DNA of 64,000 nucleotides from NCBI RefSeq assembly GCF_023055435.1, contig NW_025963791.1, positions 27,218,001 to 27,282,000 on the forward strand, given 5' to 3'. Shown here one piece after another: positions 1 to 64,000 of the stretch. Made by a program: the position numbers and the translations under genes. This DNA comes from Haliotis rufescens. Its lineage: Eukaryota. The notes below the pieces were generated by a model. The model saw nothing but the letters and a program-made list of their open reading frames with translations. It did no database searches and was not told the DNA's origin. How positions within the stretch are numbered: position 1 is the first letter of the stretch; every line of letters begins with the position of its first letter.

Positions 1-89
1 TCTAAGAAACCTTAATACACAAATAGATGTTTCTGTTTTTAAATTATTATGTTTTATATTTCATAATCATGATAATATAGGGATCTATG

Positions 90-524
90 TTTATCCCCCC
101 GTTTTGAATGATCAGCATGTCCATCCGTCCGTCCATCCATCAGCGTCCATTTTCCATTTCCGGAGCAGAACTCCAAAACCGTTAAATATTTCTTATGAAA
201 CTGTCTATATAGATCAGTCTAGTTAGGAACTGGTGCTTTTTGATGATTTGGGATATTTATTCTTTTCTTCTTCTTTTTTTTGTTGTCATGATTTTTCATG
301 ATGAAAACAAGTTGTTTTCTGTTTCCTCAGCAGAACACCAAAATAAATATTTCTAGTTGAAACTTGCTATAAAGATCAGTCTAGTGGTGAACTGGTGACG
401 TTTCATTTGGGATTTTGAAAAATACTGAACAGCATTATTTTTATCTAAGGGCACTGAACCAAAGATGGGGTATAAGTAGCCAAATTCCATCAGGGGTGAG
501 ATGTCATCTGTTGATGACTCTTGG
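90..524 (+). mobile_element. Probable non-autonomous Helentron/Helitron-like element (degenerate)
   Basis: Begins TTATCCCCCC, carries a (CCRT)n microsatellite near its 5' end (~120-140), has two diverged internal repeats (CAGAACTCCAAAA...GAAACT...GATCAGTCTAGT...GAACTGGTG) and ends in a short hairpin GTCATC-TGTT-GATGAC followed by TCTTG. Confidence 0.4.
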
Positions 525-688
525 TATCATCTAAATTGATATGGATCATGTACATAAAATGAGATGCAGTTATTCTGCAGTAAGGGTGCAATGCTATAAT
601 ATTTTCCTTAGTCTAGAGCAGAAACCGCACGTTATAAAATATATATATATATATTTATACAGAACAAGACGATACTGACATTTATATT

Positions 689-776
689 CTACTCAAAAGA
701 AGTAACAACATTTGATCCTTTCATATGACAATAGTTAATCTGTCATGCCAGGACAGATTTAACTTCTTTTGAACAG
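689..776. mobile_element. Tc1/mariner-type MITE (CTACTCAAAAGAAGTTAAGG TIR family)
   Basis: CTACTCAAAAGAAGT...AACTTCTTTTGAACAG in a TA context; same family at 1163-1233, 6750-6808, 7196-7316, 32251-32419 and 40964-41027. Confidence 0.6.
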
Positions 777-1594
777 TATATATGAAAAGTCATATACCAA
801 CAATTCTGTACAAAATGTGAATATTTGAATTATCATTTGGTCGTAAGTTGTAAAAGGATGCTTGACAACCCAGTCTTATCATTCATCTTATAACCACTAG
901 TATATCAGGAATACAGCTAAACACATAGACTAACATTTAGTCTCTGAATTGAACATATCGTACATAAAAAAACAGTTGTTCAGTTATCTTAATAAAAATA
1001 TAATAAAAAGGAGCCCAGTGACTCTCTTCATTTTCAGAAGATACTGCAGTGATCTAGACTTGCCAAACATTATAGACTTGCATGGGCTATTTTTGATATA
1101 TATTTGTATCAGGGTCTGTAAGACAGACTACTAAACACATTGCAATCCCAGTAGTAAATAGGGGTGTCATGGCATGACAGAATAACTATAATAATAGGAA
1201 AGAGTCTGGTGATCCTTAACTTCTTTTGAGTAGTATATATACTTAAGCATGTATTGTTACTTTTTCCAATACAGGATTTATTTTCAAGTTTTGCACAAAT
1301 GATCGTCAATTTAAAACAAAGTCAATATCCACAGTCATAAAATAAAATAGAAATGGATTAATTGCTGGGTTTTTTCCGTGACTTTGCTGTGATGGTTTAC
1401 AAACATGTCCTCATGTCTTCTCTGTCAAATAGTGTAGCCTAAGTGCTCTTGCTAGCTTTGGCCTATCATGAAATTAAATTGGATATTGAATCTGATTGGA
1501 TACTATTAGAATATGCCTAAGTTAACCAATCACACAAATACCTTTTGTCAGCTGGGCAGAAGGAAGATTGAATCTTTTAAAACACTGTATCCAA

Positions 1595-1995
1595 TAGGGC
1601 TGGGACGAGTCCAAATTTACTACCCGGGTACCCGAACCCCTATTACCCGACCCTACCCGGGTACCCGCTGTAGGTCTCAAGAAATGGGAACAAAATGTCT
1701 GATTGGTATTTGTTTGACCGCAGCCCTGGCTAAAACTATTTAGATACATGCGTTCACTGAAGTTGACTGAAGCTTTATCTTTACTCAAACATTTACAAGT
1801 CAAAAGGAATCAATGCACCGTCAGAAAGAAATGCGAACATTAGCGACTTGTAGTGTAACCACTGAGCTATAGTGAGTTTTTGCCATTAAACAATCTATCA
1901 CGTAACTTACCACGGGTCCGGGTAGTCCTGTGGGTACCCGGGTCCTACTCAGGACCCACCCGACCCGAGTACCCGAGTTACCCGTTCCAGCCCTA
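1595..1995. mobile_element. hAT-type MITE
   Basis: TIRs TAGGGCTGGGACG / CGTTCCAGCCCTA with many subterminal TACCCG/CGGGTA motifs; 8-bp TSD not preserved. Confidence 0.7.
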
Positions 1996-4361
1996 GTCCG
2001 TCAGGGAAGTACTTAGCCGTATAAATCTCCTGTGTGTAAACCATTATGATGATGTCACGCTGAGCCAGTAATTCATTGTCCATTCTGAACAAGTAAAACT
2101 GATGGAACTGTAAGTCATTATGCATATTTATAGAGTTTATTTATCAAATACAGCATGTTTTTAGTTGGAGATATCATTCATATATGTTGATTCACGGTGT
2201 AGAGTGAACAAATTCTCATGATTACTCAATTAGGGAATCTGTTACTCAGATATTGCTGTGCATGTCCAGTGTAGGAATTAGTATCCAAGGTTCACTGGCC
2301 AGGACGGCTTGTTAACTGTAAATGTTGCATATTTTACTAGCCCTACTTTATGGAGGTCACCATTTGCAAAATGTATTAAAATAGTCTTGAGATTATCATG
2401 TTTAACAACAGCGAAGCTGATAGGTTGCTTGGTATTATACATTTGTGGTGGTTCTTCGACTTTCACAGCCACAGCTAATTGCATATGTACATGCAGTCAA
2501 TCAGTGTACAGAAATAACCCAGCTTCCAATAAACTACGGAATGAAAACAAAATGACAATTAACTTTGACCTTAAATGATGCCTCAACTGACTTGATGATT
2601 TGTAGAAAATACAAGAAATAAATAAGTATTGACAAGAATTTTCAAATAGACATTTGGGCCAGCTTGACGGAAATGTTACTAGCCCAATTTAAAGTCACTG
2701 GCATTTGACTAGTGGGCAGGCAACTATTTCCAGCAGTGAACATGTCATGCCATGAGGTAGGTACATAGAATACCTTCACTGGGACCCCACCAGATATGGT
2801 TTCCAGTACATTAGATTCAGAGAGTCACAGTAGTGAATACCTGTCCTTGGATTGTCAGTAGGACAGGGGAGATAACTCTATCATAACCTTCATGATCATA
2901 TATCATACACTCTTGTCCACTGATTTGCCTGGTCCAGGTTTGAATCCAAAATGATGAACCAGAAGCAAGCTCCCACTGTGTATAAACAAAGAGGTCATTC
3001 CAGCCATCATAGTCCCCTTGCCCTTATCACTAGATTCCAAATCTCATGTGCGCCTGTCACCATTCTCGGTCTTTAAATCATTTTTCGACTCCACTCATTT
3101 CACTCACCACCTGAATGAACTTCCAGTACTGACGTTTTACATCATCCCTTTCAGAAACCCAGACCCAGCCCAGAAAAATTTGCAAAACCAAGCGCATTGC
3201 CGAGCGAGAAGAACGACAAGACATGATAGTAAGCATGGCGGTCAACAAGCGATTCCACCGATCGAACAAGCCCAACTCTTATCCAATCAACTGATGAGTG
3301 TTGTCTTGCGTTCTCAAGGTGCTACATAGCCTTGGATGTTGTTGGTCGGTGATGGAGGAGGGCTGACCGCTGCCGATTTTCTTGTTATTGCTGTCAACTG
3401 TGAAGTTGGAGGCTTGCTGTGGATCTCTATCAAGGCTTTGTGCAAAGTTACCAAAGCTTAGCGGAATGTTTTTTTCAATCCCCAGTTGTTGAAAATAATT
3501 TAGATACAGTTTTTATTTTTAAAACATTAAAAAATGATGGAACAGAAAATCAACAGTTTTAAAAAAAAAATTAAAATATAAGGAAATGTTACGGAAATTG
3601 TTTTTGCATTTCGATTTCAGTTGTATGTTCCGATTTCTTTTCAAGTAATGTTATGATTCAGAAGAGTTATTCTTTTTCTTTGATCACGGTGGAGAGAAAC
3701 AAACTTGTTATTTTTGTGCAGTGTTATTTTCCTACACCATGTACACGATGACCATCTTATTCTGTGATAAAGAATGATGTGGGAGTATAGGTTATGTGTT
3801 CTCAGTCTTTATTTCAATGGATACAGGAGTCCATATCTGTATGGGAAGATCTTGTTAAGCGTACATATTTTGTATTTTGTATTTTGAACAATCCTATCAT
3901 CCCTTTCTGTCATTCTATCAGCCTTCGAAAATCCACCAATGCATAAGACCTGAAATGAGTCCGTGTTTCCTATGTTGTCACTGTGACGTGAAGCTGTGTA
4001 TATTTGTTATGGTGATTCCTCTGTGTTATGTGTGAAGATCACATATCAGGCATTGTTGATTGTTTTCAGGTGTAATGTATTTGCTGTGGTGCCTCGTCAT
4101 GCGACTTGTCAGGGCACAGGAAGTCAAAGAAGACCATGTATATACAAACACAGATATATTTATGTTGTTCGTTCAGACATCATCTTAGAGAAGTGCCTCA
4201 TTTTTAAGTGTCCCTGGGAAAGTCCAGGGCAGATAGCTTTTTCCCCGTACTTGTTATTGAAGTGTCCCTCCTACTTGTCATAAAAGTGGAGATTGGTTGG
4301 CCACAATGGTTGCTGAAAATGGATATACCAAGTATTGGGGACAATTTTCCTCTGCCAGTTG

Positions 4362-4477
4362 GCTGATTGAAGGCCTGGTCTGGAACTAGCTGATTGAAGG
4401 CCTGGTCTGGACCTGGCTGATTGAAGGCCTGGTCTGGACCTGGCTGATTGAAGGCCTGGTCTGGAACTAGCTGATTG
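4362..4477. repeat. 27-bp minisatellite, ~4.3 copies
   Basis: Unit GCTGATTGAAGGCCTGGTCTGGA(ACTA/CCTG); variant order A-B-B-A. Confidence 0.95.
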
Positions 4478-4507
4478 TACATTACTGTAGCTCTGTCGGG
4501 TCGATGC

Positions 4508-4816
4508 TTAGGCTTAAAAAAATAAAAGAATTGGTTCTCGGGCAATGGCTTTTGAAAATTTAGTGCAGGCGGGCGATCCTTTTTTTGTGTGTTTTTTTTT
4601 TTGTAGTTCAAACTAGTATGTAACCAAAGGTGAATTTTGGTGAAATCATATTGTTCCTAAGTATTGTAGCATTTCACTGCCAGGGTTGTGTATTCAAGAT
4701 GCGGAATAATTAAAAAAAAATTTTTTTTTAAATGGAAATAAAAACAAAACATGCGGCAGACTTTATGGTGATGTGGGCGGTGCCTGAGAACCAAGACTAT
4801 TATTTCTTTTAGCCGT
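4508..4816. mobile_element. Degenerate MITE with ~33-bp terminal inverted repeats
   Basis: AGGCTTAAAAAAATAAAAGAATTGGTTCTCGGG versus CCTGAGAACCAAGACTATTATTTCTTTTAGCC; a similar AGGCC-terminated IR element lies at ~6500-6701. Confidence 0.5.
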
Positions 4817-6749
4817 ACAATAGTTGGCTTGGCCCCAGACCAAGTGACCCTTAGATGAATTTAGTGATATAGTTCATTATTTCTGACTTTGAAAACCCTC
4901 ATTTGAAACTGTATTTTCAAGATCATAGTACAAGCATTTTCCTTTTCACAATGTTGTGTTGATATCCAACTGTGTAGTTGGTTGTTTTTGAAAATGTGGA
5001 AAAAATTGCACTAAACTGTTTTACCAATTTTGTGAACAATTTTAGACGATTCTAAGTTCTGATTCTTTTTACGAGATTAATTTGGACAATGGTGGTCAGA
5101 CAGATGTGACCTGGGAATATCACATGATCTTCTTGAGCTTTCCATTTTCATGTGTTATATATTTGTTGTTAAGGGTGCAAGATCAGAACTATACTGCGTT
5201 ATTTTTCAAGAATCTTTACTCATCATAAAGTCTGCCAGGAACCAGTCTGTAGGGAGGGAGATATTGGAGTGTCGGAATCTGTGCATGCACACATGTTGTA
5301 AAAATTTTGGTAATATCATGAATCGGTCATGCTTAGCCAATCATCTTTGTTGTTGTTGGTGAAAGATGAAAATTTAATTAAAGGACTTTAGTGACATTTG
5401 ACTCTAATTGTATGTAAAAAAGAAAAAGAAAATTTACAAAATCTCACTAAAATTTGTTTATGTTGAAATGAGGATTCATTCTGAAATACAAAATACATAG
5501 CAAAGTTTGAAGTGATGTATGCCGATAAGAGTTACGGCCCTTCAATATGACATAACTTTTTGCGCAGTCTTTTAGGTGGGAAAATGGCCACATTCATGTG
5601 CCTTGTGATAATTTTAATACAAAAATTTGACCACTGACATTGCAAGAACAAAACATAATTCTGTAACCAACTTAAAAAAATTAATTGCCTAACAATGCTT
5701 CTTTGGAAATCAGTACTTTCATGATTGGGGACGTGTTCTCGTGAAAGATGAACGTGAGTAGCATTGAATTAAACCTTTGTGGTTACAGATATATCTGCGT
5801 AATGTATAGCCAAGTTCTTTCTTTATCAAAACGTGAGGTGTATGAAGGCTATAAAAACGCATCCTGTATGTCTCTGATCCTGCAGCTCTCATCATCAGTC
5901 TGTAACTCCTTATCATGTATAGAGAGACTTCTTGAGAAATGTTATTGTGTTGAAAGACACAGTCATACTGAAACTTGCATTCCTCTTAAACAATGTTTTA
6001 GTATTGTGTATGCTACTAACCTTCACACCAGAGTGGCTTAGGCTGTAGTAAAAGGCATAGTTACCTCCCTTAGATCCTAGGGCTGCTGCAATACAACAGC
6101 TGTAAATATTACTGATACAGAGTGCCTGCTTGGTATAGGCCTTCATGCCTTGTAGTGCTAAATGGCCTGCACAGCAAAGGGAGGGGTAGTTAGCGGGAGT
6201 TGAATACTTCATGCAGGGTGTATCTCAGCTGTACAAGCCTACAAGGTTGAGGACATTTATTGAAGGGGTGGTTGGCGACAGATTCAGGGGAGGGTTGCCT
6301 AAAACCATCACTTGAGGTTAGTCGGTGTTTAAGTACATTCATAGTTATACCAATATATCCTCCCCAAAATAAAGTCTTTAGTAATACCCACCAGCCTTGA
6401 CAGATTAACTACAGTCATAGAAAAAAATAGGGTGTTTTACTTCTTTTGAGTTGTGTACAATTCCACGTTTTAATGACCAGTTCCCAATGGATTGTTTATA
6501 GGCCAGACCAGTTTTATTTTTATTTTTTTATGGATGAGTGACCAAGTCCACCATTATTTTACAAAAGTAAAAATAAATAAATTGATTAACAATTTTGTTT
6601 ATCAAATAACCATATTTTTTGGTCACCTGTATTTGTGTTTGCTTGCATTTTGCTATGTTTACCAAACAATATTCAAATAAAACGTTTAATTGGTTTGGCC
6701 TCAAACGAAAAACACTGATATTGACTCTGTATTTGTTTGCGCATATAAA

Positions 6750-6808
6750 CTACTCAAAAGAAGTTAAGGAACAGCTGGTTTGGGTACTCTTTATCTTCTT
6801 TTGAGTAG
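6750..6808. mobile_element. Minimal Tc1-type MITE copy (TIRs almost abutting)
   Basis: CTACTCAAAAGAAGTTAAGG...CTTTATCTTCTTTTGAGTAG followed by TA. Confidence 0.65.
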
Positions 6809-7195
6809 TATATGGTGCTACTCCGCAATGAAGTGTTGCTCTGTCCATCAATACCAGTATAGTGCACCAATTCTCTAAAATATTAACCTGCATAATTTCT
6901 TTTGTCTTTCATTTCAATAACTGTCAGCTTTCGTTTATGTTGCTTGTGTTTGTGACTGATGTGTTTGTGATCAGTATGGGTGTGAGAAAATACAGAACAC
7001 TGTATGCGTTCATCTACTGCCACTGTGTGTGGATATGTCTATAGTTACTGATTAGCCTTGGACCCAACCAGGAAACCACAGCTTATCAATGAAGTCATGT
7101 GTTAATTCTGATCTCTCCTTTCTATGTGTGCATAAGCATTCCTTTATCATTCATTATAAATGATGGCGATATATATTTTTCTGATGTGAGCTATA

Positions 7196-7316
7196 CTACT
7201 AAAAAAGGTTAAGGATCACCTGATTCTTAACATTACTATAGTTAGTCTGTCATGGCATGACAGATTAACTATAGTAACACGAAAGAATAGTGATCGTGAA
7301 CTTGTTTTTTGTAGTG
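7196..7316. mobile_element. Tc1-type palindromic MITE
   Basis: TA-CTACTAAAAAAGGTTAAGGATCAC...ACTATAGTTAGTCTGTCATGGCATGACAGATTAACTATAGT...GTGATCGTGAACTTGTTTTTTGTAG; near-complete fold-back. Confidence 0.65.
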
Positions 7317-7677
7317 TATGTTAGATACTGTAAACAGTTTCTTGATCAGTTGATGGTTTAATATAGTGGTATATTTTGTCTGTTTCCCAATGAATATGTC
7401 CACAGAAACAGGGCAGTGAAGCCGATGGAGGCTGCTAGTTTTCTGTAATTTGTTTAGATTTAGATTGTTTGGTGACCTAATGATTTTGTAGCTTATTTTG
7501 TAACCATGGTACTGTTTAAGTGAATGAAAAATGTCAGTCTTCTATAGCAATGTTGAGAAGAGAATCTTTCTTTCCTGTAGAACAATGCCATGCTGCACAA
7601 AGATTTTATACTACTCCACATTTTATAGGGTTATTTTTATCTTTCCATGATACACAAAACTGATTTTTTTATTTAAA

Positions 7678-8027
7678 GGGACGATCGGGTAGCTGAGTGG
7701 TTAAAGTGTTCGCTCGTCACGCCGAAGACCTGGGTCCGATTCCCGACATGGGTACAATGTGTGAACCCTTTTTCTGGTGTCCCCCGCCGTGATATTGCTG
7801 GAATAATGCTAAAAGCGGCGTAAAATCAAACTCACTCACTCACTCACTTTTATTTTTAAAAGGGGCGGTCGCGTAGCCTAGTGGTTAAAGCGTTCGCTCG
7901 TCATGCCGAAGACCCGGGTTCGATTCCCGACATGGGTACAATGGGTGAAGCCCATTTCTGGTGTCCCCCGCCCTGATATTGCTGGAATATTGCTAAAAGC
8001 GGCGTAAAACCATACTCACTCACTCAC
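7678..8027 (+). mobile_element. Two tandem tRNA-derived SINEs, family A (7678-7847, 7862-8027)
   Basis: A box (TAGCCTAGTGG), B box (GGTTCGATTCC), ~170 bp, tail ...GCGGCGTAAAAC + (ACTC)n; TTTTATTT(TT)AAA occurs before, between and after the copies. Confidence 0.9.
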
Positions 8028-8869
8028 TTTTATTTAAATAGAATGACCTCTGATTATCCCTGTCAAAAGTTGAGGAGTATATTTAAGGTATGTGTGTCTC
8101 TCTAGGTGTGAGGCTCAGGAAGGTGCCCTTTTCTGTCAAATATCTTTTTGCCATTTCTATAAGAGAAGTCTGGCATCATATTTTGACCAATTGACACTGT
8201 CTGAAGATTCGGATACTAGTATGGGTATCATCCAGAGTAATATGACCCTGAAGAACTGCCATAGTTCATGAATGTGGTATGAGTAATGAGTGCTGCAGTC
8301 AGCTGTGATAGAGATTGTTAAACGGGCAGATAGGAGACTCTCGATGTATATGCATTGTTGTTAGGAGTTTCAAGGGTAGACTGGAACCTTTTCCATGACA
8401 AAATAAGTTGATTTTTTCTGATTTCAAATTAAAACATGCACATTGTCAACATACAGTATAGGGACTTTTGACATTTGTTCAGAAACTTTATGTAAAATGC
8501 TACTGTTGATACGTTTCTCCACTCATTCATGGTGTCCAACAGGCTTTCAGGGCTTTTTGTGTCCAGAATTAGCTTTATAAACTATGTGTTATATTTTTCT
8601 TTGTCTTTATCTTTTTTAGCTTACATCAACCAAACATTCACTTGTTTTCATCAGGTTTGGGCTCGGCGATGTGCTGTGCAGAGTTATATGCCTTAGTCAC
8701 ACCAGAATGCCATGTTGAAATGGTAGATTCCCCCCCTTAATCATTGTTCTGTTAGCAACTTTGCCATGCTTATGTTTTGACAAAAGTTTAACCATCTGTG
8801 AACTGTGTTACTCTGGGTTTGCCTCCCACATTAAGCAGACATGCCATTAAGACTTGCAGATGCATCCCG

Positions 8870-9003
8870 ATCGTGGCAAGTGGTAAACGTCTGAGACCTG
8901 CATCACTTGGGGGCTTTCCGCCCACATTAAGCTGACACGCCGCGATATAACTGGAATAATGTTAAAAGCGGCGTTAAACCCAACTCACTCACTCACTCAC
9001 TCA
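8870..9003 (+). mobile_element. SINE family D, 3' portion
   Basis: AAGTGGTAAACGTCTGAGACCTGCATCACTTGGGG...AAGCTGACACGCCGCGATATAACTGGAATAATGTTAAAAGCGGCG + (ACTC)n; matches 44840-44958. Confidence 0.85.
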
Positions 9004-11922
9004 CCCTACCCAACAGTAGACTCAGTTGATACCCGACCAAGCATGTGTCGGGTGAAATATTATCACCACTTGCATCTCACAGTCCAGACGAAGGAGCTTA
9101 TACCAAGCCTCTTAGCACTTACAGTGATGCTTGTTATATTTTATTTTAGTGGCCATTTATCATTATGTCCTATGTTGGATGTGACAGACTTACAAACCAA
9201 AGATGCAACCACAAGAGTGTTGCTTGTTTCATGTACTTGCTTAGTGTAGGATCGTTACCCAAGTTGGACACTGTCCGACAGCTTGATACTGTACTCATCA
9301 TCATTAAGACGGGGGTTTCGCAGGGTCGGATTCGAGAATATTTCACCATGTGATACCGTTAGCAACATAAATATACTCTGTGTCATGTTTGACACACTTT
9401 ATTTGCTAATTATTTCAGTTGTTGCGTGATTCTCAGACCTGAATGTGTTTGCACAGGAAAATGTATACCAAGGGACCGTTTCACAGAATCTGCATGTTTT
9501 GAGAAACAAGCTAAACTTTTAGAAAACACAATGAATGTTATCAGGTGGGTTCAAATGAGAAGAAATTTAGCTTGTGCATTTTAACATGTGCATGTCATGG
9601 ACTTGTCCAGCTGATTTGGGAGTTTTTCTGTAAGCGTTTTTGAGTGGATCAAAAAAATTTCGGGGATGGAGAGTACAAGCAACTGGTTCATTTCTTCTTG
9701 GCTCATGGACTTTCTGAGAGATAGTTTTCTCTTGATGTTTGAAAAATCTTCTTTCTTTTTAATAATTCATTTTAGTCCTTCTTAAGTACGTAGTCATGTC
9801 AGAAGTCCAAGAAAAAGTCAAGTCAGTCATTTAAACATGTATGATAATTTTCAAACTAATATTTCAAAGTTTCCAGTGGGACAAGAAGCACCTTTTATCT
9901 GACCTCAACTTTTCCTTTCATACACGTGTATGATGTGAAGAATTTACTGTTGCTCCTGTGTCATGGACTGGCGTCCATACTTACAGTTTGCAAATTTCTG
10001 TATCTGCCTGAAAAGTATCAATTGGTGAATTCCTCTCCTCCCCTCCACCCTATCTACAGACCTGAAAGAAAGCAGCGTAAAACATACTCTCACTCACTCA
10101 CTCACTCACTCACACGCTCCCCCTTACCAGAAATAGGGATTCAACATAGAAAGTAATGCGATATTGACAGTTACTGTTCTGCTGACTAGGGTATGATCAA
10201 CAGTGAAGAACCAAGAGTCTGATAGACAGATATCCAGTTTGTGGGTTGTTTATGGGGCTTGGGACTTAATATGTAGAGTATAATATCACAGTCGTAACAG
10301 TGTCCAGTTAATTTGTCGTTTTATATATGTATTACAAAGGAGGGATTAAAGTGTTTATATTCATGTGATAAAAAACTAAGTTGTGTGATATTAACATTAT
10401 TTCCTGACCAAGGGAAACAGGTTGATTTTTAAATCAGGCCTCAACGTATTGGTTAAATTTCATCCTTGAATATATTTTGTCTTTGGCTAATTGTAACCCA
10501 AATAATGTAAACAAATTGAATTCTGGTTCTTGTTTGAAAAGGTATTTTGACATTATTTCCTTTCTTAAAATGCACAGAACATTTCGAACATTGGTAACTC
10601 TGGCTTGACTATCAGTTTGGTCTTCAGGGTTATTTCTAAAGAAATATTGACTTTATTCCCTCCAGCCTGATCTACAGTATATTTCATTCTCGCACAGAGA
10701 AAGATGTTCACAGTTTTTGCATTTGATGTTATACTGGATATCACCATGTATAGTGACAGAACTCGCCTGATTGGTGCTGATTGTATCGGAGTAATATCCA
10801 AATATATGATTATGTAAACAAATAGTTTTGTAATGCAGGTAATTAAGTGTTTCATTTGTGCTGATGTCAACAGTTATTTGTGTTAAAATATTATACTCAA
10901 GTGAGAAGCGTTTCCTTTCCTCAGTATCTGTTTTAGTGGATATTGTATTTACGAGAATGAGTTTTGATAAATATTCAAAATGAGTAGTTTTGATGAAAAG
11001 TTTTGACTGTAAAGAACTGTTTGTGATTATAAGAACATTCTAATTATGTATTCCGAGTCAGATTTGTTTGAGTCAGATTATGATATTTTAGGATTAAAGG
11101 TTTTACATTTGAAGACACTTTAACTGTATGTCTCAGTTGATTCACGGAGATACTTGGGTTAATTGTTCCCATGTAGGAGATCAGATTCAGTTGCTTTTAT
11201 TTGAGAAGAGAGAATGTCCGAACAATTGATTTAAGTGTGGGAAATTCAACTATTGTGTATGTGATTTGGTGTCTCTTGTCAAACATGTTTGACATTTGAC
11301 AGTATGTGTAAATTATTGCAATGTGCTTATATTGAATGTAAATAATTGTACATTAATGGAGCCAATAAATTTTAATATACACTTTGTGTTTGTTTGAAAA
11401 TAATCATCATATCTTGGACTTAATGGTGTGAATGTATTTATTTAATATAAGGGAACACTTCTTCAGCAACCTGTGCTTGCCGTAAAGGCGACTGCTTGTC
11501 GTAAGAGGCGACTAACGGGATTGGGTGGTCAGGCTCGCTGACTTGGCTGATGCATGTCATTGTATCCCAATTACATAGATCGATGCTCATGATATCAGTC
11601 ACTGGATATAGCTGAAAACCAAAGTTGTAAATGTCTAAAACCTTTGTCACTTTGGACATTGCTCCCATACACTAAGCTAACGTGTTGTGAAATTACTAAA
11701 ATACTTTTCAAAGCTGTCTGAAACTGAATCACTTACCTCTTCCATATCATCAAACTTGCAAGATGGTTTGTTTGTTTGTTGTTTAACGCCGCTCGCAGCA
11801 ATATTCAAACTACATGACGGCGGTCTGTAAATAATCGAATCTGGACCAGAAAAATCCAGTGATTGACATCATGAGCATTGATCCATGCAATTGGGATACG
11901 GTGACATGTGAGTTAATAGGTA

Positions 11923-12625
11923 CGAGGAGTGTTCATTAAAGATTTCCCCTAAACACTTAGGGTTATCATATTTGGTTGAAATTTCACATGTGTAATGATA
12001 CATGTATCTATGGGTTGGTTATGTCTGAATTTGCAGCACCGAACTATTAATCTTACCACTTTTACAGGTGTTATGATCGAGTAGGGTGTGACAATGGAGC
12101 CAGTAGAATACCGAGCAGTGATTAGGTTTTTATATTTGAAAGGTCGCACACCAAAAGAAACTTTCGATGAAATGAAAGCAACTTATGGGGAAGATGCCCC
12201 ATCATATGACGTTGTTAAACACTGGCATCGCCAGTTCAAGCGTGGTCGGACATCTGTGGAAACAGCTTCCATTCCTGGTCGCCCCTATTCAGCCATTGAT
12301 GAGGACACTATCCATCAAGTGGAGACCGCCATTTTGGCAGACCGACGTATAACTGTTTGCCAGTTAGCACAAGATGTCAAGATCAGTGTAGGGTCTGTGG
12401 AAAAAATCATCAATGACAATTGAACATGCATAAGGTGTCTGCACGATGGATTCCCAGGTTGCTCACACCTTTCCAAAAACAGGAACGAGTCAATTATAAA
12501 ACGATGGGAGAAGTGTGTTACTCTTGGTGGTTCCTATGTGGAGAAAGACTAATACCTATGCCAAGTTTCATTCAACTAGGTCCATTGGAAGTGGGTCAGG
12601 GGAAATCTTTAATGAACACCCCTCG
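11923..12625 (+). mobile_element. Internally deleted mariner transposon (non-autonomous)
   Basis: 28-bp TIRs CGAGGAGTGTTCATTAAAGATTTCCCCT / AGGGGAAATCTTTAATGAACACCCCTCG (1 mismatch) and TA TSD on both sides. N-terminal HTH ORF (MEPVEYRAVIRFLYLKG...), frameshift near 12420, WIPRLL (WVPHEL-like) motif, then a jump to the C-terminal KRWEKCVTLGGSYVEKD*; the DD34D domain is missing. Confidence 0.95.
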
Positions 12626-13394
12626 TAGTTGTTGCAAGTGGTCATACCTCATCATATGTTAACTGTATGTATTGTATAATATATCACAATGTTTTGCAAT
12701 ACTTTTTTATTAAATATAGAATAATAGAATATCTCTTTCAATGTTACAACATACACCCAACAGTCAAATTTTCTAAACATACAAAATTACATCACTGTCC
12801 TTATATTCTCAAAAATGGATATTCTGTCAACAAATAGGGTAAATAAAGGCCACACAACCCTTTCCATTATCAAAAAGACATTTCCTGAAAGGAGTGTCAA
12901 TTGTACATTTCTAATATCATAAACATGTGTCGGAATAAATCACTATCAAATAGTGATGACCCCAAGTGTTCATCAACTTCACAGTTCATAGTTCATATTA
13001 CAGTAATTGATCCTGTCATCAGTCACAAAGTCTCCAACACTTATTAGATCAATATTCATCACCACGAATAAACATTTGCATTATATGTGTGCTACAACAG
13101 AAGGGGCATGTAGTTATTCATCACTGAAGTCGCCACTAATTCCATAATGTTTGTGACATTGCCGAAATCATTTATCATACTTTATGCCTCACAGGGATGC
13201 CATGTGTGAACTCATTCTTGATGTAGTTGTGGTACAATAAGAAGGATTATAAAATCTCACTCACTCACAAAGAGAAAGATTTAGGGTTCAGTTTGGCCAA
13301 ACCACTGACTTGATAAATGTGGGATTCCAATGTTGGTCAAGGTTACAGAATCAATATGTGGTCATGGTCAAGTACAAGGAACAACCCACAGACA

Positions 13395-14897
13395 TCAGAC
13401 TCTTGGTGCTGCAATGAACTTAAATGGCAGTGGGGCAAACGTTACTCCCGGCACAGCCTCCATGGTTGGCGGTTGCTCATCTTCAGGTTGTTGGAACCGG
13501 AAGCGCTGAATCATTGCTGTCAGGAAAAGGAATAGTTCCATCCTTGCCAGAGACTCCCCAATACAGGCCCGCTTGCCCAGAAAGAAGGGGATGAGTTCCT
13601 CGGGCTTCACAAACTTTCCATCGTCATCCAAAAATCTCTCAGGCTGAAACCTTTCCGGATCTTTGAAGGTTCCAGGGTTCATAAGCACAGAGTCAATGTT
13701 GGGCAGCACGATAACTCCTTTAGGGAATGTGTAGCCCCTGAACTTTAGGTCATGAGGCACACTGTGCCAGATTGACACAGGGATGATGTTGGCCACTCTC
13801 TGTATCTCAGCTATGGTTGCTTCAACATAAGGTAACTCCAGCTTGTCCGACATAAGTGGCAGCCTCTCTTGGCCGATGTTCATCTTGATTTCTTGGAAAC
13901 ATTTTTCTTGAATTTCAGGATATTTCAAGAGCAGTAGAACGGCCCATCGTATGGTAGTCGCAGTGGTTTCAGTTCCTGCAAGGAACAAATCACCAATTAC
14001 TTTTTCCAGATTTTCTAAGCCAATGGACGACTCCGCGTTTTCACGCTCCTTCCGCTTAATCTCTCTTATGTAAGCTGATATATAATCATCAATGTTGGAC
14101 TCATCATACTCTTTCAAATGCTCATCCATAGAAGGTTTTGTCAGATTGTTGACAAAGAATGCCAGATTCGCCAGTGTCCTTTTGAACTTGAATGGGTCTC
14201 CCGGAATATACCGAGCAAGTGGTATGAAGTTCAAGCCGGCTGTAGCTCCAACTGACTGAAGGTTTTCATCTATTTTAGCTGTCAAGTCCTTGAAGAATTG
14301 GTCGCCATAGACAAATCTTTTGCCAAGCACTATAGAAGTGATGATGTTGGCCACCGCCGTGTGGATCAAATCTCGGAAATCAAACTTCTTTCCTTTCATC
14401 CCTGCAATTTCATGCAGAAACGAGGCTGATTCTTCGTTAACCTTCACCTGCAGTATGTTCCTGCCCATCCCGAAGTCTCTCAGCGTGGACAGCGTGAAGC
14501 GCCTCTGTTCCTTCCAGACCTGTCCGGATGTTCCGGCCAAGCCCATGCCGTTGCTAACCTCGTCAACCACAAAAACATGAGGACGATCAGAGAAAACATC
14601 ACCGTGCTTCACAAAAGCGTCTTTCAAGACCTCATAGCCATTCAAGATGATCACTAACCGATTACCAATATACACACTAAAAATGTCACCGTATTTTTTA
14701 TGCCATTCTCGGAATTTCTTCTTCGGATTCTTCCCGATGGACAACGCATGGCCGACAAGCGGTAAGGGGAAACCTGGCCCCGGGGGTGTTCCCGACGGCC
14801 TCCTGAACGTCAGCCACAGCACGAGGGCACCAACACCACAACTGAGAATTGCTGTCAGATTGTCCGTGAAAAATATACTCAGCATTGTCGCTTTCAT
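13395..14897 (-). CDS. Cytochrome P450, CYP2 clan, intronless, 500 aa (CYP-A)
   Basis: N-terminal TM anchor, PPGP hinge, WKEQR, I-helix AGTETT, EIQR, PERF, heme motif FFLGKRACIG; uninterrupted ORF. Candidate AATAAA on minus at 12706-12711. Confidence 0.97.
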   Translation of the reverse strand: MKATMLSIFFTDNLTAILSCGVGALVLWLTFRRPSGTPPGPGFPLPLVGHALSIGKNPKKKFREWHKKYGDIFSVYIGNRLVIILNGYEVLKDAFVKHGDVFSDRPHVFVVDEVSNGMGLAGTSGQVWKEQRRFTLSTLRDFGMGRNILQVKVNEESASFLHEIAGMKGKKFDFRDLIHTAVANIITSIVLGKRFVYGDQFFKDLTAKIDENLQSVGATAGLNFIPLARYIPGDPFKFKRTLANLAFFVNNLTKPSMDEHLKEYDESNIDDYISAYIREIKRKERENAESSIGLENLEKVIGDLFLAGTETTATTIRWAVLLLLKYPEIQEKCFQEIKMNIGQERLPLMSDKLELPYVEATIAEIQRVANIIPVSIWHSVPHDLKFRGYTFPKGVIVLPNIDSVLMNPGTFKDPERFQPERFLDDDGKFVKPEELIPFFLGKRACIGESLARMELFLFLTAMIQRFRFQQPEDEQPPTMEAVPGVTFAPLPFKFIAAPRV

Positions 14898-15339
14898 TCT
14901 TTTAAAATAGGGTATTTGGGCCTCACCGAGAGGATTGTTATTTCCTTCAGTAGACGGTATACACGAGTGTAGATTTACTCAGTCAAGATATAGGGACGTA
15001 GATATATACACCAGTCGTGATACAGGACTGTAGATGTAACTTCACACACCAGTCGACTTAGTTCCACCACATATTTGTACTAGTTATTTCAAGTGAACGC
15101 GTAAATATAGCCCCCCCTACGCGTACCGCCTGCACAAATCAAGGGAATGTACAGTGTGGCGAAACGGGAAGACGTGTATGTTGGATTTGAATCAAGGCCA
15201 GTGAAACTATGACAGGCTGTATGTGAAAAGGCGAAACATGGACCTCGGACCCAGATAGTATTTTATCAGTGGTTGATCCCGTATCAAAGAATATCTTCTT
15301 GGCCCACTTTACTTTGCCCTATATTGCTCTTATGTTTGG

Positions 15340-15695
15340 GACCGCCTCCGTGGTCTAATGGTAGAGCGTCCGCCCGGAGAGCGGAAGGTCCGGGGTTCAA
15401 TCCCCGGCCGCGTCATACCAAAAGACGTTAAAAGATGGTACTTATTGTTACCCTGTCTGGCGCTCGGCATTAAGGGGCTAAAACAAGGACAGGTCGGCTC
15501 GGAGTCAGTATACTGTGTCTGAGTGTGGTATTCATGTTAAACTGCGGCATGGTATCTCAGCAGGCTTGCACTATAAATCGGCATCAGTCCGGACTAGAAC
15601 AAGCAGCCATTTACACGTGCATGCACGTCGCTATATAAGTGCAATAATCTTGGACGCGACGTTAAACCCCATTTCACCTCACCTCACCTCACCTC
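15340..15695 (+). mobile_element. tRNA-derived SINE family C (MetaSINE-like), full length
   Basis: tRNA head with A/B boxes, central GTCATACCAAAAGACGTTAAAAGATGGTAC...CTGGCGCTCGGCATTAAGGG domain, tail + (ACCTC)n, TSD CTCTTATGTTT. Confidence 0.85.
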
Positions 15696-16143
15696 TCTTA
15701 TGTTTCTTAATCTGTACAGGGACAGGTGTCGCCGATTTACTGTGCAGACAGTAAGTTACATTTAAAACCACATGACCGACAATAGAGCTGCACATACACT
15801 TCATCCCAAACCTTCAGGTTCAACATCTGTATATTATCCTTTGCTACCGTTCCACAAGTGTGCCTCACTTTCCCTGAACCATATTATTTTCCCTTCCGCC
15901 CATCCCTGACTGGAATGCTATAACCCAAAATAAAGCAAGTCTATATGTTTAACAGGTTCAGGGCTGAATCTCCCATCTCTCTGAGGCTCCTTTCAATTTA
16001 AATGAAGTCGTTTGTTTCTATCAAAATTGCATTCTGAATAATCAATGTCCATTGGTTGTCAAATTTGATGACGTATATCGATCCATCAGTTCATGTTTAC
16101 CCCATTTACGCAAAGACATAACTATATGTCAGACTGAGTCTGC

Positions 16144-16390
16144 ATTGTTACATTTTTCATGAACGCAGGTGATTCTCACTGCTGCTCACTTGAGGCAAAC
16201 AAAAGTCAGCCCTGTAGACTTTCAGTATACAGGTGACCCCTGGTTTTGTATATTCAACAACGGGAATTGTTACATTTTTCATGAACGCAGGTCATTGTCA
16301 CTGGTGTTCACCCTTAAAGCAAACAAAAGTCAGCTCTGTAGACTGTCAGTATACAGGTTACCCCTGGCTGTGTATATTCAACCACAGGAA
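16144..16390. repeat. Diverged tandem duplication, 2 x ~122 bp
   Basis: ATTGTTACATTTTTCATGAACGCAGGT...GCAAACAAAAGTCAGC...TGTAGACT.TCAGTATACAGGT.ACCCCTGG occurs twice (from 16144 and 16266). Confidence 0.85.
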
Positions 16391-16825
16391 TTCGTAGCTG
16401 TACACAAATAGAACTGTTTTTACTGACCCATGTTTATTGACCCATGACATTTGGCCTCGAAGGATACAATGGTCAGTAAGTGAGTCGATAAAATAGGTTT
16501 GTGAACAGCTGCCATCGAATGCTTGTGGTTCAACAACGCCATAACGACGGGAAAAGGACTGAATGTACATATATCCCTGCATAGTGCTTAACACAGTGCA
16601 GCAGTGCGTATTTACACAACTCGCAGCCCAGTTTTTTCAATGCGACGATGAACCCTGGAGGCGCACTTTGAATGCACATGCATTGTCCTTGGCCTGTGGC
16701 TAAAAATAACCTATCGCGTTCGTGTGACAACGAAAGCCTCGTTACCCTGTGAAGTAAATCTGGGTTGAACAGTGGATTGGGAGTGTGGTCCGAGGATAGA
16801 GTATACGGAGAGACACAGGGTAACA

Positions 16826-18313
16826 ATGTTGGAAGAAGTTTTCACCGGATATGCGACTCCGATTCTGGTATCAGGGATATGTCTGCTTGCACTGTGGTTC
16901 AGTACCAGACGTCCATCCGGGCTTCCTCCTGGGCCGAGACCTTTACCTGTCTTAGGCAACCTGCTGTCCTTGAAACCTGACTTTAGGGAACAGTTTCAAG
17001 CATGGAGAAAACAACACGGAGATTTGTTCACTCTCTATCTAGGCAACCGTTTAACTATAGTGTTAAACGGATACGATGCAGTGAAGGAGGCACTGGTGAA
17101 GAATAGCGAGGTCTTCGCCGTGAGGCCCTACGCAGTTGTGTTTGACGATCTTTTCAAGAACAAGGGAGTGATATCAAGCAATGGGGACGTGTGGAAGGAA
17201 CAGAGAAGATTAACCCTCTCCACGCTGAGAGACTTTGGAATGGGGAAAAATATGCTTCAAGAAAAGATCAATGAGGAGATTAGGGTTTGTCTTGAGGTTA
17301 TCGCAGACCAGAAGGGACAGAAGTACGACACTAATCATATTATCCAGACATCTGTGTCGAATATTATTTGTTCTATGGTGTTTGGGAGACGATTTCAGTA
17401 TGACGATCCACTGTTTATAGAATATCTGAGAAGGACAGACGAGAACTTCAAGGCAGCTGGGAGGCTTGGCGGTCTCAACTTCATCCCATTTGCAAAGCAT
17501 ATTCCTGGTGACCTTTTCCTGTATCACAAGACAGCTGAGAACATTGCGTTTTACGAGGACAGGCTGATAAAACCTTCCATTGAAGAACATCTCAAGGCTT
17601 TTGATGAGAATAACATCGACGACTTTATCGCTGCATACATCAGAGAGATGAAGGTTAAGGAGAAACAAGGCGTGGAGACGTCCATTGGATATGACAATCT
17701 GGTAAAGGTCATCGGAGATTTGTTCATTGCTGGGACCGACACCACGTCTACTACCATTCAGTGGATACTGTTGTATCTAACAGTTCATCAAGACATCCAG
17801 GCTAAATGCTTCAAGGAAATCGAAGACAATATTGGAACACAGAAACTGCCCGGGATGACTGACAAGCTGAAGCTTCCTTACATAGAAGCAACCATTACAG
17901 AAGTACAGAGGATCGCCAATATTGCTACCATAGCTGGATTCCATGGCGTCACCGAAGACATAGTATTCAGAGGATATCGCCTCCCCGCTGGGTGCATTAT
18001 CTTCCCAAACTTAGACTCTGTCATGATGGATCCTGCAATTTGGGAAAATCCTGGACAATTTCGACCAGAGAGGTTTCTCGGTGCGGATGGTAAATTCACC
18101 AAACCCGAGGAATTCATCCCGTTCTCAATGGGTAAGAGGGCGTGCCCAGGAGAGTCACTTGCCCGGATGGAGCTGTTCCTGTTCATCACGGGTCTCCTCC
18201 AACGGTTTCAATTCTTGCCACCGGAAGATGAACCGCCGCTCTCGATGGAGCCCGTGCCTGGAGCAGTGCTGAAGTCTCAACCCTTCAAGGTCGTGACTGT
18301 ACCTAGGAATTAG
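16826..18313 (+). CDS. Cytochrome P450, CYP2 clan, intronless, 495 aa (CYP-B)
   Basis: First in-frame ATG at 16826 (the ORF-track start is GTG); TM anchor, PPGPRPLP, WKEQR, AGTDTT, EVQR, PERF, FSMGKRACPG. Confidence 0.97.
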   Translation: MLEEVFTGYATPILVSGICLLALWFSTRRPSGLPPGPRPLPVLGNLLSLKPDFREQFQAWRKQHGDLFTLYLGNRLTIVLNGYDAVKEALVKNSEVFAVRPYAVVFDDLFKNKGVISSNGDVWKEQRRLTLSTLRDFGMGKNMLQEKINEEIRVCLEVIADQKGQKYDTNHIIQTSVSNIICSMVFGRRFQYDDPLFIEYLRRTDENFKAAGRLGGLNFIPFAKHIPGDLFLYHKTAENIAFYEDRLIKPSIEEHLKAFDENNIDDFIAAYIREMKVKEKQGVETSIGYDNLVKVIGDLFIAGTDTTSTTIQWILLYLTVHQDIQAKCFKEIEDNIGTQKLPGMTDKLKLPYIEATITEVQRIANIATIAGFHGVTEDIVFRGYRLPAGCIIFPNLDSVMMDPAIWENPGQFRPERFLGADGKFTKPEEFIPFSMGKRACPGESLARMELFLFITGLLQRFQFLPPEDEPPLSMEPVPGAVLKSQPFKVVTVPRN

Positions 18314-18693
18314 ATTGTGTCGCTGTGTACTTTATAACTGAACAGGGATCGTGTAATTATGTTTGAAATATCACCAAGAGGGTTAGTTATTTTTGTTATA
18401 CGCAAACCCGATCACCAATTACATTTTCGAATGTATATATGTTTAACGTGTATCAAAACAAAACGCAAGGATGTAGGGGTGGGGTGGATGATATGTTTGC
18501 TGGTTCCGTGTATGCATTGGAGATTAGCTGTTGGTACAGACTGATGCAAGGTATAGTTGCCTGTAGCTCTTATCTTACCATTACTCTTGTATGAAGCCAA
18601 TGGAATTAAGAGAGGTAAACAAGTATTAAATTTTGGTTTGTATTTGTAACAAATGTGAAGACCATCAAGCGCAATGTATTCTGACTCCCCTAT

Positions 18694-19068
18694 GAGTGAG
18701 TGGGTATGGATTTACGCCGCTTTTAGTAATATTCCAGCAATATCACGGCGGGGGACACCAGAATTGGGCTTCACACGTGCTAACGCTTTAACCACTAGGC
18801 TACCCGACCGCCCCTCTCCCCTATGATGTGTCTCGGTTTGATCACTGGCTGCTAACTCTCAATCGGACATTGTTATACTATCTCTAGTGAGCTGTGCTTG
18901 CTACAGCAGGTGAGTGAGTAGTTTTACGCCGCTTTTAGAAATCTTTCAGCAATATCACGGCCAGGGACACCAGAAATAGGCTTCACACATTGTATCCCCG
19001 TAAGGAATCGAACCTGGATCTTCGGCGTGACGAACGGACGCTTTGACCATTGGGCTACCTCATCGCTC
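18694..19068 (-). mobile_element. Two minus-strand SINE family A copies (18694-18814 internally deleted; 18911-19068)
   Basis: Reverse complement of the family A consensus; the first copy is flanked by TSD CTCCCCTATGA. Confidence 0.8.
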
Positions 19069-19914
19069 CTCAACTGATATGCAGTTAATTGAAAGCCCGA
19101 AGTGACGCATATTCAGGTGGCAGACATTTACCATAAAACATTGGGCTGGATAGTTAGAGCGTTCGCTCGTCGCGGGTTCACTTTCCATTGTGGGTTTACT
19201 GTATGAAACCCAACACCAACACCGTGATATTAAATAATTAATGCCAAAAGCGGTGTAAAGCATCACCCACTCACGGTATCCAGCGTTTGTATGTAGTGCA
19301 AATTTTTCTGGTAGAATGTGCTCGGAAACGAGAACATACATGTTGCATAATTTATTCTTTTGTTGACTCTCGCTTACCCAGTAGTGCTGAAGTGGAACTT
19401 AGTCACTATTTGGTAAAATTATTAATTATGATATAATTATTAACTCATACTGTAATACTAAATGAATAAATATTATTAAGTCAACAACTATTTTTACAAT
19501 TTCATATGTGATGTAGTAATATCAATGTTCAAAACATTTAAATTACTAAAACATCTAGAAAAAACATTAAATAAAAAAATCTAATGTTAGTCATCAGAAA
19601 TTATAGTCCACTTTCTCACACCGTAACAACATAGGCGTAAATTCTACATCTGAATGGCAATGTGGCGAGCTGGTGCACTATTCATAGTATCACTAAGACT
19701 ATTCTATCCAATAACCTCTTTCAGTCGGTCGATACCCTGCGCAGAGCAATGCGGCGGTGAGCCTGGTATAGTCAGCCTTAATCGCTTTATTGACTGAGCT
19801 CCTGGGCCGTTTCGATTTGACGAATTATGTGACAGGTAAAATGTGTCTCGACATGTCTGGGATTTGGGAGATGGTTGTTTATAACAGTCGTCCTTGCAGC
19901 TGCAACCTGTAAGT

Positions 19915-21438
19915 ATGGACCAGCTAACGCAGATGATTTGTGACAATGTTACTACGACCTTGATTGTCGTTGGATCCGTGCTAGTTGCTGTGTGGCACTT
20001 TAGCAGACGACACTCACAACTTCCGCCCGGACCCAGGCTGCGCTTGCCTTTGTTTGGAAATATGTTTTCAGTTACACGGGGCATTAGAGAGGCGTTACAA
20101 GAATGGAGGAAGGATTACGGTGATATATTCTGTTTATACCTTGGACAACGCCGTGTCGTGGTGCTAAACGGTTATGACGTCATAAACGAAAGCCTTGTCA
20201 CACACGGGCACTTGTTCGTGAAACGGCCAGACCTGTTCGTTTCTGAGTATCCCAATCATGGCAGGGGCGTTCTGGGGACGGCTGTGACAGTTGGGTTGGA
20301 ACAACAGCGAATAGCTGACGTTTGTCTCCGAGGTTTTACAAGCGGATCCGGAAAGGACATTTTGGAAATTAGGACTGGCGAAGAAGTCAATAATTTACTA
20401 CGGCTTATCAAAGAAGAAAGTCGTCGAAATTTGGACCTACGATCTTTTATTAACTTCGCTGTCACTAACGTCACATGTTCTATTTTGTTCGGCAAACGAT
20501 TTGAAGATGATGACCCACTCTTTGTTGAGTATTTGAAACGACGACAAGAGGATTTTAGTTTGACGGCCATTTTAGAGTTTATGCCATACCTGCGTTATTT
20601 GCCAGGAGATATATTCAATATAAAACGTTTGGCCGAAAATGTTGCATTTACAGAGGATGAAATAATCAAACCTTCCATAAAACGCCATGAGAAGGATTTT
20701 GATGACCACAATGTGACTCTTGTATCGGCTTTTTTAAAGGAGTGCCAAAATCTGGGCTTGCCTGTGAATGATGACCATCTTGTTAATATTGTTGCAGATT
20801 TGTTAATTGCTGGGTCGGAACCCACAGCTGTTGCTATCCAGTGGGGTATTCTTTATTTCATTGCTTACCCTGATGTACAGGACAGAGTCTACCAAGAAAT
20901 CAAACAGAATGTAGGCTTGCATCGTGTCCCGAACATGTCGGATATGGAAAGCCTCCCTTATGTTCAAGCAACTATTTCTGAGGTGCTGAGGTGTGTGAAC
21001 GTAAATCCTTACGGTGCCCGGCGGTTTGCTTCCCGTGACGTTATGTTCCGGGGATACCTTATTCCAGAAGACACAATGATTGTACCTGTTTTAGAATCAG
21101 CGTTGTTTGACCAAGAACATTGGGACAACCCAGAAGAATTTAAACCGGAGAGATTTCTGAATGAGGAAGGGCATTTTGTAAAACACAAACAATGGATTCC
21201 TTTTTCTATTGGTCAAAGCTCATGCTTAGGTGAACAATTGGCAACTTTGGAAATGTTCTTGTTTCTCTCAGCAATGATTCAACAATTTCGGTTTCGGAAA
21301 TCAGAAAAGTCAAAGTCGCTATCTTTCAATTCCGATACAAATTTGTCATTCAGACCTTATCCGAAGTGTGTTCAGTTGATTGACAGGCACCGTGTAAGCG
21401 AACATAGGAATAACATTCCATCATGCTACCTTCGTTAA
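19915..21438 (+). CDS. Cytochrome P450, CYP2 clan, intronless, 507 aa, atypical catalytic motifs (CYP-C)
   Basis: ATG at 19915; TM anchor, PPGP, EVLR, PERF and heme Cys (FSIGQSSCLG) present; I-helix AGSEPT; WxxxR replaced by GLEQQ. Confidence 0.93.
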   Translation: MDQLTQMICDNVTTTLIVVGSVLVAVWHFSRRHSQLPPGPRLRLPLFGNMFSVTRGIREALQEWRKDYGDIFCLYLGQRRVVVLNGYDVINESLVTHGHLFVKRPDLFVSEYPNHGRGVLGTAVTVGLEQQRIADVCLRGFTSGSGKDILEIRTGEEVNNLLRLIKEESRRNLDLRSFINFAVTNVTCSILFGKRFEDDDPLFVEYLKRRQEDFSLTAILEFMPYLRYLPGDIFNIKRLAENVAFTEDEIIKPSIKRHEKDFDDHNVTLVSAFLKECQNLGLPVNDDHLVNIVADLLIAGSEPTAVAIQWGILYFIAYPDVQDRVYQEIKQNVGLHRVPNMSDMESLPYVQATISEVLRCVNVNPYGARRFASRDVMFRGYLIPEDTMIVPVLESALFDQEHWDNPEEFKPERFLNEEGHFVKHKQWIPFSIGQSSCLGEQLATLEMFLFLSAMIQQFRFRKSEKSKSLSFNSDTNLSFRPYPKCVQLIDRHRVSEHRNNIPSCYLR

Positions 21439-21444
21439 TGACAT

Positions 21445-21520
21445 ATTTGTGGTGTTCCCCCGCCGTGATATTGCTGGAATATTGCTAAAAGCGGCGTAAA
21501 ACCATACTCACTCACTCACT
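21445..21520 (+). mobile_element. 5'-truncated SINE family A
   Basis: 3' half plus (ACTC)n; TSD TCGTTAATGACAT (21432-21444, 21520-21532) includes the CYP-C stop codon. Confidence 0.85.
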
Positions 21521-21639
21521 CGTTAATGACATGGTTTGCAAACGCGGGTCACCTACACACCGCATGATGTGTATTAAATGATGTGTTACCAAGAATACGT
21601 GTGTTAGCAAGGGAGTATTTAAAACTGCATCCTCTATAT

Positions 21640-22071
21640 CAGGGCTGGCATTTCGGTAAATCTACACTGACGCCTGGATCCATTCCTCTGGATCTTGCGA
21701 TCGCTAATTACCCGCCATTGATTTTTATTAATATTTTACCGACCAATCAAACGTCGACAAAAGGGAAAGGGTAAGGGAGGTAACTCGTGTTACCTAGAAA
21801 ACAGGCTATCCCCAGTTTTAATGGACATGAAGACCTCCTTTTAATCATTAAGATTTATTTAGGGCAATTTTTGCGTCACGTTTTCGGTCAGTTTTTCAGT
21901 GTTGAATTTCTCGCAAACTCGATCATGATCAATGGAACTGTCCAAACCAACAATAAGGCTTGTCTGGTACGTTAGACCTAGTAGCTAGTCTATCAAATTG
22001 TCAAATGTAAATCAAGGGCGGGTTAGAATGGATCCTGGGGTTAGTGAAGGTTTACCGACATGCGAGCCCTG
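21640..22071. mobile_element. hAT-type MITE with ~45-bp imperfect TIRs
   Basis: CAGGGCTGGCATTTCGGTAAATCTACACTGACGCCTGGATCCATTC versus GAATGGATCCTGGGGTTAGTGAAGGTTTACCGACATGCGAGCCCTG; TSD not recognisable. Confidence 0.7.
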
Positions 22072-22220
22072 CATATACAGATGTTTAAAGGGAGGTCCAG
22101 TTGCTAAAGTGTTCACATCGTGACACCAAAGACTGTACATAGTGTGAGCCCATGTGTTATGTCGTGATTTTGCTGGAATATTTGGAACAAGTGGCGTAAA
22201 ACCATCCTCACTCACATTTT

Positions 22221-22732
22221 GAGGCGACTAACGGGATCGGGTGGTCAGGCTCGCTGACTTGGTTGATGCATGTCATCGATCCCAATTGCGTGGATCGATG
22301 CTCATGATGTCAATCATTGGATTGTCTGGTCCAGACTCGATTATTTACAGACCGCTGTTATATAGCTGGAATATTGCTGAGTGCGGCGTTAAACAACAAA
22401 CAAACAAAACATTTTGATCTAGATCTAACGTCGTGAGTTCTGTGTATGTAACCACCACTTGTATTCCCTTGCGGAGACTTTGGTGTAAAAGAGGTGACTC
22501 CGACCTTGTTTGTGTAAGAGGAGACTGAGATGGAGCGGGTAGGCGCTGGGCTCGCACAAGGCGTTATGTTTCTAGGTTTGTCAGCACCGTACCCGTGCTC
22601 GTGGGTTTCACCGAAGTGGTAAACGTCTTAGACCTGCATCACTTCGGGCTTTCCTCCCACAATAAGCTGGCACGCCGTGATATAACTGGAATAATGTTAA
22701 AAGCGGCGTTAAACCCAACTCACTCACTCACT
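22221..22732 (+). mobile_element. Chimeric SINE: family B body joined to family D 3' body
   Basis: 22221-22410 matches family B; ~22378-22732 is near-identical to 44602-44958. Confidence 0.85.
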
Positions 22733-23134
22733 CGTACAAGGCGACATGGATCAGGGACTGCTCAGGAGGATCAACACTCAACCATGACTGTTCGTTCGCA
22801 TGTTGTTTAACGCTGCATTTTACTGGTATTCGGCGTGAACCCCCGTAGTCGTTTGAGAATGAGTTGGTTTGTAGTAGTGAGGTAGAATCTCAATACGTAT
22901 ATATGCATTGGTATTGTAATTTATTTCATAATAATATTTACCTTGTAATTTATTGAAAATTGTTTTTTTCATTTTCATGGGTTTTTTAATAACTGTTTAA
23001 CATTGTATTCATTGTACTAATAACGTCGCTAAATAAAGGTACATCAGACTCTCAAGCCTGTCGTTTGTTTAGAACAAGGCCTTTTGATCTCAAATCAGTA
23101 ATTGACGTTCAAGGCTAAATTAAGAAGGGGCGCC

Positions 23135-24185
23135 TGACTTCGTTGATGCATGTCAGCGTATCCCAATTGCGTAGATCGATGCTCGTGACGTGTATCGATT
23201 ATTTCCAGACCGCCGCCATAGAGCTGGAATATTGCTGAGTGCGGCATTAAGCAACAAACAAACAAACAAACAAACAATCAGACCGCCTCCGTGGTATGGT
23301 GGATAGGGTGTCTGACTGGAGAGCGGAAGGTCAGTGGTTTGAACCCCGGCAGCGTCATACCAAAAGACGTCAGTCACGCTAAGTGTATCTCTCGGAATGA
23401 ACAATCAAGCCGGTAGTGGTACGGAAATGTACACACACACGCACACACGCACACAATGTCCACCCGCTGTCTCGGGTTTAATTCCACACACGGTACGGCG
23501 TGGGAAGCCTATCCTAGTGTTGTTTTGAAAGAGTATTTATAAAAACATGATATAGCTTTCAAATCATGCCACTTCTCCATTATCATAAAGGCTCTCTAAT
23601 ATATACATGGACAGACCCCGTGGTGATTCTGGGTTAGAATTGGTCCCCAGCAAACAAAGGTGGTCAATAGCGGGGGCCTAATTTATTACGTGTCATCGTA
23701 CCTTTGTTGTTTGTTTGTTCTTTAACGCCGCACTCAGCCATATTCCAGCTATATGACGGTTGAAGATACTTTAGATAATTTTGCATCTAAGTTCGATGTT
23801 CTACGCGTTATGTTTGAATGCGTAAACGCCACACCCAGCATTATTTCAGCTATATGACGGCTGTCTGTAAATAATCAAGTATGGACCATACAATCAAGTG
23901 ATTAACATCATGAGCATCGATCTACGCAAATGGAATACAATGACATGCATCAACCAAGTCAGCAAGCCTGAACACCCGACTACGTTAACCGCCTCTTACG
24001 ACAAGCATGGGTTGCTGAAGATCTATTCTACCCCGGATCTTCACGGGTTTGTCGTCGTACCTCGACGGCGTAGATCGTTGCTCACAATATCGATCACTGG
24101 ATTGTCTGGTCCTGTGTCGATTATATACAGGCTGTTGTGATTCAGTTAGAATATTGCTGAGTGAGGCGTCAAACAACAAACAAAC
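23135..24185. mobile_element. Cluster of fragmented SINE family B and C copies in both orientations
   Basis: B 3' half 23135-23278; C head 23281-23370; B head variant 23614-23652; minus B ~23705-24048; plus B fragment ~24050-24185. Confidence 0.75.
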
Positions 24186-24745
24186 ACACAGACATACATG
24201 GTACATCTGGGACAAAATCGACAACAGCCGCACTAGTACTCAATATATATTTCAAAGACACAAGTAAGTCAATGTTAATGGAAATATACATATTTTCACA
24301 ACACCAGTGGTGGTCGTCAGTTTGTCCGTTTAAGTTTATGGTGTTGGGGCATTCACCCGAATGTTTTGGGGAAGCCCACAACTCAGTATTGCTCAGGACG
24401 CCAGTGAACGATTATGTTTCAGTAAGATCTGATGACAAAATACCCCCATCACAACGCGCCAAATCCTGAATCTGTCGGTCCCTGACCAACTTCAGGTGCC
24501 ATAATGTGTGCGTGTGTAGTCCACAGAGCTTCTTTGATACAACCGTGCGTGCGTAGTGTCACCGATCACGACGGATGGAGATAACAAAGCATTGTCAGTA
24601 TGACTGTTCCCGCTGTAGCATCATCACAGCGATGACGCAATGGCATAACGTTTTTACAGAAAGGCTGAACATAGTTAGAAAGCACTAAAACGGTACTCGA
24701 AGAAACCCTTCATTTCGTAAATGACAGAAGTATTTCTGCCTTGAT

Positions 24746-26725
24746 TTAAAAAGTCATTTTGAGATTTTGATGATTCTTGTTGAGGAAAATCATGGCATCG
24801 AGGTTCTTGGGTGGAATGCATGACCTTTGAACCCTGACGGGATCTCTGTCTGGGAGGAAGATATGCTCAGCCGGTCTGGAGGTGGCCATGACGCACATGT
24901 ACTTCTTCGCAAGGCATGAGATGTTGGGGAAGATCTTCTCCCTCTCGTACCACCAGATCAGTGAGGTGCTAGATGTGATCTGCTTCTCCGCCATAAACCG
25001 GTCAATTTCCGAACTCACCATCTCCACCGGCGACATTTTGTCCAAAGGGACGTCATCCTTGTGACCTACTACATCGGACAGCCAGTCGTTTTCAAATTTA
25101 GAAGCAGGAGATTTAAACTTCATCCTCTTTTTAACAGGTTCTTCCGAACTAGGGCTACTTCCATGGACGTCCGATCCGTTCGAGATAGAGAATGGTGGTC
25201 CTAGGATGATGTTCTGAATGTATTCATCGTCACTGTCCACTTCCTGTTTGATCTGAAAGTCCGTCAAGAAAGGTCGCAGCGCTGCATCATAGAGCAGCCG
25301 CCTGGCCTTTTCTCTCTCGACAGCCTCGACATAACGCAGTTCTTTATAACGAGGGTCTAACAGTGAGCAGACGAGAAGAATATCCCGGATGTTGTCCGAG
25401 GAGTATGGAGAACGTATTTCCTTCCAGATGGTGTTCCGACACTCTTTAATCACTGGGCAGTCTGTTTCACCTCCAAGAAGCGTGATCTCAAGCTTCTTCA
25501 GGACCGGCAGTATCATTGACACCGTGACCATCCTCTGCTCACAGAGTAACATAGAGGCATTGTTCAGGGGTCTCAGTAAGTCTACAAGCTCCTGACACAG
25601 TTTCTGGTTATTGGAATCGAACAGAAACAGACGCACGTCTTCCTTCTGTAAATCGGGATTCTGGAAAGCCATTTGTATTGAGGGCATATCTCTGATGATC
25701 TGTTCAAGCATTGTAAATGTAGAATTCCACCGATCCTCATCATCAACCTGCAAGGAATTCAAAGAAGGGAGGGATTGCTTCAGACTATCTCCAACGCCAG
25801 ACATAAAGAAACGCGACAGTTTTCGGGCCGACACAATCATGCTCTGTATTTCGGGCTGGGCTAGTCCTTTCTTGGCTGCAGCGTTGATCGTTTCAGCGAA
25901 ACAAGGCAAGTGTTTCCATTTCAGCAGCCCGCCGGACCTTAAAACAGTTTCATGACCTGACACAAGGATTGGTTCACATGTTATCCGCCAATTAGCTGCC
26001 TGGGTCTTCAGGGTTTCAGATATGTACCCAGCAGTTGCATCTACAGGCAGTTCCACTGTTTGCAACATAAAGGAATTTAACTGCCAAGACCTAGAAATGT
26101 AATTAGCCGTGATCGTCAAGTATCTCTCCGAGGACGACCAAATGTCTGTTGTCAAAGTAACATGCTCTTGATTTTCAAGTCTGGCTAAAACCTTAGTTCG
26201 CCCTTCCTCATACATCTGGGGCAGGAGGAAGTCCTCGAGATGTTTCCTTGAAGGAACATCTGTCTTCGGATCTAAAGTGTGTATTAGGTTCTGAAAAGCC
26301 TGACTAGCTATCGTTGTAAATGGCAGCATACCGTCAATAATAAACTCCATGATTGCATACGTCAGAGAAGAGGCTCTAGGAGACTCCTTCCCACTACTCG
26401 GTCCGTGCGCCGCTGCCATGGACGGAGGAATGTGGACGATATCGTTGACAGCTTGTGGACTTAGAGTGATGACCTGGTCATTTTCGGAGAAGCACATGAC
26501 CTGAGCGACCCCGACCTGGTCCTTCTTCAGGTGATGGTTGACGTAGTGGGTGTGGAGGTTGGTGGTGTTGCCGGTGTAGCGGACGCCGATGCGGCAGTAT
26601 TTGCAGATGGCCCTTGTTTTGTCCAGCGTATAACCGTCATCACTGAGATAGAAGCCGAAGTTCCTCCACACGTCGCTCTTGGCCTTGCCAGGAAACTCGA
26701 AGATCTGTCTGTATCCGCCCTCCAT
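24746..26725 (-). CDS. ZBED1-like BED zinc-finger / hAT-transposase-derived protein, ~659 aa, single coding exon
   Basis: BED finger (SDVWRNFGF...CKYC...NTTNLHTHYVNHH), TTDIWSS, HLPCFAE, RWNST, LLDPRYK and hATC dimerisation domain (WW...FPNISCLAKKYMCVMATSRPAE). Splice acceptor TTTTCAG at 26751-26745 precedes ATG 26725. Confidence 0.9.
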   Translation of the reverse strand: MEGGYRQIFEFPGKAKSDVWRNFGFYLSDDGYTLDKTRAICKYCRIGVRYTGNTTNLHTHYVNHHLKKDQVGVAQVMCFSENDQVITLSPQAVNDIVHIPPSMAAAHGPSSGKESPRASSLTYAIMEFIIDGMLPFTTIASQAFQNLIHTLDPKTDVPSRKHLEDFLLPQMYEEGRTKVLARLENQEHVTLTTDIWSSSERYLTITANYISRSWQLNSFMLQTVELPVDATAGYISETLKTQAANWRITCEPILVSGHETVLRSGGLLKWKHLPCFAETINAAAKKGLAQPEIQSMIVSARKLSRFFMSGVGDSLKQSLPSLNSLQVDDEDRWNSTFTMLEQIIRDMPSIQMAFQNPDLQKEDVRLFLFDSNNQKLCQELVDLLRPLNNASMLLCEQRMVTVSMILPVLKKLEITLLGGETDCPVIKECRNTIWKEIRSPYSSDNIRDILLVCSLLDPRYKELRYVEAVEREKARRLLYDAALRPFLTDFQIKQEVDSDDEYIQNIILGPPFSISNGSDVHGSSPSSEEPVKKRMKFKSPASKFENDWLSDVVGHKDDVPLDKMSPVEMVSSEIDRFMAEKQITSSTSLIWWYEREKIFPNISCLAKKYMCVMATSRPAEHIFLPDRDPVRVQRSCIPPKNLDAMIFLNKNHQNLKMTF

Positions 26726-26834
26726 GTATTCAACGATCCTGGTGCTGAAAATAAATAATGACGATAATTGATAATTGGCCAAAAAAATAGTAAAATAGTA
26801 AAATACATACTAGTAACCGTCATTTCAGTGACAT

Positions 26835-27004
26835 AGGGGGCGACGGGGTAGCCTAGTGGTTAAAACGTTCGCTCATCACGCCGAAGACCCGGGTTCGATT
26901 CCAGACATGGGTACAGTGTGTGAAGCCCATTTCTGGTGTCCCCCGCCGTGATATTGCTGGAATATTGCTAAAAGCGGCGTAAAACCATACACACTCACTC
27001 ACTC
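26835..27004 (+). mobile_element. SINE family A, full length
   Basis: A/B boxes, (ACTC)n tail, TSD TCAGTG(A/T)CATAG. Confidence 0.9.
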
Positions 27005-27484
27005 AGTGTCATAGTATGTACGTTCTATTTTCTCTCTCTGGTATTCGACACGTGCTTCAGTCAATGTTGTGTGCAGTTGATTAATTGTGTAATTGTGCAA
27101 TTTTGTAATTGTGCAAAGTGTATGAGAGGTGGATGCTACTGGTATATCTTTCGGCAAGACTGATTACTCTGTGGTGTTGACGTTTCATATTCATGTAAGA
27201 AAACAATAATTTCGATGTATGCCCAAAGCCAAAGAACGTATTTACTGCACCGAATGTTCTGGTTCGGGATTACGTTCAATCACTCGCCAACATGGTATGC
27301 GTTCCCGCTCCTTTCCAATGGAAGCGAGTGAGTGGTATAACGACGCCTCTAGTCATATGCGAAGAATATTCCGGCTTGGGTCGTCCAGAATTGCCTTCAC
27401 ATATATTGCCTGTGGTCTTTCAGCTTGACGCGCCAATACTTTCATCACTTAACTACAACACCGGCCACACGTCTCTTCGTTCTT

Positions 27485-27983
27485 TCGCCTCTGTGGTCCA
27501 GTGGTTGTCCGGAGGGCGGAATGTCGGTGGTTCGAAACCAGACCGTGTCATATAAAAAGAGTGAGTGAGTGAGTGAGTGAGTGAGTGAGTGAGTGAGTGA
27601 AATGTGTTTCACATATTGTACCCATGTGGGGAATCGAAACCGGGCCTTCAGCGTGACGAGCGAACGCTTTCACCACTAGGCTAACCCACCGCCCCCATAC
27701 CAAAAGACGTTAATAGATGGTCGACTCGGAGTACGTATACTGTCCGTGTCTGAGTGTAGTCATGTTAAACTACGGCATGGTATCTCAGTGGGCTAGCACT
27801 AGAAAATCGGACTTAATTCGGATTAGTACAAGCGCGCGCGCGCACGCACACACACACACACACACACACACAGAGAGTATGCATGCACATGCACACAAGC
27901 CACACACACACACAGACACACGGGCATACACTTCATAAATGCAATAATCTTGAACGCGGCGTTAAACCCCATTTTCACCTCAC
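27485..27983 (+). mobile_element. Degenerate SINE family C with nested minus-strand family A copy (27560-27695) and (CA)n expansions
   Basis: The C head and tail flank an inverted A copy bounded by CATA..AAAAGA duplications. Confidence 0.75.
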
Positions 27984-29173
27984 CTTTGTTCTCATTTTAC
28001 ATGAAATATACTTTGAAGAAACACCTACCAAATCACATCAAATCGCATTGTGTACGAATAAAACATGACACACATCTGACCTTCGACCATGTTTTGTACC
28101 TCATCAGCAGAGAGATGTCATTTATTAATACTGTTAGATGATAACCTACTTTCAATAATTCATTATGGTGCTGGAATTTATGTTTCATATAATTAGATTG
28201 AGATGTATAACAAATTCATCTTAACAGCCTCAATACATCTGAGTTCACTCCATGATTAGAGTACAGGAAAAACCAATTTATATATACCATCGGTCAATTT
28301 CAGACTAAACAGAATATTTAACATTTCGTTATGAGCATATATATACAGCATATATACAACAAATGTCCGGGACTTAAAAATAAGTTCGTTATATCGGTCA
28401 GTTCGTTATAAGCGTGTTCGTTATAAACGTAGTTAACTGTAATGAAAATTTATGAACACTTTTATTACAGTTATGGAACTGGATTTATCCTGAACCAAAA
28501 TATTGCTACTGAATTATTGGGTAAGTTTGGGGATAAAGCCAAAGTCATTTCATTTTTAAGAGTCATTCTTGCAATTAAATATAAATTTTACTTGCAAACA
28601 ATTTACGAGATAAAAATAATCGGTGTACAAATAATGACGACAGAACGAAGACGTATTCCGATCCATAGGCGTCTTTGAACAGCCCGTCCACATTAGGACG
28701 CCCACACGTGGTATTATTCGGTAGCGATATCTGTGCGTTGTAGGCAATGACCTCTAATAACCGGTCAAGCATTCTCTTCATCAGACATGTGTCAGTCCTT
28801 AAACAACACACTAGCTGTGCTGTCGTGCTGGTTTGCAATCAGCCAAGTCTAGAGTTTCAGTGGTAGATGCGATAGATCCCCCAGATCCATACTATCAGAC
28901 CAAAATCGAAACTGAAAGACCTCGGATAATTCACCTTGTCACATGCGAAGTGATGGTTTTCACAAACTCCGAAATGTAATAAAAACATGCATGTTAACAT
29001 GTATATTTTAGTATTGGTTGGGATACCGAGTTTGCCGGAGGCGGATATGTAGACACGCCAACCTGTTATCTAGGTCAAAGTACAGCTCGATAGCCATGTA
29101 CGGCTTGGTTGTGGCAGCCGAGAGACTGGTCTACAAAACGATGAAATATATTTACATCTTGTGAAACACTTAC

Positions 29174-29345
29174 CCGTAGCACGCGCCTCGTTCTTTACTT
29201 CTTCAATAATGAACAGATTGTTTATATTCTGTCCTATCTACGTATATCTGTGGAAATTTCCATGCATTTTCATCGATAGACGACAAGAAAACGGAACCCG
29301 ATAATCGCCATGAGAAATCGATCCTCCTCAGCTCGCTGGCTATAC
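29174..29345 (-). other. Candidate non-coding first exon (5' UTR) of the ZBED1-like gene
   Basis: Strong minus-strand donor GG|GTAAGT at 29174/29173 and CpG-richer sequence; only short uORFs upstream. The 5' limit is a guess. Confidence 0.35.
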
Positions 29346-30399
29346 AATAACCGAGGTATTGGTCACTAGAGCGCAGTTACCTCCCTTTAACTAGTGCAAT
29401 TAGAACCGGAGTTATCAGTGTGTTATTCGGGCCGTGTTACCGCGGGATATCATCTGCTTGTTTGCCTGCATTCTTTTTCTGTTGTAACTAGGACAGGTTG
29501 GGTCACTGTGACCTTTCACTTAGACGCTATATCGAAAATTTGCTGTATCAAAATAGCAGGCGATATATTTTCGATTTAATTTCATTTATATACAAGATAT
29601 AAGATACAAAATGTTATTGCTGAAACGGTTCCATGTAGAAACAGTGACAGTATTCAATAAACTATATAAACAGACACATAATAAATATGTTACCTAAAGT
29701 CAATGAAAATACTGACAAAACGTTAGGGCAGGTCTCAGAATTGGCATTATCGTTTCAACACGCGCATGAACCCGACATCCATTTTAAACCGATAATGTCG
29801 AATAGATGTGTCTGTATATGGTATTTGTCGACATTGTAATGTAAGCGAAAATAGCCAAGTGTGCGAATGTTTATTTAGCGGATTATATCAACACACGAGC
29901 ATGTCGGGATCAGCAAAACCTCGCTCGCGGATTGGCTGATTTTATCTGTAAACAATATACTTATTTAGGAAATGAATTTTACATTGTGGTTGTTTACTGG
30001 AGTATGTACGCTTTGAACCGTGCCAGTTAAAATCGTGTAAATATGGATGATATCACAGAACAGGGAATTTCCCACGGATTGAAAACCTTGAAGAGTAGCC
30101 TAATTATATTCGTGTGCGTCATGTATTTTGAATTGTATTCGACTTCAAAGTGAGGGTAGAAGAGGGAGGACATATTTGTCCCTGTGGCATCCAGGGGGTA
30201 ATGTAATATGTTAAAATAAGTGTTTAATGAAACCTTGAGTGAAAAAGAAACATTAATTTCTCGTCCGACATTTCCGATCCTCACGATCGTGGTCAGCAGG
30301 GGAGAGAATAAAGAATTGTTCCACTCGGGGATTCCCTATGAAAAGTAGTTCTAGTCAAAAATTGTGTAACCGTCAAAAGGTGAAGTTTATACTTTGTAA

Positions 30400-30800
30400 A
30401 CGTCACTTTGTCGAAAAATGAACGGGTCATGTGATCAGCAAATTAACCAATGAAATCATCGGAAATCCCTTAAATTTCAAAATAAGAATTTATTCTATAT
30501 TAAAAAACATTACTCTGGATGAGGTCAGAATACGAAAAGAAGGACCCGAGGACTCGACCCCTGAGGTGGCCTGACCGGACCGAGACCGCAGGCCATTTAA
30601 ACCGTCCTCTGTTTTATGACTGTATCTTCGCCGCCAGGCGTAAAATGTTAGCATACCAGACGCCATCTTGTTTTCTAGCAGACGAGTCAATTATCATCAC
30701 GTGGAAGAACAATATTGATCATGTGACGAGTCAATATTTGAAGTCACTATCAGTCACATGATTTGGGGGTCTACATTGAAATGTATTGTTTCGTCACGTG
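30400..30800. promoter_or_regulatory. Candidate promoter-like motif cluster
   Basis: YY1-like CGCCATCTTG (30661), CCAAT (~30447) and five TCA(C/T)GTG(A/G)-type E-boxes in a CpG-rich patch between ZBED and PBLD; could be transposon-derived. Confidence 0.3.
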
Positions 30801-32250
30801 GTACGGATGAAATTGCAAGATTCTTAATAGAGGCATAAGAATACCACATGTTGTCTGTATTGGGTCTAATATAGACACGGAATACCTATAGCCATACTCA
30901 TGATAATCCGGACGCCCTTGAGAATCCTGATAAACGAGTTTTTGTCGTATACAATTTGAAGTCTGTACTTTATTATATCTATATCCTCTAGAGGTCGGGA
31001 TTAAATCGGATCTGAGCGGACCAGAGTATATTCCATGTCCAGGTCCTGTGGTCGCCCTTATGCTTGGCCACACGGTGACTGCTGGTGTCTTGTGACCAGC
31101 AGATGCCTCTAGCAGACGATCCATTTGTATTTCCAAATGAGAAATTAATACATTGACAGACATAGATCTACTCATCTTTTAATAATAAATATGTAAGAGT
31201 TCAAACTGCATCTAAGCTAATTTATGTTCTTTTGTTCGATTGTATTTGGACATATATAGTTTTTGTTTCGAGCTTTAGTTTTGGTCTTTACTTTCCGATG
31301 ATTGCATCTGCTTTTTTAATTATAACAAAAGGCCCCATTTATTCTAACATATTTTTAATTACACGTTTTAGGGCTGGAACAAGTGATGAGTACCACATAT
31401 GTGAGCGTCATTTAGGGGGCTGTCAAGCCGTTGGAGATCATATTACTGAGCAAAGCCACTCTGTTACAAAGTAATTTGTACCAGGTGACCTGATCTCAAA
31501 GTGAGGGATGATAATGAGCTACATGGCACAGCTGATGCATAGTCTATCTTACAGTCTCTGAACCAAAGTATATATCCCTTCCGCCCAGTCCTTACTGTAT
31601 TGTTATATGAAGCAAGGCTAGATTGGGGTTTTGTTTTATGTATGACAAAATCTCCCTGTTCTAATAATGGTATTGACGGATTCATACGCTAAGTGTTAAA
31701 CTTCAACCACACCGGGATGTTATTTCGACAAAAAATGTTTGAATGTTTCTCTCGGCATTTTTGCAGTTATTATTTATTAGGAAATGTCCCCTTGTCACCT
31801 TATTCATATGAAACTCTTGGGGTTTATACAAGCTTTAAAAAAGGATATGTTCAATACAATAGACAACTACTAGCTGGGAAACAAACTAATTATTGTCCAA
31901 TCATTCTCTGCGTGGCATTTGCAGAACAAATTACATCGAGTGTGAATGTATCCATTTGCTTCATATAATCGGGAACCTTCTGATAGTCGTATTCATACAG
32001 ACCTGGTGTCTACAGTGCCCATGTATTAAGGTACTGTAAATGTATCTTGTGGAATAGCAATGTTTAAGAAAAACATTATTCAGCTGCATGGTTGGACTAC
32101 TGCTTGTGTTTTTGCCATGAATCGAAGTACAGAAGCTAGTCCCCTGATTGGCGTTGTTAAAACGTGTCTGATAAGTTTTATACACTTACTGATAACCACC
32201 ATCAACCTGTTTGATATATTGTCATTATTCATTGAAGGATTGTATATATA

Positions 32251-32419
32251 CTACTCAAAAGAAGTTAAAGAACACCCGATTCTTTCATATTACTACAGTT
32301 AATCTTTTAAGGCACGACATAGTACCTATAGCAATATGACAGAAATCGGGTGTCACGGTATATACGATTAACTTTAGTAATATAAAAAGAATCGGGTGTC
32401 CTTAAGTTCTTTTGAGCAC
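32251..32419. mobile_element. Tc1-type MITE, longest copy in the window
   Basis: TA-CTACTCAAAAGAAGTTAAAGAACACCCGATTCTTT...AAAGAATCGGGTGTCCTTAAGTTCTTTTGAGCAC-TA. Confidence 0.7.
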
Positions 32420-33094
32420 TATATTAATGGCAATCTCCAGGACATGTTACAGTGGCAATACCCCGTGCCGTGGTCCAGAGCGGATTATCGTGTACTACAA
32501 AATGGCAGCACATTCAGACCAAAAAAAATTATAAGAAAATTAAACTATATCACGACGACCTGTAAAAAATCGAGCATGTGCCAAACAGACTAGTGGTTGA
32601 TATAATGGGCGATGTCCGACGCCGTCAGTGTGTGATGACGCGCAATGAGACAAGTCATCGAACTTTGTCGCCTCTCACAAGTTCTGGGGGTCCTATTATA
32701 ACCCGGGTCCATGGGACTGGGGTCATCTAGTCGGTCTTACATTAATAACCGAATCGAGTTCCTCATACCAGTCTCATACTCCCAATACAGACAAACCACT
32801 GGGGCTAGCTGCAGTAGTAAAGTGTTAGTTCACACCAACATAAAGAAGCGTCTTGACACGTCAAACCAATGGCGGATATTATGTGCAATCGGCACGGACA
32901 TCAGCGTACAGTGTCACTCAGTCTGCCAGGTCACACATTGCCACCACTCGGTCCCAATGTTAATCGGCGCTTGTAGCAATCACTTTATACAAAGGCTTAT
33001 TCTGCCCCTTTACTACGGGAACAACTATCCTAATACAAAATTCTTAATATAAAATACTACCATGAAGAATTTTACCCCTGGGTAGAGTATGGCT

Positions 33095-33295
33095 TCAGCA
33101 ACCCATGCTTGTCGTAAGAGGCGACTAACGGGATCAGGTGGCCAGGCTCGCTGACTTTGTTGATGCATGTCATCGTATCCCAGTTACGTGGATCGATGCT
33201 GGATCACTGAATTGTCGGGTCCAGACTCGATTATTTACAGACCGCCTTTATATAGCTGGAATATTGCTGAGTGCGGTGTGAAACAACAAACAAAT
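33095..33295 (+). mobile_element. SINE family B, 5'-truncated
   Basis: TCAGCAACCCATGCTTGTCGTAAGAGGCGACTAACGGG...GCTGGAATATTGCTGAGTGCGG + (AAAC)n. Confidence 0.85.
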
Positions 33296-33762
33296 AATAT
33301 AAAATACTATCGTCATCATAATCATATATGTCGATGATATGTAATACCGATTATCTGAAAGTTCTGACAGAAGATATAACAAGGCCGTAGTTAACTTTTT
33401 TTGACAGGGGGGTGGCAAATATTTGTACAAGTATCACTTGTCCCAAACTTGTATTTTCATGATTCAAATCAAACTGTTTTCTATGAAAACTCACACACAC
33501 ACCCCGCGCTGGCTACGGCACTGTATAATGTTAGGTCTTATTTTGAAAAGAAAAAAGTGAGTAAAGTACATCTAAATTATAAGTTTTTTGTGTATCATAC
33601 GTTTTTTTGAAATGACACAAAATAGCACATTTGTTATTAACCAGACCCACATATTTAATTACATTAAAAAAACAACAACATACAATAAAAGTACTTTTCC
33701 ACGAAGACCTAAATACAATGTAAACCCGTCAGAAGGTCAAGGCTGTATGGGATTTGTCAACC

Positions 33763-35868
33763 ATGTCCAAGTCAACTTGCCTCCCGGTTTTTTGCGTTGA
33801 TGCGTTCACCAAGACGGCATTCAGTGGCAACCCCGCGGCTGTCTGCCTCGTTTCAGCGACCAGCACGGTGACTATGCGTTTGACCTATTATACAGCTGTC
33901 TCAGCTGATTTCAGCAATGTTTTGCTTACTGAGTTGGACATCCACTGCCCATGTGGCCGACTTTCAGTGTCGGTATGTTGCGCATTCGGCACCACTCGCC
34001 CTTTTCCGGTACCCGAATTGGGTTTGTCCCAGTTTGACGAGTGACCACGAAGGCGTGTTGGCAGTATACGATTTTAGAACCACTTCAAGTCCCCAGGGCT
34101 TAAATTGCATGTTTCTACCAAACACAACATGGTTTATTTAACTGCATATTTAAATATGTAATAATATTAATATAAAATTAATAACTTATTATTTGTCCAT
34201 GCTTCTCATTATAAAACAACGCATACAAACGACTGTCAATTAAGTCCTTATATCGTATACTGACATTCTTGATACTACTATAATATGACTTGGTATGAAA
34301 TAAGACATACTTACATATTTATTGCACAAAGCATTTATGACGACACCCAATACTATTAATTACAAAACACTACGTGAGAACTAACAACGTTATCAGTTCA
34401 AAATATACATGTAAAGTTTGTGGTGTTTTTTTCACAAGGTATCTAGTTTTCACATAAATTCGATTTATTTTACCAGTATTTTCCTGTTATTTATGATCAG
34501 GAGTGCCATTTTCTATTTGTTGACTGGATTCCTCAGCATTGAGCTATTTTATTCTATCGACAGTCGTCATTTTTTAAAGAATTATATGTATCATTTCTCT
34601 GCGGTCCTAGGTTTGTTATGTCGATTAGAGTTGTCTCCCTTAGCTAACGAGGTGTACTCGTTTCTGCAAACCGGAGCTGTATGCATAGCCATAACATGAA
34701 CAAGTACTTATGTTAGGTTGGGTCGTGGAAGAATTTCGAACTTTTTAGAGGCTATTATAGTAAATGTATATCAAAGTTACATGTTCTGTTATACTATCCA
34801 GAATAGTTTGGTATTTATAAATGTATTGCGCTGAGATTAAACTTGCTGGAATCATCACAGGACGACAAACTGTTGCAATATGTGGATGTAGGAGAAATAC
34901 TGGGCCCAAAGTATTGATAATGTAATTTAATAAGCTTTTTTTTTATTTCAAAGAATCTCACAGAAACATTGATGCAGAAGATCGCAGCTGAAATGAACTT
35001 GTCGGAGACAGCTTTTGTTTTCAGTGAGGGAAATGAAGATAGCTTCAAGAAAAGTAATTCTGATGTTATGCAATGTCTGCCTTTTTAAATTGAATTACAC
35101 GAGTCGCTGCCCCCTGTCGTACCAGGATCCGCTGCCCGTGTGCAATCCTAGTCGCACACTGAGGATGATCCTTAGACTGTCCACACGAGTGCGCGTTGAT
35201 TTCACCAAAGGGGCTAATGTCTATAACAGTGGCTTTAATCCCACGAAGCCGACACCTAGCGGAGAGTCCAGCTCACCCCCTCGCACGTGTTCATGTCGGC
35301 AGCATAATAAAAAACAGTATCTTGAGAGTACTGCATCACATACCGGTAGCTGATTATGAAACCTGACAAATCTCAATGCTAACCGGAAATCCCAGGCACC
35401 GGGCTCCATTTCAAACCGAGCGGTAACTCCACCATTTACACTCGGGTTAGTGGTTGAGCTACATTCATACTATATTATACTACATGACTAAATTGTTTAC
35501 TTGGATTGAATAGAATAGAATATTATATCAAAGGAAACGGTACCCGGTGGAAACGCTGTGTTTTATTTTGCAGATTGCAGGTTTGGCCTGCGGTGGTTCA
35601 CGCCCAAGACCGAAGTGAATCTCTGTGGCCATGCAACGCTTGGGTCGGCTGCTGTCCTGTTCAACAAGATAGGTAGGGCTTAGTGGAAAAGGAAAAGATG
35701 AGTGGGGTGTTGTGGGTAGGCCATAGGGTAGGTGGCCGGGTCTTGTCGGGTGTAAGGTGAAGGGGTGATATCGATGTTGGGGGTAGTGTGGTAGACTGGA
35801 CACAGCATGGTATGGTGAATGGGTGTAGGTAGAGGAAGGGAGAGTGGGGGTAGGGTTTATAGTCGTTG

Positions 35869-35906
<38 letters not shown>

Positions 35907-38900
35907 GATATAAGTGGGGGGCGCCCAGTATAGAACATATTCAAGCGTGTTAATGAACCATATGCTATAGTTAAAAACTTAATCCCCTTAATCGGAAGTT
36001 GCGTCATTTTTCAGGAAATGAGTCACAAGAAATAAGTTTCGACACATTGAGCGGGATATTAACCACACGGCGACAGGACAAGTTAATCTCCATGGACTTT
36101 CCCTTGAACCCTTCTGAGGAACAGGTCATGTGCTGCTACTTGTCATTACCCTTGATTATGCAGTGTGTTATTATCTGGATAAATGAGAGTGGAGATACAA
36201 TATCGGGGTTACTCCAGGGTGTCCTCAGTAATGGAGAATTAGCTGTAGTATATATTGTTAATGTTTATACCCGTGAAGAGCCGGGTTAGAATAGTTTTCA
36301 GCAACCCATGCTTGCCGTAAGAGGCGACTATGCTTGTCGTAAGAGGCGACTAACAGGATTGGCTGGTCAGGATCGCTGACTTGGTTGATGCACGTCATCG
36401 TATCACAGTTGCGTAGATCGATGATTATGATCAATCACTGGATTGTCTGGTTTAGACTCAATTATTTACAGGTCGCCGTCATATAGCTNNNNNNNNNNNN
36501 NNNNNNNNNNNNNNNNNNNNNNNNNNNNNNNNNNNNNNNNNNNNNNNNNNNNNNNNNNNNNNNNNNNNNNNNNNNNNNNNNNNNNNNNNNNNNNNNNNNN
36601 NNNNNNNNNNNNNNNNNNNNNNNNNNNNNNNNNNNNNNNNNNNNNNNNNNNNNNNNNNNNNNAAGAAGCTACCGCTGACCATTTTGTTTCAGCGCTGCCC
36701 TGTAGAAATGAATATGAAGGGATGAACAGCGAACATCAGTATCGAGAGTTGTCTCCCTTATACTAGCCGAGAGGTCTACAAGTTGATTATTAATAAACAA
36801 GTGTACACTTCTGCAATATATACTAGTATACATGAAAAGCAAGCTTCCCATTAAATGAACATTGATTCAAGCAATATAAGGAACAAATAAATTTCGTTTT
36901 TTTTATTACAGGATAGATCCGAAATGGAAAATCTCCTTAAGGTATGTTCGGAAGAAACATACAATAAGCGATAACAGTCATCCTCCCGAGGCAGGGGCGT
37001 TAACTGACTATAATTAATTAATATTATATATAATTAATTCACACATGCTTTGCAAATCCTGCAGTCGACCGAAATCTGCACGTTACGCGATTTTGATTGG
37101 ACTTTGCATAGACTCGTACTAGTATGCATAGACTGTGCATAGACTCGTTTGTCGAGCCAGAATGTAACTCCGGAATTCAAGCCAATCTCGACAAGGACGG
37201 AAACTGGACTTTTACAGTCAGTTAACGCCATTGCCTCGGGGAGATGATTAAAATAGACGATGGTGATTTCAAGGAACATGTTTGGATATTGTTTTAAAGG
37301 TTTCATCATCGTGTTTATCATCACCAGTACCACTCCAATAGTAAATCATCAGTATATATCATCATAAGGGACGTTACTCCACAATTTTGGTTTATCACTG
37401 TCCAGATTAACACAGTTTCACTGGACAGCCAAGCTAAGTTTAATACGTCCTCAATCCGTGTTCTTGTCAGGTTGTTGTAGACCCGTCACTGATTCAAGAT
37501 CTGGAATACTCCCCCACAACCAAGAAGCTGGTGGTCCGGTTGTCGGACTCCGTGACACGGTAAGTCGGACCAGTTGTTACGCACGTGCATACATTTGCTA
37601 CCCCTACGAAGCACACCTGTGATACACGAGCTTGTTACGTAAATGCAGATACCATTGTTGGCATAGTGTATTGACGTCACAAAAGATGATGACGTCATAA
37701 TTTGTTGTCGACGTCATGTGACGCTTTTAGCTTCCCCCCAAACGGTCATAGTTTTCTGTACAAACATTCAGCAATATTTTTTTAATTTGACGTTTAAACG
37801 ATATACGGCTTTTCCATTGGACGAGAGGTCGGTCACATGACCGCGAAGTTGACGTTCATAAGTGTATGAACGACACAATTTGACGTTCATACGTTTTTCA
37901 CGAGACCGTGTTCTTGAAATGACGTAAACACTGACGGACTACTTCCATATTCCTGGGGAAACCCCTGGGAATTCCCTATAGGGATAGCACGAAAACATAC
38001 ATAAGCATTATTTCTGATCATTTAGAACCTTTAATCTTGTTCTCAGCATTTAAGTTTACATTGAGAAACGCCAGAGAGCTTGACTGCATGATTGTTCAAG
38101 AATTTCCTCGCTACGGCCCATCCTAATGAACAAACGAAAAAATGCACATCCAAACTATCGTCAGTATCGACTCGATCTGTGTCTAGGCTGACAGTGACCG
38201 TCTCCAGCAATCTACGAATTTACGTTGGTGTCTGTTTGACGCATCTTTAATCACCTTTCAATAATCGGTCAGTTGATCAATTATGACTAACACATGTAAC
38301 CGCCACAGGTTCATTAACAACTTCGGAAATCCTCCCGTCACGTTTATCGTGTCGGCCATTTTGACGTCTTGTACTTGATGTAAATGTATTACGACGCGCT
38401 GTCATTGTGACTGACTTACTGAGGTAGTTCATTACAGACCTTTCTCGTCTAATGGGGTTATTATATGAACACATGTGTTGCGTAAGAAGTTTCTGAAGTG
38501 CAAGTTCTGCATCCATACGCTCATGCCACCTCTCTTTTTGGGGAACTATTTTATTCCGCGTTATAGCTGGTTGTTGTTTGGCTGTCAGTGTAAACATGAA
38601 GTCACACGTACTAAATAAAATTGTGTTTAGATTTTGGCCTACGTCCTTTGAGGAAAGAAATTGTGATAACAAATTATAAGAATTGACTTTCACTTTGTGT
38701 GAGTTCATTGGAGTATGAACCTGCATAGAGTGAGGGCCAAACATTGTATGAACGTTGTCGCAAGCTCCTACGTTCATACAGTTTGGCCCTCACTCTATGC
38801 AGGTTCATACTCCAATGAACTCACACAAAGTGAAGGTCAATTCTTAATAACATCACGCAAAACTTACAAAACGAAATATTTATCGACTTTGTACCATGAA

Positions 38901-41197
38901 CGTTAAATAAAATCAGTATTTAGGAGGAACTTACTTACTGAGAGCATGACGTAACAAAACTGTCGTTATAACAATACGTCTCCTCGTGCTTACCTTCCAC
39001 ATTACATATGTATATGGTTCAAAATAAGCGAGTTAATATTAATCTACGAATCAGTCTGAAGCAATGATTTCACGCGCTTTACAGCATTCGTGACGAATTG
39101 CAAAAGCCATTTTTGATGTAATTTGTAATGACGTCACAATAGTAAAGGCCTCATAAACAGTCACTGTTGACGACATACGTATACCCAGTGTATAATATAG
39201 AACACAACACATCATCACTACAGCTAATAATAGTAAAGTGGGGAATAAATAAAATGTGATCATTATGATTATCCTGATCTTACGAAATCTATGTATTTCC
39301 CTTGCTCTAATTCGTATCTTACAAACACTAATGAAAGAAAAGAAAGAGCCCTATAGGCGGCTGTGTATGGCACCATTGTGAATATTCCCCATATTTTAAT
39401 TGGCTCGTGGGACATACTTTTATTGTCGACGTAAATGTCATAACGCCACAGATTATCACTTCTGACGTCATACTGGCCTGTTAGCTTCTGGATACGGTTT
39501 ATGGACGACAGACGACTTCCGACGATATGAGCTCACTTGGCTTTTCAGGTGATAGGTGACCAGGTGATATTAAAATAGTGTATTATAGAGGGTGAAAAAC
39601 ACGCTAAAATTCTGAGCCAATAAATGAATGTGAAAATTTCAGAAATAATAAAAACAAATCTTATAATCCTTGCAACTACACACTACCACGTGTCCCTGCA
39701 GATCGGAGCTGGAGAGTCTACAGCCCCAGATACCCCGTATGGTGGAGAGTGAGAGAACGGGCAAAGTGAGGGGGGTGATCATCACGCTGAGGGGGTCCCA
39801 GTCTAACGGAGCGGTGGACGCTGAGGGGAGGGGGTACGACTTTGTGTCCAGGTACTTCGCCCCATGGGTGGGGATACCGGAGGACCCTGTCACGGGTCAG
39901 TTTAAATTGTAACGTATGGTTATTCTTCTCTGCTGTTCATTTATTTTAAACCAGCACTTTTCTGTTTTTTTAGTTATTGTCTTGAGCCTAATTGTGCTTT
40001 CATGCTATTTGTGTTTTCATGGAAAAAACTCAGACAACACATATTGAGTGACGCTTATATATGTATAGACGTTCTCAAAAGGGTTTTAGCTCCGTATAGA
40101 TGTAAAACCAGTATCACAGGCACGTATAAACGAAATATTAGATGATAAAATAGACACAATTTATGGATAACAACTTTTTTAATACTGTGAAAAGCGACGT
40201 TTCGGTATAGATCCTTATACCGTTGTCAAGCAAGACTTGCTTATTTTCTATAAATGGGGTTATGTTGATGGGCGATGTTTGTGGTTTCAGGGTCGGCCCA
40301 CACAGTACTGGCCAGCTACTGGTCAAAACAGCTGGACAAACACGAGCTTTACGGTGAGTCACGTGACGTCACTCTGTAATTATATTAAATCAATCAATCA
40401 ATCAATACTTTATTCAGTATCAAGGCCTAGATCCATATACAACAGACCATACAAGTAGAAAATGATATTTGTCCTGACCGCCTCCGTGGTCTAGTGGTAG
40501 AGCGTCCACCCGGAGACCGATTCCTGTCATACTACAAGACGTTAAAAGATGGTACCTGTTGTTTTCCTGTCTGGCGCTCGGCATTAAGGGGCTCGAAAAC
40601 AGTATACTGTGTCTGAGTGGGGTATTCATGTTAAAGGGGCGGTCGGGTAGCCTCGTGGTTAAAGCGTTCGCTCGTCACGCCGAAGACCCAGGTTCGATTC
40701 CCGACATGGGTACAATGTGTGAAGCCCATTTCTGGTGTCCCCCGCCGTGATATTGCTGGAATATTGCTAAAAGCGGCGTAAAACCATACTCACTCACTAT
40801 TCATGTTAAACTGCGTCATGGTGTCTCAGTGTGCTAGCAACGACATCAGTCCGGACTAGTACAAGCTTACAAACCTCTTTATGTTAGTATGCATACATGG
40901 ACGTGCTCATTCCCTGAGAGACAAGAGGAGGATGAAATGGTCCTCCGCTGCAGCAGTTATATACAACTCAAAAGAAGTTAAAGAACACCCGAATTTGGTG
41001 TTGTTTTAAAGAACTTCTTTTGATTAGTATAACAGTTTAATGCAGAGTGTTAATATTGCATACTGCATGATGTGTTTGTGTTTCCAGCTCGCCAGTGCTC
41101 GCCCCGGGGTGGGGACATACACCTGAGGGTGGCGGGGGAGCGGGTACACCTGGCAGGGGACGCTGCCATCATTATGACGGGGACACTTGAAATATGA
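33763..41197 (+). CDS. PBLD: Phenazine biosynthesis-like (PhzF family) protein, 9 exons, 299 aa, intact
   Basis: Exons 33763-33867, 34954-35053, 35574-35672, 36015-36124, 36912-36941, 37471-37559, 39702-39895, 40291-40353, 41088-41197. All junctions GT-AG with compatible phases, 900 nt in total. Motifs [82 protein letters not shown]. Confidence 0.95.
35690..35910. repeat. G/T-rich low-complexity tract and (GA)n microsatellite
   Basis: Strongly G-skewed intronic sequence ending in (GA)n at ~35873-35900. Confidence 0.8.
36269..36488 (+). mobile_element. SINE family B running into an assembly gap
   Basis: ACCCGTGAAGAGCCGGGTTAGAATAG... family B head and body. Confidence 0.85.
36489..36662. other. 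Assembly gap (N run)
   Basis: Run of n characters. Confidence 1.
38677..38846. mobile_element. Fold-back (hairpin) MITE, ~80-bp arms
   Basis: TAAGAATTGACTTTCACTTTGTGTGAGTTCATTGGAGTATGAACCTGCATAGAGTGAGGGCCAAAC... followed by its near-perfect reverse complement; loop ~10 nt. Confidence 0.8.
40141..40235 (-). mobile_element. Penelope-like terminal-repeat fragment with minimal hammerhead-like motif
   Basis: Minus strand reads TTGACAA-C-GGTATA-AGGATC-TATACC-GAAAC-GTC; its downstream segment GTTATCCATAAATTGT recurs at ~45376. Confidence 0.5.
40476..40865 (+). mobile_element. SINE family C with nested full-length family A copy (40636-40797)
   Basis: The A copy is flanked by a 13-bp TSD TATTCATGTTAAA derived from the C body. 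Confidence 0.88.
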
Positions 41198-41409
41198 TTC
41201 AACCTCGACTTACAGGGGAATATTTTTCAATATTTAGTATGCATGCATGTTTTTTTTATCAGAAAACGACATTGTATGTATGGTTTCATGGTATTTGAAA
41301 TAGATAATATGTATTCAAGTTGTATATGTTGGTATACCCATGTGTCTGGTTTTGGGCATGTTTGTTGTTTGCAGCGGTCGTATGTGAATGTTATCGTTTG
41401 TTTAAGATT

Positions 41410-41642
41410 TGTTTGTCTGTTTGTATGTTGCTTAACGCCACTTTCAGCAATATCCCAGCTATGTGACTGCGGTCTGTAAATAATGGAGTCTGAACCAGAC
41501 AATCCAGTGATTGATATCAAGAGCATCGATCTACGAAATAGGGACACGATGACATGCATGGGCGAGCCTGACCACCCGATCCCGTCAGTCGCCTTTTACG
41601 CGACAAGCATGGGATGCTGAAGACCTATTCTAACCCAGATCT
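41410..41642 (-). mobile_element. SINE family B, near full length
   Basis: Reverse complement of family B from the (AAAC)n tail to the head ...GCTGAAGACCTATTCTAACCCAGATCTT. Confidence 0.85.
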
Positions 41643-42748
41643 TTTGTTTAAGACGGACATCGGTGGATAGAACTGGATACGTGGTTCATTCCTGCAAGAC
41701 TTATAAATGCATGTTATTTAACATCCGGTATGTTATCATAATACTGTTTTGTTTTATTGGTTTTTTTTAATTTCATCGGTTGTATTTTTTCTTCTTTTTG
41801 TTTGGACCTTTTTTGCGTGTTTGTTATTATTAAAAAGAGTAAGCCAAAATAATGTTCAGTTATTATTCATTGACATTGATCCACCCGGCAGAAACATTAA
41901 CAGCAACAAATATACGCAGGGCTAATACTGTGGTTTACACATAGTGACGAAGCCCAAATTGTACCATTTTAGTTTCCAGGCGTGTGTCCGCACAGCCACG
42001 TAAAATAAACAGATAAACATAGGAAGAATGTGTAAATATTACTTTTTATATCTACCGCAAGTAACATATTAAAAATACTGAAAACATTCATTTACATGAT
42101 TTTCGGAACGAATGCATAAATCGAGCCTTTAGAAGACTATCTTCAAGATCTTGATATCCAAGTCAACACGAAGGCTTGACATATATCTCTGCCACCCCTT
42201 TAAGCAAACACAGCAGCCTGACAAGGAAAGGTCAAGGTTATACTAGGAGGTCGACCATGTCCGAACTACCAATATATTTCGTAGATGCTTTCACAAAGAC
42301 TGCTTTCAGTGGCAACCCCGCGGCAGTATGCCTGGCGTCAATTAACAATGCGGTAAACACGTGTATTCATTCATCAGGCTTAGCTAATGTGACATTTGTC
42401 CTATACCCAGTCGGCAAAAGTAGATCGTGAAAACCCATGACCGAATTACCCCGATCGTGTATCAGAATACGAGATTGTGGCTCACGTGCAGGTAGTGGCC
42501 GGCGATACCCCGATACAGACGGATGGATGGATAGATACATAGAAAACGTAAATTAGGGTTCAAAATTACATTGTAAAATGTCGACATACCTCTGTTCTAT
42601 CAATGATAAAGGTATAGTGAAAATAATCAGGAAACAGTTTATATAAAGAATACTATGTAGGATACCAGAGCCGGGTCTTATTCTATGTTGTCTTTCTGTA
42701 ACCTCGATTCCTCGGATGCCTTTACTCAAATCTTCACTCGTGAAAGCT

Positions 42749-42787
<39 letters not shown>

Positions 42788-42793
42788 ATTATG

Positions 42794-43285
42794 GCCCGGT
42801 CGCATCACACCAAAAGACTCGACATTAAGGTTGGTTTGGTTGTTTTGTTGTTTAACGCCGCACTCAGCAATATTCCAGCTATATGACGGCGGTCTGTAAA
42901 TAATCGAGTCTGAAACAGACAATCCAGTGATTAATATCATGAGCATCGATCCATGCAATTGGGATCGACGACATGCATTAACCAAGTCAGCGAGCCTGAT
43001 CACCCGATCCCGTTAGTCGCCTTTTACGACAAGCATAGTCGACATTAAGGAGATAAAACAAGGATGGGTCAGCTCGGAGTCAGTATACTGTATACTGTGA
43101 GTTATTCATGTTAAACTGCGACATAGTATTTCAGTGGGCTAGCACTATAAATCGGATAAAGTCCGGACTAGCACAAGCAGCCACACACAAACACACACAC
43201 ACACACACACACACGTGTATGCACGTCGCTATATAAGTGCAATAATCTTGGACGCGACGTTAAACCCCATTTCATCTCACCTCAC
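42794..43285 (+). mobile_element. 5'-truncated SINE family C with nested minus-strand family B (42831-43040)
   Basis: Outer TSD ACTAATTATGG, inner TSD TCGACATTAAGG; preceded by a (CTA)n microsatellite at ~42748-42787. Confidence 0.85.
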
Positions 43286-43887
43286 CACTAATTATGGTAT
43301 ACGGTTTCTTAAAATAGAATATATCAAATATCTGTCTCAGTTTTTAGAGTTCAGTATCAGTATCAGTATATTTCTAGTATTACCATCATTCTGCGCAGAA
43401 TCTAACCGACAAACAAATGCAGAAGGTTGCTATAGAGACGAATATGCCGGCCACAGGCTTCATCTTCAGCGACGGGGATGACGAGAGCTTCAAAACACGT
43501 AATGTTGTTGATCGGGGTCGTTGTTCTTAAGTAACAGCCTTAGGAATCAGCTACTGAGACAAGGAACCTGTTGTTATGGTGATGAGCGAGTTGGGTTTAA
43601 CGGCGCTTCGAACTGTATTAATCACGACGAGTAACTGACGGGTCACCATGGGAGGAACACCCGACGTGATGAAATAAAAATGAAAATTTAGGGTATCCGA
43701 CGTTGAATTTTTGAAGTGCGCCCTAACCTACATCGAGTCTATGTTGTATTCCACAGGTTCTAGGTTTGGCCTGCGATTTTTCACCTCAAAGACAGATATA
43801 AATCTCTGTGGCCATGCAACTCTAGGCTCCACTGCAGTTCTGTTCAAGAAGCTAGGTAGTCGGATTAAAGTATTTAATAATAAATAT

Positions 43888-44110
43888 CTTCAGCAACCCA
43901 TTCATGCCGTAAAAGGCGACTATGCTTGTCGCAAAAGGCGAATGACGGGATCAGGTGGTCAGGCACACTGACTTGGTTGATGCATGTCATCGTATCCCAA
44001 TTGCGTGGATCGATGCTCATGATGTCAATCATTGGATTGTCTAGTCCAGACTCGATTATTTACAGACCCCGTCATATAGCTGGAATATTGCTGAGTGCCG
44101 CGTTAAACAC
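43888..44110 (+). mobile_element. SINE family B, 5'-truncated
   Basis: Family B body and tail. Confidence 0.85.
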
Positions 44111-44481
44111 ACAAAAAAGAACCTAACCAAACCAATAATATATCAATAAGTATTAAATCAAACAACATAATATAATATAATAATTGAAAAATGTCAAATA
44201 TAAATATTATTTTTCCTCTTTAGCAATAAATTACACAGTATGAAAGAAACTATTATTTATCACTCTGTTTTAGGAAATGCATCGAAAGAAATTTCTTTGG
44301 ACACCTTGAGTGGAACGTTGACAGTGAGCAGGCGGGATAACCTATACTAAATGGATTTCCCCCTGATTCCCTCCCACAAACAGGTGAAGTCGTAGTTCAG
44401 CTTCTTTACAGGATCTCTAACGTTCGTTTAACAAGATGACGGTGAAACATAGATCTATAACTGGAGGTATATAATTCTGGA

Positions 44482-44958
44482 GGGGGCACGGGTGGCCCAG
44501 TCGTCTAAGGCGCCGCGATTCGCTGTGCAGAGTTGCGTCCCTTGGGCACGCCAGAAATCTATGATCGTGGGTTCGAATCCCGGTTCGCCCCGATTATGTT
44601 TCTGAGTGCGGCGTTAAACAACAAACAAACAAAACATTTTGATCTAGATCTAACGTCGTGAGTTCTGTCTATGTAACCACCACTTGTATTCCCTTGCGGA
44701 GACTTTGGTGTAAAAGAGGTGACTCCGACCTTGTTTGTGTAAGAGGCGACTAAGATGGAGCGGGTAGGCGCTGGGCTCGCACAAGGCGTTATGTTTCTAG
44801 GTTTGTCAGCACCATACCCTTGCTCGTGGGTTTCACCGAAGTGGTAAACGTCTGAGACCTGCATCACTTGGGGCTTTCCTCCCACATTAAGCTGACACGC
44901 CGCGATATAACTGGAATACTGTTAAAAGCGGCGTAAAACCCAACTCACTCACTCACTC
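44482..44958 (+). mobile_element. SINE family D, full length (~475 bp)
   Basis: tRNA-like head with acceptor-stem pairing GGGGC/GCCCC, A box TGGCCCAGTCG and B box GGTTCGAATCC separated by an unusually long insert; internal family-B tail; 3' hairpin tail + (ACTC)n; TTCTGGA flanking duplication. Confidence 0.85.
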
Positions 44959-45467
44959 TTTCTGGAAGAAGTGACAGACGATTTGGGCAACAGAAAGGTT
45001 TTCCCTTTCCATCGGCATCGTAAAGGTCAGAGTTACTCCCCTTTGACCAGTCTTGTCCCGAAAAACAGCCTCACGCGAAGCTCATCTCCAGGCCCGCTTC
45101 TCATTCTGAACTTGGGAGCTTTCAGAGTGGCCTCTAGATCCAGTGATCCTCGCAGCCAAACTTTCATCCCTTCAGAGTATGAATCATCCTGGGTTAGTTT
45201 TAAAGTACAAAATACTATTTCAGAAATGGACTATAAGTCAAAAAGATTATTGTTACTGGGCAGAAATGACTAAAATTGACCCGTGAAGATTCCGGGGTAG
45301 AATAGGCAGACAATACCGTGAATACCGGGAACAGGTTAGATGTACACAAAATATATCAGATTTCATTTCATTAAGTTATCCATAAATTGTCTCTACTTTG
45401 TCGAATTACGATTAAGTTTGGACAATTTCGGTGAAACCCAGGAGTACGGGATAGTCATAATTCCTGA

Positions 45468-45633
45468 GGGGCGGTCGGGTAGCCTAGTGGTTAAAGCCTT
45501 CGCTCGTCACGCCGAAGACCCGGGTTCGATTCCCGACATGGGTACAATGTGTGAAGCCCATTTCTGGTGTCCCCCGCTGTGATATTGCTGGAATATTGCT
45601 AAAAGCGGCGTAAAACCATAACACTCACTCACT
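45468..45633 (+). mobile_element. SINE family A, full length
   Basis: TSD TCATAAT(T/A)CCTGA. Confidence 0.9.
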
Positions 45634-45980
45634 CATAATACCTGACAAAAACATCTGGGATTCGAACCCAAGGCATGGTACTCAAGAAAACGATAACCAC
45701 AATGAATCATCCAGCAGCTAAGGGGCTAACTTCGTGTTATTCAACATCCGTCTTTTTAATACATTTGTTTTCTTTAACAAGATAGAGCGGAGCTGGGGAA
45801 CCTTTTAAAGGTGGGTGTGGAAACCTGAAAACAAATATAAATTCAAAATATACAAAACACGCATGGAATATTTGTTCTTCGTTCCGTTGTTGTGTAGGTT
45901 ACGGGCATTGGCACATTTTTAGACCTTAACTTTGGTAAATGTGATCACAAACATGGCCTTGTTACACGCGTACCATCCTA

Positions 45981-46248
45981 GACCCGTGAAGATCCGGGGT
46001 AGAATAGGTCTTCAGCAACTCATGCTTGCCGTAAAAGGCGACTATGCTTGTCGTAAAAGGCGACTAACGGGATCGGGTGGTCAGGCTCGCTGACTTGGTT
46101 GATGTATGTCATCGTATCTCAATTGTGTGGATCGATGCTCATGACGTCAATCACTGGATTGTCTGGTCCAGACTCAATTATTTACAGACCGCCGTCACAT
46201 AGATGGAATATTGCTGAGTGAGGCGTTAAACAACAAACAAAAACAAAA
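45981..46248 (+). mobile_element. SINE family B (non-tRNA head), full length
   Basis: GACCCGTGAAGATCCGGGGTAGAATAGGTCTTCAGC...GGCGTTAAAC(AAAC)n; TSD GCGT(A/T)CCATCCTA. Confidence 0.9.
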
Positions 46249-47574
46249 GCGTTCCATCCTAAGTATCCTCTCTATAACGCGTCAACAAACTTGATATTCA
46301 TGGAGTCAGCTGTGTTGGTGTTCTGAGTGTTGTTGTGCCTGACTGTCACAGGTGGTTGTACACTCGTCACTTATACAAGACGTGGAATACTCGTCCACCA
46401 CTAACAGCCTACTGGTCAGATTGTCAGACTGCTGCTCAAGGTAAGAAACCATTTACAAAATTCAAAGTGCCGTATTTCCTTAAATAAGGGATCTACCCTC
46501 GGATAGCTTAATCTTTTAGAAATCATAAACTATGTATAACTTTGGAGGTCTTAATACTGAGTGTAAAGTAAATGTATTTGATGTGTTTTTTTGTTATTGT
46601 TTTAATATAATCCTTGCAACTACACACTACCACTTGTCCCTGCAGATCGGAGCTGGGGAGCCTACAGCCCCAGGTACCCCGTATGGTGGAGAGTGAGAGA
46701 ACGGGGAAAGTGAGGGGGGTGATCATCACGCTGAGGGGGTCCCAGTCTAACGGAGCGGTGGACGCTGAGGGGAGGGGGTACGACTTTGCGTCCAGGTACT
46801 TCGCCCCATGGGTGGGGATACCGGAGGACCACGTGACATGGAAACATATAGCGGTTAGTAGACGAGGTAGAACTCTGCAGGTAATTATTTCGATGGCATT
46901 AATATATCTTACCTCACGTAAACTGCTGTGCAAAAAGCTTATACACCCATATTTGATGGTGGCTTAAGATACAAGTAACGTCCAATGGTACGATGTTTGA
47001 AGCCCATTTCTGGTGTCCCCAGCCGTGATATTGCTGAAATATTGCATAAAGCAGCGTAAAACAATACTCACTCACTTTTGGCAACAGTGCCCTAGAAAGA
47101 TTACCTTTATTCACGATAAGATAAGATAACACTATATTATCCCGAAGGGAATTTGGGTTAAATCGCACAAGGTCTCAGCTTATTGATAAACACACGCATG
47201 TATAAGTATAAGAAAATCACATATGTAATTAACATTAAATGTGGCACTAGCTAATAAATGCTTAACATTTATTTATTACAAAACGTGTTATTAAACCTGG
47301 TACCAGCTGGTCCGGGCCCTGTTAGTTCTCAACATCGGCAACTGCTGCCGGCGGCCAGAAGGAAGAAGTCGATACTCAGGATGTAAAACATGCGAGATAT
47401 CGCTTCATATATTATTTGCTGTGTTAAATATTTGCTGCTCATGAATGCCGCCGAATTCCTGGAGGGAGATATCAATGATTCGTTTCCCCGTGTCACAGAT
47501 TTTGAACAGACAGATTTCCGTACCAGCTAGTGAAGTTAAAAGTTTGAATACTTAAAACAAATGTTTATACTTAC

Positions 47575-47604
47575 CAGTGACCATATACCTGTATATGGTC
47601 TCTG
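47575..47604. mobile_element. 30-bp palindromic transposon remnant with 7-bp TSD
   Basis: TACTTAC-[CAGTGACCATATAC CT GTATATGGTCTCTG]-TACTTAC. Confidence 0.75.
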
Positions 47605-47777
47605 TACTTACAAAGTTTATTATTTTAGGATCGGCCCACACAGAACTGGCCAGCTACTGGTCCCTACAGCTGGAGAAACGCGAGCTTTATGGTGAGAAGA
47701 CGTCATGATTTGTTATATTGTTTATTAGGAACGCGAATACGTTCATATACCCGAAACACAAGTGTGAAAAAAACGTG

Positions 47778-61081: not shown

Positions 61082-61667
61082 CCAGAGACTCCCATTATTG
61101 TAGAACAGAAAACATAATAACAAAACAAACAAAGCGGCAAGGGATATGTTTGACTTCACAATCAACCTGACAATAACAAGTTACTAGCTTGTTAAATACT
61201 GGCATCTCCATGTGTTGTCAAGGACGTGTAAAAGTGAGTGTGTGAATAAGTGAATAATTCACATCGGCAGTATGTCTGCCAATATTGGCAACATGCTATT
61301 CAATAATAATAAATACATTTAGAATATTTAAAACCTGTCGGCAAAGGACGGTTAAGTAAAATAGATTACCACAGAGATGTATTGAAAACCAGTATTTAAC
61401 CATGAAAAGATATGACCATACATAACAATCAATAGAAACGGGCTTGAATTTAAGCTTCGGTCCGGATGAATCGGCCTACCTTGTTTTCCGAGGTGTGAGC
61501 GTGACGAGGAAGTGCGGAGTTTCTGTATTCTGTCATGCATAGCTAATGTCACTCAAAGATAACAATAAGACCTATCCCTTTCATATATAAATGATGCCTC
61601 CCAGGGAGAAAATACAAGGATATGATATTTTATAGCTTAAAGGGGAAAACAAATATATTATGTATGT

Positions 61668-61938
61668 GACCTGAGAAGATCCGGGTAGAGAATAGGTCTT
61701 CAGCAACCCATGCTTGCCGTACCTGGCCACTATGCTTGTTGTAAGAGGCGACTAACGGGATCGGGTGTCCAGGGTCGTTGACTTAGATGATGCATGTCAT
61801 CGTATCCCAATTTCGTAGATCGATGCTCATGATATCAATCCCTGGATTGTCTGGTCCAGACTCGATTATATACAGACCGCCGTCATATAGCTGGAATATT
61901 GCTGAGTGCGGCGTGAAACAACAAACAAACAAACAAAC
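61668..61938 (+). mobile_element. SINE family B, full length
   Basis: Family B head, body and (AAAC)n tail; TSD-like TATTATG(T/C)ATGT. Confidence 0.88.
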
Positions 61939-62173
61939 TATTATGCATGTTCCTAAAAGAAAAAGAAAGTGATCAAACGGAGCCAAATTCATAGCACTTT
62001 TTGATGTTTTTACTTGCATTCTAGAAATTGTAACGTTTCCTAATTTAAACTGTCACTAGGAATAGTTAATCATTTGGGCAGGCGCGCGAACACCCTTGGA
62101 GTAACTAAAAGCTGCGACAGATTACAGGGGTGATGAGGTTTTGATCATCGTCCTCTCGGACCATAGGGTTGTG

Positions 62174-62345
62174 GGGGCGGTCGGGTAGCCTTGTAGTTAA
62201 ATCGTTCGCTCGTGACGCCGAAGACCCGGGTTCGAATCCCGACATGGGTACATTGTGTGAAGCCCATTTCTGGTGTCCCCCGCCGTGATATTTCTGGAAT
62301 ATTGCTAAACGCGGCGTAAAACCATACTCACTCACTCACTCACTC
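62174..62345 (+). mobile_element. SINE family A, full length
   Basis: TSD CATAGGGTTGTG. Confidence 0.9.
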
Positions 62346-62371
62346 ATAGGGTTGTGTGATGTCCAAGCCAT

Positions 62372-62510
62372 NNNNNNNNNNNNNNNNNNNNNNNNNNNNN
62401 NNNNNNNNNNNNNNNNNNNNNNNNNNNNNNNNNNNNNNNNNNNNNNNNNNNNNNNNNNNNNNNNNNNNNNNNNNNNNNNNNNNNNNNNNNNNNNNNNNNN
62501 NNNNNNNNNN
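62372..62510. other. Assembly gap (N run)
   Basis: Run of n characters. Confidence 1.
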
Positions 62511-62559
62511 ATCTCATGCATCTTTCTCTGTACCATTCTTTAAATTATTATTTTATTTC

Positions 62560-63450
62560 TTTTTTGGAGTACACAAACAATAAGTTTAATACAGTTCACA
62601 TGCAACCTTAACTACCTTCACATTACAAAGTATATCTATGGATAAAAACAAACAAAACTATTCCAGTGGCAGGATGGCAAGACATCATGGTTGGAGAAAA
62701 TGGTGACAGAGTGACCCAAATTTTGTGAACTGTGTGTATTTACATTGTGACTATGATATATTTCTGTCGATGTAATATGAGTTGGTTATTTCAGGTTTCA
62801 TGTGTTGGAAATTTGGTAGGGAGTCGGAAATATTTTATTTTAATATATAAAATTATCAATTTTGAAAATCCCAGTTTTGTCTTTGATCCATATTGCAAAG
62901 ATGTTCCAGACATGTTTTACAATATCACGGTCAAAGACTGCATCAAGGTTAGTTTTTCTCGTTTACAAAAATTGCAAAGAAATAATTCTTTATATCCAAT
63001 TTTGTACAGCAACTCGTTTGTTGGTATAATTCTATGAATAATACTGTATTGGAACTATTTTTGTTTTGAGGGAATATATCTGTGGGGGTTACGATAAATC
63101 GTTTGCCAATATTTTTCCGTCATGTTAAGGGCAAAATCTAGTTCCCATCTTTGAATGTAAGTTCTCAAGGAAATATGGCATTAAGGGGCATATAAAACCT
63201 TGATGTTAGGGATATATTCTATTGCTTGACATATTGTTTTATTGCTTGCATAAGACTAGAATATTCCAGAAAACGTGTTTTACAATCGTATCTCTGTTTT
63301 AGGTCTAACAGATCTAGAATATTTCCACCCTCGTCTATCAAATCATTTATAAGATTAATACCTTTTCCCGTGTATATAAAATACCGGAGTGTTCCCATAT
63401 ATTCGTATTTTGCCATAAAGGTTGGGATAATATATCTTTTTCCTCTTTGA
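62560..63450 (-). mobile_element. Degraded L1/Tx1-type LINE ORF2 C-terminal fragment
   Basis: Minus-strand peptides KGINLINDLIDEGGNILDLLDLKQRYDCKTRFLEYSSLMQAI and FQYSIIHRIIPTNELLYKIG...CNFC (zf-RVT-like region), with stops and frameshifts; boundaries approximate. Confidence 0.7.
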
Positions 63451-63700
63451 TAGAATTTCTTTTTATCTACTTATGGTGGCTATCGTCTGTCTTTATCACA
63501 GTTTGACTGGATAATGCATTGTTACACCTGAAACAGGAAGCGTCGAACCTGCAGGTATACACACGTATATACTGGTAGATCGGTGTCGAGTGACAGATGT
63601 CCTTCATGGATCTGATAGTTTGTGTTTCTCAGATTCTTCACTTCATCCTGACTGAAAATATCAGAGGTTATAACTGCAAAGGTCATCAAATCTCCCAAGG

Positions 63701-64000
63701 TGTCTTATACCAGAGCCCTTATACCCTGTCTTTGTCTTATACCAGAGCCCTTATACCCCGCCTGTGTCTTATACCAGAGCCCTTATACCCTGTCTGTGTC
63801 TTATATCAGAGCCCTTATACCCCGCCTGTGTCTTATACCAGAGCCCTTATACCCTGTCTGTGTCTTATACCAGAGCCCTTATACCCCGCCTGTGTCTTAT
63901 ACCAGAGCCCTTATACCCTGTCTGCGTCTTATACCAGAGCCCTTATACCTCGTCTGTGTCTTACACCAGAGCCCTTATACCCTGTCTGTGTCTTATACCA
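63701..64000. repeat. 32-bp minisatellite, >=9 copies, runs off the window
   Basis: Unit TGTCTTATACCAGAGCCCTTATACCC(TGT/CGC)CTG; variants alternate. Confidence 0.97.

What the first reader, a model, noticed from the sequence alone, without database searches (positions are those of the whole stretch)
19915..21438. Intact P450 lacking the oxygen-activation Thr and two heme-propionate ligands
Seen: relative to its neighbours, the I-helix AGT(E/D)TT reads AGSEPT (Thr>Pro), the C-helix WKEQR reads GLEQQ, and the heme loop GKRAC reads GQSSC. The Cys ligand, ExxR, PERF, membrane anchor and 507-codon frame are all intact. Known: the acid-alcohol Thr supports proton delivery for O2 activation, and P450s lacking it (CYP74, CYP5A, CYP8A) rearrange peroxides rather than acting as classic monooxygenases. 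Inference: a neofunctionalised peroxide isomerase/peroxygenase, or a heme-poor pseudo-enzyme or binding protein.
Basis: partly seen in the sequence, partly recalled or inferred. Interest (0 to 1): 0.72.

Follow-up and report, generated by a model that had tools for sequence, protein, structure and literature searches.

The report
Abalone P450 with rewired catalytic core
Abalones keep an intact, transcribed cytochrome P450 gene that has lost the threonine used to activate oxygen and half of the residues that anchor the heme, so it likely works as a peroxide-driven enzyme instead of an ordinary detoxifying monooxygenase.

Summary
The 507-codon ORF at 19915-21438 is a single-copy CYP2-clan P450 beside two canonical paralogues. 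It has Thr303>Pro and keeps only 3 of 6 CYP2B4-type heme-propionate sites (Trp>Gly127, Arg>Gln131, Arg>Ser435 lost); all 141 non-orthologous homologues tested keep at least 4. It is not a decaying copy. Orthologues from three named Haliotis species and one unnamed assembly (83-98% identity) keep AGSEPT and FSIGQSSCLG unchanged. pN/pS is 0.22-0.28. Contigs from runs shown to be spliced RNA cover the gene. The lineage has a long stem (about 1.0 substitutions/site) and then evolves at about its canonical neighbour's rate. The Cys pocket and I-helix centre are invariant, while the C-helix varies most. Best reading (0.42): a heme-thiolate enzyme that no longer runs the normal reductase/O2 cycle and uses a peroxide, resembling CYP152 (Pro at the Thr site) or CYP8A1. 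It fails the membership tests for CYP74, CYP152 and CYP8A1. Rivals: a substrate-assisted ordinary monooxygenase (0.28) or a non-catalytic binder (0.26). No biochemistry exists, and I found no paper on the gene.

The parts
19915..21438 (+). Divergent CYP2-clan cytochrome P450, single-exon CDS, 507 aa
   Evidence: ORF; Pfam p450 336 bits; single copy in G000 by DNA search; AF2 model mean pLDDT 87.7, best fold matches CYP2R1/2C8 TM 0.83
19948..20034 (+). Predicted N-terminal membrane helix (residues 12-30) and PPGP hinge (37-40)
   Evidence: sequence; DSSP on model; P37-P40 kept
20224..20226 (+). Arg104 = CYP2B4 Arg98, propionate contact KEPT
   Evidence: R in 136, K in 4 of 141 homologues
20293..20307 (+). 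C-helix GLEQQ in place of WxxxR: Gly127 (Trp in 130 of 141; Gly in 0) and Gln131 (Arg in 135 of 141; Lys in H. rubra and H. asinina)
20809..20826 (+). I-helix AGSEPT: acid Glu302 kept, Thr replaced by Pro303 (codon CCC, 20821-20823)
   Evidence: SEPT and the preceding AG identical in 5 of 5 orthologues; Thr in 132, Pro in 3 of 141 homologues
20980..20991 (+). K-helix ExxR (EVLR), intact
21010..21024 (+). Remodelled SRS-5/beta1-4 YGARR: Tyr366 (1 of 141 homologues), new basic Arg/Lys369 (Arg in 3 of 141), Arg370 at the His369 propionate site
21145..21156 (+). PERF meander, intact
21202..21231 (+). Heme loop FSIGQSSCLG: Phe430, Ser431, Cys437, Gly439 kept; Lys>Gln434; Arg>Ser435 (Arg in 139 of 141 homologues, Ser in 0)
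   Evidence: invariant in 5 of 5 orthologues
21244..21246 (+). L-helix Thr444 at the CYP2B4 Arg443 position (Arg/Lys in 127 of 141 homologues)
   Evidence: the role of Arg443 in reductase binding is recalled
16826..18313 (+). Neighbouring canonical CYP2-clan paralogue (g2), 495 aa, used as rate control
13395..14897 (-). Neighbouring canonical CYP2-clan paralogue (g1), 500 aa

Best explanation
This is an intact, transcribed, selectively maintained abalone CYP2-clan P450 with Pro in place of the oxygen-activation Thr and three heme-propionate contacts removed, which likely still binds heme through Cys437 and likely works as a peroxide-driven enzyme (peroxygenase or hydroperoxide/endoperoxide isomerase) outside the normal reductase/O2 cycle. 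Shown: the sequence changes, their conservation across five orthologous proteins, purifying selection, RNA cover, a long stem branch followed by ordinary constraint, and a predicted intact P450 fold. Inferred history: a local duplication from the ancestor of the two neighbours, then rapid remodelling, then renewed constraint. Inferred mechanism: heme sits in an unchanged Cys/Phe/Gly pocket, held on one side by Arg104, Arg370 and Ser431. Pro303 would keep the I-helix groove but remove the hydroxyl that relays protons to Fe-O2. The C-helix and Cys-loop surface that docks electron donors has lost basic residues and would be relaxed. A peroxide (H2O2 or a lipid hydroperoxide) would bind the ferric heme directly, with Glu302 or a substrate carboxylate, possibly held by the new Arg/Lys369, assisting O-O cleavage. 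The substrate is unknown.
For: Selection: 19 synonymous and 14 non-synonymous of 33 differences in the ORF, pN/pS 0.22-0.28, P 2e-5 to 3e-4 against neutrality. Only 1.35% of 2000 neutral simulations reach 76 residue differences without a stop. Family-conserved sites are the ones kept among orthologues (Mann-Whitney P 1e-5). Tree: orthologue clade support 100, stem 1.03-1.04, terminal and crown branches 0.004-0.07, sister to g1+g2 at SH-aLRT 86-92 (quick trees). Identity to the H. rubra orthologue is 85%, against 88% for canonical g2. Heme pocket kept: residues 427-446 have 0 of 20 variable positions (P 0.006) and 299-325 have 1 of 27 (P 0.009), against 111 of 507 overall. Redox surface: the C-helix 124-140 has 8 of 17 variable (P 0.017); the equivalents of CYP2B4 K433 and R122, listed as cytochrome b5 contacts (PMC4330534), are Gln434 and Leu/Met128. 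[quoted passage not shown] CYP152 peroxygenases replace the acid-alcohol pair with Arg-Pro and have an altered Cys loop (PMC5818669). CYP8A1 differs from CYP8B1 in heme plane and propionate position (PMC9463588).
Against: No biochemical datum exists. The CYP152 Arg, the CYP74 9-residue motif and the CYP8A1 Asn/Trp are absent. Basic residues remain at 4 of 7 recalled redox-partner positions, within the homologue range (29 of 141 have 4 or fewer), and net charge of 422-446 is unremarkable (47 of 141 as low). The C-helix excess against canonical paralogue pairs is not significant (5 of 17 vs 1 of 17, P 0.09; 7 of 17 vs 2 of 17, P 0.06), and the blocks were chosen after seeing the alignment. Thr loss occurs in 9 of 141 homologues, and 13 of 84 annelid CYPs have a weak I-helix motif (PMC4229089). 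CYP152 enzymes also work with redox partners. The same CYP2C9 result fits a dead enzyme equally well. Position 131 is still basic (Lys) in 2 of 5 orthologues.
Confidence: 0.42

Rival explanations
1. It is still a reductase-dependent monooxygenase, specialised for one endogenous or dietary substrate. A substrate hydroxyl or ordered water would replace the Thr, and Arg/Lys369, Arg370 and Arg132 would re-anchor the heme, as in sterol hydroxylases with non-standard I-helices.
For: Glu302, Ser301 and Thr304 are kept in 5 of 5 orthologues. ER anchor and 4 of 7 basic proximal positions remain. CYP8B1 is a normal hydroxylase with an I-helix Asn shared with CYP8A1 (PMC9463588). The annelid CYP39B1 lacks both the I-helix motif and the heme-loop Arg at the standard position (PMC4229089 Table 2; its activity is not reported there). 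A new basic residue is fixed at 369.
Against: In CYP2 enzymes the heme-loop Arg is needed for activity (CYP2C9 Arg433; a reference title reports CYP2D6 R441C as complete loss of function, title only). No Arg follows the Cys here, which is the compensation I recall for clan 7. Removing the Thr in CYP101A1 loses efficient hydroxylation (PMC9112060).
Confidence: 0.28
2. It is a non-catalytic P450-fold protein: a heme-poor or altered-tetrapyrrole binder, a lipid or pigment carrier, or a modulator of its neighbouring P450s.
For: 3 of 6 propionate sites lost, against at most 2 in all 141 homologues. Heme-binding substitutions in CYP2C9 leave a stable but inactive protein. By my recall of CYP2B4 structures, the three lost residues all serve the D-ring propionate and the three kept serve the A-ring one, which would suit a ligand with one propionate; the papers were not held.
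Against: Cys437, Phe430, Gly433, Gly439, the L-helix and the I-helix centre with Glu302 are invariant across orthologues that differ by 17% overall. This is more than a heme-free protein should need, though these segments also form the folding core.
Confidence: 0.26
3. It is a decaying duplicate or transcribed pseudogene.
For: Long branch; loss of catalytic residues; 10 of 14 non-synonymous differences fall in the termini, and organism F alone gives pN/pS 0.34-0.44.
Against: Full-length in 5 of 5 orthologous proteins; no indel in the ORF in 4 of 4 runs laid; 4 non-synonymous against 16 synonymous differences in codons 54-466 (window chosen afterwards); neutral survival 1.35%.
Confidence: 0.04

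Closest known systems
CYP2 family / clan 2 microsomal monooxygenases (CYP2B4, 2C9, 2R1; mollusc CYP2-like)
   Same: Ancestry, fold (TM 0.83; VIA Z 41.8 to CYP2D6), ER anchor, PPGP, ExxR, PERF, Cys pocket.
   Different: Thr>Pro, WxxxR lost, heme-loop Arg lost, Lys433 and Arg443 equivalents neutral, two-residue insertion in the C-D loop, remodelled SRS-5; 38-41% identity to the nearest paralogues.
CYP152 peroxygenases (P450BSbeta, SPalpha, OleT)
   Same: Pro at the Thr position of the acid-alcohol pair; altered proximal Cys loop (PMC5818669).
   Different: Glu, not the carboxylate-binding Arg, precedes the Pro; membrane-anchored, 17% identity to CYP152N1; unrelated lineage.
CYP8A1 prostacyclin synthase, CYP5A1, CYP74
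   Same: P450s that need no external oxygen or electron donor; CYP8A1 has shifted propionates. That ligand-free CYP8A1 lacks most propionate contacts is recalled.
   Different: No conserved I-helix Asn/Trp, no 9-residue heme-domain motif, different clan.
Orphan CYP20A1
   Same: Lacks one residue of the heme-binding site and the I-helix motif; suggested to take a substrate carrying its own oxygen; function unknown (PMC4964396).
   Different: CYP20A1 is an old, widely conserved separate clan; this one is a CYP2-clan duplicate found only in Haliotis in these searches.

Membership tests
Cytochrome P450 superfamily, clan 2 | P450 domain and fold; nearest relatives in clan 2 | tested here: met
   Pfam 336 bits; PDB and fold hits are CYP2; tree
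Cytochrome P450 superfamily, clan 2 | Proximal Cys, ExxR, PERF, PPGP | tested here: met
Canonical CYP2-type monooxygenase | Acid-alcohol pair (E/D-T) | tested here: not met
   Glu302-Pro303 in 5 of 5 orthologues
Canonical CYP2-type monooxygenase | WxxxR and heme-loop Arg propionate contacts | tested here: not met
   Gly127, Gln/Lys131, Ser435
Canonical CYP2-type monooxygenase | Basic proximal surface for reductase/b5 | tested here: inconclusive
   4 of 7 recalled positions basic; 29 of 141 homologues have 4 or fewer
Canonical CYP2-type monooxygenase | Heme incorporation, 450 nm CO spectrum, NADPH-dependent turnover | not testable with these tools
CYP152 peroxygenase | Arg-Pro in place of the acid-alcohol pair | tested here: not met
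   Pro present, Arg absent (Glu302)
CYP152 peroxygenase | H2O2-driven turnover | not testable with these tools
   no assay
CYP74 clan | Extra nine-residue motif in the heme-binding domain | tested here: not met
   heme loop aligns without gap to CYP2; feature from PMC10813956
CYP8A1-type isomerase | I-helix Asn and 'low ceiling' Trp | tested here: not met
   no Trp and no conserved Asn in 294-304 (single orthologues have Asn at 295 or 298); not aligned directly to CYP8A1
Pseudogene | Frame disruption or dN/dS near 1 | tested here: not met

The most novel reading that the evidence does not exclude
An animal CYP2-clan P450 has converted itself into a reductase-independent peroxide enzyme by a route not described before (Glu-Pro dyad plus deletion of one whole propionate site). 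The Glu-Pro state may have arisen repeatedly: three other long-branched clan 2 proteins that group apart from it among mollusc sequences carry it, one also without the heme-loop Arg. A bolder variant: the one-sided propionate loss fits a non-standard, single-propionate tetrapyrrole such as a chlorophyll-derived chlorin from the algal diet (recalled link, untested).
Probability: 0.3. Interest if true: 0.82.

Novelty: new variant of a known kind. Interest (0 to 1): 0.58.

Why it matters
If the peroxide reading holds, it is a further independent exit from the standard P450 cycle, this time inside the detoxifying CYP2 clan, with its two canonical relatives sitting next to it for direct comparison. 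It offers a natural test of which residues a P450 needs for O2 activation and heme anchoring, a possible reductase-free biocatalyst, and a lead to unknown oxylipin, bromophenol or pigment chemistry in an algae-eating aquaculture animal. If it is non-catalytic, it would be a clear Cys-retaining P450 pseudoenzyme. Databases name the orthologues 'CYP2J5-like', '2H2-like' and '2B4-like', which hides the anomaly.

Tried and rejected
Deeper orthologues outside Haliotis: none among the 7995 candidates scored in each of two searches or the best 150 of 2105 hits at 1e-30 in the 50% representative library. Relatives above 50% identity would be hidden in one cluster there, and other vetigastropods may be poorly sampled, so the range is a lower bound. 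No listed run is on record as RNA; RNA status was inferred only for X1 and X13 from a splice junction. Contig depth was not used to rank expression, and tissue could not be determined. ESM Atlas gave only generic P450 clusters. Structure search did not rank CYP74, CYP8 or CYP152 near the top, which reflects ancestry and not function. The careful maximum-likelihood tree did not finish; both trees are quick ones. General decay as the cause of the losses was rejected. Net-charge tests of the proximal face were uninformative for 422-446 and only suggestive for 127-147 (9 of 141 as low). Complex prediction was not run: I claim no binding pair, and heme cannot be scored. Literature searches (abalone CYP terms; motif strings; three accessions) found nothing on this gene: one search listed 17 unrelated papers matching only the string 'agsept'. 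Searches found no useful paper on P450 pseudoenzymes or other Thr>Pro P450s. Papers were not held, so the A-ring/D-ring assignment, the CYP8A1 propionate result and the full reductase-site list stay recalled. Earlier scan findings: none. No supplements were read.

Full report
OBSERVATION. The window holds three long single-exon P450 reading frames: g1 (13395-14897, minus), g2 (16826-18313, plus) and the target (19915-21438, plus, 507 aa). The target is 38-40% identical to its neighbours. It matches Pfam p450 at 336 bits and mammalian CYP2 structures best. The three motif changes are as described. Mapped on CYP2B4 through the alignment: W121 is Gly127, R125 is Gln131, R434 is Ser435, K433 is Gln434, R443 is Thr444 and R122 is Leu128; R98 (Arg104), S430 (Ser431) and H369 (Arg370) are kept. 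W121, R125, H369, R98 and S430 are propionate contacts in CYP2B4 (PMC11409197, passages). The heme-loop Arg belongs to the heme-binding motif in CYP2C9.

HOW UNUSUAL. Among its 141 non-orthologues, Trp is present in 130, the C-helix Arg in 135, the heme-loop Arg in 139 and the Thr in 132. All keep at least 4 of 6 propionate sites (98 keep 6, 36 keep 5, 7 keep 4); the five orthologues keep 3. None of the 141 has three or more of the four key losses. The protein is not generally eroded: 65 of 75 highly conserved columns are kept, and 28 of 141 homologues lose as many or more. Five of its ten losses (124, 127, 131, 303, 435) lie on the C-helix, the Thr and the heme loop, and a sixth (His>Arg370) is conservative.

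ORTHOLOGUES AND SELECTION. The gene is single copy in G000; a protein search of the genome gave 64 matches, none a second close copy. Named homologues place the window in Haliotis. Orthologues come from H. cracherodii (98%), an unnamed assembly (98%), H. rubra (85%) and H. asinina (83%). All have AGSEPT, FSIGQSSCLGEQLATLE and Gly127. Position 131 is Lys in H. rubra and H. asinina. Four runs from three other coded organisms give 33 differences in the ORF, 19 synonymous and 14 non-synonymous, and no indel. pN/pS is 0.22-0.28 for transition bias 1 to 3 (P 2e-5 to 3e-4), and 0.12-0.44 by organism. Random mutation to the H. rubra distance leaves the frame open in 1.35% of 2000 trials, without counting indels. 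Sites that vary among orthologues are those that vary in the family (P 1e-5). Quick trees of 52 and 28 rows give an orthologue clade with a stem of 1.03-1.04 substitutions per site and short crown branches, sister to g1+g2 with moderate support (86, 92). Present-day divergence is close to that of canonical g2 (85% vs 88% to H. rubra). This is the pattern expected from rapid change after duplication followed by renewed constraint; the duplication history itself is inferred.

EXPRESSION. Fourteen of 24 listed runs are holders guessed to be RNA, from 7 studies; none is on record as RNA. I laid five of them and one probable DNA run. In X1 and X13, contigs of the downstream BED/hAT gene stop at 26745 with 62 and 158 unmatched letters upstream, at a tttcag acceptor, so these runs are spliced RNA. 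The same runs carry contigs over 19906-21444 (X1, no differences) and 19836-21444 (X13). The intergenic bin 16136-16652 has zero depth in 3 of 4 runs. X12 and X13 have no cover at 19500-19763, where X17 does. The gene is transcribed; protein, tissue and level are not shown.

STRUCTURE. The AF2 model has mean pLDDT 87.7 and pTM 0.88, with a continuous I-helix (286-317) and a low-confidence B-C region (about 64-65 at 111-130). Best matches are CYP2R1, 2C8 and 2B (TM 0.83) and CYP2D6 (Z 41.8, rmsd 2.8 over 439).

WHERE CONSTRAINT LIES. Across the five orthologues 111 of 507 positions vary. The heme loop and L-helix (427-446) have 0 of 20, the I-helix centre (299-325) 1 of 27, and 406-459 4 of 54. 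The C-helix (124-140) has 8 of 17. Against canonical orthologue pairs the C-helix excess is only suggestive (P 0.09 and 0.06). These blocks were chosen after viewing the alignment. New fixed features near the pocket are Tyr366 and Arg/Lys369.

MECHANISM. In CYP2C9, substitutions at Arg433 remove activity while the protein stays abundant (bioRxiv 10.1101/2021.03.12.435209, passages). Losing the Thr in CYP101A1 removes efficient hydroxylation and shifts the enzyme to a peroxide-type route (PMC9112060, passages). A normal CYP2 cycle is therefore unlikely without compensation. CYP152 peroxygenases carry Pro at this same position and an altered Cys loop (PMC5818669, passages). CYP5A1, CYP8A1 and CYP74 need no redox partner (PMC4964396, PMC7711093, PMC10813956, passages). 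K433 and R122 of CYP2B4 contact cytochrome b5 (PMC4330534, passages) and are neutral here. With an unchanged Cys pocket, this favours a heme enzyme fed by peroxide (0.42). Against it, the defining residues of each known peroxide family are missing, the proximal charge count is within the homologue range, and I-helix deviation is fairly common in lophotrochozoan CYPs (PMC4229089, Results part 1 of 2). A substrate-assisted monooxygenase (0.28) and a non-catalytic binder (0.26) remain open. From recall only, the three lost residues all hold the D-ring propionate and the three kept hold the A-ring one; the papers were not held. If correct, one propionate site was removed selectively.

OTHER PAPERS SEEN. 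PMC9463588 (passages), PMC6104999 (passages and a reference title), PMC13732479 (passages, nothing relevant). Searches were seen as listings.

NOVELTY. Searches found no description of this gene, and earlier scan notes hold none; subscription journals were not searched. Thr-less and Arg-less P450s are known, so this is a new variant of a known kind. The combination inside clan 2, fixed across abalones, was not seen in any of 141 homologues. Interest 0.58: real, conserved and directly testable, but restricted in range and with an unproven mechanism.

Noticed in passing
window 24746-26725 (-): Intact 659-codon ORF with an hAT C-terminal dimerisation domain and a weak BED finger, covered by spliced RNA contigs with an acceptor at 26745; may be a domesticated ZBED-type gene.
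   Followed up: partly
proteins P0009, P0011, P0019 (H. asinina, H. rufescens): A second abalone clan 2 lineage lacks the acid-alcohol pair (PGTYDN, GGTTDG) while keeping WxxxR and the heme-loop Arg.
   Followed up: partly
proteins P0033, P0169, P0217 (Bulinus truncatus), P0006 (Pomacea canaliculata): Other clan 2 P450s with Thr>Pro (GGTEPP, AGAEPV, GGTEPT) or Thr>Ala (GGSEAG); the three Pro cases have long branches (1.05-1.1) apart from the target, and P0169 also lacks the heme-loop Arg.
   Followed up: partly
window 13395-18313: g1 and g2 are divergently oriented with start codons 1.9 kb apart; all three P450 coding regions are single-exon, whereas many other clan 2 genes in G000 match exon by exon.
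   Followed up: no
window about 21445-21520: Contigs of four other runs leave the window sequence at 21443-21444 and resume with letters matching near 21530, so the window carries a short repeat insertion just after the stop codon.
   Followed up: no
loci L017 and L019 (G000:C223): Two single-exon P450s read FSTGGRKCLG beside paralogues with FSTGRRKCLG; L011 and L019 matches contain one TGA each.
   Followed up: no
window 36489-36662 and 62372-62510: Two runs of N, far from the finding.
   Followed up: no
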